From a virus: a DNA stretch of 42,056 bases. Below are positions 1-42,056 of this stretch, in pieces (positions within the stretch are counted from its first letter, which is position 1; the number at the start of each line of letters is the position of its first letter). The position numbers and the translations under genes are program-made. Below the pieces are notes generated by a model that saw only the letters and a list, made by a program, of their open reading frames with translations, had not been told where the DNA came from and ran no database searches. Location of the stretch: UHGV virus genome UHGV-0374040. One strand, written 5' to 3'.

Positions 1-185
1 ATATTTTTCTTTTTTCGATTTTGAGGAGTCGTCTTTGTCATCCGCTAATATGATTTTCATAAGCGTTTTATGCCTATCACTTTTTCCCCTGTCTAAATAC
101 CACTCTGGATCATTGATCAATAATAATAATTCGCTCCATGCCTGTTGCTGCGCTGGTGTTTTCCGGCTTCTCATATGAACACCTC

Positions 186-623
186 CTAGAACGGCAGATC
201 GTCATCACCAATATCGATCGATGAACCATTGAATGGATCAGACTCCACATTGTTTGTATTTGTATTCTGCTGTGACTTATCATCTTGACGTTTCTCATTG
301 TTACTACGAGATTCCAATAACTGGAAATTATCAGCAACAACTTCTGTCACATAGACACGTTGGCCCTGCTGATTCTCATAGTTTCTTGTTTGAATCCGCC
401 CGGTCACCCCTAGCAGAGTTCCTTTTTTAGCGTAATTGGCTAACGTCTCTGCTGACTTCCGCCAAATTACGCAGTTAATAAAGTCTGCATCTCTGTTACC
501 ATCTTGATTGGTAAAATTTCTGTTCACTGCAAGAGTGAATGTTGCTACTCCTGTGCCATTTGCCGTATATCGTAAATCAGCATCCTTTGTTAATCGCCCG
601 ACCAAAACTACATTGTTGATCAT
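186..623 (-). CDS. ssb: Single-stranded DNA-binding protein (SSB)
   Basis: 145 aa with an OB-fold SSB pattern and an acidic C-terminal tail ending DDDLPF. The start abuts the stop of the upstream replication gene, suggesting translational coupling. Confidence 0.9.
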
Positions 624-1490
624 TTAATTGCCTCCGTTTTTCTCTATCAATATTTTTAATCCTTCTAGTTCATTTGGTTTAAGTTTTTTCCGTTTAGCAT
701 ATTCCTCAAGAGTTAATCCTTTTTCAAACTCCTTTTCGCGTATATATACTTCGTACTGCATAGCTGAATAACTTTCTGTTCGTGGTCGATTATTCTGGTA
801 GTTCTGCTTCCTTGGCATAGACAATTGATTTTGATTGGAATTGTCTTTCTTTGCCCACTTACGAATTACAGCTAAGTAGTTCTTATAAGTTCTTCCAGAA
901 GTAGCACAATACTCTGAGACATTCTCAATCCGTTTCTGCCAATCAGAGGGAAATTCAGATTTCAGCTTTTCAAGTTCTTGATCACTTAATAAAACATTTT
1001 TATATTCCCCATATTTATGACGAGCTGGTGTAGCCTTCGGCTGAGAAGGCGTTATATCTTTTCTATCCTTACCTAACCTATCCTTACCTAACCTAACCTG
1101 TGTATCCATTTGGTATGTCGGTTGGTTGTCATCTGGTATACCACCTTGATCAAGGGAGTATGATTTGTTCCATTTTTCGCTTAACAGCGCCTTTTCATCT
1201 TGATACATCGTTGGTTTAAAACGATCATTTCGAATATAGTTATGAATTTTCCAATGCTTGATTACAATTACTCCACTCTCAAAGGCTAGTATGAAATTCT
1301 TTGCCATTAATAGTCGCAAATCATCATCTGACGAACCAATCATTCGTTGTATCTTTTTTGGATTATTAATAAATCCTTCATCGTCCGCTCGCATAGACAA
1401 GTGAAAATACAGTGATTGTGACGACAGCGGCATATCTAAGAAAGCATCACTATCAATGATCGTTTTTGCAAACATCCTACGTTCTGCCAC
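624..1490 (-). CDS. Phage replisome organizer / DnaD-like replication protein
   Basis: 288 aa. The N-terminus (MFAKTIIDSDAFLDMPLSSQSLYFHL) matches the phage replisome-organizer N-domain. The C-terminal YKNYLAVIRKWAK fits the DnaD-type YxxxIxxW motif. It carries internal tandem repeats (see repeat feature). Confidence 0.7.
   Translation of the reverse strand: MAERRMFAKTIIDSDAFLDMPLSSQSLYFHLSMRADDEGFINNPKKIQRMIGSSDDDLRLLMAKNFILAFESGVIVIKHWKIHNYIRNDRFKPTMYQDEKALLSEKWNKSYSLDQGGIPDDNQPTYQMDTQVRLGKDRLGKDRKDITPSQPKATPARHKYGEYKNVLLSDQELEKLKSEFPSDWQKRIENVSEYCATSGRTYKNYLAVIRKWAKKDNSNQNQLSMPRKQNYQNNRPRTESYSAMQYEVYIREKEFEKGLTLEEYAKRKKLKPNELEGLKILIEKNGGN
1063..1099 (-). repeat. 2.5 tandem copies of the 15-mer CTATCCTTACCTAAC inside the DnaD-like gene; candidate origin iterons
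   Basis: Direct tandem repeat seen in the sequence. It encodes LGKDR-LGKDR. Phage origins often lie inside the replisome-organizer gene. Confidence 0.45.
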
Positions 1491-1503
1491 TTTATCCCTC
1501 CTG

Positions 1504-1698
1504 CTAAGCTCTTAACCAATATATTTTTCCGTCGTCAGCTCGAACGAGTACATGGGGCTGACCGAATTTATCATAGGCTGTTTTTGCTTGAATACTTTTT
1601 ATTTTTAGGGCTTTTCCATACCAGAAAAATGTTTCACCAACTGTATAACCTGATTTCTCAAAAACCATTCTTATCCCGCCCTTTCTGGCAATTGCCAA
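1504..1698 (-). CDS. Hypothetical small protein
   Basis: 64-aa ORF in the early operon, same strand and tight packing. Confidence 0.35.
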   Translation of the reverse strand: MAIARKGGIRMVFEKSGYTVGETFFWYGKALKIKSIQAKTAYDKFGQPHVLVRADDGKIYWLRA

Positions 1699-2423
1699 TC
1701 CTTTATTTCATAATCTGGATTATCGTCCAATTCTTTCATCTGTTTTTCACTCATAAGACCGAAGTCGAGTATTTGTTGATCAGATAGTTTGATTGCTCCT
1801 ACATGCCACTTTTTACAAAACTCATCGTAACCAAGTTGATGGATCTCATTGTGTAGTTCAGCTCTCAATATCATGTAGTAGCGCCCACGATGATCAACCT
1901 TTGAACGTTTACCCATCCCTACAGCATTTACATGGTGAATGTGTAGAACGGCATCTTGGCGGCGCGCTTGAGTCGCAAAGCAGCGATTGTGGAGTGCTGA
2001 CAAGAACATCTTTCTATTTATGTCATAGACCAAATACAAATCTTTCCCGTCAAATGGAATGTCATAATGAAAACAGTATTCGACCAACCATGAGATAAAC
2101 TGTGTTGCTAAATCTTTGCTGCAATTCGATAATGAGAATAGTTGTTCATAAGGCAGTCCTCGATCAATACAAAACTTAATCTTTAGATTATCTTCGGTAT
2201 TCTGAATGAACCATTCATTGTCCGTATAACTGTCGATGTCTCTAATCAACGCATGAGCGATTTTCTGCTGTGGACGAGTTACTTTATTCGGGTTGAACGC
2301 TTGAGCCGTCAACAACGTTTTACGCTGTTTGACGAGCAGTTCTAACTCTTCTTTACTGTCATCGATCGGTCGAACTACAAAGTCGCCGTTCGACTGCTTA
2401 CCTACTATGCGCATACTTAACAT
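1671..2423 (-). CDS. Hypothetical early protein with an HNH-like motif (HIHHVN...HNEIH)
   Basis: 250-aa ORF with an RBS (AGAGAAGTGA) 5 nt after the upstream stop. The His/Asn spacing suggests an HNH-type nuclease, possibly DUF968-like, but the family is not confirmed. Confidence 0.45.
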   Translation of the reverse strand: MLSMRIVGKQSNGDFVVRPIDDSKEELELLVKQRKTLLTAQAFNPNKVTRPQQKIAHALIRDIDSYTDNEWFIQNTEDNLKIKFCIDRGLPYEQLFSLSNCSKDLATQFISWLVEYCFHYDIPFDGKDLYLVYDINRKMFLSALHNRCFATQARRQDAVLHIHHVNAVGMGKRSKVDHRGRYYMILRAELHNEIHQLGYDEFCKKWHVGAIKLSDQQILDFGLMSEKQMKELDDNPDYEIKDWQLPERAG

Positions 2424-2428
2424 TCAAA

Positions 2429-3154
2429 TCACTTCTCTTGTTTACTTTTGTCGGCATCTTCTAGCTGTTGTTTTAGCCATCCCACACCGCGTTTGAGCAT
2501 TCCCAAATCGCCCTTAGTCCACTTAGAATCATCAGCAGGTATTTTTGCGGTATCAGCAAGCTGTAAAATCATCCAATCCAAGTCCTTATCGTATTGATCT
2601 GCGATTTTTTGCATTGTTTTAATAAATAGTTTCTTACTACGATCGCTGGCCTCTTCTAACATGCTCACATCCTCGGGCATATCTTCTCCTGTGAAAATGT
2701 ATAGGCCTAATCCAAACATAGCTAGATTCTTGACCAAACACCGCATAATAGTTTTGTTAATGTCGAACATTGTTGCTGCTTCGCAAGTGCGATCAATATA
2801 GTTTCCTGTCCACTTACTATCTTTGTATTCTTTGACTTTGTAGGTATATGGTTCATCCTTCATTGCTTTATTTGAACTGTCCATTACTGGTAACCACATT
2901 TCTCTTGTTACCCCATTGATCGTAATTTCAGTGAAGACCATATAACCTGTTTTTGAATCAAAAATATACGGTTGTTTGGTTACTTCGTCCTTGTAGACTG
3001 AGTAATCAATTGAGTTGACACGTTTACTCACTTCGGCCCACGCCCATGCCCAAGAAAGGTAGGTGAGCTTATTCCGTTTCTCCGCTACATCCTTTACATC
3101 TATTTGGTAAAGAAGATTAAAAAGTTGATTATCTTCCCTAGTAAACTCACTCAC
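2429..3154 (-). CDS. Putative single-strand annealing protein (Rad52/Sak/DUF1071-like)
   Basis: 241 aa, located in the recombination/replication module upstream of SSB. Contains the LSWAWAW region typical of Rad52-like phage annealing proteins. The family call is from memory and needs HMM confirmation. Confidence 0.5.
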   Translation of the reverse strand: MSEFTREDNQLFNLLYQIDVKDVAEKRNKLTYLSWAWAWAEVSKRVNSIDYSVYKDEVTKQPYIFDSKTGYMVFTEITINGVTREMWLPVMDSSNKAMKDEPYTYKVKEYKDSKWTGNYIDRTCEAATMFDINKTIMRCLVKNLAMFGLGLYIFTGEDMPEDVSMLEEASDRSKKLFIKTMQKIADQYDKDLDWMILQLADTAKIPADDSKWTKGDLGMLKRGVGWLKQQLEDADKSKQEK

Positions 3155-3497
3155 TGAATATCTCCTCCATTTCTTTCATCGTCTCCTTCATTTCCTTTTT
3201 GAAGGTTTTACCATAACTGTATTTTGAAAGTTTTGCCGCTACTAGTTCTACTTCAAATTCGTCAAGTAACTCCTGGGCACGCTCGAATAGTACAAAAAAT
3301 ACCTTTGTACCTGTTTCTGTCTCAATCAACAAATGATAAACTGTGTCAGTATCATAAATTGGCGCTCCTGTGTCATCTTGATAAAATTCAACTGATTCAC
3401 CAAAAGCATTTTTGCGAGTCTCTGGCGCAATTTCAAGCAGTTCAGGAACTGCGGTTATTTTTTTGTCTAGCGCTACTTTCTCTTTTTCTGATAGCAT
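3147..3497 (-). CDS. Hypothetical acidic early protein
   Basis: 116-aa ORF whose end overlaps the start of the next gene by 8 nt, suggesting operon coupling. Confidence 0.45.
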   Translation of the reverse strand: MLSEKEKVALDKKITAVPELLEIAPETRKNAFGESVEFYQDDTGAPIYDTDTVYHLLIETETGTKVFFVLFERAQELLDEFEVELVAAKLSKYSYGKTFKKEMKETMKEMEEIFSE

Positions 3498-3735
3498 GTT
3501 ATAATCACCTCAAATCGAATTTCATTTGCTCACTAATTGCTTGCCGGCGTAGTGAGCTTTTTTTGTTCCCAAGCTTTTCTGCGTTCAATATTCTGTTTTG
3601 CTAGAATCGTTGACTCGTTATGATGCCACCATCGATCAGCAATGATTTTTCCAATTTGTAATGCTTCTTTTTTACTCACGTTCTTCTCACCCCTTTCAAT
3701 TTGATATAATGGTTTAAAAACTGGATGGTGATATT

Positions 3736-4239
3736 ATGGAATTCTTAGGATTATCCATTTTCCAATGGATGTCGATAATTAGCTTCCTTCTTAGTACTTC
3801 GTTGACGATAGTAAAAATCAGAGGAATGCGTCCACAATTAGAAGTAGCTCTGAATGCTTCTTACTTTGCAGCCGATATGCTTTATACAAAGATAATCGTC
3901 TCTAATTTTTCAACTGAGCCAGCAATGTTGGTGAATCTAGAACTTTTATCAGATAAGCTAGATCATAAATGGGCTGCGACTCCATATAGAAAGCTAATTG
4001 CTAAAGGAGGATCGACAGGTGACAACCGAATTTATTCAGAATCAGTTCCTTTAAATATCCCTCCGAAAAGTGCAATGTCTTTTTATTTAGCTTTCGAAGT
4101 AGGCAATAAAAACTTTAATGGTGTATTGAGTAATCAAACTAAAATGATTTTCAGTCTAAACCGAACACAGATAAGTAAAATGGTTGATATCAAAAATACA
4201 AACTCGCCAATAGAGAAGTTAGTGAAAGAATTAAACTAA
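3736..4239 (+). CDS. Opposite-strand moron: N-terminally membrane-anchored protein
   Basis: 167 aa with an N-terminal TM helix. It has its own extended -10 promoter (TTTGATATAAT at 3699-3710), an RBS (GGATGGTGA), and a downstream hairpin plus T-run. It is transcribed against the early operon. Confidence 0.55.
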   Translation: MEFLGLSIFQWMSIISFLLSTSLTIVKIRGMRPQLEVALNASYFAADMLYTKIIVSNFSTEPAMLVNLELLSDKLDHKWAATPYRKLIAKGGSTGDNRIYSESVPLNIPPKSAMSFYLAFEVGNKNFNGVLSNQTKMIFSLNRTQISKMVDIKNTNSPIEKLVKELN

Positions 4240-4271
4240 ATATAAGTAGTCCAAATTCAATTTTGTCTCGT

Positions 4272-4463
4272 CTACTCATAGTCAGCCCCCTCGGCTGGCT
4301 TTTTTACTTCGTATTCAGTTACGTCATAGATAAGTACCAATCCGAACACTGCAGTTACATAAACTGCCTTTAACCATTCTGGAATACTTCCTGTCAGTGC
4401 TGCACCTATCCCGAACGCCAATAGCATTGCTCCTGTTCTACGGAGCCAATAGAGTTTTTTCAT
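4272..4463 (-). CDS. Small two-TM membrane protein
   Basis: Start chosen at MKKLYWLRR with RBS AAGAGGAGAG 5 nt upstream. The longer ORF start would overlap the upstream stop. Hydrophobic. Confidence 0.45.
   Translation of the reverse strand: MKKLYWLRRTGAMLLAFGIGAALTGSIPEWLKAVYVTAVFGLVLIYDVTEYEVKKPAEGADYE
4276..4300 (+). terminator. Rho-independent terminator after the plus-strand moron
   Basis: CAGCC-CCCTC-GGCTG hairpin followed by GCTTTTTT. Confidence 0.4.
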
Positions 4464-4476
4464 TTTTTCTCTCCTC

Positions 4477-4950
4477 TTAAGCAATCTCTAATCCTTCAAC
4501 ATCGTCAGCATTCAAGTAAGCTATTTCTTTTTGCCGTGCTGTTAATCGTAATTGGTAATCTTTTAAGTTGCTTAATGACACGATTTCTATAACTTGTTTT
4601 GCCCTAGTAAAATCAATACGGCGAATATCATAGTATCTCGGTACATTAAAAGTTTCTTTTAATCGCTTGTAGATGATTCCGCGGAAGTGTCCAACTTTAG
4701 CCAAAAACAAATCATCTGACACTTTATGATCGAAGTATTCTTTTGCTAAATCCCATGCTTTCTTCCCAACTGCTGACTGAATTTCTGCTCCTTCGTGACG
4801 GTTCAATGTGATACTATCTCGCAATTCTTGAACATCCTTCGTGATTTCCTCTTTCATCTTGGAAACGTCGCTCTTGATTAGGCGCATTTCTTTCACCAAA
4901 ACTAATTGATTTTCTAGGGTTTTCTCTAGTTCTAATAGCTGATTACTCAT
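4477..4950 (-). CDS. Hypothetical early protein
   Basis: 157-aa ORF, coupled by an 8-nt overlap to the upstream gene. Confidence 0.45.
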   Translation of the reverse strand: MSNQLLELEKTLENQLVLVKEMRLIKSDVSKMKEEITKDVQELRDSITLNRHEGAEIQSAVGKKAWDLAKEYFDHKVSDDLFLAKVGHFRGIIYKRLKETFNVPRYYDIRRIDFTRAKQVIEIVSLSNLKDYQLRLTARQKEIAYLNADDVEGLEIA

Positions 4951-5860
4951 TGATAATCTCTCCTTCCAATATGTTGTTTTTGCTAATTGATTTTAAGTCA
5001 GATAAAAATTTCTCCAGCCTTTCGGTTAGAAAGTCTAGTTCTCTTTTTGCAAGTCCATCCCTCCTGATCACCTCTGACAAATCCTGATAGATTAAGATGC
5101 TTGCCTCTGACAAGAACTCATTCGATTTTTCTAATACATCTGATAGATTCTTGTAGTTAGAAATAAGTTGCTGAGTTTCGTTTAGTTTGCCTTCAGCTTG
5201 GTTGATTGCCTTTGATAGTTGTTCATACTTAGACGATTTCTCATCCACTTCTTTTCGTTCAGCTAACAAATATCTATAACTTGATTCAAGTTGCGAACTT
5301 CGTTCTTCTAATTCTGAATAGGATTGTTTCAAATTTTCGTAATCATCCGGAATTTTTTCAACAACTACTTCCTTTTCGATGACTCTTGGTTGTTGAATAC
5401 TCATGTCATTGATCACTTCTGAAAGGTTATCGATTTGTTCATCTTTCTTTTTTAGCTGCTTTTCTAATTCTCGATATTCCTTTGTGGTTTTTATATCGCC
5501 AGATAGAACTAACTCGACTGCTTCCGGTTCAGCAGAGGGTTTTGATATTTCAGTTCTTAACGTTGTTGGTAGTTCTTGGAACATATCTATCTGTTCCGAT
5601 TCGTGCATTTGATGCACGAATTTAGCTTGATTGATATAGTTGTAAACTGTTCTTTTTTTTAAACCAATAGAGGTAAACCAACTTTCAAAAGTACCGTTGT
5701 TAAATTTAGCGAGCTGCTCTTGAGCTTCGATTAATTTTTCACCGAGTTGAATCGAACCATTCAAAACGATTGTTCTCATTTCCTGCTCTTTTACTTTGAG
5801 AAAGCTAGCAGTCCGATCATCCACTATTGAATAGTCGAAAGTCTCGCTAATTTCATTCAT
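4943..5860 (-). CDS. DUF3102-like N-domain plus long coiled-coil early protein
   Basis: 305 aa. The N-terminus (TASFLKVKEQEMRTIV...GTFESWF...RTVYNYINQAKF) resembles DUF3102, common in phage early regions. The remainder is E/K-rich coiled coil. Confidence 0.45.
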   Translation of the reverse strand: MNEISETFDYSIVDDRTASFLKVKEQEMRTIVLNGSIQLGEKLIEAQEQLAKFNNGTFESWFTSIGLKKRTVYNYINQAKFVHQMHESEQIDMFQELPTTLRTEISKPSAEPEAVELVLSGDIKTTKEYRELEKQLKKKDEQIDNLSEVINDMSIQQPRVIEKEVVVEKIPDDYENLKQSYSELEERSSQLESSYRYLLAERKEVDEKSSKYEQLSKAINQAEGKLNETQQLISNYKNLSDVLEKSNEFLSEASILIYQDLSEVIRRDGLAKRELDFLTERLEKFLSDLKSISKNNILEGEIINE

Positions 5861-6156
5861 GCTGTTACCTCCTTACTTTTTATATTGTTCTGTAGACAAA
5901 ATTCTAACCAGCATTCCCGAATCTCTGGATACTTCCAAAGCCGCTTAGTTGTTGGTGAACATTCCAAAGCTTGTACGTCCGGAGTATTAATAAAATTTTT
6001 TTCTAAATATGTCACACTGTGACTCGTGATTTGTACTAACTTGTTAATATCGATGGTTGCGAACAGAATTTCTTTCGGCATTAACTTTTTTACTTCGTCA
6101 CGGATACACTCTTTCGCATACTCTACTGGATCAAATAGGTTTGGCTGATCTAACAT
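5857..6156 (-). CDS. Hypothetical early protein (first gene after cro)
   Basis: 99 aa with a strong RBS AGGAGGGGG 5 nt upstream. Confidence 0.5.
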   Translation of the reverse strand: MLDQPNLFDPVEYAKECIRDEVKKLMPKEILFATIDINKLVQITSHSVTYLEKNFINTPDVQALECSPTTKRLWKYPEIRECWLEFCLQNNIKSKEVTA

Positions 6157-6168
6157 ATTAACCCCCTC

Positions 6169-6345
6169 CTATTCCAAGTCCAAAGCAGCCTTAATTTCTT
6201 TGATTTTCTCTTTCGGACTTCGTTTTCCATTCATAATGTCAGACATATAAGCAGTTGAAATATTTAACTGCTTAGCTAACCAAGCTTGATTCTTTTCTTT
6301 CTTGACCAATGCAATTTTGATTTGCGTAATTAAATCTTGCGACAT
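6169..6345 (-). CDS. Cro/XRE-like HTH regulator (below the cutoff of the ORF track)
   Basis: 58-aa ORF that I translated myself. It contains an HTH (QAWLAKQLNISTAYMSDIMNGKRSP), has RBS GGAGAG upstream, and is divergent from the cI-like gene. Confidence 0.65.
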   Translation of the reverse strand: MSQDLITQIKIALVKKEKNQAWLAKQLNISTAYMSDIMNGKRSPKEKIKEIKAALDLE

Positions 6346-6402
6346 CGAAAATCACTCTCCCTCATTAATTTTTTGTAAGCTAATAAAATTCGCTAATTTA
6401 TA

Positions 6403-6614
6403 TTGACTTTTCTATCCAACTGTCTTATATTTAAATAAAGTTAAATAAGCCTAGAATTATCCCTATTAAAACAACATTCTTAGTTTGGCGACGTCGAATT
6501 GTTAATTTTTATTAGGTGTCTTTCTTATTGCTTGTTTGCTTATTAAATTAGCTTACGAGATAACTATAAGACAATTGGATAGAATTGTCAATAATTTCTA
6601 TCCAACTTTCTGGT
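6403..6614. promoter_or_regulatory. Lysis/lysogeny switch region: two face-to-face sigma-70-like promoters and three copies of an operator-like motif TCTATCCAAnTnTCT
   Basis: Plus strand: TTGACT(6403-6408)-17nt-TATATT(6426-6431). Minus strand: TTGACA(6591-6586)-18nt-TATAGT(6568-6563). Motif copies lie at 6411-6429, 6565-6583 (inverted) and 6596-6614. Confidence 0.45.
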
Positions 6615-6649
6615 ATTTTTTTCGTGTGCTCTAGAAAGGTTGTTATATC

Positions 6650-7006
6650 ATGCTTTTTGAACGGGTAAAAGAGCTCTCTAATAAAAGAGGGATATCAATT
6701 TCTGAGTTGGAAGATCGGATAGGATTTGGAAAGAACTCCATTTACAAATGGAAAAAGCAGAGTCCGAAAATAGAAACTCTGCAAAAGGTAGCTGATTATT
6801 TCCAAGTTTCTGCTGATTATCTTCTTGGTCGAACTGATAACCCTTCAACAAATCCAAAGGAAATCGATGTCAAAGATGATACTGTCATCATGACCTATGG
6901 CGGAAAACCTGTTTCAGATAAAGATCGTGAAATCATTCTTGCAGCAACACGAGCTCTTGTTGAACAAAGGGCACGTGAAGAGGAAGAAAGAAAAAAATCT
7001 AAGTAG
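6650..7006 (+). CDS. CI-like XRE-family repressor
   Basis: 118 aa with an N-terminal HTH (ISISELEDRIGFGKNSIYKWKKQ) and C-terminal dimerization-type region. Positioned upstream of ImmA and int. Confidence 0.75.
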   Translation: MLFERVKELSNKRGISISELEDRIGFGKNSIYKWKKQSPKIETLQKVADYFQVSADYLLGRTDNPSTNPKEIDVKDDTVIMTYGGKPVSDKDREIILAATRALVEQRAREEEERKKSK

Positions 7007-7014
7007 GTGTCTGT

Positions 7015-7425
7015 ATGTTAATTTTTTTGAGAAACTTTGCCAAAAAAATAGGTGTGGATGTACTCTATTTAAATGATATTGATGAGGATGGGTGCTATCT
7101 GCCAGAACACAATGTAATATACATCCATCCTGGATTGTCTGAATACGAAGAAATCCAAGTTTTGTCACATGAATTATCCCATGCTTCTAAGCATAAAAAT
7201 TTCTACAACGAGTACAAAGACTCTTATATTTCACATTGTAAAGCGGAAAACGAGGCAGATATAGAAGCAGTAAAAACTTCTCTATCGCATTATTTAAACA
7301 ATGCACAAGTGACTGATAGATCACAATTAAACTGGATTTATTTTATGGATTGCTATAATATCGATTATTCATTAGAGCCAGTCGTAAAGAAATGGATGCC
7401 TATCATTTATCAGCAAGTGTATTGA
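7015..7425 (+). CDS. immA: ImmA/IrrE-family metallopeptidase (anti-repressor protease)
   Basis: 136 aa with a HExxH motif (SHELSH), immediately downstream of the repressor as in ImmR/ImmA pairs. Confidence 0.75.
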   Translation: MLIFLRNFAKKIGVDVLYLNDIDEDGCYLPEHNVIYIHPGLSEYEEIQVLSHELSHASKHKNFYNEYKDSYISHCKAENEADIEAVKTSLSHYLNNAQVTDRSQLNWIYFMDCYNIDYSLEPVVKKWMPIIYQQVY

Positions 7426-7481
7426 TTATTATTTTTTTTAGAAAAAACAGAACGTACGTTCGTAAAACAGGAGGCTATTCC

Positions 7482-7700
7482 ATGGCTATTGATAAGCAAC
7501 CACTGACGGCAAAGGAACTTATTGAAATTCTTCAGAAAGTTCCACCTGATACTGATCTTTACGTTAATGGATACATTTCATGGGAGCACGGCTTCGTGAA
7601 TGTTGATTTCCCAATTACTTCAGTACAAAAATTAAAAACTTATGCTGAAAGCAATCAAAATTATATTGAGCTGTTCGGAAAATCTAAGACGGAGGACTAA
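7482..7700 (+). CDS. Hypothetical protein upstream of int
   Basis: Start chosen at MAIDKQPL with RBS ACAGGAGG. The longer ORF start would overlap immA. Confidence 0.45.
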   Translation: MAIDKQPLTAKELIEILQKVPPDTDLYVNGYISWEHGFVNVDFPITSVQKLKTYAESNQNYIELFGKSKTED

Positions 7701-7703
7701 TTT

Positions 7704-8933
7704 ATGGCTACATTCAGAAAACGCGGTAAAAAATGGGAGTATCGTATTCGTTACGTTGATCCCATTACAGGTAAAAAAACTGAGCATAGCAAAGGTGGAT
7801 TTGACACGAAGCCAGAAGCGGAGTATGCAGCTGCGGAAGCGTATATAGATGTTAAAGACGGAACCGTGGCTAAAAATCCCAATATTCTGTTCAGAGACTA
7901 CGCAGACAGTTGGTTTGACACTTATAAGGGTTCTGTCAAAGAAACGTCTCTACGATCACGTGAGACCTATTTAAACACACTCAAGGATACGTTTAAACAA
8001 TTACGTTTGAACAAACTCACTCACAACCTTTATCAAAAGAAACTGAATGAGCTATCTAAACGATATAAACGGAATTCACTTATAGCCGTGAACCAGGTCG
8101 CGCAGATGATTGCAAAGCAAGCGGTAAAAGATGGATACTTCAAATCGAACCCAATTACTGACATAAAAATACCGCATTACGAAGATTCAAATGAAAAAAT
8201 CGAATTTTGGGAATTAGTCGATATCCAGAAATTTAGAGATTATTGTTTATCTGAAATAAATAAAAAGAGAAAAAAAGGTAGTTACTACATCACATTAGAA
8301 AAACAACGCGATCTCGCTTTGTTTTATTTGCTGATTTATGGTGGCTTTAGAATAGGCGAAGCTTGTGCATTGCACATGAATGATTATTACCCACTGACCA
8401 AAGAAATAAATATATCAAAAACATTGGGTTCACCAGCTTCAAATCAATTAAAAAATAGCTATAAGATTTTTCCGCCAAAAACAAAAAGTGCTTATAGGAC
8501 TATTCCTCTACCAGAGATTGCCTATAAGCAACTAGAAAATTGGATAAACCTACGAAATGAATATGCTGAACTCTTTCCATTGGTTTTCCAAGAATCACAA
8601 TTTTTATTTTGTAAAAAGGACGGTTCACCCATGACTCCTAGAGACATGAGAACTAAATTTAACGTGATAATAAACAAAGCAAATCTAACAAAAATTACAT
8701 TACATGGCTTGCGCCACACATACACTGCTCTGCAAATCCAAGCGGGGACTGATCCAAAATCATTGCAGATGTTACTAGGGCATTCTAATGTAAAAACCAC
8801 TTTAGACATCTATGCTCACATTACCGGAGACAAACGTAGAGAAACTATTTCGCAATTTGATAAAATGCTTAAGCAACTCGACGGCGGGGCAAAAGCGGGG
8901 CAAGATCCAAAACCCGAAATATCGAACCCTTGA
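7704..8933 (+). CDS. int: Tyrosine integrase
   Basis: 409 aa. The C-terminal catalytic region (LRHTYTALQ...LLGHSNVKTTLDIYAHI) carries the R..HxxR..Y signature. Confidence 0.9.
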   Translation: MATFRKRGKKWEYRIRYVDPITGKKTEHSKGGFDTKPEAEYAAAEAYIDVKDGTVAKNPNILFRDYADSWFDTYKGSVKETSLRSRETYLNTLKDTFKQLRLNKLTHNLYQKKLNELSKRYKRNSLIAVNQVAQMIAKQAVKDGYFKSNPITDIKIPHYEDSNEKIEFWELVDIQKFRDYCLSEINKKRKKGSYYITLEKQRDLALFYLLIYGGFRIGEACALHMNDYYPLTKEINISKTLGSPASNQLKNSYKIFPPKTKSAYRTIPLPEIAYKQLENWINLRNEYAELFPLVFQESQFLFCKKDGSPMTPRDMRTKFNVIINKANLTKITLHGLRHTYTALQIQAGTDPKSLQMLLGHSNVKTTLDIYAHITGDKRRETISQFDKMLKQLDGGAKAGQDPKPEISNP

Positions 8934-9117
8934 AAAAGCTTTATATCAAGCGATTTTTAAGGTAGTAATCAACCTTTGTAGCAATCAAATCGATCTAAAT
9001 AAACCCGTTTTATTACTATATAGCAGAGTATTAATCCTCCTGTTATCGTGATTAAGGCGGGTTTTTCCTTATATCCATATATACTAAGTTTAAAAGGGCG
9101 GGGCAAAAGTGGGGCAA
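8883..9117. repeat. Candidate attP / integrase-binding region: a 21-bp direct repeat GGCGGGGCAAAAG(C/T)GGGGCAA at 8883-8903 and 9097-9117, plus a GGCGGG half-copy at 9054
   Basis: The first copy overlaps the int 3' end and the second lies 214 bp downstream in the int-proximal noncoding region. Confidence 0.35.
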
Positions 9118-9145
9118 CAATCATCATTCTTAAAAGTTTGTTCGC

Positions 9146-9175
9146 TTTACAAACCAGAACAAACGTTCGTATAAT
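9146..9175 (+). promoter_or_regulatory. Near-consensus sigma-A promoter for the plus-strand accessory cassette
   Basis: TTTACA-18nt-TATAAT, followed by RBS GGTGAGGTGAAGG and an ATG at 9194. Confidence 0.5.
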
Positions 9176-9193
9176 ATCGGTGAGGTGAAGGTT

Positions 9194-9592
9194 ATGATTT
9201 ATGATGATGAGTCAGCAGAAAAGCTTTTTTTAGAGGCCAAAAGCGTTTATGAGGATAGGGGCATGTTGAAATGGTTGACAGGATTCTTTTTATCCGATCA
9301 CACTGCAGCAATGCAAAAAGATGTTGCTGAACGATCACGAGTCAATGAAAAAAAGCCACAGATGTACCCTCACGAAATACAACACGTTCTAGAGCATGCT
9401 CGCTTAAAAAGACGCCCTGTCGCAATTCAGCTAGAACAGCTAGATATGGAAGGTAAATATTTAGATGATGTGGTAGGTATGATAAAAGGCTATGACGAAT
9501 TAGGAATCTACATTGATGATCAAAAAGTAGATTACGATGAAATACGACATGTAGAGTTGTACGACTGGCACAAATGGAGTGAGCTGAAATGA
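9194..9592 (+). CDS. Hypothetical accessory (moron) protein
   Basis: About 132 aa. First gene of a four-gene plus-strand cassette between attP and the lysis module. Confidence 0.5.
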   Translation: MIYDDESAEKLFLEAKSVYEDRGMLKWLTGFFLSDHTAAMQKDVAERSRVNEKKPQMYPHEIQHVLEHARLKRRPVAIQLEQLDMEGKYLDDVVGMIKGYDELGIYIDDQKVDYDEIRHVELYDWHKWSELK

Positions 9593-9801
9593 ACCCTATT
9601 TTGCTCTACGAACAAGGCTATATACCTTTTTCTACATTACAAGACTTATTGTGGGATTTTGGACCAAACAGCATTTTTGAAGTCGGTGAAAAGTGTTTTG
9701 AGTTTTACTGCAATAAAGCTAACGGTTTTCACAATTTCGATTTTTATATTCTTAGATATGGGAGTGGTTTAAATGATGAGCGCGAGTGGTATTGTGAGTA
9801 G
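9589..9801 (+). CDS. Hypothetical small protein
   Basis: 70 aa, 4-nt overlap coupling with the upstream gene. Confidence 0.4.
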   Translation: MNPILLYEQGYIPFSTLQDLLWDFGPNSIFEVGEKCFEFYCNKANGFHNFDFYILRYGSGLNDEREWYCE

Positions 9802-10027
9802 TGTAAAGATTTTGAAGTTTTCTGAGCATCCTTTGGTCTATTTTAAGCTAAATGATACCAGTTGTTTGATAGCTAGTCATTCACTAAATTTTCTTGCGGA
9901 TGTTGAAAATGGAATGCGCATTGCTATTTCTGGTGAATACAATAACCGTGGTCAGTTTATCGTTCGAAAGTACGGAGTGATTGGCAAAACAAAAATAATG
10001 ATCGAATTCGAAAGATTATCAGTTTAA
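9773..10027 (+). CDS. Hypothetical small protein
   Basis: 84 aa, overlaps the upstream gene by 29 nt. Confidence 0.35.
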   Translation: MMSASGIVSSVKILKFSEHPLVYFKLNDTSCLIASHSLNFLADVENGMRIAISGEYNNRGQFIVRKYGVIGKTKIMIEFERLSV

Positions 10028-10083
10028 TTTTATATTCTGAATGTTAAAATAATATTGAAATAATTATTTTAACGAAAGAAGGT

Positions 10084-10590
10084 TTGGTTTTGAAAAATCT
10101 AGTAAAATACAGTGCAATCATTTTATGCAGTAGTCTTTTAGGCTGCGTTGCTCTAAATACTGATTATAATATCGGTTCTCAACAACCTAATATAGTTTAT
10201 GCTGCAAAGAAAAAAACATCCCTCAATTCAAATAAATCGATTGAAAAGTACCTAAAAAAGCAAAACAAATCATTGAAGATTTTAGAAGTGAATGGAACTT
10301 ATGCGGAAAAGGGAAATTACACAACGCAGATAACACTTGATGCGAAAGACAATGGAATGAACAATGCAAAAAATCAAGTTATCATGGCTGTCAAAGCATT
10401 AAATAAAAAGAGCGTTAAGAATTTCTCTAACATTGGCATTAGTGTTAAAGCCGATATGACTGACGGAGATAAAGGATACGCAATCAAATCAGACTGGGAC
10501 CCAGAGTTCATAAATTCCAACGATGCAAAAACAGTTCGATTAAAAAATGTCGATCAACGTGCAAAATCGTGGTGGCAATTAGAAAACTAA
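10084..10590 (+). CDS. Secreted lipoprotein (moron)
   Basis: 168 aa with a signal peptide and lipobox (SSLLGC), TTG start with RBS AAAGAAGG, K/N-rich mature part. Followed by a hairpin terminator at ~10607-10648. Confidence 0.55.
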   Translation: MVLKNLVKYSAIILCSSLLGCVALNTDYNIGSQQPNIVYAAKKKTSLNSNKSIEKYLKKQNKSLKILEVNGTYAEKGNYTTQITLDAKDNGMNNAKNQVIMAVKALNKKSVKNFSNIGISVKADMTDGDKGYAIKSDWDPEFINSNDAKTVRLKNVDQRAKSWWQLEN

Positions 10591-10825
10591 TTAAAACCAA
10601 AAAACACCCTCCACAACCAACTAAGGCTGTAGAGGGTGTTTGCTGCATATTAAACCCCACTCCTGTGTCTGGTAGGAATGGGGTAAGAGTGAGATGGGTG
10701 ACATCTCGTGAACTCAGTATAACACAAAAAGTAGCACCCGAATTAACGAGTGCTACTAATCATGAAAAAAATGTTAGGTTGTTAGTAATTAGAGTATACA
10801 ATGTAACGGTTACATATGCAATAGA

Positions 10826-10858
10826 AAAAAGACCTTAGCTCTCGCTAGGGTCTTTAAA
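10826..10858. terminator. Strong bidirectional rho-independent terminator
   Basis: AGACCTTAGC-TCTC-GCTAGGGTCT hairpin (9/10 bp) flanked by an A-run and a T-run, directly after the stop of the minus-strand two-gene cassette. Confidence 0.5.
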
Positions 10859-10860
10859 CT

Positions 10861-11748
10861 TTATGAAATTATCCGTTCTAATACCTCTATCGGTTGAGCT
10901 ACATTTCCTATCCGTTGCAACTCTTGAGTGAATTTTATTTCACCTAGCTCTGAAAAAATATCGTATGATGTAATTCGCTCATCCTTTTGTTTAAGATAAT
11001 CCAACATTTGAATAAGTGAACCGTCTTTATTGCTTTCACTTCTTGATTTATATAGAAGTGTGATTTTATTCGACTCTGTATAGTTCTCAGTAATAAAATT
11101 TATTCTTTCTAACCATTCATATGCAGCTTTTAGCTTCTCTGGAGTAGAGTGAATAAGTTCTATCTTTTCCTCATTAGCGTAACCAAAATCTATTGTATAT
11201 GACTTATTTAATGTCTTGATAGGCTTTATTAATATATTAGATTTAATAATTTTTGAAAGGGATGGGGTACTATCTATTATTTTAGCTGCTTTTTTCTTTA
11301 CAACCATAGAGTTGCTTCCGATCTCTTCATCCAGAAATTTTTTTCCAACATATTCTTCAAGTAAATTTTGATAGAGGATATCTATACTACTAGCTTTTGC
11401 AAAGCGAAGATCAGAGAAAATGAATCCACTAGGCAAATTTTGACTACTAACTTGATTTATAAAGGTTTCTGAAGAAGCATCTAAACCAAACCTAAGCTCA
11501 TTTTCATCAATTGAAGATATGACGTAATTTAATATATCGTGACCAGTTTTATAAGTTTTCTCATCAATTTTCGAATGCCATACAGATTTCAATTTGCTAT
11601 TTTTTGGCTTTAATATACGATATCGAATTTCACCTGTTTCGGGTACATTGAGAATCACTCCTACATTCACAATTTCACCTTTTACGATATCAGATAAATA
11701 CCTAATTATTGAATACCAGACGACTTTTCTTGATCTAAATTCTCCCAA
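10861..11748 (-). CDS. DUF3037-like protein (GExxNxG motif) with a ~170-aa C-terminal extension
   Basis: 295 aa. The N-terminus (WYSIIRYLSDIVKGEIVNVGVILNV) matches my recollection of the DUF3037 signature. It is the second gene of a 43-nt-overlapping operon with the kinase-like gene, and very AT-rich. Confidence 0.55.
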   Translation of the reverse strand: MGEFRSRKVVWYSIIRYLSDIVKGEIVNVGVILNVPETGEIRYRILKPKNSKLKSVWHSKIDEKTYKTGHDILNYVISSIDENELRFGLDASSETFINQVSSQNLPSGFIFSDLRFAKASSIDILYQNLLEEYVGKKFLDEEIGSNSMVVKKKAAKIIDSTPSLSKIIKSNILIKPIKTLNKSYTIDFGYANEEKIELIHSTPEKLKAAYEWLERINFITENYTESNKITLLYKSRSESNKDGSLIQMLDYLKQKDERITSYDIFSELGEIKFTQELQRIGNVAQPIEVLERIIS

Positions 11749-12680
11749 ACTAGTTCACCTCCTGTATGATTAGAAAATAGATTTCCTCGAACCATTTCAA
11801 TTATTATATATCTGACTAGAGAACGTTGTCTACACAAAAACTCTACATAGGTATTCCTTTGTTGGTTTCCCATTACCGTCCATTCATCAGGTATTTCAGA
11901 CATTATTTGAATTAATTGTTCGTCAGTTAAATTTTCAATTCTGTTAATAATTTCGGAAAAAGGATTACTTTGAGTTAAATCTATATTATTTTGCATACCT
12001 TGAAATATAGAGCCTAATGTAAAACCACCTCCATGTTTACGTAGTTCTCCTAAAAACCAGTCGATATATTCAGGATGCTGATTGACTCTCAAAAAATCCA
12101 CTTTTCCTATTTCGAAGTATGGATTCCCAAATGCATGTCCATGATCTATCGCAAATACTTTGCGTTGGCCTTTTTCACACCCAATTAGCAAATTTCCATT
12201 ATTGCAAAACCTATCAGCATTTTGGATAAATAAGTCAAAAGCCATTATATTTGCGTAATCCTGAGAATTACTAACATCCTTGAAGTAGCCAGACCAAGCT
12301 CTTTTTATCCGTGGTAAACCTTTCTCGATAGCTAAACTATAATTATCGGAAATATTATCCTCAACGTCTGGTATTTCTTCGGTTGCGAAGTAAAGGCCCG
12401 GCGTGAATTTTCCGCTGAATCTGAGCTCAGCATTAGCTTCTATAAATTCTTTCTCCAGCTCAATTATGGCAAAATTAGGTATGGGAATAAGCAGTTTTTT
12501 GGCTAGCAAAGAACATAAAAGTTCCTGAAAAAAGACTGCATTTTGTTTTTTTCCATTGACTATTTCAGTTTTCAAATAATACTTTTTCCCATTTTCAGCC
12601 GTTATCTTAACTGGTTTTGACTGTCCAAGTTTTGGACTTGGACTATTCAAATAAGTTTCAGCATAGAATCTATCAACCAT
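11706..12680 (-). CDS. Protein-kinase-fold (HipA/PI3-4K-like) protein
   Basis: 324 aa. It has a catalytic-loop-like FIQNADRFCNNGNLLI, a DFG-like FAIDHGHAFG, and an N-terminal Lys-containing strand (KKYYLK). RBS GGAGG lies 6 nt upstream. Confidence 0.55.
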   Translation of the reverse strand: MVDRFYAETYLNSPSPKLGQSKPVKITAENGKKYYLKTEIVNGKKQNAVFFQELLCSLLAKKLLIPIPNFAIIELEKEFIEANAELRFSGKFTPGLYFATEEIPDVEDNISDNYSLAIEKGLPRIKRAWSGYFKDVSNSQDYANIMAFDLFIQNADRFCNNGNLLIGCEKGQRKVFAIDHGHAFGNPYFEIGKVDFLRVNQHPEYIDWFLGELRKHGGGFTLGSIFQGMQNNIDLTQSNPFSEIINRIENLTDEQLIQIMSEIPDEWTVMGNQQRNTYVEFLCRQRSLVRYIIIEMVRGNLFSNHTGGELVWENLDQEKSSGIQ

Positions 12681-12826
12681 CGATGTTCCTCCATCTCAAT
12701 TATATATCTGCTACATTAATTAAAACAAAACAGGCTTCAGAAAACAAGCGTTTTCCAAAGCCTCAGCAGATATAATCCAGACAGATTACCTATAAAGTGT
12801 ATCAAACTTACGTTCGATTTTCAATA

Positions 12827-12904
12827 ACCATGTACCCTGTAGGACTCGAACCCGCATCTTCCGATATGAACCGGAGTATTCTACCAATTGAACTAGGAAT
12901 ACTC
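12827..12904 (-). other. tRNA-like element / tRNA 3'-fragment (non-canonical)
   Basis: A perfect T-loop GGTTCGAGTCC and a D-loop-like AGTTCAATTGGTAGA are present. No canonical acceptor stem or anticodon stem could be folded by hand. Instead the 5' 8-mer GAGTATTC pairs with GAATACTC. Confidence 0.35.
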
Positions 12905-12932
12905 TTAAATAAGGATTATTATTTTTAAAACG

Positions 12933-13012
12933 TGTTATAATACAGAATAGAACGTCAGATCTTCCCCACAGTCCACTTCCCCAAGTAACTGTATCTGACG
13001 TTCCCTTTTTTT
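12933..13012 (+). ncRNA. Candidate small RNA or terminator: extended -10 promoter, then an 11-bp perfect inverted repeat with a 32-nt loop, then a T-run
   Basis: Extended -10 TGTTATAAT at 12933-12941. Stem GAACGTCAGAT (12950-12960) pairs with ATCTGACGTTC (12993-13003). The loop contains two CTTCCCCA motifs. T7 run at 13006-13012. Confidence 0.3.
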
Positions 13013-13099
13013 ATGGGCGAGTGACTTCCCAATAGAGTAGATGTTACCTAGAAACCGATTTCTTTGCAAATGATACACTCATAAAAAAGTGATACACTA

Positions 13100-13134
13100 C
13101 ACAAAGAAACAACCAGCCCGCACACGACTGGTTG
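13100..13134 (-). terminator. Rho-independent terminator downstream of the endolysin
   Basis: On the minus strand: CAACCAG-11nt-CTGGTTG hairpin followed by TTTCTTTGT. A second small hairpin AAGGTTT-AACGA-AAACCTT lies at 13168-13187. Confidence 0.4.
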
Positions 13135-13229
13135 CCGATCAAGATGAAACTTAGTTATGAAAGAAGTAAGGTTTAACGAAAACCTTATCTATATTTATAC
13201 CTCTGTGCTTGGATTTTTGCAAGCGGATT

Positions 13230-14243
13230 CTAATACTTAAACCCTTTAATGTGTGCCGGATTAATTCCTACATCCTTCGCCTTGCCCATCTCTTGAATTT
13301 CTTTCAATACAATCGGCGCATCATGATCGTTGAATCCTTCACCTTTGATGCGAACATCCCAAGTTCCGTAAGAATTCGCTTCGGCATACGTTTGTTTATC
13401 CAACAATACATCTTTCAGGAAGTTACGCATATGATCTTCCATCTTTTTACTTTGTGCGTCGTTGAGATTCCTAGCCTCAATTTTAATGATAGGTTTATCT
13501 CCATCAACAATCGCAATGTTCTGTTGCATGTATCCAGGATAGTATGTCTTAAGTTCCTGCTTCAAACGATTTACAGCGTTCTCGTACTTCCACTTAGAAT
13601 CACACGAGATTACTAAAGTATAAACCTTGTTCGGCTGCAACACTCGTTTTACTTGATCGCGCAATAAAGTCCAAGCATATTTTGTTTGAATACGCTGAAC
13701 CATTTTAACCGCTTGATCTTTGGACACATTATCAATCGCAATACCGCTCTTGTTTCCTGATGGTTGTGGTGTTGGTGTAGGGTTAGGTTTTGGCGTATTT
13801 CCGCCCTGATTCTTCAACCGATAAGCATAAAAATAAGGACATCCGGCCATTACCCATCGTTGATCATGATTAGCAATAATGGTAGTCATTTTCCAACCAG
13901 TACATTCAATCCAATTTTGATTATCTAGCGCTACACCAGTATGACCCCCGGCACCAGCTGAATAACCCTTCTTACCCCAAATAATTACGTCTCCACGTTG
14001 CATTGGGAAATCTGTATTTTCAGCTATTTTTTCATACCCTAGTTTTATGAGATAATCATGCAATGTTTCAGTACTAGGAATATATCCATAGTTAAATCCG
14101 CCTGATTCTCGTAAAATACGATAGACAGAGCCTGAACAATCGCACGTGCCATCTGTGTAATAACGAGAACCATACATGCTGTAGTAGCAATTATTTACAA
14201 ATTTTTGAACGACGGCTAATCCTTTTTCGATATTAATAGCCAT
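13230..14243 (-). CDS. Endolysin: N-terminal NlpC/P60-CHAP-type peptidase plus C-terminal cell-wall-binding region
   Basis: 337 aa. Cys-His catalytic pair context (TCDCSGSV...GGHTGV). Located immediately after the holin. The C-terminal 160 aa is K-rich and non-catalytic. Confidence 0.8.
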   Translation of the reverse strand: MAINIEKGLAVVQKFVNNCYYSMYGSRYYTDGTCDCSGSVYRILRESGGFNYGYIPSTETLHDYLIKLGYEKIAENTDFPMQRGDVIIWGKKGYSAGAGGHTGVALDNQNWIECTGWKMTTIIANHDQRWVMAGCPYFYAYRLKNQGGNTPKPNPTPTPQPSGNKSGIAIDNVSKDQAVKMVQRIQTKYAWTLLRDQVKRVLQPNKVYTLVISCDSKWKYENAVNRLKQELKTYYPGYMQQNIAIVDGDKPIIKIEARNLNDAQSKKMEDHMRNFLKDVLLDKQTYAEANSYGTWDVRIKGEGFNDHDAPIVLKEIQEMGKAKDVGINPAHIKGFKY

Positions 14244-14359
14244 TATTTTTTCTCCTCTTTTTCTTCTTTAATGTTTTCGATTTCTTTTGGTTGAGGTTGC
14301 AGACCAACATTTTTATCATCTGATTTTTCGTAAAGTTCCTTCGCTTTTTTCATATCCAA
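14244..14359 (-). CDS. Possible small K/E-rich ORF between holin and endolysin (uncertain)
   Basis: About 37 codons. Its stop overlaps the endolysin ATG (TAATG). The only RBS is 10-16 nt away and the sequence is low-complexity, so it could be spurious. Confidence 0.2.
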
Positions 14360-14361
14360 TT

Positions 14362-14745
14362 TTATTTTTCCTCCTTTTCAGACGTATCTTTCAGTTTAGA
14401 AAATCTATCTTTTATCCAATCAGGAAAAGGCACGCCTAGTTGCCCTAAGTTTTCAACAATTGAAATACCATAAACTGCAATGTAGAAGAATACAAAGCTT
14501 GTCGCAATTGCTTCAAATCCCATTATTTTTAAATATGGATAAGCAACAATTACTAAACAAATAACTAATAGATGCTTAACAATTCCTAGTAATCCTTTCG
14601 TACTATTCCCTTCTTTGACAAAAAAACCTTTGCATAATCCAGTTACGATATCCCCAAAAACAAGCCATACAAAAACCTGTAAATATCCATTACTCAACAA
14701 ATTCTTAAATTCATGTAGTAAAACTCCGTTGTCTAAAATCACCAA
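14362..14745 (-). CDS. Holin
   Basis: 127 aa with three predicted TM segments and a charged C-terminal tail (SEKEEK), directly upstream of the endolysin. Confidence 0.75.
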   Translation of the reverse strand: MVILDNGVLLHEFKNLLSNGYLQVFVWLVFGDIVTGLCKGFFVKEGNSTKGLLGIVKHLLVICLVIVAYPYLKIMGFEAIATSFVFFYIAVYGISIVENLGQLGVPFPDWIKDRFSKLKDTSEKEEK

Positions 14746-14770
14746 TTTGTACCACCCTTCCTTAGAAATG

Positions 14771-14800
14771 AAAAGCCTCGTCCGAAAACGAGGCTAAAAA
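14771..14800. terminator. Hairpin GCCTCG-TCCGAAAA-CGAGGC flanked by an A-run and a T-run (bidirectional terminator or attenuator before the lysis cassette)
   Basis: Seen in the sequence between the XkdX-like gene and the holin. Confidence 0.45.
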
Positions 14801-14807
14801 AATAAGC

Positions 14808-14912
14808 CTAAAAGGCTTCTCCAGTAATTCGCTCAAATTGTGCTTCAGTAATGCAGGTAGGAACAAACTCCCTTACTTGCTTCGTAGTGAAGCAGCCCCA
14901 ATCAAACATCAT
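14808..14912 (-). CDS. XkdX-family small protein (below the ORF-track cutoff)
   Basis: 34 aa (MMFDWGCFTTKQVREFVPTCITEAQFERITGEAF). Its size and its position after the fiber/XkdW-like genes fit the XkdX family, as in the PBSX xkdV-xkdW-xkdX-lysis order. Confidence 0.5.
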   Translation of the reverse strand: MMFDWGCFTTKQVREFVPTCITEAQFERITGEAF

Positions 14913-14935
14913 CTTCACGTCAGTATAACTAAACA

Positions 14936-15310
14936 TTATGCAGCACCTCCGATTTGCGTTTTGATAGTTTCAATTTCTTTATTGATTGCCACATCATTCA
15001 ACATTAACTTGGCATTCAATTGCGCCATCGACTCCGTTTTAGCAGTTAGCGCTGCATTGGATTCTTTTAGTGCAGTATTATCGACTTGAAGCCCAGCAGA
15101 AAGGTTTTCCAATAATTCAAGTTTCTTGGAATAATCTTGTGTGACTGCTTCTTCCCATTTATTTTCAGTAAAGTTGAAGAATTGAGATTGATCATTTTTT
15201 AATCCTGCAAGCGGTTTTACCTCCACGAACGGCAAAGCTGTAGGAAAATCAGCTGCTACCTCATGAATTTCAAAACCGATTGGATAAAGAACTTTGTATA
15301 TTTGTTTCAT
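14936..15310 (-). CDS. XkdW-position hypothetical protein
   Basis: 124 aa, between the last fiber gene and the XkdX-like gene. Confidence 0.45.
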   Translation of the reverse strand: MKQIYKVLYPIGFEIHEVAADFPTALPFVEVKPLAGLKNDQSQFFNFTENKWEEAVTQDYSKKLELLENLSAGLQVDNTALKESNAALTAKTESMAQLNAKLMLNDVAINKEIETIKTQIGGAA

Positions 15311-15322
15311 TGATTATTCCCC

Positions 15323-15844
15323 CTATAATTTATTTTTGGCTAAGTACGTGACTGTTCCAGCGTACCAGGTATCTTTTGTTAGAGTAGAATGCGCGGTTAA
15401 AGTCGCACCGCTTGCAGTGATTTTAACCAAACTTGTAGTTCCACCAGTATTAGTCAAACCAAAATACTGACCTTCCGAAGTATCTGCTTGAAAGTCTGCT
15501 GCGATCCCCCAAATGATCGATTGATCTTTTGCAAAATCTTTGTCTGCTCGCGTTTTGAAGTTAAATACTACTTGAACCACATCGCCGTAGCGCACAAAGG
15601 TAATATATCCACTCGTAATTTCAGTTGGAAAATCTGCGTTGGAATATTTTATAGTAACTACCCCTTTATGAGTAAGAACATTATTCCCTTTTGACTTTAC
15701 GCCGTCTTGAAAATCCTTTATTCCAAGAACAGTTTCATTTCCGATTGCCTTAACCAATTTTCCATCAACACCGTCAATTGCATTGGCATGAGTTTTAAGA
15801 TATTTAGGTACTCCATCTTCTTTTAGTTGTACAATATCTGCCAT
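15323..15844 (-). CDS. Tail fiber / receptor-binding protein (distal)
   Basis: 173 aa. Its N-terminus (MADIVQLKEDG...THANAIDG) is paralogous to the upstream fiber N-termini. Beta-rich C-terminal domain. Confidence 0.55.
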   Translation of the reverse strand: MADIVQLKEDGVPKYLKTHANAIDGVDGKLVKAIGNETVLGIKDFQDGVKSKGNNVLTHKGVVTIKYSNADFPTEITSGYITFVRYGDVVQVVFNFKTRADKDFAKDQSIIWGIAADFQADTSEGQYFGLTNTGGTTSLVKITASGATLTAHSTLTKDTWYAGTVTYLAKNKL

Positions 15845-16203
15845 TAAACTTCGCCTACTTTCTCAAATGTAATATTGTTTAATCCGTCTAACTTAGTCTT
15901 ATCCGCAGCCGACATCAGTCCATTTGTTGAAGTTGTCGCAACAGCAGTCGTAGTAGCATTTGTTCCAGGATCACCCTTGTCACCTTTTGGAAGAACAAAG
16001 TTGAATTTTGCAGCTGAAGTCGTACCTGCATTGGTAACTGAAGCAGTCGTTCCACTTGTTACGGTTCCTACTGTTATTGTGGCGGCGTTTCCCGGATCAC
16101 CTTTATCTCCTTTGAGTAATGTGGGTTTGCCTTCGATTGCCTCCCAATGTGATTGAGGATAGACCTGCGCCCCATCCTGTTTCACTTTTACAATATCTGT
16201 CAT
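15844..16203 (-). CDS. Collagen-like tail fiber protein
   Basis: 119 aa with two KGDKGDPG collagen-like repeats and a T/A/S-rich region. The C-terminus is ITFEKVGEV. Confidence 0.6.
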   Translation of the reverse strand: MTDIVKVKQDGAQVYPQSHWEAIEGKPTLLKGDKGDPGNAATITVGTVTSGTTASVTNAGTTSAAKFNFVLPKGDKGDPGTNATTTAVATTSTNGLMSAADKTKLDGLNNITFEKVGEV

Positions 16204-16207
16204 TTAT

Positions 16208-17002
16208 TTAAACCTCCCCTACCTTTTCGAACGTCAGTGATGGAATCTTAGAATCTGTATATGCCTGCGCGTTTGTATACGCTTCGGATGCTTTTTGATC
16301 TACGTATTCTTGATTAACGCCGCCGCCTTCGCCACCACCAGTAGCAGAAATCACACCAGTGTTACTGATGCTGATATTTGCACCGGCTGTATAGTTAAAT
16401 TGTGGATCAGCACTTAGAGTCCCATCTTCATCAATACTCAAGCGATTACCAATCTTAATGCCACCTTTTTCTTCAGCCGATGCTGTTGGCAGATTGTACT
16501 CTTGGCCGGGCTCAATCACTGCACTGATAACTCCATCTGCATCGATGTTGATATTTTGACCTGCAGAATAATTTTGAAGAAAATCAAGCTTCTGCTTCAT
16601 TTCAAGAGTAAAGTTGTAGTCCGTTTGCTTTATGGCGGACAGCTTCCCTGTTTCGTCAATAGTTAAAAGATCCCCAAGCTTAACACCGCCAAGCTTGTCT
16701 ATCCCCGCAATTGGCAATACATAGTCACCTTCGCCACTGTTCAAAAGCTTCTGATACATTTCAGCAGTAAGAATCCCATCTGTGGTTTCATTCGCATAGG
16801 GAAGTTCCGTAATAGCATTTTCTAACCCTAAATCCGATTTGGTGATCATCACAGCTCCGATTTTTCCATTAACAGAAAGAACCTTAGCTTCTCCTGCGAT
16901 AATTTTTTCAAGCCCGATAACGGCTGAAGCATGAGTGATTGGCATAAACTGCCGTTGCACCCCGTGTTCATCCGTTTCCATCATCCGTTTCGACTTGACC
17001 AT
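16208..17002 (-). CDS. Tail fiber protein with internal ~28-aa beta-repeat units
   Basis: 264 aa. The repeat LPIAGIDKLGGVKLGDLLTIDETGKLSA is similar to LPTASAEEKGGIKIGNRLSIDEDGTLSA. Has a Gly-rich tract. The C-terminus is LTFEKVGEV. Confidence 0.55.
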   Translation of the reverse strand: MVKSKRMMETDEHGVQRQFMPITHASAVIGLEKIIAGEAKVLSVNGKIGAVMITKSDLGLENAITELPYANETTDGILTAEMYQKLLNSGEGDYVLPIAGIDKLGGVKLGDLLTIDETGKLSAIKQTDYNFTLEMKQKLDFLQNYSAGQNINIDADGVISAVIEPGQEYNLPTASAEEKGGIKIGNRLSIDEDGTLSADPQFNYTAGANISISNTGVISATGGGEGGGVNQEYVDQKASEAYTNAQAYTDSKIPSLTFEKVGEV

Positions 17003-17004
17003 TA

Positions 17005-17880
17005 TTAAATCACCCCGACTTTCTCAAAGGTGAAAACATTTTGCACTGGATCATCAACGGTTGCGATTACTAATGCACCTTCTTCGATTGAATTATTAAT
17101 AGTTCCAATCTTCTCTACCTCATGATTTTTTGAAAACAGATCGTCTTGCAGTATATCGACCATTTCAATTTCTCCGTATTCAATTGTAAAAAGCGATGAT
17201 CTAAGTTTTTGGTATAAGTAATTAAAGTCTGCGATTAAACGTTTTGAAATTGACTCATGCCGGACTCCTTGTAGATCGACACGTGCATCCATCAATTCGA
17301 GAAGCATTGTACCTCCTGGATCAATTTGAGCAAGGATATTCTTAATCGATTCAAACCATGTATTATAGTCGTTTTGCTGAGCATCTCGCCATTTTTCGAA
17401 CTCGTCTTTTCGATCTTTCATCCACTGGTCGAAATCACCTTTCCCACTATTGATGTATTCCATCATGTCTGCGATAAGATCTTCCACCGTTTGCCAGTAA
17501 CTACCCATTTCAGCCTCAGTTTTCGAAACAGCACGAACAACAAAATAGGTGAAGTCTTGAGTGGTAGCAATCAAGTCATCACCTTTGTAAAAGACTAAGT
17601 TCGCTGTTTGCCTATGAATAGCTTGCATTGAATACTCATCGAATGTGTACTGTACTTTACCGTTCTTCGCATCGATGATTTTTGCTGATCGTTGCACCGC
17701 AGAGTCATTAGTCAAAACTGATTCAAAGTAAGCTTTACACCCTGTCAGGTCGTAAGGCTTGCCATTCTCAGTAATCAGAGCTTCCATGACTTCCGAATTC
17801 CGGTTACCATTTCGAACCGTCATAATGCCAACATAATTGAAGCTATCAGTTGTGCTTAGTGAAACGTTCCATTTTGCCAT
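17005..17880 (-). CDS. BppU-like baseplate upper protein / fiber anchor
   Basis: 291 aa, located after Tal and the CHAP protein. The C-terminus FTFEKVGVI is shared with the downstream fibers. The family call is from memory. Confidence 0.5.
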   Translation of the reverse strand: MAKWNVSLSTTDSFNYVGIMTVRNGNRNSEVMEALITENGKPYDLTGCKAYFESVLTNDSAVQRSAKIIDAKNGKVQYTFDEYSMQAIHRQTANLVFYKGDDLIATTQDFTYFVVRAVSKTEAEMGSYWQTVEDLIADMMEYINSGKGDFDQWMKDRKDEFEKWRDAQQNDYNTWFESIKNILAQIDPGGTMLLELMDARVDLQGVRHESISKRLIADFNYLYQKLRSSLFTIEYGEIEMVDILQDDLFSKNHEVEKIGTINNSIEEGALVIATVDDPVQNVFTFEKVGVI

Positions 17881-18362
17881 ATATTCATCACTCCTCTCTC
17901 AAAATCAGGCGGGATACAAATAGATGCGATTTGATCAGAGTCAAAAAACTCTCTATCGTATTCAGCGACAATCTCTCCTGATTCAGCGTTTTGTTCATAG
18001 GTTTGAACGCGATCATTTTCAAGCCCTCTGATTACTCCTGTGTGCCCAAAGGCTTGTGATGCGCACCAATTAGCTACCTTTGCTCCGCGCTTCCAATTAA
18101 TAATCGCTCCGACTACTAGTTGACCGTAGCTGGGTTCTTCGATTACTGACCAAAGATAAAGCGGCCATTGGTAAGCAGAACCAATATCAGCAGCAGAAAA
18201 AACATTTCCATGTCTCACCTTGATTTCATACTTCGTTCCAGCTCCCATATCTGGTCCAATCATTACACCAGCGTATTCCGCACTAAGCGCATAACATTGA
18301 TGATTGCCAACTGGCTGATTCATCAAACTTTTTAAATGGTTCAATCCTTTTCTATCTATCAT
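17856..18362 (-). CDS. CHAP-domain protein (tail-associated peptidoglycan hydrolase)
   Basis: Start chosen at MIDRKG with RBS GAGGTGA 5 nt upstream. Cys-His pair context (NHQCYALSAEY...FGHTGVIRG). Confidence 0.5.
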   Translation of the reverse strand: MIDRKGLNHLKSLMNQPVGNHQCYALSAEYAGVMIGPDMGAGTKYEIKVRHGNVFSAADIGSAYQWPLYLWSVIEEPSYGQLVVGAIINWKRGAKVANWCASQAFGHTGVIRGLENDRVQTYEQNAESGEIVAEYDREFFDSDQIASICIPPDFERGVMNIWQNGTFH

Positions 18363-18372
18363 GCAATCACCT

Positions 18373-21258
18373 CTATTTCTTCGCTCTTGCAATACATACA
18401 TCGCCACCGTTTAATAGCCAACCAAACGACAGATCTACGCGACCTACTCCGACACCGCCAGATTGCATTCCGCCCATCTCAATGATGGATGTAGTATAGC
18501 CGTGCCAATCCTCAGCTAGAATCGCTGTATGTCCATTTGATCCAGCTCCGCCGCCTTGGTTTACAATCAACACGTCTCCGGCTTTTCCTTGGCTTTGAGG
18601 AATCTCAGTAAGCCAATTTCTAGCACCACGTGCATCACTTGTCATTGAACCTGTGTACCAGCCAACTCCTGGTGGTGTACGATACCCAGCTTTTGTTAAA
18701 ACCAGCCAAACGAACGAAGAACAATCGGCATAACCATTTCTGTCAGGATTTTCAACAGAACCAAATTGTGTTCTCAACGGCATAGAATAATGAAAATAAC
18801 CTAATAAACTTTTGGCAGTAGACAAGATACTTCCACCACCAGATGAAATTTCTAAATCCTTGAACTTGTTGTACCAAGTTACTGCCCAACCTTGACGTTC
18901 AGGATGTGTATTTGCTGGTCGTTCATAGTTTCTTTCAAATGCATACGCTGCTTGAGAAGGATCAGTAATTGCTTTGAATGCTGCTTGAGTAGTTGGTTGA
19001 ACGATTCCTAACCACTGGCCGTTGTACATCGTCCAATCTAGCAACTTACCTTGAGCAGCCATTGTTCGATAATCCTCTGTGATACCAGCTGCAGCCATTA
19101 AACGTTGGACATAGGTCCGGCCATCGTAAGTAGGAGAACCAACAAGCGGATAAGCCGAGCCATCCCATTGAACAATTCCATAGGCAGGTCCGCCAATTTG
19201 AGCGATGTCAGGATTCATTGAAACTCCGGCTTCGCCTTGAACGTTACCCAAGATACCTGCAGCTGCAGCTTTAGAGTAGCCTTTCGAAAGAAGTATCACC
19301 CATAGCTCCCAAGCGAACTTGTCAGCTTGAGAAGTGACTCCCGGCGGGTATTCTCCGTTCCAGTTCCCCCCCGGATCAGTAGCCCCTCCCTGACCAGGAA
19401 ACACTTCCTGACCTTTGATGGTTAGTTTGCCTTGAACATCTAGATCACCAAACACTCGCAACTTGCCTTGAATATTCATATCACCGTTATGAATAGTGGT
19501 TCCGTTTGCGAGCATGATAAATCCTTTGCCTTTATTTGGTGATATTAAAATGTACTTCCCGCTGCCTTCAGTTCGGATTACCAGTGCGTTATCAGGAATT
19601 GGTGTTGGCGTTGAAGCATCAGGAAATGGATTGCCGGCAGAGTCCGTTGTTCCGATCGTTCCAATTTCTTTGCTACCACTCCAAAACTGCATCCCTTTTT
19701 TTGTCAGTTCCATTATCTTTTTATTGCTGTTTACGACCTGCAAAGCACCTTTTACTAGCTTTAACTGATCACCAACAGCATTAAATGAGGTTTCAAAAAT
19801 ATCAGCCCTAATACGTCCAGACTGGATATAATTTGCATTGAAGTTCCCATCAATAGTCCATGCAGTCTTGAAATTCGCTTCGTTGAAATTGCCATCAATG
19901 AAACCTATCCCTTCAGAGTTCGCTACAAGAAAATGATTTGAAGTAGCAAGCGAGTCACCATTCATCCAAACCATCTGATATGGCTGCCTTGAAGTTCCTT
20001 TTCCTGTATCGGAAGGGTTCATCATAATGATTGATCCGCCTTTTGCTCCTCGGATAATGTCAGATTGAAACTTGGACACTTCGGTAGATTCATAAAAGGT
20101 CATTTTAGTGTCATCCAGAGTCTGCAAGGAGTTCTGAACATTAGACGCTTGACGAGTTGCAGAATTATTCAAATTGTCGCCTAATCCTGTATCGACTTTT
20201 CCGGTTAAACGGTCAATCTTCACGCTGAAAATTCGTGTTTCATAGTGATAGCCGCGATCTTCTCGATGAATGCGTATAGTATTACCCAACTTATCTGCGC
20301 CAAAAATAGTCGATTTGAATTGAACAAGCGGTCTTGAGCAATTTACTAATTCCTGATAAGTAAGTTGAATCAACTCCGTCGGTTCCGCGCAGTCTTCAAA
20401 AATAACGACTTTCTCACGTTTGCGACGTTTTCCATTTTTTGTAGGAATACCGTATTTTTCCGTCATTTCAGGAATTTCCAAATTGATCTGACCTGTTGGC
20501 TTATTGAGAGGATCACCTTTTGACTTTGACCAATAGACTTGATCAAACTCAATGCGTCGGCCATAGCCGTCACCCACTTCTTCTCCTTTACCTCTCCCAA
20601 TTAAAGAAGTAAATAGATTGCTTCGGTTGACTTCTTTTTCAATTGTTAAAGCATTATCGCCATAATCGTATCGTTCATTACTGTACTCACCGATTTGCCG
20701 ATGTACTTCAATCCACTTATCAGTGATTCCTTCACCAGTAAGATTGCATTTAAATAGTATTTCGCAACCTAATGCTTGAAGCATTTTCAGTGCTTCACGA
20801 ACACTGCAGTAGTAAAAATTCATTGATACTTTAGGAAGAGTTGAATCCAAGTAACCAACGCGCCACTCTCCTAACGTATAGTCGATGACTCGTTGAATCG
20901 TTTTTTGAAAGAACTCATTCGCAGGTCGAATATCATTGATGATGTAGCCTTCTAGTTCATCGGGGCCAAAGTTGACACCCGTAAAAATCAGTAATGAACC
21001 CGGATCAGCAATCCCGGCTATTTTGTACATAGAAAAAGACGACTCGCTTTCGCGAACCGCCATATAAACTGCATCTTTAATTTCAACATCAAATTCTGTA
21101 CTAACTGACAACTTATCATTGATCAATTCTTCTTTGTTTGGTGTGATTTCCATTTCTTGAATATTCGAGAATAAATTTTCTTCACCTACTACTTTGATGA
21201 GTTTTTGATTGTCATCAAAGAAAAAGACATCTTTATAGAAACTTTCCACTACAACCAC
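18373..21258 (-). CDS. Tail-associated lysin (Tal): N-terminal tail-endopeptidase/tip domain plus C-terminal lysozyme-like and NlpC/P60-CHAP peptidase domains
   Basis: 961 aa, positioned after Dit. The C-terminus (DCSSFVWLVL...GHTAILAED) is a Cys-His peptidase. The mid-region (AAAAGILGNVQGEAG) is lysozyme-like. Confidence 0.75.
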   Translation of the reverse strand: MVVVESFYKDVFFFDDNQKLIKVVGEENLFSNIQEMEITPNKEELINDKLSVSTEFDVEIKDAVYMAVRESESSFSMYKIAGIADPGSLLIFTGVNFGPDELEGYIINDIRPANEFFQKTIQRVIDYTLGEWRVGYLDSTLPKVSMNFYYCSVREALKMLQALGCEILFKCNLTGEGITDKWIEVHRQIGEYSNERYDYGDNALTIEKEVNRSNLFTSLIGRGKGEEVGDGYGRRIEFDQVYWSKSKGDPLNKPTGQINLEIPEMTEKYGIPTKNGKRRKREKVVIFEDCAEPTELIQLTYQELVNCSRPLVQFKSTIFGADKLGNTIRIHREDRGYHYETRIFSVKIDRLTGKVDTGLGDNLNNSATRQASNVQNSLQTLDDTKMTFYESTEVSKFQSDIIRGAKGGSIIMMNPSDTGKGTSRQPYQMVWMNGDSLATSNHFLVANSEGIGFIDGNFNEANFKTAWTIDGNFNANYIQSGRIRADIFETSFNAVGDQLKLVKGALQVVNSNKKIMELTKKGMQFWSGSKEIGTIGTTDSAGNPFPDASTPTPIPDNALVIRTEGSGKYILISPNKGKGFIMLANGTTIHNGDMNIQGKLRVFGDLDVQGKLTIKGQEVFPGQGGATDPGGNWNGEYPPGVTSQADKFAWELWVILLSKGYSKAAAAGILGNVQGEAGVSMNPDIAQIGGPAYGIVQWDGSAYPLVGSPTYDGRTYVQRLMAAAGITEDYRTMAAQGKLLDWTMYNGQWLGIVQPTTQAAFKAITDPSQAAYAFERNYERPANTHPERQGWAVTWYNKFKDLEISSGGGSILSTAKSLLGYFHYSMPLRTQFGSVENPDRNGYADCSSFVWLVLTKAGYRTPPGVGWYTGSMTSDARGARNWLTEIPQSQGKAGDVLIVNQGGGAGSNGHTAILAEDWHGYTTSIIEMGGMQSGGVGVGRVDLSFGWLLNGGDVCIARAKK

Positions 21259-22034
21259 ACCCCTCGATACTTAATCAAAGGAGTCCCGTTGTCACTTTTG
21301 ATAACTTCTCCTGTTCGCACAGTAAAACTTTTGAATGGGCTAGTCAGATCAAGGAGTCTTGTTTTATTCTCTCCGTTGATCAGTATTTTCCCCTCGCGGA
21401 TTAACATCTCGACACGATCGCCTTTTTTTAGAGCCGCATTTGAAATACTGATTGTTTGCCGACCATTCGTTACTTTGACGCTGTTATCCTTTGAAGCGGT
21501 AAAACTAATGGAATCCGGCACAGAGTCATAAGGAATATACTCGAAAATTTCCCCGCCTGTTTCAAATTGTCTAGAATACTTTCGCGGATCTGGACAGGTA
21601 ATTGTATAACTAGATACTACGCTGTCTGTATTCCCCGGAACCTTTTCTGCGGCAGAGTAGCGGCCATAATAAAAAGTGTCGAGTTCATCATTAAAATGAA
21701 TCTCGACATCTTCTTGTTTGTATAAAATTCGCATCAGCTTTTTGAAGCTTCGCTGAAACTCAACTGGATTAGACTCTGTTAGTTTGTAGTGTATTATCAA
21801 TGAGCGTTCAGGTAATCGCTGTGCTGATATATGAACCCCTACATTCTTCTTCTCGGATTCCAAATCAAGTGACAGCATTTCCCGGCCCTCAACAAATAGT
21901 GTCTGGTAGCTGGGAATAATTTTTTCAATCATTGTACCGCCGTATATCATCGCAGAAGTCGGAATCCACGATTTGTAAGCGGGTCGTTTCGTTGTGTCTC
22001 TAAATTGATACATTGGATTTTCCCATTCTTCCAC
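21249..22034 (-). CDS. Distal tail protein (Dit)
   Basis: 261 aa, between the tape measure and Tal; siphovirus tail-component pattern. Confidence 0.7.
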   Translation of the reverse strand: MEEWENPMYQFRDTTKRPAYKSWIPTSAMIYGGTMIEKIIPSYQTLFVEGREMLSLDLESEKKNVGVHISAQRLPERSLIIHYKLTESNPVEFQRSFKKLMRILYKQEDVEIHFNDELDTFYYGRYSAAEKVPGNTDSVVSSYTITCPDPRKYSRQFETGGEIFEYIPYDSVPDSISFTASKDNSVKVTNGRQTISISNAALKKGDRVEMLIREGKILINGENKTRLLDLTSPFKSFTVRTGEVIKSDNGTPLIKYRGVWL

Positions 22035-22048
22035 GCGTCATCCTCCTT

Positions 22049-24310
22049 CTAAAATGATAAATTGATATCTACTTCTTGGCCTTGTGCTTGACTGATATCA
22101 TCAACAAAAGCTTTGAAAACTTGATTTCCTAAACGGATATTGAATGTTGCAGGTTGTTTATTTGCCCGATTTTCATTCTTTGTAGTAACAGAGTGTTTCA
22201 CTCCCAGACTTGCATTTAAATTACTTAGCGCTGGTATATCCATTACTGATGCCATCGCTTTGTTAATCTCACTTTGTCCAGAGTAAATTCCAGTTGAAAT
22301 AGTTCCACCAAAATTCAATTGATCCAAATCGTCTAATGGGCCTTCTTTTGCTGGAGAAAACGGCAAGAATCGTCGGACTTTGGATACAACTGCTTCTATT
22401 GCTTTTGCTGGTAAGCTAATGGCTGACCAGATACCATCGGCAATCATCTTAACTAGATTCCAACCTGCGTTTTTAAACGTTGACCAGAAGCCTTTCACAA
22501 CTCCTATTACCGCTTCAAGGGCACCAACCACTAAACCACCTAATCCATAAAGAATCCCTGAAGCTGCCTCTACCATTCCTTCCCAAGCCATCGACCAATC
22601 ACCTGAAAGTACACCGAGAATAAACTTGATCAAACCTTGGATTACACGTAAAGCACCTTCAATCACTGCCGAAATTGCTGTCCAAATCCCTTCAGTTATA
22701 CCTTTAATCGCAGTCCATACTCCAACAATGATGCCTTGAATAACACCCATAGCATTTCGAATAAATTGACCGATTTTTCCATTCCAAATTGCATCTACTG
22801 CAGCCGCAATTTCTTCATTGTTTGCTTTCCACCAATTCACAACCGATCCGAAAATTCTTGTGATCGTGTTCGAGACTGTTTGAACAGCAAATGAAATTGT
22901 ATTTTTGATTGATTCCCAAATAGTTGTAACTGCATTTCGAAATCCTTCACTCGTATTCCACGCCAATATAAAAGCGCCTACTAACAGAGTTATGATTCCA
23001 ATAATTATCCCAACAGGCCCTGTTAACGCAGTAAATACGCCTCCCAAAGCTGGAAATGAAGTGGATAAAAACCCTACTGCTACTTTCAGCTTCGCGAACC
23101 ACACTAGCATTGAACCGCCTATAAAAAGAAGTGGCCCGATTGCCGCAACTAAACCAGCAATCACTAATACCATTTTTTGAATCGGTTCCGGTGCATTGAC
23201 GAACTTTTCAACTAAACCACCAATTGTATCAGCAACATCTCGAATAGCTGGAGCAATAATCCCTTGAATAACAATTGCGGCAGATTCAAACGCACCCATC
23301 ATTTGTTCAATCGAGGAGTTCATATTATCTTGCATCGTTCGAGCCATCTCATCGGCTGCGCCATTTGAGTCTTTCAAAGAGTTCGTCAATTTTCCTAACG
23401 AATCTGGGCCCTTGTCAATCAAAGCCATCATTCCTGAAAGGGATTCTTGACCATACAACGTTACTAAAGCATTTTGCTGTTGTTCTGGCGTTAGCCCTTT
23501 AAAGGCTTGTTGCAACATTCCAATTTGATCTTTTAATGATTTCATATTGCCTTCGGCGTCGTAAAAACTCAAGCCTAATTCTTCCATTTTAGATATCATT
23601 GGATCGGTAGGTTTTGCTAATCGAGACAATGCACCACGTAGAGAAGTACCCGCTTGGGAACCTTTTATACCAGCATCCGACATGATTCCGATTGCTGCGG
23701 CAGACTCTTCTAAAGAAATACCCATCGCGTTTGCAACTGGAGCGATATATTTCATCGCTTCTCCCATGTCAGCAACTTCCGCATTGGTATCGGCAGCTGC
23801 TCGAGCGAACACATCGGCTACATGCCCAGCTTGTCCAGCATCTAAACCAAATCCACGTAAAGCTGTTGCAGCGTTTTCGGATGCTAATGCAACATCCCCG
23901 CCAGAAACAGCGGCCAAGTCCAAAAGGCCTGGCATAGCGGCCATGATCTCATTCGCGTCGAAACCAGCAGAAGCTAGATTTTCCATACCTGCCGCTGACT
24001 CTTTCGCGCTAAAGGCCGTTTTAGCTCCTAAATCAATTGCTTGTTGTTTTAACTGATCAAATGAACTGCCAGTTGCGCCAGAAATTGCCTTTACTCGACT
24101 CATTTGTTCTTCAAAATCGCCACCAATTTTTGCAGCCGCGATCCCGGCTCCTAGAATGGGGACAGTGAGAAGTTTTGTCATTGATTTTCCGGCTGTCTGC
24201 ATGGTTGAGCCAACAGTCATCATCGTACTATTTGAATCTTTTTCGAAGGTTTCGACAGCAGACTGAGCATCCTTAAATGTTTTTACAAAACCGCTGTCTG
24301 TAGCTTTCAA
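22049..24310 (-). CDS. Tail tape measure protein
   Basis: 753 aa, Ala/Gly-rich with hydrophobic segments, downstream of the G/GT chaperone. Confidence 0.9.
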   Translation of the reverse strand: MKATDSGFVKTFKDAQSAVETFEKDSNSTMMTVGSTMQTAGKSMTKLLTVPILGAGIAAAKIGGDFEEQMSRVKAISGATGSSFDQLKQQAIDLGAKTAFSAKESAAGMENLASAGFDANEIMAAMPGLLDLAAVSGGDVALASENAATALRGFGLDAGQAGHVADVFARAAADTNAEVADMGEAMKYIAPVANAMGISLEESAAAIGIMSDAGIKGSQAGTSLRGALSRLAKPTDPMISKMEELGLSFYDAEGNMKSLKDQIGMLQQAFKGLTPEQQQNALVTLYGQESLSGMMALIDKGPDSLGKLTNSLKDSNGAADEMARTMQDNMNSSIEQMMGAFESAAIVIQGIIAPAIRDVADTIGGLVEKFVNAPEPIQKMVLVIAGLVAAIGPLLFIGGSMLVWFAKLKVAVGFLSTSFPALGGVFTALTGPVGIIIGIITLLVGAFILAWNTSEGFRNAVTTIWESIKNTISFAVQTVSNTITRIFGSVVNWWKANNEEIAAAVDAIWNGKIGQFIRNAMGVIQGIIVGVWTAIKGITEGIWTAISAVIEGALRVIQGLIKFILGVLSGDWSMAWEGMVEAASGILYGLGGLVVGALEAVIGVVKGFWSTFKNAGWNLVKMIADGIWSAISLPAKAIEAVVSKVRRFLPFSPAKEGPLDDLDQLNFGGTISTGIYSGQSEINKAMASVMDIPALSNLNASLGVKHSVTTKNENRANKQPATFNIRLGNQVFKAFVDDISQAQGQEVDINLSF

Positions 24311-24336
24311 ATAAGCCTCAACTGAAAATGATTCTG

Positions 24337-25070
24337 CTATATCGTCCCCCTCCCTTCTCGGAATTCACGAAGGCGTTTAGCTACTTGTGTTAGTTCTTTT
24401 TTTCGTTCTTCGTTCAGTTTTTCTTGCTCGAATGATGAACCTTCTAGAACATTACTGATTCTTTCTTCGTAGTCGTAGAAATCAGAGAATTGTTTGTAAA
24501 TTGGCTCCCCTTTTTTATTTTTTGCGCGTACCGCATCATTTAAAAAGGCCTGCTGATGTCGTTTCATTTCCTCGTCCACTTGTGACAAATTGAAAGCAAG
24601 CATACGTAATTCATATTCTCTGATAGTCATTTTGTTAACATCTTCAAACGAATGACAACCAAGAAATCGAAAAGCGTTTAAAGCTAATTCTTCGTAGAAT
24701 TCACGACTGTTTTTCCTTAGTTTTTGTTCGCTGCTTTTCGAGTTTGAGCTTTCAGTTTTTTGATCATCGCTTTTGTTAAATCCTGCTTTCCCAACTCAGC
24801 AATCAAATCCCCCGATAGTTTTTCAATATCTTGAGTAATCAGCCAAGCTTCAATTTCTGACTTACCCACTTTTACATTGTCTGCTTGCAAAGCCATAATG
24901 ATATTTCGCAGAACAACTGGATTGCATTGTTGTAAATAAACTAGCGCTGAACTAATTCCCATACCGAAAGAAGCCCCACCAGTATGAACTTCGTACATCT
25001 GATCAAGAGCCTCAATAGCGCCGATAGTAAATTTCACATCGATAATTTTTCCATTAATATCAAAGTTCAT
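24337..25070 (-). CDS. Tail assembly chaperone GT fusion via programmed -1 frameshift
   Basis: The -1 frame is open from the slippery A6C run (plus-strand T-run at 24756-24761) through the downstream 97-aa ORF. This matches the conserved G/GT arrangement between the major tail and tape measure genes. Confidence 0.45.
24717..25070 (-). CDS. Tail assembly chaperone (gpG-like)
   Basis: 117 aa, located between the major tail protein and the tape measure. Confidence 0.65.
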   Translation of the reverse strand: MNFDINGKIIDVKFTIGAIEALDQMYEVHTGGASFGMGISSALVYLQQCNPVVLRNIIMALQADNVKVGKSEIEAWLITQDIEKLSGDLIAELGKQDLTKAMIKKLKAQTRKAANKN

Positions 25071-25106
25071 GATTTCCTCCTAAAAAAAGAAAGCTAGACA
25101 TCTCGT

Positions 25107-25604
25107 CTAACCTTCAGCAGTTGTTTTCGTAGTATCTTGAAACGCATATTGAGCTTCTTCAATTGTTGATTTGGAAACTGTAGCAAAGCCTTCTTTGGGA
25201 GTCCCCTCGATCGTTGCCTCTGTTTCGATTTCAACTAAATCTTCCACGTTCGCTGGCAATTTCCATTTACCAACTTTGCCACGCCCATAAATTGCAGGAT
25301 ATTTTCCTTCTTGCTGTTCCCCTTTTAAGTCAACGTCCCAAAATTCCATTGTGGCATCATCTTCTACAGACTTTTTCATGTAAATGTTCTCATCGTCGTA
25401 AGAAGCAAGACCTTTTAGTGATAGAGTTACCTCTAATCCACCGGAAGTTGGAACACTGCCATCTTTTGTTTGTTCTGACTTGATGTCGCGTGAGTATTCC
25501 CACTCGTGTTCAATTTGATATAACGGCTTTGTAGCATCTTTCGAGCCAGCTTCGTCTAAGCGACGCACTAGTAGGATTCGATCCTTACCTTGAATTACAG
25601 CCAT
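25107..25604 (-). CDS. Major tail protein
   Basis: Start chosen at MAVIQGKD to avoid overlapping the upstream gene. About 166 aa, in the synteny position for the major tail protein. Confidence 0.7.
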   Translation of the reverse strand: MAVIQGKDRILLVRRLDEAGSKDATKPLYQIEHEWEYSRDIKSEQTKDGSVPTSGGLEVTLSLKGLASYDDENIYMKKSVEDDATMEFWDVDLKGEQQEGKYPAIYGRGKVGKWKLPANVEDLVEIETEATIEGTPKEGFATVSKSTIEEAQYAFQDTTKTTAEG

Positions 25605-25615
25605 ATTTTTCCCTC

Positions 25616-26005
25616 CTAATAAAATCGCATCTCTAGCGGAATGACGCAGTGCCAAAGAGCGGAATTCGTTGTTGTATCTTGCAGCATTTGCGGCTGCGTA
25701 TTATTGTTTAATATTTTCCAATTAAAGTTCTTCGACTGTCTAAGTTGACGCAACTCATACATAATTGCTCCTTTCATATCTGAAACCTGCTTACGTTTTG
25801 TATGCAATCCGTAGATATGAATGGAAAGCTGAACCGTTCCGACCAAAATCGATTTGGTAGAAAACGGTAATTCCTGAGATTCGCCAATATAAACGAACGG
25901 ATAAGGTGTTTTGTCTGGTGGCAAATAAGTAAAGACGTTATATCCCAAACCCTGACAAACCTTAAAAACTTCATCGTAAAGTTCCTGATCTGGTTCTTTG
26001 ATCAA
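25616..26005 (-). CDS. Tail completion / tail-terminator-like protein
   Basis: 129 aa in the head-tail joining cluster. Confidence 0.55.
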   Translation of the reverse strand: MIKEPDQELYDEVFKVCQGLGYNVFTYLPPDKTPYPFVYIGESQELPFSTKSILVGTVQLSIHIYGLHTKRKQVSDMKGAIMYELRQLRQSKNFNWKILNNNTQPQMLQDTTTNSALWHCVIPLEMRFY

Positions 26006-26377
26006 CTACCTCACCAACTCTCGCATTTCTTTTTTGAATATAATTTTTTGATAATTGAAAGCTGCCCGGACAAACGGTTGCGCATCCATGAAGCGTGTCC
26101 CGTATTCCAGATATGGGCTATATTCAGTCATCGGCATGACTAAAACTGAGAAACCAGCTTCTTGAATTCTCATTGTGATTGATCGGCGCGTTGCTCCAGT
26201 CGGGCTAACAAACTTTCCATTTTCATAATGTCCCTTAAACTGAGCTCTTTTTTGCATACCGTTTGTTAAAGCAGCACCGTTCGTTTTCACAACTCGTTTA
26301 ACGTCTTCTAACGATATTGCCCTGTCAAGATGCTTCATTAATTGATCAATCCCTTGATAATCAAGATGTGCTTTCAT
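26006..26377 (-). CDS. HK97 gp10-family head-tail protein
   Basis: 123 aa by size and position; the family call is from memory. Confidence 0.55.
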   Translation of the reverse strand: MKAHLDYQGIDQLMKHLDRAISLEDVKRVVKTNGAALTNGMQKRAQFKGHYENGKFVSPTGATRRSITMRIQEAGFSVLVMPMTEYSPYLEYGTRFMDAQPFVRAAFNYQKIIFKKEMRELVR

Positions 26378-26687
26378 TTTTGACCACTTCCTGCACTATC
26401 AAACTATTTCGCCTGCTAGGGTTTCTCACAGTAATTTCTTTATAGGTCTTATCACCAATCTCGATATAATCGAATTCCGGCAAAACAAAAAGAGGCATCG
26501 TCCGAATGACTTTTGCCCCTTGCCGGATATCTCCGAATATCTTTATGCTGCGTTCCGTACCTAAATCAGTCACGTTCACTAACGTATCTGTTCTGTTTGG
26601 TTCATTTTCAATCCACTCGCCAAGATCAGGATCATAGTGAGACTCAGATGATTCCTTGACGAAAGTAATTTCATCAGTGTATCTCAT
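26361..26687 (-). CDS. Head closure / head-tail joining protein
   Basis: 108 aa, called from its position in the synteny. Confidence 0.55.
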   Translation of the reverse strand: MRYTDEITFVKESSESHYDPDLGEWIENEPNRTDTLVNVTDLGTERSIKIFGDIRQGAKVIRTMPLFVLPEFDYIEIGDKTYKEITVRNPSRRNSLIVQEVVKNESTS

Positions 26688-27016
26688 AAAAACCTCACCT
26701 TGCCTTTTCGTGGGCCAAGCAGACCTTTCTCCTGATCTTTGAACTCATCAATCTCTCGACGATACTCTGAAAAATCAGAATCAGGAAAGACCATCGAAAG
26801 TCCTTCCTGCGAATAAGATTGCATACCTTCCTGTCCGATCCGATTGAACCTTTTGAGAGTCACTTCGTACGATATATACTCAAACTCTGCAGGAATTTCG
26901 GACACGCTCAGCAACGACGCTAGACGCTCTTTTGTCCGCCGTTCGATGATCTCAAGCTTTTCATCGATTGTGCCAGAGAGTAGCTTTTTAACATCTTCTG
27001 CGATTGCTTCAGCCAT
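26684..27016 (-). CDS. Head-tail connector (gp6-like adaptor)
   Basis: 110 aa, first gene after the capsid gene. Confidence 0.6.
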   Translation of the reverse strand: MAEAIAEDVKKLLSGTIDEKLEIIERRTKERLASLLSVSEIPAEFEYISYEVTLKRFNRIGQEGMQSYSQEGLSMVFPDSDFSEYRREIDEFKDQEKGLLGPRKGKVRFL

Positions 27017-27027
27017 AAGATCCCCGC

Positions 27028-27321
27028 CTATCCAGCTGCTTGACCAGTAACAGCAATAGATGTTGTCAACGACCCTGATGTAAAGTTGATTGTTGCTGAA
27101 CCTTCGCCAGCGATCGTTCCTTCAAATGTTCCATCGCTAATCTTAGCAATAGTTACGATTGACTCATCACTAGATGCTGCTGTGGTAGCTGTAATTACTG
27201 TTGCAGAATCAGAAGCATCAGCTGGATCTGTAGTGATCGTAAACGTCTTAGTATCGCCTACCTTACCGGTCCAAGTTTTTTGGCTTGGAACAATTCCGGT
27301 AGTAGGCGTTACGCTTTTGGG
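27028..27321 (-). CDS. Ig-like (Big_2-type) C-terminal extension of the major capsid protein, reached by a -1 programmed frameshift
   Basis: Slippery heptamer C_CCA_AAA_G on the mRNA (plus strand 27315-27321), two codons before the capsid stop. The -1 frame is open for 94 codons (…TWTGKVGDTKTFTITTDPADASDSATVITATT…TIAGEGSATINFTSGSLTTSIAVTGQAAG) to a TAG at 27030-27028. The ORF has no start codon of its own. Confidence 0.5.
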   Translation of the reverse strand, partial: PKSVTPTTGIVPSQKTWTGKVGDTKTFTITTDPADASDSATVITATTAASSDESIVTIAKISDGTFEGTIAGEGSATINFTSGSLTTSIAVTGQAAG

Positions 27322-28193
27322 CTGATTTTCGCGAAAGCTTCGTCTTTAACGATCATGAAACCTACATCCATCGTACAACGCAAAGCCAATAATTCTTGTT
27401 CGAACAAATTGACTGGTGTTCCATCTTCATTCGTTAATGTTGACAGTTGTGCTTCTTCCGAAATTTTAAACGAGATATTAAACGGAATACCGTAGAACAT
27501 ATAATCGAAGTCCCCACCGTATAGATTTCCTTTTTCTAATGCTTTTAAGTCAACGACTGGTAAACCATCGATTGTGTTTGCTCCACGATCATAGATAAAT
27601 TCCGTAGTGTTTCCGACAACTTGAGACGCGCCACGTAATTCTGTGCGGTTCTTGCGGTTAGAAATAAATGCGTTTGCTTCAAATTCGTTTTCGCCTAACA
27701 AATCTTCTAACGCTAAGATATTGTCATAAGTCAACGCACCCTCAACAACATTGTTTGCTAATACAACAGACTCTTCTAAAGATTGTGGGAATGGATTGTC
27801 AGTGTTTAACAATGCCGCTGCATCAAACTTTTTGTAAAAAGCTTCCGCAATTTTAGGTTGCATAACTGTAAAAAAATCAGACATTTTGTATGTTAGATAC
27901 TCACGAGAAACTGGGATGATAACGCCTAATTTCTTAGCAACCATTGTCGCTTGCAACCATTTAGGTTTAGAAGTTTTAATCTTTTCGCCTTCACCTACCC
28001 AGTAAGCGCCAGGACCTTCTGCGAAATACTCAAATTTCTTTTCCTTGTCTTCCATCGGCTCATATTTTGCTAATTGCATTACTTTAGAGTTTTCCATCAC
28101 ATCATTGATGATTAATTTGTTGTATTTATCAGGGATAACACCCTCTTTTGTTTCTAAAACTGTTACGTTATCTGGATTCCATGTTTGTACCAT
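27309..28193 (-). CDS. Major capsid protein
   Basis: 294 aa, downstream of the scaffold gene. Confidence 0.8.
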   Translation of the reverse strand: MVQTWNPDNVTVLETKEGVIPDKYNKLIINDVMENSKVMQLAKYEPMEDKEKKFEYFAEGPGAYWVGEGEKIKTSKPKWLQATMVAKKLGVIIPVSREYLTYKMSDFFTVMQPKIAEAFYKKFDAAALLNTDNPFPQSLEESVVLANNVVEGALTYDNILALEDLLGENEFEANAFISNRKNRTELRGASQVVGNTTEFIYDRGANTIDGLPVVDLKALEKGNLYGGDFDYMFYGIPFNISFKISEEAQLSTLTNEDGTPVNLFEQELLALRCTMDVGFMIVKDEAFAKISPKA

Positions 28194-28205
28194 ATTTGTT
28201 TCCTC

Positions 28206-28793
28206 CTAATTTTTAATAATTCGATTTTTTTGTGCCATTGAACTTAAATCTAGTTGCACATTTTTATCCGCTTCGAACTTTCCGCCATCCGCTGGTGTAG
28301 TTTGACGAGCATTTTGTTTCTTGATTTTCGAAGCAAAAGCGATAATTGCGTTTGTAGCTTTCTTCGTTGCTTCTGCATCGTCGCTAACCACTAAGGAAAG
28401 TAAATCATCATCAAAGGGCAACTCGTTCTCAGAGAGCATTTTAGATGCCTCTTTTGACATCTCATTTAAAGTCTGTTGACGTTTCAACTCATTGATCTCA
28501 GATTCTTTTTGCTCAAGTTGATGTTTCAGCTTTTCTTCAGCGTTCATTTTCGCCAATTTCTTCGCTTCTTCTTGCTTTGCTTCAAAATCTTTTTCCCATG
28601 CCGCTTTAGCTTTGCTTGTTTCGGCAGCCACAATTTTTGCTAATTCGTCACGAGAAAATGTTTTGCCAGTTTCTTCTCCCTTCGGCTTATCCTCTGGTGG
28701 TGTAGTTTGTTTCGCCGGCGGTGTATCATTGCCACCATCTGGATTTTCAGAAAAGAATTGAAGTTGCATAGGCATTAATAAACGTTTTTTCAT
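28206..28793 (-). CDS. Capsid scaffolding protein
   Basis: 195 aa, E/K-rich alpha-helical, directly upstream of the capsid gene. Confidence 0.7.
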   Translation of the reverse strand: MKKRLLMPMQLQFFSENPDGGNDTPPAKQTTPPEDKPKGEETGKTFSRDELAKIVAAETSKAKAAWEKDFEAKQEEAKKLAKMNAEEKLKHQLEQKESEINELKRQQTLNEMSKEASKMLSENELPFDDDLLSLVVSDDAEATKKATNAIIAFASKIKKQNARQTTPADGGKFEADKNVQLDLSSMAQKNRIIKN

Positions 28794-29007
28794 GATTATT
28801 CCTCCACGGTTACGCCGCTACCCGATAATTTGGATCAGTTACGCCGATCAATCGGAACAGCTTTCTCTTTTAGCGTCTGTAAGCAGTAAGAAGACAAAAT
28901 AAAAAGCCTCAGCGTTTGCTAAGACTTAATTACTCAATTTTTAGCCTTCACGCGGCTAACGAGATTTTGGATCACCAACCTGACCGGCACTATCTGCCTT
29001 TTCGGTT

Positions 29008-29292
29008 TCATTCTTCGATATCATCTTTGAATTGTTTCCAAACCGCTTTTACTTGTTTTTCTAACTCAGTTAGTTCTGGTGGATAAGTAATTTCGATTGA
29101 AATCCCTTTTGAACGATCATCGTATTTTGTCGAATTAATTTGGATTGTCTCGATCTCTTTGGAATCAATGTCATGCAGAAATTCAATTGCGGCTTCAAGT
29201 AGTATTTCATTCACAGTCGATGGTCTACTACTAATAACCTCACCATTAATTTTTCCAGTAACAATTTCTTTACCTTTAATGCTTAATGGCAT
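29008..29292 (-). CDS. Hypothetical protein in the head module
   Basis: Start chosen at MPLSIKG with RBS AAAGGGA 8 nt upstream. Confidence 0.4.
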   Translation of the reverse strand: MPLSIKGKEIVTGKINGEVISSRPSTVNEILLEAAIEFLHDIDSKEIETIQINSTKYDDRSKGISIEITYPPELTELEKQVKAVWKQFKDDIEE

Positions 29293-29308
29293 AACGTTCA
29301 TCCCTTTC

Positions 29309-29632
29309 TTAAATGTTCGTTTTATAAATGACAGTCGCACCCATCCGCTCATACCAACTAGTAGTTTCTAAAAGGTTAGGCAGTGTGTGCGAAATAATCG
29401 AAATGGTTAATTGATCTTTAGTAGTTCCTTCTGCAACATTTACAGATGCATAATTGCCATTCCACACCGGTTTTAACTCATTACTAATCAATTCTTTATT
29501 ACTGTTGTAGATTGGATTCTGTTTCCATTGAGTACTATTTTCAGTTTCAATGGCTTTTTTATAAGCTTTGCCCAGCCCTTTTTGAACTTCGATGGTTAAA
29601 ATGACTTCGTTAAAATCTTTAATATATTTCAC
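29309..29632 (-). CDS. Hypothetical protein in the head module
   Basis: 107 aa, GTG start with RBS AAGGGAG. Confidence 0.4.
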   Translation of the reverse strand: MKYIKDFNEVILTIEVQKGLGKAYKKAIETENSTQWKQNPIYNSNKELISNELKPVWNGNYASVNVAEGTTKDQLTISIISHTLPNLLETTSWYERMGATVIYKTNI

Positions 29633-29825
29633 CTTCTCCCTTGTCGTTAAACCAACATTTCAGATCACCATTTGAATCAAAAAATTCTATTCTTTCTTTA
29701 GTAGTGATAACTTTGCTATTGTCCGAATAATTCATAACTATTTTTCCATTCTTTAGCTGTGTATTTATAAGAATTCTAGTGTAATTTCTTCTCTTTTCAT
29801 CAAGATATCTTGATTGGTAAACCAT
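29619..29825 (-). CDS. Hypothetical small protein
   Basis: Start chosen at MVYQSRY, just after the gp7-like stop. Confidence 0.35.
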   Translation of the reverse strand: MVYQSRYLDEKRRNYTRILINTQLKNGKIVMNYSDNSKVITTKERIEFFDSNGDLKCWFNDKGEGEIY

Positions 29826-29826
29826 C

Positions 29827-30753
29827 TTACACCCCTCTTTCCTTAAATGACTTCTCAACTCCCAAGCGATCAACATATGGCGCGGTTGAACACCTACAAT
29901 TTGCATGCATCGGACTGGCATTTTGACCTGGAGACAAATCTTTGACCTTAAATATCTTTCCGTTCAATGGTAAACAGATAGAACATGCTGTCGGTTCTGC
30001 GATATACTCGTATTCATCGATGCCGTACTTTTTATAACTTTGATTCTGTATCTCAGTCTGAACCCTTGCCGATTCTGTGCGCATCAACCGTTCAGCTTCG
30101 TACTTACTAGAATCAAATAAATTCCGTAGCTTTCTAGCCATGTCTCGCGGGTTTTTACCTTGAGTAATCGTTTGTACTAATAATTTATCAAGATCAGCTT
30201 TGAACGCATTCATATTGCCCCAAATACGTTGAGAAAAGGTTGCAGAATGAAAAGAACCATTCACGACAGCCTCTACAAAATCTTTGTAGCCATCGAAAAT
30301 GGTTTCACCTAAAATGCCAGCTTGCCTTGTTGCTTCGACAAGTCCTTCTTTAGTTAATAAATCAGCGGTGTATTTGTCTAAATCATCGGATAAGGCTATC
30401 AATTCAAGCCCAACTTGCGATTTAAGCAACTCTAAACGATTGACCCTCATTGTGACATTATAGAGCCTCAACTCACCGTTAGCGGTCTTTGAGAAGTCCT
30501 TATCCTTTACATATTGCTTGGCTTTTCTAGCGAAGGCTTTAACGTCCATTTCCATTGAAGCTTTTTTCGCTTCGGATAATGACACACCTTCTTTTCCTGA
30601 AAACCTCGACCAGTTCGCATCAATTTCTTTGTTAATGTTGTCAATAGCAATCTGGAACCGTTCAGCAATATCTTTCTTCATTTGCCGCTCGCCTTTGATC
30701 ATTTGTGCAATGTGTTGCTCCTCACGTTGACGCCAGTAATCTTTTGAGTTCAT
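29827..30753 (-). CDS. Head morphogenesis protein (SPP1 gp7-like minor capsid protein)
   Basis: 308 aa, immediately after the portal gene. The C-terminal Cys cluster (CSICLPLNGK...HANCRCS) is typical of the gp7 family. Confidence 0.75.
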   Translation of the reverse strand: MNSKDYWRQREEQHIAQMIKGERQMKKDIAERFQIAIDNINKEIDANWSRFSGKEGVSLSEAKKASMEMDVKAFARKAKQYVKDKDFSKTANGELRLYNVTMRVNRLELLKSQVGLELIALSDDLDKYTADLLTKEGLVEATRQAGILGETIFDGYKDFVEAVVNGSFHSATFSQRIWGNMNAFKADLDKLLVQTITQGKNPRDMARKLRNLFDSSKYEAERLMRTESARVQTEIQNQSYKKYGIDEYEYIAEPTACSICLPLNGKIFKVKDLSPGQNASPMHANCRCSTAPYVDRLGVEKSFKERGV

Positions 30754-32258
30754 TACTCAACACCAGCTTTATCTTTCGTTTCCTGCAAATAATTAGTTCC
30801 GGTGAAGTCGTAGTCTGGAACCGTTCTTTTCGGCTCTTCTTTTTTAACTTTGTTAATCTCGTCCTGCACACTTTCAACGAAAGAAGCCAGACCAAGTAAC
30901 GTTTCTTGACTGAACTGCACACCAGAATCAACTAGTGCTTTCAACTCTTCGAGGATCGCCTTTGGTAAGTTCGGTGTAAAGCTGATTTTCAAACCTTTCA
31001 GATCAGCATTTGTTAATTCACTGACTTCTTGCATTAAGTTGAACAACAACCGATAGCGACGTGTCAAAGATTTTTTAAAAAGCCGCTGTTTGGTCGCGGT
31101 CATTTGCTGAAAGCCGAAAAGCTTATACTTCATCGCTTCGCCTGATTGTACACCAGAAAACTTTTCATCGGTTAAGTTTGGAACCATAGCAGTTTCATAG
31201 ATGTCGCTTTTGACACGATCCTTGTGCGATTCCACGCCTTGAACATCGTATTGCTTGTAGATGTATCCTGCAGTCACCGCAGTTTTATTTCCGTTAATAT
31301 CGACACCTGATTCAAGCAGCAACATGTTTGCATCTTTCATTTTTGCAGCGTCATCGGCTGATAGACCTGCAGCTTCGATATCTCCGCTAATTACTAACAA
31401 AGCATCATTTAAGTCCGTCATGTAATTAGCAGTATCAGACTGAGCCGAATCGTATAAATCAATTTGAGAAAGAACATCTTCATATATTCCCATCCTAAAA
31501 CGATTGCTTGAGTATTCAACGACAGGAACTTCCTTATGACTATGCGACTCGCGATGATCCTCAACAAGCTTGATTGCATCTAGTTTCGTTTCTCGATAAT
31601 AGATCGTTTCATCCGCTGTATAAACAATGGGCATGATTCGCATCTTATCAGCATTTTTATTAAACTGTGCCTTTGGATATCTAATTGCTAAGATAGGCCT
31701 GCGTTTCATTGTCAGATCGTAAACAACAAATGTTTCAAAAACATTAGATAAATCTACGTAATCTACATCATCTTCATCGCGATAGTGGATTTCGTAGGCT
31801 CGACCGTATTTATCAACGTCTAACCATAGTTCGCTGTTTAAGCCATCAATATCGTTATTAGTATTGAACTCATCAATCGCCTGCTGACTCGTTTCGTCTT
31901 CAATCTCAACCTTGATTGGATTTCCTGTATTATAACCAACATCGAATGTATAAATAATCTTGCCAAAGTTATGCGCAGCACGATGATCGGCTTTCTCTTT
32001 TTCTTTCCGTCGTTGATTACGTAGAATATTCGTGTTACGAGCCTTGCTATATTCGTCTAGCACTTCAAGTCGTGGTACTTGATTTTGATAATGATCCATA
32101 ATCATTGCAGCCAATGTGTCTAAATCATCCAGCAAATCTTCCGCAGACGAAAAGCGATAATGTAGGTTCGATTCAATCGGGAAAGTAACGTAATTGATAT
32201 TCACGCCGTCTTTCGTATTTGAATCAATACCGTGCTCAAATTCATTTACCTTATCCAT
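30753..32258 (-). CDS. Portal protein
   Basis: 501 aa, directly downstream of terL. Confidence 0.8.
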   Translation of the reverse strand: MDKVNEFEHGIDSNTKDGVNINYVTFPIESNLHYRFSSAEDLLDDLDTLAAMIMDHYQNQVPRLEVLDEYSKARNTNILRNQRRKEKEKADHRAAHNFGKIIYTFDVGYNTGNPIKVEIEDETSQQAIDEFNTNNDIDGLNSELWLDVDKYGRAYEIHYRDEDDVDYVDLSNVFETFVVYDLTMKRRPILAIRYPKAQFNKNADKMRIMPIVYTADETIYYRETKLDAIKLVEDHRESHSHKEVPVVEYSSNRFRMGIYEDVLSQIDLYDSAQSDTANYMTDLNDALLVISGDIEAAGLSADDAAKMKDANMLLLESGVDINGNKTAVTAGYIYKQYDVQGVESHKDRVKSDIYETAMVPNLTDEKFSGVQSGEAMKYKLFGFQQMTATKQRLFKKSLTRRYRLLFNLMQEVSELTNADLKGLKISFTPNLPKAILEELKALVDSGVQFSQETLLGLASFVESVQDEINKVKKEEPKRTVPDYDFTGTNYLQETKDKAGVE

Positions 32259-32270
32259 TGTTCACTCTCC

Positions 32271-33566
32271 TTAAAACATCCTCTTGATTATTTGGCGGGT
32301 TTCTTTTGATACATTCGACTTACGTTTCGCCCACATGTCTTCGTTAAACGCATATCGAGTAGCGTCGATCGTATGATTGTCTTTGTCTTCTAGCCGCGGC
32401 TTCGGATTACCGTCGCGATCGGTTTGATAATCGATATTCTCGAATTCTTTTGCAATGTTTGGCGTGCGTTGTGGATCGATGCAGATAAAATCCAAGTCGT
32501 CTAACCACTGCTCGCCGTATTCAACACTGTCAGGACCTTTTTTCACGCCTCGAACACGCTTGATCCCATGCTCATTTTTCAGTTCTGCATTACTTTTCGG
32601 CTCGGCGGAGTCTGAGAATATCTCATCGTTTTGATAGCCTCTTACATGTAACAATTTTGCGATTTCACGGTTACTAATCTTCACGCCGTACATTTCATCT
32701 ATAGCGTAAATCCCATTTTTCTTTTTGTCATAATGCCAACGAACGAATGCTAGCGGATCAGTAGCATATCCGAAATCGAGACCATTTCTAATGTTGTCAA
32801 AGTTCGCAACCATCTCATCCGTAATACTGCCCGGTTCTACTTGAAGATTATCGAACGGAACAACACCTGAACCGATGGCTTTGCCTAAATACTCCCAATC
32901 ATAACGCCTTGAATTACGTTTTTTTGTTGCTTCTGCCTCTTCTATAAAGGCTTTAGCTATAAAGGGATTGTCTTTATATGTTGTATGGTGAACATATGTA
33001 TTTTTGGGCTGAAAACTAGTCTCGTATTTTTTATTTACCCAACTTTGTTTTCTCTTCGGAGGGTTGTAGCTGTAAAAGAACTTATAAAAAAGACCATCTG
33101 CAAGCTCTCCACGTAAAAGGGAGTTTGTAATGGTCGTTACATCTTCTTCTGTTTTAAACTCTGCTAATTCTTCTATCCAAGCTATTGCGAATGGAAATCT
33201 GCTATCTTTCAAAGATTTTATCCGTTCTGGATTCTGTGCACCCCGAAAGGTAATATAGTTCCCTCTGGGCAGATAGGTAATTCTCATTGGACTTTTATTG
33301 ATCTTGAAATAGCTCGTTACCCCTTGTTCTTCGATTGCCCACTTCAACTGTTCAAAAACTGATAATTCAATCGTGTTATCGATGAATCTAATAGCAACCG
33401 CGTTGACTGGATACCTCATGATTAATTGTATGATTACATGCGCAATATCAGAAGATTTACCTGAACCACGACCGCCTTTTTCAACAATATGAAGAATTTC
33501 TGGATCAATTGCTGCTCTCCACGTACTATGAAAAGCTTTTGGCAAATACTCAGATAGTTTAACCAT
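32271..33566 (-). CDS. terL: Terminase large subunit (PBSX family)
   Basis: Walker A GGRGSGKSS near the N-terminus. Start chosen at MVKLSEY with RBS GGTGAG; this overlaps the terS stop by 8 nt. Confidence 0.9.
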   Translation of the reverse strand: MVKLSEYLPKAFHSTWRAAIDPEILHIVEKGGRGSGKSSDIAHVIIQLIMRYPVNAVAIRFIDNTIELSVFEQLKWAIEEQGVTSYFKINKSPMRITYLPRGNYITFRGAQNPERIKSLKDSRFPFAIAWIEELAEFKTEEDVTTITNSLLRGELADGLFYKFFYSYNPPKRKQSWVNKKYETSFQPKNTYVHHTTYKDNPFIAKAFIEEAEATKKRNSRRYDWEYLGKAIGSGVVPFDNLQVEPGSITDEMVANFDNIRNGLDFGYATDPLAFVRWHYDKKKNGIYAIDEMYGVKISNREIAKLLHVRGYQNDEIFSDSAEPKSNAELKNEHGIKRVRGVKKGPDSVEYGEQWLDDLDFICIDPQRTPNIAKEFENIDYQTDRDGNPKPRLEDKDNHTIDATRYAFNEDMWAKRKSNVSKETRQIIKRMF

Positions 33567-33915
33567 CTGGCTCACCACTGATGTCATCCTTAAATACAGG
33601 AGGCTCAATTGAAGTAATCTCCTTCTTATCAACAGGAGCGAATCCTCCACGATCAAGAATATCTTTAGCTGCGTTAAAACGAACCATTTCTGATCTGGCT
33701 GCTAAAAGCTTCAACATTGTATTCAACGCTTTACCTGATGACTTACCCATAATAGTTTTTACATATTCATCATAAGCATGAGTGAAATCTTCGTCTTTTA
33801 ACCAATTGTAAAGTGTCTGTTCGCTTATCTTTAGTTCTTCAGCGATTTCAATCCGCTTTAAAGAGCCTTCGAACAGCAATTCTATAGCCTTATTATGCCT
33901 ATTAGTAAGTTTCAT
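33559..33915 (-). CDS. terS: Terminase small subunit
   Basis: 118 aa with an N-terminal HTH (IEIAEELKISEQTLYNWLKD), immediately upstream of terL. Confidence 0.7.
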   Translation of the reverse strand: MKLTNRHNKAIELLFEGSLKRIEIAEELKISEQTLYNWLKDEDFTHAYDEYVKTIMGKSSGKALNTMLKLLAARSEMVRFNAAKDILDRGGFAPVDKKEITSIEPPVFKDDISGEPDG

Positions 33916-33940
33916 AAAATCACCTCCAAACTAAAACAAA

Positions 33941-34213
33941 CTAAATGTATTTCGTTATATTCTCTTGCACATGCTCATCTTTCCAATGGCCATGCCCACA
34001 ATAGACTAACTTGCAATGATCAATCTCTACTGGTGTCGCTTCGTCCGTCAGCTCAACAATGGTATAACGCTTTGCTATCTGTACTGACATTGCACGCTGA
34101 GGATAGTTGCCAGCTAATGATACGTACCAGTAGTTTCTCAATTGGATCAGTCCTTTCAAATAAATAAAAAGACCACTCGATGAGTGATCTAATAAAAATC
34201 GGACCAACGCCAC
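33941..34213 (-). CDS. Hypothetical small protein between tRNA-Lys and terS (possibly HNH-like)
   Basis: 90-aa ORF with a GTG start and a His/Cys-containing C-terminus (IDHCKLVYCGHGHW). Weak call. Confidence 0.25.
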   Translation of the reverse strand: MALVRFLLDHSSSGLFIYLKGLIQLRNYWYVSLAGNYPQRAMSVQIAKRYTIVELTDEATPVEIDHCKLVYCGHGHWKDEHVQENITKYI

Positions 34214-34255
34214 TAAAGCTCGCTAGTCCTACAAACAATGATTTGTTTTTTCCTA

Positions 34256-34328
34256 TTGACGTGACCGGGCTCGAACCGGCGACCTCCTGATTAAAAGTCA
34301 GTCGCTCTACCAACTAAGCTACACGTCA
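34256..34328 (-). tRNA. tRNA-Lys (anticodon UUU)
   Basis: Hand-folded cloverleaf: acceptor TGACGTG/CACGTCA, U8, D-arm GCTT-AGTTGGTA-GAGC, anticodon loop CTTTTAA, T-arm GCCGG-TTCGAGC-CCGGT, discriminator A. There is one A:G mismatch at 27:43. CCA is not encoded. Confidence 0.8.
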
Positions 34329-34888
34329 ACTCGGAGGAGCTACCTCCTAGCATGCTGTTTGAGATTGACTTCTTCTGACGGTATCTGCTGAAGAAGCTCA
34401 GCACCTAATGGCTCGGAATACCGTTTCAATCTCTAAGTCACTGGCAAGGATTTGCACCTTGCATATCTAACATTTTCAAAATTAACTCGCCTCTCGTAAA
34501 CAAGATACTTTTTAGGGCAATGGAGTAGTTAGATTTATAAGTCATAAGCGTCTACCTTTTCCGCCACAGTGACATAAAGACGGCACGTGAACTTTAAAGG
34601 AAACGAAGTCTTTCAACTCCATTCTTTTTTTATTTTGTGCCGTCATGAGCTTCTAACTGCACCTAAAAGCTCGTTATATACATTGTGCAGATGTTGCCTT
34701 CTCTGTTTCCGCAGAGTGGCAGTGTAGTCAAAAAGCGAATAACCCACCAAGCTAGACGTATATATGTTAAGAGGTATAAGGAGAACTTCATGCCAATAAA
34801 GTTAGTTTGAGTCGTCTGCTTGATGGATTATCTACTCTATCATTTTAGACCCTATTGACATGGCACAACTACACGTTTTTGTGCCAAA
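34329..34888 (-). promoter_or_regulatory. 560-bp structured noncoding region upstream of the packaging operon (candidate cos/pac and late-promoter region)
   Basis: Hairpins GGAGG-AGCTA-CCTCC (34332-34350) and CTTCTTC-14nt-GAAGAAG (34367-34394). An 8-bp inverted repeat GACGGCAC/GTGCCGTC spans ~65 nt (34579-34648). Confidence 0.3.
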
Positions 34889-35302
34889 TTAATTTATTTC
34901 TCCGATTCTTCTGCCAAAATCCATGAGTACCTTCTGACGAACTCTATAAATTGTACGTTTAGCGTACCCATGTTTCTCACCAAACGATGCCCAATCCATC
35001 CAACTATCCGCACCCCAATACTTCAGTTCCATAAGATTACGAACATCTTCATCTTGCTCAAACAGCGTCTCTTTGACACATTTCTTCCAAAGCTGCCGAT
35101 TGACAATATACGGATCAGATAACTCTTTAATTACTTGCTGTTCAACAGGATTGCTACGTATATTCCCTTTGCCGCCACCAATGTTCTCATCAGCCTCTTT
35201 CATTTTTAGTTCTTCTTTTCGAATCGCGATTTCTCTATTGTAATTTGGATAATTCGCAAACTTCCTGTCTAATTCGTTTATGAGATAATCATTTCTACTC
35301 AA
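34889..35302 (-). CDS. ArpU-family late transcriptional regulator
   Basis: 137 aa. The ArpU/sigma-like signature (RKFANYPNY...RNLMELKYW...YRVRQKVL) and its position immediately upstream of terS support the call. Confidence 0.8.
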   Translation of the reverse strand: MSRNDYLINELDRKFANYPNYNREIAIRKEELKMKEADENIGGGKGNIRSNPVEQQVIKELSDPYIVNRQLWKKCVKETLFEQDEDVRNLMELKYWGADSWMDWASFGEKHGYAKRTIYRVRQKVLMDFGRRIGEIN

Positions 35303-35316
35303 TCATTTGACCTCCA

Positions 35317-35523
35317 TCAATCTGTATCTTGGGTATCACGTTTATTCAAAATATCATTCAATTTCATAATAAAATCAATGTATATCTCGTTTTGTGTCTC
35401 CAACGTTTTCATTCGTTTACTCAACTCGCTTATTTTTTTGTTGTACGATTTGTATATATAAGCGACTAAACGCCACGTAATGATAAACGAAATGATTCTA
35501 ATTACAGCCTCTGTTGTGTTCAT
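35317..35523 (-). CDS. Hypothetical small membrane/coiled-coil protein
   Basis: 68-aa ORF. Confidence 0.35.
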   Translation of the reverse strand: MNTTEAVIRIISFIITWRLVAYIYKSYNKKISELSKRMKTLETQNEIYIDFIMKLNDILNKRDTQDTD

Positions 35524-35664
35524 TTCTATCCCTCCAAATTGACCCGGGTTGCAAGATTCGCTCTATTCTTGTAATTTGGTTGCAACGACTTATAAACGTT
35601 GATATAGAGTCTTTTTCTATTTTTCACAACCGAAGCTACATGATTGGCGACGATCCCGGATCTA

Positions 35665-35853
35665 CTAAAAGTCTTGACTGCGAATCAATTTTCGTGCAAA
35701 TGAGCAGTTGACAATCTCATTAATAGACTTCAAGTAATCGCCAAGCTCTTTTTCAGCCTTTTCTTTTGCTTCAAACATCGTTGCAGCATAAACAACTAGC
35801 GTGCAACCTAAACCGTGCTTATTTGTGTACCTAACCATAAATTCATCTTTCAT
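35665..35853 (-). CDS. Hypothetical small protein
   Basis: 62 aa, ATGA overlap with the YopX-like gene. Confidence 0.4.
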   Translation of the reverse strand: MKDEFMVRYTNKHGLGCTLVVYAATMFEAKEKAEKELGDYLKSINEIVNCSFARKLIRSQDF

Positions 35854-36257
35854 TTTGATACCTCCAACAACTCTGGATTTTCGTAGATGTTACCTATGAT
35901 TTCAATCGGTAAATCAATGCTATATAATAATTCAAATTCAGTATCTAGATTTTTATAATCAAGATAAAAACCGCCTTCTGTGAATCTGATTACTGACATA
36001 TCGTCGCCCAATACGTCTCCAATAATCTTCACAATATCCCCCTCAAATATCTCAACGCCGTTTTTGTCTTTCAGACCTGTTGATTGAAGGAATATTAGGT
36101 TATCGAAATGAATGTCATAGCGATCACCGTTTTCCTGCTCGACGTATGCTATCTTATTTTCAAAATCAAAGGATATGATACTAACCATCATCTCGTGGTA
36201 TTTATCCCAAGCTTTAAACTTCGGTATCATTGCCTTCCGCCTCCAATTTCCGTCCAC
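35850..36257 (-). CDS. YopX-family protein
   Basis: 135 aa. The N-terminal IPKFKAWDK motif and overall pattern are typical of YopX. Confidence 0.65.
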   Translation of the reverse strand: MDGNWRRKAMIPKFKAWDKYHEMMVSIISFDFENKIAYVEQENGDRYDIHFDNLIFLQSTGLKDKNGVEIFEGDIVKIIGDVLGDDMSVIRFTEGGFYLDYKNLDTEFELLYSIDLPIEIIGNIYENPELLEVSK

Positions 36258-36490
36258 ACATAGGGCAATAATTGATAGATGGAGCTGTCCAATCCAGCTC
36301 CAAAAAGGCAGTAGATATCCTTATTATCCCATTGATACCAATCTCCCCATGCAAGCTGCGTTAATTCATCCTCTTCTAAAACATCGTTCCAAACATCGTG
36401 TTTAGAAATTTTTATGATTTTTGCAAATGCTGGCGGGTTTGCATCAGATAATTTATAAATTTTCCCAATTTCGATATTCGGTATCATCAT
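36227..36490 (-). CDS. Hypothetical protein
   Basis: 87-aa ORF in the early operon. Confidence 0.4.
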   Translation of the reverse strand: MMIPNIEIGKIYKLSDANPPAFAKIIKISKHDVWNDVLEEDELTQLAWGDWYQWDNKDIYCLFGAGLDSSIYQLLPYVWTEIGGGRQ

Positions 36491-36729
36491 TCGCCCTCCT
36501 GATTGGTCAAGTCATTGAAAAGTTGTGTTGCCTTTTCTTCTCCTACTCTTAGACGACGCTTAACTGTGTTTTTTGTGAATAACTCGCCTTCTCCTGTTTC
36601 TTCAAACTCCCTTTTTAATGCTTCCATTTTTTTAAACTCTTCTTGAGTATATGTTTTCACTCGAATCATCCTTTCAAAAGTTACATTATTGCTTCGGTTA
36701 CTGGAACTAAAAATTGTCCCAACGATCAT
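36487..36729 (-). CDS. Hypothetical protein
   Basis: 80-aa ORF, 4-nt overlap coupling. Confidence 0.4.
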   Translation of the reverse strand: MIVGTIFSSSNRSNNVTFERMIRVKTYTQEEFKKMEALKREFEETGEGELFTKNTVKRRLRVGEEKATQLFNDLTNQEGE

Positions 36730-37036
36730 CTAACCGTCGCCGCATTTCTTCCATCTCTTCTTTCATTCGTTTCATTTCTTTATCATGGATTGCTCGTTTG
36801 TTGATATTCTTTTCTTGAAGCTTTTTCCACTCGTCATAGCTGTCTTCAAAAATGAATACCCACAAAAACGCTAGCAATAGAATGAATAGAGTTCCGACCA
36901 TATAAACAAGAATTACTATGCCTGCAACCTTCTCGTTGTTCCAATCCGAAAAAATACAACCAAACACTCCAATTAGTGTTGGTGACAGAATCAGCAAAAC
37001 TAATAGAGCGAATTTGAAAATAGGATTTACTTTCAT
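36707..37036 (-). CDS. Two-TM membrane protein with a charged C-terminal helix
   Basis: 109-aa ORF. Confidence 0.45.
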   Translation of the reverse strand: MKVNPIFKFALLVLLILSPTLIGVFGCIFSDWNNEKVAGIVILVYMVGTLFILLLAFLWVFIFEDSYDEWKKLQEKNINKRAIHDKEMKRMKEEMEEMRRRLDDRWDNF

Positions 37037-37296
37037 TCCGCCACCTCTTCAAGCGCTTTAATAGTATCTAGGCCGTCCACCTCAACAAACTCGCCTGAGT
37101 CCATTAGAACAACCGCTTGCGCGCGTCTATTATCGGTGAATTGAGTTATTTGGATTAATGTTCCCAATTCCCCAGTAGATTCATATCTTTTTTCGATGTT
37201 ATACCAGTGGCTTTGCGGTATGCTCTCATTCCCAAAAGCAAACTCATCCTTGACGCTTTTTTCAATCCTAGCTAACAGTTCTACTCTAATGTTCAT
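37033..37296 (-). CDS. Hypothetical protein
   Basis: Start chosen at MNIRVELL; ATGA overlap with the HNH gene stop. Confidence 0.4.
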   Translation of the reverse strand: MNIRVELLARIEKSVKDEFAFGNESIPQSHWYNIEKRYESTGELGTLIQITQFTDNRRAQAVVLMDSGEFVEVDGLDTIKALEEVAE

Positions 37297-37844
37297 TCCG
37301 CCACCTCTTTCACTGATTTCCACGAAATATTGTGGACTATATTGAACATTGTTGCGTTCGAGACGTGGTACTTTTTTCTTAGTTCCGCCTGACTCGCTCC
37401 AGATTTGTATTGTTCTCTGATTTTTAGTATCTCATCTTCAGAAAATTTTGAATGTGGGTGTTTTGATCCCTGACAATATAATAAATTCGATTGAGCGTGT
37501 TTTGAGTTTTCTTTATTACTCGCCCATTCAAGATTTTCAGATTTATTGTTTTCTTTATTACCATCTTTATGGTTTACTTGTGTTTTACCTCTTTTTTTAC
37601 CATCAACAAAACATGTCGCAACTAATCTGTGGATTTTATACTGGGTAGTAGTTCCTTTCGAACTCGTGATATTTACATAACAATATCCACGCTCGGTTTG
37701 GAAAATCTGCAACTCCCTTCCTTTATACCATTTCTCTTTCCCATCTTTAGTATAAGAAATTCGATCAACGCTTCTTATTTTACCGAGGTTGCTAACTTCA
37801 TATAAATGCCCTTCTAGTTCAAGTATTTTCCATTCTTCATTCAT
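37293..37844 (-). CDS. HNH homing endonuclease (NUMOD4 + HNH_3 type)
   Basis: 183 aa with LYEVSNLGKIRS (NUMOD4-like) and HRLVATCFV...NHKDGNKENN...NLEW (HNH). Confidence 0.8.
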   Translation of the reverse strand: MNEEWKILELEGHLYEVSNLGKIRSVDRISYTKDGKEKWYKGRELQIFQTERGYCYVNITSSKGTTTQYKIHRLVATCFVDGKKRGKTQVNHKDGNKENNKSENLEWASNKENSKHAQSNLLYCQGSKHPHSKFSEDEILKIREQYKSGASQAELRKKYHVSNATMFNIVHNISWKSVKEVAE

Positions 37845-38169
37845 ATTTTCGTCCCCCCCATTCCGCGAAGACTGCTAAGACTTGGAATTGCGCTATCTCA
37901 GTCAAATACCGATAATTTTTATATGGAGGTTGAAGTCTCCATTTATCTGAATTCGAATTAACCCTAAGTCGCCAAATTAGTTCAATTGGTTCTATATCAG
38001 TAGTTTTGTATTTTTTCTTCAACCACTCCAACACGATCTGCTGGTTTTCGTTGAGAGGCTTTGACACATTGACTAAAAATGATTCTTCCTCAATTCGCTC
38101 CCAGTCACTCTCATGAACTCCGTCTAAAAACTCAATGTCTGATAGTAAAACTGCTCTCTCCATTCTCAC
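37837..38169 (-). CDS. Hypothetical protein
   Basis: 110-aa ORF. Confidence 0.4.
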   Translation of the reverse strand: MRMERAVLLSDIEFLDGVHESDWERIEEESFLVNVSKPLNENQQIVLEWLKKKYKTTDIEPIELIWRLRVNSNSDKWRLQPPYKNYRYLTEIAQFQVLAVFAEWGGRKYE

Positions 38170-38171
38170 AC

Positions 38172-38375
38172 CTACACTTTCTCAATCCAGCCCCAAGCTT
38201 TTGCTTGCAGCTTATACCTGTACTGATTGTCTTTCAGATAAGCCAATCTATCACTTTGCGCCTTCACACTTTCCAACATGCACCATTGTCTTGCTTGTTC
38301 AAGCTCATATTCCAATTGGTCAATCTCGTCTTGGTGATCTTGAATGATTCCCATAATGTTTTTCTTGTTTAGCAT
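38172..38375 (-). CDS. Hypothetical small protein
   Basis: 67-aa ORF. Confidence 0.35.
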   Translation of the reverse strand: MLNKKNIMGIIQDHQDEIDQLEYELEQARQWCMLESVKAQSDRLAYLKDNQYRYKLQAKAWGWIEKV

Positions 38376-38384
38376 CTTTCACAC

Positions 38385-38579
38385 CTACACTTTCTCGACT
38401 GGCATCAATTGATTTGAAAGCCAATACTCCGTTTCGCCGGATTCATTTTCACATTCACAAATTATTACTGTTGCAGAATTCGGACTAAATATTTCTTTGA
38501 TAAAATAATTGGCAACCGCAGCCCCTGTTACCTCTACTGTATTGCCTGATAAAGTTTTATATTTTGTTCCTATTGTCAT
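38385..38579 (-). CDS. Hypothetical small protein
   Basis: 64-aa ORF. Confidence 0.35.
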   Translation of the reverse strand: MTIGTKYKTLSGNTVEVTGAAVANYFIKEIFSPNSATVIICECENESGETEYWLSNQLMPVEKV

Positions 38580-38698
38580 TCTTAAAACCTCCCTGATAGG
38601 CTGAGTTAGCCTTCTTATTAATTACAATCGTCTTGTAAGTACTATATTTGATATAATCTCCCTATCAGTGAGTGGTCAACTGAAATACTAACAAGGAG

Positions 38699-39184
38699 GT
38701 GAGTAATTTGATTAATGTGTTAATTACTTCTTTAATATCAGTTGTTGCTATTTTCATTTCTTATTACTTAGGTAGAAAAACTAAAATTAAGGACAGGACT
38801 GAATCAAAACTTGAAGAACGTTATTACAAATTTTATATCCCTTTACTAACTAAAGGATTAAAAACTTCTTTTTACGACTATCAGTATGTTATGGATTTTT
38901 TTGGGCTAGACTTTGTAGTTTTTTTACTTGATTCAATTCCATACATGGGAAATAAGTCAGTAAAGTATATAAAAGATTTGTATTCTTACGGCCAAGATTT
39001 TTATATGTTTGGATGTGATTATTCAGGTCAAATGAAAGTTGCTCCAAAGGAAATTCAAGAACTTCACGATAAAAATATGGAAACAGGAAATAAAATTTTT
39101 AACTCGTTCATGGAGATTTGTAAAGAAGAAGCAGCTGAAATAGCAGAAGAACTGAAATTAGAGCCGATATCAAAATCACTTTAA
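38699..39184 (+). CDS. Second opposite-strand moron: N-terminally membrane-anchored protein
   Basis: About 158 aa with an N-terminal TM helix; the probable start is the TTG at 38708, with RBS AAGGAGG. It has its own extended -10 promoter ATTTGATATAAT (38646-38657), flanked by the inverted repeat CCCTGATAGG/CCTATCAGG. Confidence 0.5.
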   Translation: MSNLINVLITSLISVVAIFISYYLGRKTKIKDRTESKLEERYYKFYIPLLTKGLKTSFYDYQYVMDFFGLDFVVFLLDSIPYMGNKSVKYIKDLYSYGQDFYMFGCDYSGQMKVAPKEIQELHDKNMETGNKIFNSFMEICKEEAAEIAEELKLEPISKSL

Positions 39185-39316
39185 TCACACGTTTGAAGCG
39201 ATTCGAATCAATTACTAAAATAATTAATAACGCTATTATCGAACTGAACACCGGTGTAAATTTATTGATATCTTCTATTAAATTATTCAAAAAAACACTT
39301 CCTTGACTTTATGCAA

Positions 39317-39469
39317 CTACTTGTCTTTAGACAGGTAGTTTTTTATATGCTCAGTTTCTTCTTCAAAAAATCTATCCATCCACTTATCAATCATCTTCAT
39401 TTGATATTTCATCATTAAGAACGAAACGATTCCTGATGTAATAATCGATGTAATAATTAGTTTAATCAT
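39317..39469 (-). CDS. Small membrane protein (below the ORF-track cutoff)
   Basis: About 50 aa (MIKLIITSIITSGIVSFLMM...) with a strong RBS AAAGGAGC 6 nt upstream. Confidence 0.4.
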   Translation of the reverse strand: MIKLIITSIITSGIVSFLMMKYQMKMIDKWMDRFFEEETEHIKNYLSKDK

Positions 39470-39496
39470 AAGAGCTCCTTTCTTTGATAGGCGTGG

Positions 39497-39703
39497 TTAC
39501 AGGAACTTCTTACCATGTCTCAACACATAGTAGTAATCGGGCTTTCCGGTTATCCCAGTAACTTTTACTTTTTTCTTTCCACATTTCCGGCATGCATATG
39601 CTCTTGCCTGCGTGTCTCCGCCTATTGCAGCCATCAGTTTATAGTCATGCTTGCATATGCTAAAAAGTCTGATCATTCGCCGTCCTCCTGTTCTTTTGGC
39701 CAC
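39497..39703 (-). CDS. Zinc-ribbon small protein
   Basis: 68 aa, GTG start, with paired Cys (C..H...CRKCG). Confidence 0.4.
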   Translation of the reverse strand: MAKRTGGRRMIRLFSICKHDYKLMAAIGGDTQARAYACRKCGKKKVKVTGITGKPDYYYVLRHGKKFL

Positions 39704-39836
39704 ACACGAATAGAAATCAATTGCTTGCAGCCTTGTAGTATCCGTGCAGACTCTTCTACCTCTTCTTGATTATTCGCATGCAGATAACAGGTTTTTATGC
39801 GATCATTATGTGCAATGTATTTTACTTGGTATTGGT

Positions 39837-40046
39837 TCATTCGCCGTCCTCCTTGGAATGTGTATTTTGAAAATAATCCACAGCTAGTTGTGTTTGAAGC
39901 TCATCCAAATCCAAATAGACTTTGTTTATAAGTGTCTGTGTGAGATTGTTTTCAACTAAGTATTCGTCTATTTTTTTCAACAACTCGCGAATTTGTTTAT
40001 ATCGCAAGCGATTCTCACATTGTTTAATAAAACGTTTATCGTCCAA
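39837..40046 (-). CDS. Hypothetical small protein
   Basis: 69-aa ORF. Confidence 0.35.
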   Translation of the reverse strand: MDDKRFIKQCENRLRYKQIRELLKKIDEYLVENNLTQTLINKVYLDLDELQTQLAVDYFQNTHSKEDGE

Positions 40047-40078
40047 GTTAAACCTCCTTGATTGTTGTCATTAGTGGA

Positions 40079-40576
40079 CTAAATACTACCTGTTTGAAAA
40101 CCATAATGTGCAGTTTCAACGCCGTCATAATCACTTATTTCCCACTCAGCCCCATCGGGTATATCAACGACTTTAAGACTTGCATATGGTCCACTGGCCT
40201 CACTTCCTAGTTTTTCGACAACAGCAACGAGGTCCTTATCACCTCGGTTTGAATCACTTGAAAAACTGGAATCATCAGCAATTCCGTACAGTCGGTCAAT
40301 TTCGCTATAAATTCCTGTAACTTTGTCAATTTTCGGGTCTTTTTTGAAATAGTAGATAAAATCCATCGAACCTAGCTTTTGGCCTGTGTGTCTCGTGTAT
40401 TCATCATCTGAGTCATAGCTAAAGTTATTGATGTATGGGAATACTTCAATATTTTTTCTTTTAAAAATTTCCATTTTTGCTTCATGGCTCAACCCAAAGC
40501 CACCAAAACATTTATTTAATACAATCTTCATTACTTTTCCTCCTTTGTTGTTGTCATTAACTGACTTTCTCAACAC
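40079..40576 (-). CDS. Hypothetical protein
   Basis: 165-aa ORF. Confidence 0.45.
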   Translation of the reverse strand: MLRKSVNDNNKGGKVMKIVLNKCFGGFGLSHEAKMEIFKRKNIEVFPYINNFSYDSDDEYTRHTGQKLGSMDFIYYFKKDPKIDKVTGIYSEIDRLYGIADDSSFSSDSNRGDKDLVAVVEKLGSEASGPYASLKVVDIPDGAEWEISDYDGVETAHYGFQTGSI

Positions 40577-40769
40577 TCAGAATCTTAATTTCATTACCTT
40601 TATATTCAGGATATTTTTCATTTTTTTGTACTACTAACCCAGCAGCAACTAGCTCATTTTCCGCTTTAACAGTTTCGACATAACTAGTCCCTGTAAAAGC
40701 TTGCCAGTGTACTAGGTAGCTATTTTTGGCCATTCATTATGAACCTCCTCTAAGTCATCCATAAACTGA

Positions 40770-40955
40770 CTACTCATAAGTCATTTCGTCAATAGCTTTC
40801 ATTAACTCCTCAACATCGGTCTCCCAAGAGTCTACAAGTTCACTAACAAATTCAGGAGCTGTACCTGCAACAAATTTCCCGTCGCCCTTATCATTCGAAA
40901 CAAAAACCGATGTTCCGTTGTTTGATTTAAATATTTCAAGTTTTACTTTTTTCAC
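40770..40955 (-). CDS. Hypothetical small acidic protein
   Basis: 61-aa ORF. Confidence 0.35.
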   Translation of the reverse strand: MKKVKLEIFKSNNGTSVFVSNDKGDGKFVAGTAPEFVSELVDSWETDVEELMKAIDEMTYE

Positions 40956-40980
40956 AATGTTCCCTCCCCTATGTCCTCCG

Positions 40981-41451
40981 TTAGCTGAATTTTTTCATAA
41001 ACACAAGCCAATGTGTTTTGCTTCGTTTATTACCAAACAATGGCTGTTCTCCAATAGCCTCTAACACATCAGAAAGTGGTATCTGTTCCTCGTTCCACTT
41101 AAAAATTAATGTTCCTGAAGGTCGTAAAACTCGCATACACTCTGCAAAACCTTGCCTGATGTCTTCTGGCCAAAGTTCGTCTAATTTTCCATACTTTTTG
41201 GCCAACCATGAATTTTCACCGGCATGGATCAAATGTGGCGGGTCAAAGACAACCATATCGAAAACATCATTTTCAAAAGGCATATCACGAAAGTCTGCGA
41301 CCACATCTGGATCAACATTGATCACATGACCTGTTGATAATTCTTCATACTGCTGACGACAATCCATAAATGTTACGTCAGAATTGTTCTTATCAAACCA
41401 GAACATTCGACTGCCGCAACAAGCATCTAAAATTCTGGGCAAACCAGTCAC
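40981..41451 (-). CDS. Small phage-type DNA methyltransferase
   Basis: 156 aa. Motif I-like ILDACCGSRMF is followed after ~55 aa by the motif IV variant FDPPH (DPPY-like). Confidence 0.65.
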   Translation of the reverse strand: MTGLPRILDACCGSRMFWFDKNNSDVTFMDCRQQYEELSTGHVINVDPDVVADFRDMPFENDVFDMVVFDPPHLIHAGENSWLAKKYGKLDELWPEDIRQGFAECMRVLRPSGTLIFKWNEEQIPLSDVLEAIGEQPLFGNKRSKTHWLVFMKKFS

Positions 41452-41497
41452 TCCTTCCTCCGTGATAGCTCCAGTTTGCGGAGCTTTTTCTTATGTC

Positions 41498-41740
41498 CTA
41501 ACCAATCCTCCGCCACTTTCTCAACGTCCCTTTTCTTCCATGCGCCTGACAACCTAGAAGGTCAAACCTCACTCCTGCACGGCTTGGTTTTCGCTTACGA
41601 TTCCTATCGATCGTGTCTTTGTGAACCACGTGTTTGTCACCGTTAGAATCCTCCACGATAATTATGTTTTTGTAGGGTTGATCTAGATATTCGATTTCTT
41701 CACCCACGATAGACTCACCGTAGATATTTGCTATATGCAT
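41498..41740 (-). CDS. Hypothetical basic protein
   Basis: 80-aa ORF. Confidence 0.4.
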   Translation of the reverse strand: MHIANIYGESIVGEEIEYLDQPYKNIIIVEDSNGDKHVVHKDTIDRNRKRKPSRAGVRFDLLGCQAHGRKGTLRKWRRIG

Positions 41741-41741
41741 G

Positions 41742-42047
41742 CTAATCCTCCATTTCGTTTGTCACATAGTTTCTTTCAATTCCGTATTTCCGCATCCATT
41801 GATAAATCGTTCCTTGGGACGCACCAAAATCTCGACTCGCTTTCTTCCAACCGCCGCTTTTGTATGACTTTTCCAATTCTTCGGCAGTAGGAACCACTAG
41901 CTTTCTAAATTTTGGTAACTGGTGTTTGTGCCTCACATAAGCAAATATCTTACGATCAATCGTGTATACCTCATGAATCTGAGCTATTGTTTTTCCCTGT
42001 CTAATCATTTCAACTATTTTCTTCTCCATCCCTGGACGTTTGTTCAA
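41742..42047 (-). CDS. HTH DNA-binding protein
   Basis: 101 aa with two HTH-like segments (GKTIAQIHEVYTI and ASQGTIYQWMRKYGI). It has a TTG start at the window edge, and the reading frame stays open across the end-to-start junction to an ATG at position 60. Confidence 0.45.
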   Translation of the reverse strand: MNKRPGMEKKIVEMIRQGKTIAQIHEVYTIDRKIFAYVRHKHQLPKFRKLVVPTAEELEKSYKSGGWKKASRDFGASQGTIYQWMRKYGIERNYVTNEMED

Positions 42048-42056
42048 ATAGTCCTG

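Follow-up and report, generated by a model that had tools for sequence, protein, structure and literature searches.

A divergent HipA-like kinase/DUF3037 cassette, a predicted anti-phage module, behind the lysin gene of a temperate Enterococcus phage

The stretch of DNA analysed here, referred to as the window, comprises 42,056 nucleotides of UHGV virus genome UHGV-0374040 and belongs to a temperate Enterococcus avium siphovirus. A cassette of two minus-strand genes, encoding a kinase and a DUF3037 protein, lies between the endolysin and attP/integrase. The lysin, an Amidase_5 protein, is encoded at 13230-14243 and the holin at 14362-14745, and the tyrosine integrase gene is found at 7704-8933. 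An earlier note, made from the letters alone, had placed the gene pair in a moron slot between attP/int and the lysin, and these positions agree with that.

The predicted toxin gene (11706-12680, minus strand) starts with ATG and encodes a 324-aa HipA_2-family atypical Ser/Thr kinase. The protein matches Pfam HipA_2 with an E-value of 1.8e-19 (70.4 bits, cut-off 27), and PI3_PI4_kinase slightly under the cut-off (E 1.2e-5). No match to HipA_C, HipA_N or Couple_hipA was obtained at E <= 1, leaving HipA_2 as the only HipA-type Pfam family. Further matches are to PADLOC PDC-M66A (E 6.9e-16) and phrog_3162 (E 6e-42). Profile searches of PDB sequences gave nothing meaningful for either cassette protein, and HipA was not found with the kinase profile at E <= 1. 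The AF2 model of the kinase has a pLDDT of 85 and a pTM of 0.87, and its Foldseek matches are PI4K-II alpha, CtkA, HipA (4pu4, 3tpv, 3dnv) and HipT (8ezr).

Residues K37, E53, D156 (in QNADRF), N163 and D179 (in AIDHGH) are invariant among 16 homologues. We predict that K37 binds ATP, that E53 is the helix-C residue, that D156 of the NADR motif is catalytic and that D179 of the IDH motif binds Mg, with N163 in the same set. A G19-x-S21-x-P23 motif in the N-terminal lobe is also invariant; it lies in a loop of low confidence (pLDDT approximately 57), and its counterpart in the alignment with DS-6A, the kinase of an E. coli system discussed below, is GSTQP. The C-terminal tail holds conserved clade-specific residues, F302, N304, G308, L310 and W312. 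The kinase is of the HipA_2 fold, and its catalytic set is intact. The kinase-like motifs and the HipA/PI3-4-kinase type of fold recognised in the earlier note are thus confirmed by the HipA_2 match, the Foldseek matches and the invariant residues.

The predicted antitoxin or partner gene (10861-11748, minus strand) starts with TTG and encodes a 295-aa protein. Pfam DUF3037 matches residues 12-59 with an E-value of 1.5e-7 (32.1 bits, cut-off 22.6), in line with the DUF3037-like N-terminus expected from the letters. In the model the protein has two domains, an N-terminal DUF3037 domain at approximately residues 8-142 and the anticipated extra C-terminal domain at approximately residues 149-295. 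Among 67 distant relatives only E25, N28 and G30 are invariant or near-invariant columns; together they make up the GExxNxG motif. The protein matches PADLOC PDC-M66B over its full length (E 8.1e-12, profile positions 6-272 of 281), and so do 62 of the 67 distant relatives, the best with an E-value of 1.8e-74. The family is uncommon, accounting for 183 of 1.84 billion representative clusters.

The modelled core of the C-terminal domain is alpha-beta-beta-beta-alpha-beta, a restriction-endonuclease-like fold of the PD-(D/E)xK type. We rejected an active PD-(D/E)xK nuclease, since the catalytic D...(D/E)xK motif is not conserved. Of the motif only D187 is kept, in 55 of the 67 relatives; most of these have N at position 197, Q, K or H occupies position 200, and the ExK spacing is absent. 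DUF1829 was also considered for this domain and rejected. None of the 67 relatives reaches Pfam DUF1829, and the label on the E. coli partner DS-6B is a weak HHpred assignment with a probability of 0.78 only.

The two genes overlap by 43 nt (11706-11748, minus strand), as the earlier note had proposed. The overlap depends on the TTG start of the DUF3037 gene. This start is credible because AGGAGGTG (11763-11756) lies 7 nt upstream of it, the match to the DUF3037 profile starts from residue 12 of the product, and an overlap of 34-49 nt is kept in homologous loci. By this layout, the kinase and DUF3037 genes form a translationally coupled operon.

From reading the sequence, we place a putative promoter and leader for the operon at 12681-12731 on the minus strand. 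It has a weak putative -35 element, TTGTTT (12728-12723), an 18 nt spacer and a perfect -10 element, TATAAT (12704-12699), followed by a GGAGG Shine-Dalgarno sequence (12692-12688) and the kinase ATG at 12680. The -35 element matches the consensus at three of six positions only, which explains why a consensus scan did not list this promoter. The stretch is largely conserved in the homologous region of E. faecalis. Directly upstream, between a tRNA-like element and the cassette, the terminator scan found a hairpin at 12732-12763 on the minus strand (dG -18.8, z -5.8), the stem of which is kept in E. faecalis via compensatory changes. This hairpin would isolate the cassette from upstream (late/lysis) transcription. 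At the other end, an intrinsic terminator is located at 10826-10858 on the minus strand (dG -15.2 kcal/mol, z -3.7; all 200 shuffles were less stable) and is followed by U6. It had been described as strong and bidirectional; this holds on the cassette strand, whereas on the plus strand the stem (-17.6) is followed by an interrupted U-tract, so that the word bidirectional is half supported. Flanked by terminators and preceded by its own promoter-like element, the cassette seems to be transcribed independently.

The composition of the cassette is foreign to the phage. Its GC content is 0.325 as compared to 0.383 for the window, and only 1% of stretches of the same size are as low. GC3 is 0.23-0.26 in the cassette and 0.33-0.39 in the phage genes, in keeping with the earlier observation that the pair is richer in AT than the phage genes on either side.

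The tRNA-like element upstream of the cassette (12831-12902, minus strand, 72 nt) was identified with ARAGORN, Rfam and by homology to a copy in E. faecalis. It had been taken for a fossil 3'-fragment of a tRNA. Our results show instead a decayed relic of a full-length tRNA(CAT), because the Rfam tRNA model is matched over positions 1-71 of 71. The score is 30.5 bits against a cut-off of 29, a margin of 1.5 bits. ARAGORN reports 'tRNA-???' with an abnormal anticodon loop, and a 7-nt anticodon loop and stable stems, as looked for in a tRNA gene, are absent. The fold is no better than that of shuffles (z +0.24), as compared to a z of -4.05 for the E. faecalis copy. An intact tRNA-Met(CAT), homologous to the relic, occupies the same position in E. 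faecalis loci. We regard the element as a probable pseudogene, marking where the cassette module is bounded upstream. A functional tie between the tRNA(CAT) and the kinase was considered, as HipA-type kinases target aminoacyl-tRNA synthetases, and was rejected on the distribution of the tRNA. Only the E. avium (decayed) and E. faecalis (intact) lineages have it upstream of the kinase; a third Enterococcus lineage, Vagococcus and those other lineages for which this region was available all lack it there.

The cassette is part of a mobile block of 4 kb (9139-13170), delimited by blastn against two related loci, L003 and L004. Within it lie the post-lysin terminator (13108-13136), the tRNA relic, the cassette and, on the plus strand, four small convergent ORFs (9185-10590), one of which encodes a 168-aa lipoprotein. 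Informative family matches were obtained neither for these four ORFs nor for two further ORFs on the opposite strand. The window is 99.0% identical to L003/L004 over 4034 nt, and the lysins and tail genes there differ. Homology to L003, which is an integrated prophage, stops at 9139, and this suggests that attP is located at about 8934-9139. Since a 4-kb block that is 99% identical is found in unrelated phage backbones, we conclude that it moves by phage-phage recombination. The earlier note had read the cassette as captured from a host chromosome by imprecise excision; what the data show is instead the near-identical block shared across backbones.

In each of the 26 loci screened the DUF3037 gene directly follows the kinase gene, and this order is kept in two of three remote lineages, the contig being cut in the third. 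The two genes are therefore conserved neighbours. The cassette follows the lysin directly in at least five Enterococcus prophage backbones, and the endolysin directly in at least four different backbones of the E. avium type. An E. faecalis myovirus-type prophage has the cassette in this post-lysin slot too, as do the third Enterococcus lineage and a distant contig of phage size that carries a serine recombinase. In Vagococcus, the homologue comes last in a small island with an integrase. A search for related loci with an alignment of close relatives retrieved four genomes only, and no relatives of the cassette were found among 50,697 deposited phage genomes, either by megablast with the DNA or by tblastn with both proteins.

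The primary reference for HipAD, cited in PMC13092281, is reportedly Brenes & Laub 2025 (Cell Host Microbe 33:1004), which is said to deal with defence systems from E. coli prophages. As described in PMC13092281, DS-6 of E. coli was validated as an anti-phage defence system and renamed HipAD, and defence is lost in a D139A mutant of DS-6A. We used DS-6A (WP_000389051.1) and DS-6B (WP_000210934.1) from this study, the DefensePredictor paper (PMC13092281), as references. In DS-6 the kinase gene is found at 2415-3164 and the DUF3037 gene at 1591-2418, on the minus strand. In hhalign, the profile of our kinase aligns to DS-6A with 97.2% probability (E 4.3e-11), placing D156 on D139, and the profile of the DUF3037 protein aligns to DS-6B over both domains with 84.5% probability (E 6.9e-6). 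When relatives of the window's DUF3037 protein are turned into a family HMM, it matches DS-6B from end to end (residues 3-271) with 133.6 bits. The kinase is 23% identical to its DS-6 counterpart over 168 aa, and by BLASTP the partner is alignable over its N-terminal 49 aa only. On this profile evidence both proteins are distantly but significantly homologous to E. coli DS-6/HipAD.

The likeness extends to the layout of the cassette. As in DS-6/HipAD, a kinase gene is followed by an overlapping DUF3037 gene, the kinase is of the HipA_2 type with an NADR catalytic loop (D156 corresponding to D139) and an IDH Mg-binding motif, and the DUF3037 partner has two domains. Both pairs also match the PDC-M66A/B models at similar E-values, DS-6A and DS-6B with 6e-15 and 3.8e-16, respectively; the two window proteins do so as peripheral members (E 1e-12 to 1e-16). 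These models come from PADLOC-DB v2.0.0, in which PDC-M66 is a computational phage-defence candidate defined by genomic association, not by mechanism, and M66 is absent from the main text of the Payne et al. preprint. The cassette differs from DS-6 in several respects. The kinase has 324 aa as compared to 249 aa for DS-6A and carries an extra conserved C-terminal tail; the genes overlap by 43 nt rather than 4 nt; and the host is a Gram-positive (Enterococcus) instead of E. coli. The clade-specific tail and the 75 extra residues suggest that regulation of the kinase may differ from that of DS-6A.

A second tested relative is the HipA-like/DUF3037 pair in the Retron-Sda1 operon, which PADLOC calls PDC-M66. 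According to PMC12548924, this pair is a standalone defence system that acts independently of the retron; deletion of HipA abolished defence and deletion of DUF3037 was toxic. Both copies are two-gene units of a kinase and a DUF3037 protein. The Retron-Sda1 pair is part of a retron operon in an environmental isolate, whereas the prophage copy described here stands alone, and neither an RT nor an ncRNA is found in its vicinity. The C-terminus of the Retron-Sda1 DUF3037 protein resembles a retron type III DNA-binding protein, a feature of that copy. The earlier note had suspected an undescribed system, and this does not hold, as the pairing corresponds to PDC-M66 and was validated as DS-6/HipAD and in the Retron-Sda1 operon. 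Judged from sequence, the cassette is a divergent Enterococcus prophage copy of an already described and tested system.

With the classical HipBA and HipBST systems the cassette shares the kinase superfold, the logic of a catalytic Asp and a Mg-binding Asp, and a candidate protein antitoxin in the operon. Unlike in these systems, the partner is a DUF3037 protein encoded downstream and not an upstream HTH protein HipB or HipS. Upstream of the kinase gene there are a terminator and the tRNA relic, and no HTH (HipB) gene. The best structural superpositions are those on CtkA of Helicobacter pylori (TM approximately 0.52) and on type II PI4-kinases (PI4K-II alpha, E 5e-7). These reflect a likeness of fold only, with 12-18% identity and no functional or genomic relationship.

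Based on these comparisons, we consider it likely that the cassette is a HipA-like kinase/DUF3037 anti-phage module, in which the kinase would be the toxin, the DUF3037 protein the antitoxin, and the lysogen would be protected by abortive infection. A defence function encoded by the prophage, as proposed in the earlier note, thus appears to be the best reading, given the tested homologues DS-6 and the Retron-Sda1 pair. By analogy with these, the kinase would be a growth-arresting toxin that the DUF3037 protein binds and neutralises; the endonuclease-like C-terminal domain of the latter may also contact DNA. A superinfecting phage would release or activate the kinase, which would then phosphorylate an essential target. 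E. coli HipA targets GltX and HipT targets TrpS, and by analogy the target may be an aminoacyl-tRNA synthetase. Arrest of the cell would abort the infection and so protect the lysogen population and the resident prophage. It should be noted that abortive infection is a hypothesis only, even for DS-6, in PMC13092281.

The cassette may instead be a plain toxin-antitoxin system for addiction or stabilisation, retaining the prophage or the 4-kb block by post-segregational killing without any anti-phage role. The toxin/antitoxin logic supported in the Retron-Sda1 homologue would fit this, as would the selfish behaviour of a block that is 99% identical between phage backbones and the terminal position of the Vagococcus copy in a small integrase island. 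However, kinase-dependent phage defence was measured in two independent homologous systems, and the post-lysin position in several prophages is the usual site for accessory (moron) genes. We therefore regard addiction as the sole role as unlikely, while noting that one module may serve both addiction and defence.

Kinases of the HipA family arrest growth and bring about persistence (antibiotic tolerance), and the kinase of the cassette might serve lysogenic conversion or regulation, tuning host physiology, prophage induction or persistence with the DUF3037 protein as regulator or substrate adaptor. A seemingly independent transcription unit would suit expression in the lysogen, and the C-terminal domain of the partner has a fold like that of DNA enzymes. 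Against this, we found nothing to link the cassette to the lysis-lysogeny genes (6650-8933), from which attP separates it, and the tested homologues consist of a toxin and its neutraliser and confer defence; such a role is in our opinion quite improbable. We give hardly any credence to a reversal of roles, in which the DUF3037 protein would be an effector nuclease acting through its PD-(D/E)xK-like domain and regulated by the kinase.

Within the preferred reading of a defence module, the DUF3037 partner could be more than a passive antitoxin. We speculate, with considerable doubt, that its C-terminal domain is an infection sensor for phage DNA, a replication intermediate or a phage protein, that the FSNHxGGxLxW tail of the kinase adds a step of regulation that E. 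coli HipAD lacks, and that the target of the kinase is perhaps specific to Gram-positives. PMC13092281 and PMC12548924 report no trigger, target or sensing mechanism for the kinase/DUF3037 family, so the Enterococcus clade could show a variant mechanism.

The cassette is not a system of a new kind. It extends the recently validated HipAD/DS-6/PDC-M66 family from E. coli and an environmental isolate to temperate Enterococcus phages; the genus is of clinical importance and a target of phage therapy efforts. The 4-kb block, always inserted right behind the lysin in unrelated prophages, would be an example of the exchange of defence cargo among phages of Gram-positive bacteria, and the cassette offers a compact, divergent homologue for comparing how DUF3037 proteins may restrain and release HipA-like kinases.

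The cassette consists of two minus-strand genes, both found as open reading frames where the earlier note had placed them. In brief, the kinase gene (11706..12680, ATG start) encodes a protein of 324 aa, and the DUF3037 gene (10861..11748, TTG start) one of 295 aa. The two genes overlap by 43 nt only if the TTG start is used, and that start has good support: AGGAGGTG precedes it by 7 nt, the Pfam DUF3037 profile match starts at residue 12 of the protein, and overlaps of 34-49 nt between the two genes recur at homologous loci. The genes are translationally coupled. As had been claimed, the cassette is AT-rich, with a GC content of 0.325 versus 0.383 for the window, a value equally low in just 1% of same-size windows, and a GC3 of 0.23-0.26 versus 0.33-0.39 for the phage genes. 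An intrinsic terminator at 10826-10858(-) ends the cassette (dG -15.2, z -3.7, followed by U6). This hairpin was thought to be bidirectional; it is sound on the cassette strand, whereas the opposite strand combines a good stem with an interrupted U-tract. A second, conserved terminator is located upstream of the kinase gene at 12732-12763(-) (dG -18.8, z -5.8). From the sequence we also read a predicted promoter-like element on the minus strand, with a perfect -10 TATAAT (12704-12699) and a weak -35, followed by a GGAGG Shine-Dalgarno ahead of the kinase gene. A consensus promoter scan did not list this element upstream of the kinase gene. With terminators on both sides and a promoter-like element of its own, the cassette looks like an insulated transcription unit.

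The 324-aa protein matches Pfam HipA_2 (E 1.8e-19), with a PI3_PI4_kinase match slightly under threshold. Its AlphaFold model is confident (pLDDT 85, pTM 0.87) and has type II PI4-kinases, H. pylori CtkA, HipA, HipT, CotH and Fam20 as structural neighbours. Judged from the model, these are the atypical kinase superfamily that the earlier note had in mind, and its proposal of a HipA/PI3-4-kinase-type protein is borne out by these neighbours and the HipA_2 match. Residues K37, E53, D156, N163 and D179 are invariant in 16 homologues; the kinase fold and catalytic residues are intact. The protein is not HipA sensu stricto: neither HipA_C nor HipA_N was matched in the Pfam search and a sequence-level search of the PDB did not match HipA. 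Kinases of the Enterococcus clade are extended at the C-terminus by about 75 aa. The extension ends in a conserved FSNHxGGxLxW motif (residues 300-312, about 11745-11783, minus strand), which is modelled with low confidence and in which F302, N304, G308, L310 and W312 are conserved within the clade. As a tail specific to this clade, it could serve in regulation or in binding the partner.

The 295-aa protein has a Pfam DUF3037 match at its N-terminus and folds as two domains in the structure model, in agreement with the suggestion of a DUF3037 N-terminus with an extra C-terminal domain, the latter having a predicted endonuclease-like fold. An exhaustive profile search with its family gave 183 representative clusters. 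DUF3037 is present in all 67 sampled members and PADLOC model PDC-M66B matches 62 of them, while DUF1829 matched none of the 67.

PADLOC assigns the window kinase to PDC-M66A (E 6.9e-16) and the DUF3037 protein, over its full length, to PDC-M66B (E 8.1e-12), the two models of the candidate defence system PDC-M66. DUF3037 is strongly tied to HipA-like kinases, an association recognised as PDC-M66 (PLoS Biol 2025, PMC12548924). In the Retron-Sda1 operon the kinase-DUF3037 pair alone protects against phage Bas51; deletion of the kinase abolishes defence, and deletion of the DUF3037 gene is toxic (PMC12548924). In DS-6, an E. coli defence system, DS-6A is the HipA-like kinase and DS-6B the DUF3037 protein (Science 2026, PMC13092281). 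Mutation of a predicted catalytic residue of DS-6A abolished defence, contacts between DS-6A and DS-6B and between DS-6B and DNA were predicted with AlphaFold3, and a toxin-antitoxin/abortive-infection model was proposed (PMC13092281). According to the same paper, Brenes & Laub 2025 arrived at the system independently and renamed it HipAD; their report concerns prophage-encoded defence systems of E. coli. The earlier proposal of an undescribed system thus does not hold: both PDC-M66 models are matched, and the pair has been published as DS-6/HipAD (PMC13092281) and in Retron-Sda1 (PMC12548924).

We compared the window proteins with DS-6A and DS-6B as given in the supplement of PMC13092281. The window kinase profile matches DS-6A with 97.2% probability (E 4.3e-11) at a pairwise identity of about 23%, and the DUF3037 profile matches DS-6B across both domains with 84.5% probability (E 6.9e-6). 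An HMM of the 67 family members matches DS-6B end to end (133.6 bits), and against the PADLOC models DS-6A (E 6e-15) and DS-6B (E 3.8e-16) score on a par with the window proteins. The mutated D139 of DS-6A is the Asp of NADR, the same motif and aligned column as D156 in the window. Gene order is also the same, with the kinase first and an overlapping DUF3037 gene second. DS-6A, at 249 aa, lacks the C-terminal extension of the Enterococcus-clade kinases. Profile alignments, the D139/D156 column, PADLOC scores and gene order together indicate that the window pair is a divergent member of the DS-6/HipAD/PDC-M66 family.

A 6-kb comparison with locus L001, an assembly contig of 42,086 bp, gave 100% identity to the window, and DUF3037 proteins 100% identical to that of the window are annotated in Enterococcus avium. 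Besides structural genes, an ImmA-like protease and an HTH repressor, the window encodes a tyrosine integrase (7704-8933), an Amidase_5 endolysin (13230-14243) and a holin (14362-14745). In an integrated prophage lysin and integrase are located at opposite ends; here they are contiguous, so the contig is an excised or circular form with an intact attP. Homology to the integrated copy L003 stops at 9139, which places attP at about 8934-9139 and makes the stretch from 9139 to the lysin a lysin-attP accessory slot. The cassette lies in this slot, as expected of the proposed moron. An ORF at 38699-39184(+) (161 aa) lies on the strand opposite to its neighbours in the most AT-rich pocket of the window (38501-39500, GC 0.30, with a local GC-skew reversal); it gave no Pfam match and an insignificant PADLOC match, and could be another moron. 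A further ORF at 3736-4239(+) (167 aa), on the opposite strand inside the early-gene block, had no Pfam match and an insignificant PADLOC match (NsnC, E 0.006).

Upstream of the kinase gene, at 12831-12902(-), is a tRNA(CAT)-like element (Rfam tRNA, 30.5 bits, cut-off 29). It had been described as a tRNA 3'-fragment, but the Rfam match covers positions 1-71 of 71. ARAGORN finds its anticodon loop abnormal, and its fold is no more stable than that of shuffled sequence (z +0.24). By contrast, its E. faecalis homologue, located at precisely this site (L009 9769-9842), is an intact tRNA with anticodon CAT (z -4.05). The window element is a decayed, full-length relic. ARAGORN types the tRNA(CAT) as Met; from its sequence it may be Ile2 instead. 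In E. faecalis the tRNA is followed by a terminator, whose stem is kept via compensatory changes. A role for the tRNA as functional partner of the kinase was considered and dropped, as it is absent upstream of the kinase in the other lineages for which that region is available; we treat it as a landmark of the module boundary. The relic fits an origin of the cassette beside a tRNA gene, which falls short of demonstrating the suggested capture by imprecise excision from a host chromosome. Among the packaging-side genes, the phage carries a genuine tRNA-Lys(TTT) (34255-34329(-), Rfam 68 bits).

Conservation of the pair as neighbours had been named as a check. With the kinase and DUF3037 HMMs run over the retrieved loci, 26 of 26 had a kinase ORF immediately upstream of the one for DUF3037, and two remote members have the same order. 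For a third, P0060, the contigs end just upstream of the DUF3037 gene, and it was left out of the count. At least four prophage backbones, which differ in their lysins, tail genes and integrases, have the identical cassette directly behind the endolysin. In the same slot, a 66%-identical pair is found in an E. faecalis myovirus-type prophage adjoining host V-ATPase genes, and a 64-65%-identical one in a third lineage of Enterococcus. Flanked by the lysin and a serine recombinase, a pair with about 25% identity occurs on a distant contig of phage size. In Vagococcus fluvialis (CP081461.1; L007 1974-10918) the pair forms the end of a small, roughly 9-kb island that starts with an integrase, encodes HTH and IstB/DnaA-like replication genes, lacks structural genes and adjoins the ribosomal protein L27 gene; this layout resembles a phage satellite. 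As in Retron-Sda1, where a reverse transcriptase adjoins the pair, a reverse transcriptase gene (RVT_1, L024 672-1877) is carried by a distant phage-sized contig with the pair, just upstream of the lysis genes, and may be part of a diversity-generating retroelement or another defence element.

Unrelated backbones share a 4-kb block (9139-13170) at 99% identity; it is present in L003 and L004, whose lysins, tails and integrases are unrelated. Besides the kinase-DUF3037 pair, the block includes the terminator behind the lysin, the tRNA relic and four small ORFs in convergent orientation. This sharing argues that the module spreads by phage-phage recombination and points to a recent exchange of accessory cargo. 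The cassette is flanked by terminators, sits in an accessory slot and belongs to a mobile block. The four small ORFs (9185-10590(+); 135, 70, 84 and 168 aa) point towards the cassette and move together with it; none was matched by PADLOC. A match to phrog_16307 was obtained for the 135-aa product. The 168-aa product, whose sole match is phrog_8263 (unknown function), bears a lipoprotein-type signal (…LLGC); we speculate that it could be a superinfection-exclusion factor. In one E. faecalis genome the lysin is separated from the tRNA(CAT)-cassette unit by about 2 kb of extra sequence, including a DUF3800 gene (L011 7838-9633), so the post-lysin slot takes further cargo.

The description and domain guesses of the earlier note were accurate, and prophage-encoded defence is the best reading of the cassette by analogy with tested homologues. 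Following these homologues, we suggest that the kinase would be a toxin and the DUF3037 protein its neutralising partner, that defence would require kinase activity, and that the outcome would probably be abortive infection. Purely by analogy with HipA and HipT, the kinase substrate might be an aminoacyl-tRNA synthetase. It seems unlikely that the Enterococcus clade uses a variant mechanism of sensing or regulation. Judged by its sequence relationships, the cassette is a new Gram-positive prophage member of a known, recently validated family.

Follow-up and report, generated by a model that had tools for sequence, protein, structure and literature searches.

A long open reading frame without a start codon of its own extends beyond the stop codon of the major capsid gene of the virus genome UHGV-0374040, in the -1 frame of that gene, and raises the question of whether it is expressed and by which route. 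We addressed this question on the whole 42,056-nucleotide stretch of DNA, hereafter called the window, to which all positions refer. An earlier note on this DNA had proposed that a programmed -1 frameshift appends an Ig-like domain to the capsid protein. This proposal is supported by the homology of the open frame to the capsid extension of phage A2, by the identical junction in A2 and by the joined capsid coding sequence in the record of phage J-1. The locus is best read from its sequence as a programmed -1 ribosomal frameshift of the A2 type, located at the 3' end of the capsid gene, that would append an Ig-like domain, a reading to which we give a probability of about 0.9, and the Enterococcus-type prophage very probably makes a longer form of its capsid protein through ribosome slippage.

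Slip site and reading frames at the end of the capsid gene

According to the ORF list, the structural genes of the window lie on the minus strand, the capsid gene having a scaffold gene (DUF4355) upstream and the gp6-like connector gene downstream (Table 1). The capsid ORF matched the Pfam family Phage_capsid (PF05065) over residues 19-290 with an E-value of 5.8e-32 and, amongst the PHROGs, PHROG_10 'major head protein' (4.6e-58). This full-length PF05065 match, together with the head-module context provided by the scaffold on one side and the connector on the other, places the protein in the HK97 fold.

The gene ends with the codons AGC (27323-21), CCA (27320-18), AAA (27317-15), GCG (27314-12) and TAA (27311-09), so that one sense codon (GCG) separates the heptamer from the zero-frame stop. 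A CCCAAAA heptamer in frame near the capsid stop had been claimed before, and we found it at this place on the minus strand. Judging from the heptamer sequence, tRNA-Pro and tRNA-Lys are both able to re-pair on CCC AAA after a -1 slip. The -1 reading then continues as CCC AAA AGC GTA ACG CCT..., that is PK-SVTPTTGIVPSQKTW..., and stays open up to the TAG at 27030..27028. The same note had given this frame 94 open codons and had placed its end 12 nt before the next gene; the open frame is real, but it adds 95 new residues, and 11 nt separate its TAG from the ATG of the connector gene (27016). In view of this short distance, the tightly packed operon would have a gap of 292 nt without the extension, which exactly fills it.

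Table 1 Coordinates of the features at the 3' end of the capsid gene in the window.
Feature	Position	Strand	Description
Major capsid protein gene, zero frame	28193..27309	-	294 aa, 33.1 kDa, HK97 fold; C-terminus ...AFAKISPKA-stop
Slippery heptamer C_CCA_AAA	27321..27315	-	X_XXY_YYZ in the zero frame; identical in A2
6-nt spacer GCG UAA	27309..27314	-	Last sense codon and stop, between heptamer and stem-loop
Predicted stimulatory stem-loop	27255..27308	-	Three stacked helices: CGCCUACU/GGUAGGCG, ACCGG/CCGGU, UCCAAG/CUUGGA
-1 extension	27028..27315	-	95 codons (SVTPTTG...VTGQAAG) and TAG; predicted Big_2-type Ig-like beta-sandwich
Next gene, head-tail connector, gp6-like	26684..27016	-	Homologous ORF in L089 (E. 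avium contig) is PF05135 Phage_connect_1

The extension has no start of its own, as had been claimed: the first ATG, GTG or TTG in its frame is codon 84, leaving 83 codons without one. We found no Shine-Dalgarno (SD) sequence upstream of the extension, the neighbouring genes all having a GGAGG-like one. At the stop-codon density of the window, a 97-codon open frame would arise by chance with P ~0.003, and among the ORFs of 90 aa or more in the window, the capsid gene alone has an XXXYYYZ in frame at a distance of one codon from its stop. Because overlapping downstream genes interfere with the scan of gene ends for long shifted frames, we use it here qualitatively only. A chance origin is excluded by the occurrence of the same arrangement in 79 out of 80 related loci.

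To these observations we added a comparison of substitutions with five ungapped relatives. In the four for which counts are given, differences at the first, second and third codon positions of the -1 frame amounted to 20/12/51, 9/5/34, 16/3/40 and 3/0/12, and the other two frames of the extension region were full of stops. This third-position bias indicates that the -1 frame is translated and that purifying selection acts on it.

The same phage carries a second -1 signal, a lambda-like G_GGA_AAG in the tail chaperone gene, which was counted in support of frameshifting. This signal, at 24786-24792 (minus strand), lies inside a TAC_12-like tail-assembly chaperone ORF of 117 aa (24717..25070, minus strand), and the -1 frame (…GKAGFNKSDD…) continues into a downstream ORF of 97 aa (24337..24630, minus strand), as in a classical lambda-type G/GT frameshift.

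Downstream stem-loop and the proposed slippage

A search for a downstream hairpin, which had been suggested together with the frameshift, led to the prediction of a stem-loop that begins 6 nt 3' of the heptamer, within the range of about 5-9 nt expected of such a structure, and whose role as a stimulator is a prediction. With RNAfold, the 97 nt from the heptamer onwards gave -31.7 kcal/mol (z = -5.14), and out of 200 dinucleotide-shuffled sequences not one was as stable. Three further outer pairs would lengthen the stem-loop to 27312..27251. An Rfam scan of 26900-27450 at E <= 1 matched no family.

When 23 distinct junctions were aligned, 89.7% of cells in the basal helix (CGCCNNC / GNNGGCG) were paired, with compensatory changes from U-A to G-C in seven sequences and from C-G to U-A in one. 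These sites are synonymous, since they are the third positions of one Pro and one Val codon; conservation of the helix could partly be due to the conserved amino acids (T-P and V-G). The only helix that RNAalifold recovered from the full set of 23 junctions was the basal one, of 6 bp, indicating that the upper helices of the window are not family-wide and differ between subfamilies. The A2 and J-1 sequences fold differently downstream of the heptamer, with non-significant z-scores. As in the window, the structured region of A2 starts 6 nt past the heptamer, but the hairpin predicted for the window exceeds that of A2 in size and stability. The spacer, GCGTAA or GCGTAG, recurs in most relatives, phage A2 among them.

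From these elements the following course of events can be proposed. The majority of ribosomes would translate ...CCA AAA GCG UAA without slipping and terminate there, giving the 294-aa capsid protein. A minority would pause with tRNA-Pro and tRNA-Lys on C_CCA_AAA, translocation being impeded by the stable stem-loop 6 nt downstream and possibly also by the adjacent stop codon. Both tRNAs would then move back one base onto CCC AAA and the 95 codons would be read in the -1 frame, yielding a capsid protein of 388 aa with a C-terminal Big_2-type Ig-like domain. The predicted fusion junction peptide is ISPK|SVTPTTGIVPSQK (...ISPK-SVTPTTG...), and the computed mass of the long form, 42.3 kDa next to 33.1 kDa for the short form, agrees with the ~42 kDa that had been anticipated. 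The 33-kDa and 42-kDa forms would co-assemble, so that a sub-stoichiometric share of subunits would show the Ig-like domain on the head surface. We infer that slippage takes place in the window phage, with an efficiency that would leave the long form in the minority, and that the long form enters virions.

Could the open frame be translated in a simpler way? It might be an independent small gene with a non-canonical start codon (ATT in the window, ATC or GTG in relatives) that produces a free decoration protein of ~9 kDa. GenBank/PGAP callers do list a 'hypothetical protein' or an 'Ig-like domain-containing protein' of 80-104 aa, and in the Enterococcus phage B1578 codon 10 of this frame is a GTG, but the called starts vary among relatives, the call in E. 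avium requires an ATC and the window offers no ATG, GTG or TTG until codon 84. The lack of an SD sequence upstream, where the neighbours have strong ones, and the position of the would-be initiation region inside the -31.7 kcal/mol hairpin further argue against separate initiation. So does the A2 precedent, and so does the conservation of the slip site and of the -1 relation to the capsid frame in 79 out of the 80 loci, and we consider an independent gene very improbable.

The Ig-like extension and its relation to phage A2

To the nature of the appended domain we applied profile and structure comparisons. At E <= 1 no Pfam family matched the 95-aa peptide, and the 388-aa fusion gave Phage_capsid alone. 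Against the PHROGs, the extension matched phrog_215 'structural protein with Ig domain' (5e-12). A family profile built from seven sequences matched, in the PDB, teneurin-like Big_2 repeats (1e-15) and LigA (3e-7) and, more weakly, lambda gpV (0.012) and 2mog 'Bacterial Ig-like domain, group 2' (0.055). AlphaFold on the extension as a single sequence gave an unusable model (pLDDT 49.7), whereas AF2 with a 27-sequence alignment that included 26 database homologues predicted a beta-sandwich with a pLDDT of 91.7 and a pTM of 0.82. In the PDB, Foldseek aligned this model with the C-terminal Ig domain of lambda gpV (2L04/7T4F; TM 0.78, rmsd 1.6 A) and with a surface protein of phage SU10 (TM 0.73, 30% identity); it also matched SbsC, LigA/LigB, a Big_2-CBM56 domain and the capsid decoration protein of N4. 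Taken together, the profile matches, the AF2 model and the Foldseek matches identify the predicted fold of the extension as Big_2-type Ig-like, too divergent to be recognised by a Pfam HMM from one sequence. The Big_2 assignment of the earlier note therefore holds at the level of profile and fold, although the Pfam search that it had proposed as a check returned nothing.

The closest experimental precedent is the -1 capsid frameshift of A2, which is described as experimentally established and as giving rise to an additional head protein that is essential (Garcia, Rodriguez and Suarez 2004, J Bacteriol 186:1714, as reported in PMC5009743). We took this experimental status of A2 from the review PMC5009743, from paper titles and from GenBank annotation. 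Homology between the two extensions was demonstrated by tblastn, which placed the window's extension on A2 5574-5831 (E 3e-5, 98% coverage), and by blastp (44% identity, E 4e-16). The A2 capsid gene ends with ACC CCA AAA GCG TAA and its -1 frame reads PK-SVTPDGVTLSQKT..., so the junction of A2 gp5A/gp5B is identical to that of the window, CCCAAAAGCGTAA followed by SVTP (CCCAAAAGCGTAACGCC; C CCA AAA GCG TAA), and the heptamer takes the same position, at the penultimate sense codon of the capsid gene. The extension counts 87 aa in A2 and 95 aa in the window. The two capsids both belong to PHROG_10, yet their bodies have no BLASTP similarity: the A2 capsid is a protein of 400 aa with an N-terminal prodomain and protease, whereas that of the window has 294 aa and is accompanied by a separate DUF4355 scaffold. 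The host lineages differ as well, the window being of Enterococcus type and A2, a phage of Lactobacillus casei, belonging to Lacticaseibacillus. Phages J-1 and PL-1 are A2 relatives with 'major capsid S/L', and the GenBank record of J-1 contains a 'major capsid S' plus a joined 'major capsid L' CDS. In all, the feature of the window is not new but an Enterococcus-group case of the well-characterised A2-type capsid frameshift. The extreme C-terminal position of the domain, which had been regarded as distinctive, is conserved in A2 and in essentially the whole family.

More distant systems follow the same general principle. In its treatment of Ig-like extensions acquired through frameshifting, PMC5009743 groups A2 with T3 and with the Listeria phages A118, A500 and PSA, and describes recoding at the 3' end of a gene as giving some major capsid or tail subunits a C-terminal Big_2, I-set or FN3 domain. 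The T3 capsid protein 10B and the Listeria cases (A118 and A500 at -1, PSA at +1) vary in shift direction and signal and are regarded as independent events, whereas the window carries the specific A2-type cassette. Lambda gpV (2L04), the SU10 surface protein and the N4 decoration protein have the same fold, which is surface-exposed and non-catalytic in these proteins; there, the Ig domain sits on tail-tube or separate decoration proteins and is present on every subunit because it is encoded in-frame, whereas in the window it would be added to the capsid protein by frameshifting. Fraser, Yu, Maxwell and Davidson (2006, J Mol Biol 359:496) reportedly described Ig-like domains that programmed frameshifts add to phage structural proteins.

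By analogy, the Ig-like domain of the window may serve in surface or carbohydrate adhesion, a role that has been suggested for the Ig domains of phages in general, or in stabilisation of the capsid, a candidate role in view of the requirement of A2 for both forms. The predicted sub-stoichiometric display on heads could influence adsorption to cell-wall or mucosal glycans, which would be relevant to phage engineering and display.

Distribution, mobility and annotation of the junction

We searched for relatives of the extension in several collections. A tblastn search of 50,697 phage genomes returned 35 records, including the Lactobacillus phages A2, J-1, PL-1, iLp1308, CL1/CL2 and ATCC8014, the Pediococcus phage cIP1 and the Enterococcus phages phiFL4A and vB_ElaS_B1578, and in all those inspected the match lay directly after the major head gene. 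Amongst the IMG/VR loci found with the extension profile, the domain was in the -1 frame of a long upstream ORF, the head gene, in the 79 out of 80 mentioned above, and the slip site of the viral loci was nearly always CCCAAAA or AAAAAAA one codon ahead of the stop. The nearest database protein to the extension, from Enterococcus avium, is 97% identical, the capsid region showing just 83% nucleotide identity.

The window and its relatives comprise 86 loci with 29 distinct junctions, of which 21 have CCCAAAA, three AAAAAAA and five N_UCA_AAA. The members of the last group read GGG GUC AAA AUA A/G (L084, L085 and L088) or U/C UCA AAA UCC UAA (L086 and L087). After a -1 slip on N_UCA_AAA, re-pairing would be possible for the A-site tRNA-Lys alone, and in three of these loci the stop adjoins the Lys codon; from their sequence they are possible non-canonical single-tRNA slip sites.

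The runs of seven A's (GUAAAAAAAGCG) found at the same site in some relatives have a length that makes slippage of the polymerase conceivable, and the long form could then result from stuttering of RNA polymerase on an A run rather than from the ribosome. The run in the window consists of four A's only, and known slippage-prone A runs are far longer than four A's. A heptamer that follows the X_XXY_YYZ frame rule and a conserved hairpin at the optimal 6-nt spacing suit ribosomal frameshifting, and we regard transcriptional slippage, too, as very improbable.

No exact match to the 55-nt junction was found in GTDB representative genomes. Out of the 49 homologues of the window capsid in these genomes (38-81% identity), the full cassette was found solely in Enterococcus sp. 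AZ126. In a prophage of Pediococcus acidilactici DSM 20284 (L133, NZ_GL397067.1, ~2140-2210) the capsid homologue ends with TCC CCA AAA GCG TAA (CCCAAAAGCGTAA), and its -1 frame adds just PKSVNPVVGEGEADSAVLAE, 18 new residues, before a stop codon and the next gene; this is either a cassette minus its Ig domain or a minimal extension. Besides these two, the capsid homologues of the GTDB set had no cassette, and neither had Enterococcus phage EFC-1.

One viral locus (L062, IMGVR_UViG_2513237368_000005, 1631-2764) encodes an in-frame capsid-Ig fusion, ...ILDDNKAAIFTAGSTVTTGITLSQKTA..., with neither slip site nor stop, and its phrog_840-type relatives end with ...AAIFSATPKA-stop and use the frameshift. 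Such a fusion shows that full-occupancy Ig display is tolerated and, together with the Ig-less homologues (EFC-1 and most capsid homologues), that the long form is not universally required. This natural fusion also lends some colour to the idea that the locus of the window is a decayed in-frame capsid-Ig fusion, split by a 1-nt indel or a sequencing error, whose extension is unexpressed. The out-of-frame arrangement and the same heptamer are, however, kept across 29 distinct junctions and several capsid families, and the -1 frame is still under purifying selection; a decayed origin is effectively refuted by this conservation. All three alternatives were thus rejected: independent initiation for want of a start codon and an SD sequence, transcriptional slippage because of the short A run, and a decayed fusion on the grounds of conservation and selection.

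Head proteins of PHROG families 10, 840, 29 and 544 carry the cassette, as does, in a single case, a scaffolding protein (phrog_194). In this last locus (L026, IMGVR_UViG_2541047577_000001, ~2190-2495) the sequence ATC CCA AAA GCG TAG with an Ig domain in the -1 frame follows an ORF of 147 aa whose match is the head scaffolding protein phrog_194 and not a capsid protein. The upstream proteins have no BLASTP similarity to the window capsid, the extensions being 44-86% identical, and the similarity between loci begins exactly at the heptamer. A near-identical junction, CCCAAAA-GCG/CCU-UAA/UAG-CGCC..., recurs in at least four PHROG head-protein families that lack mutual BLASTP similarity. The onset of similarity at the heptamer and the sharing of the cassette by unrelated head proteins suggest movement as a module. 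On these sequence comparisons we give even odds to the view that a single mobile and self-contained recoding cassette comprises the slip site, the Ala-stop spacer, the hairpin base and the Ig domain, so that the signal would travel with the domain. If true, this reading departs from the published view, summarised in PMC5009743, that Ig domains land randomly and that frameshifting evolves later where they are out of frame. It would provide a natural example of a recoding signal that spreads horizontally along with its domain, which is only a mildly new angle.

The capsid CDS of the window would properly be annotated as joined on the minus strand, with join(28193..27315, 27315..27028). In public records the Ig extension appears as a stand-alone 'hypothetical protein' of 80-104 aa, as 'major head protein' or even as 'tail tube protein'; examples are L001 2397-2660, L002 2397-2660, L089 2501-2767 and the proteins P0001-P0026. 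Starts are chosen ad hoc, such as GTG in B1578 and ATC in E. avium WOUC01000035.1, and many records of Enterococcus prophages and phages contain an orphan 'hypothetical protein' with an implausible start. These stand-alone Ig ORFs are probably a systematic mis-annotation of a frameshifted capsid CDS. The A2-type capsid frameshift is hereby extended to phages of the Enterococcus group, and current understanding of it is unchanged.

A further ORF of 79 aa, almost certainly a shadow ORF of the T/S/A-rich coding strand, lies antisense to the Ig extension (27086-27325, plus strand); its counterpart in the E. avium contig (L089 2470-2709, minus strand) is listed as a gene.

Of note, two of the records differ by one base over the 401 nt compared and have an identical gene layout, although they are assigned to different hosts: Enterococcus phage vB_ElaS_B1578 (L001, PQ283533.1) and 'Acinetobacter phage D2SVT' (L002, PQ554527.1). 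To list Acinetobacter baumannii as host of the latter, which is a siphophage of Enterococcus type, looks like an error of attribution or a contamination. The same is suspected for the 'Veillonella sp.' MAG contig L091, which carries an EFC-1-like Enterococcus phage capsid.
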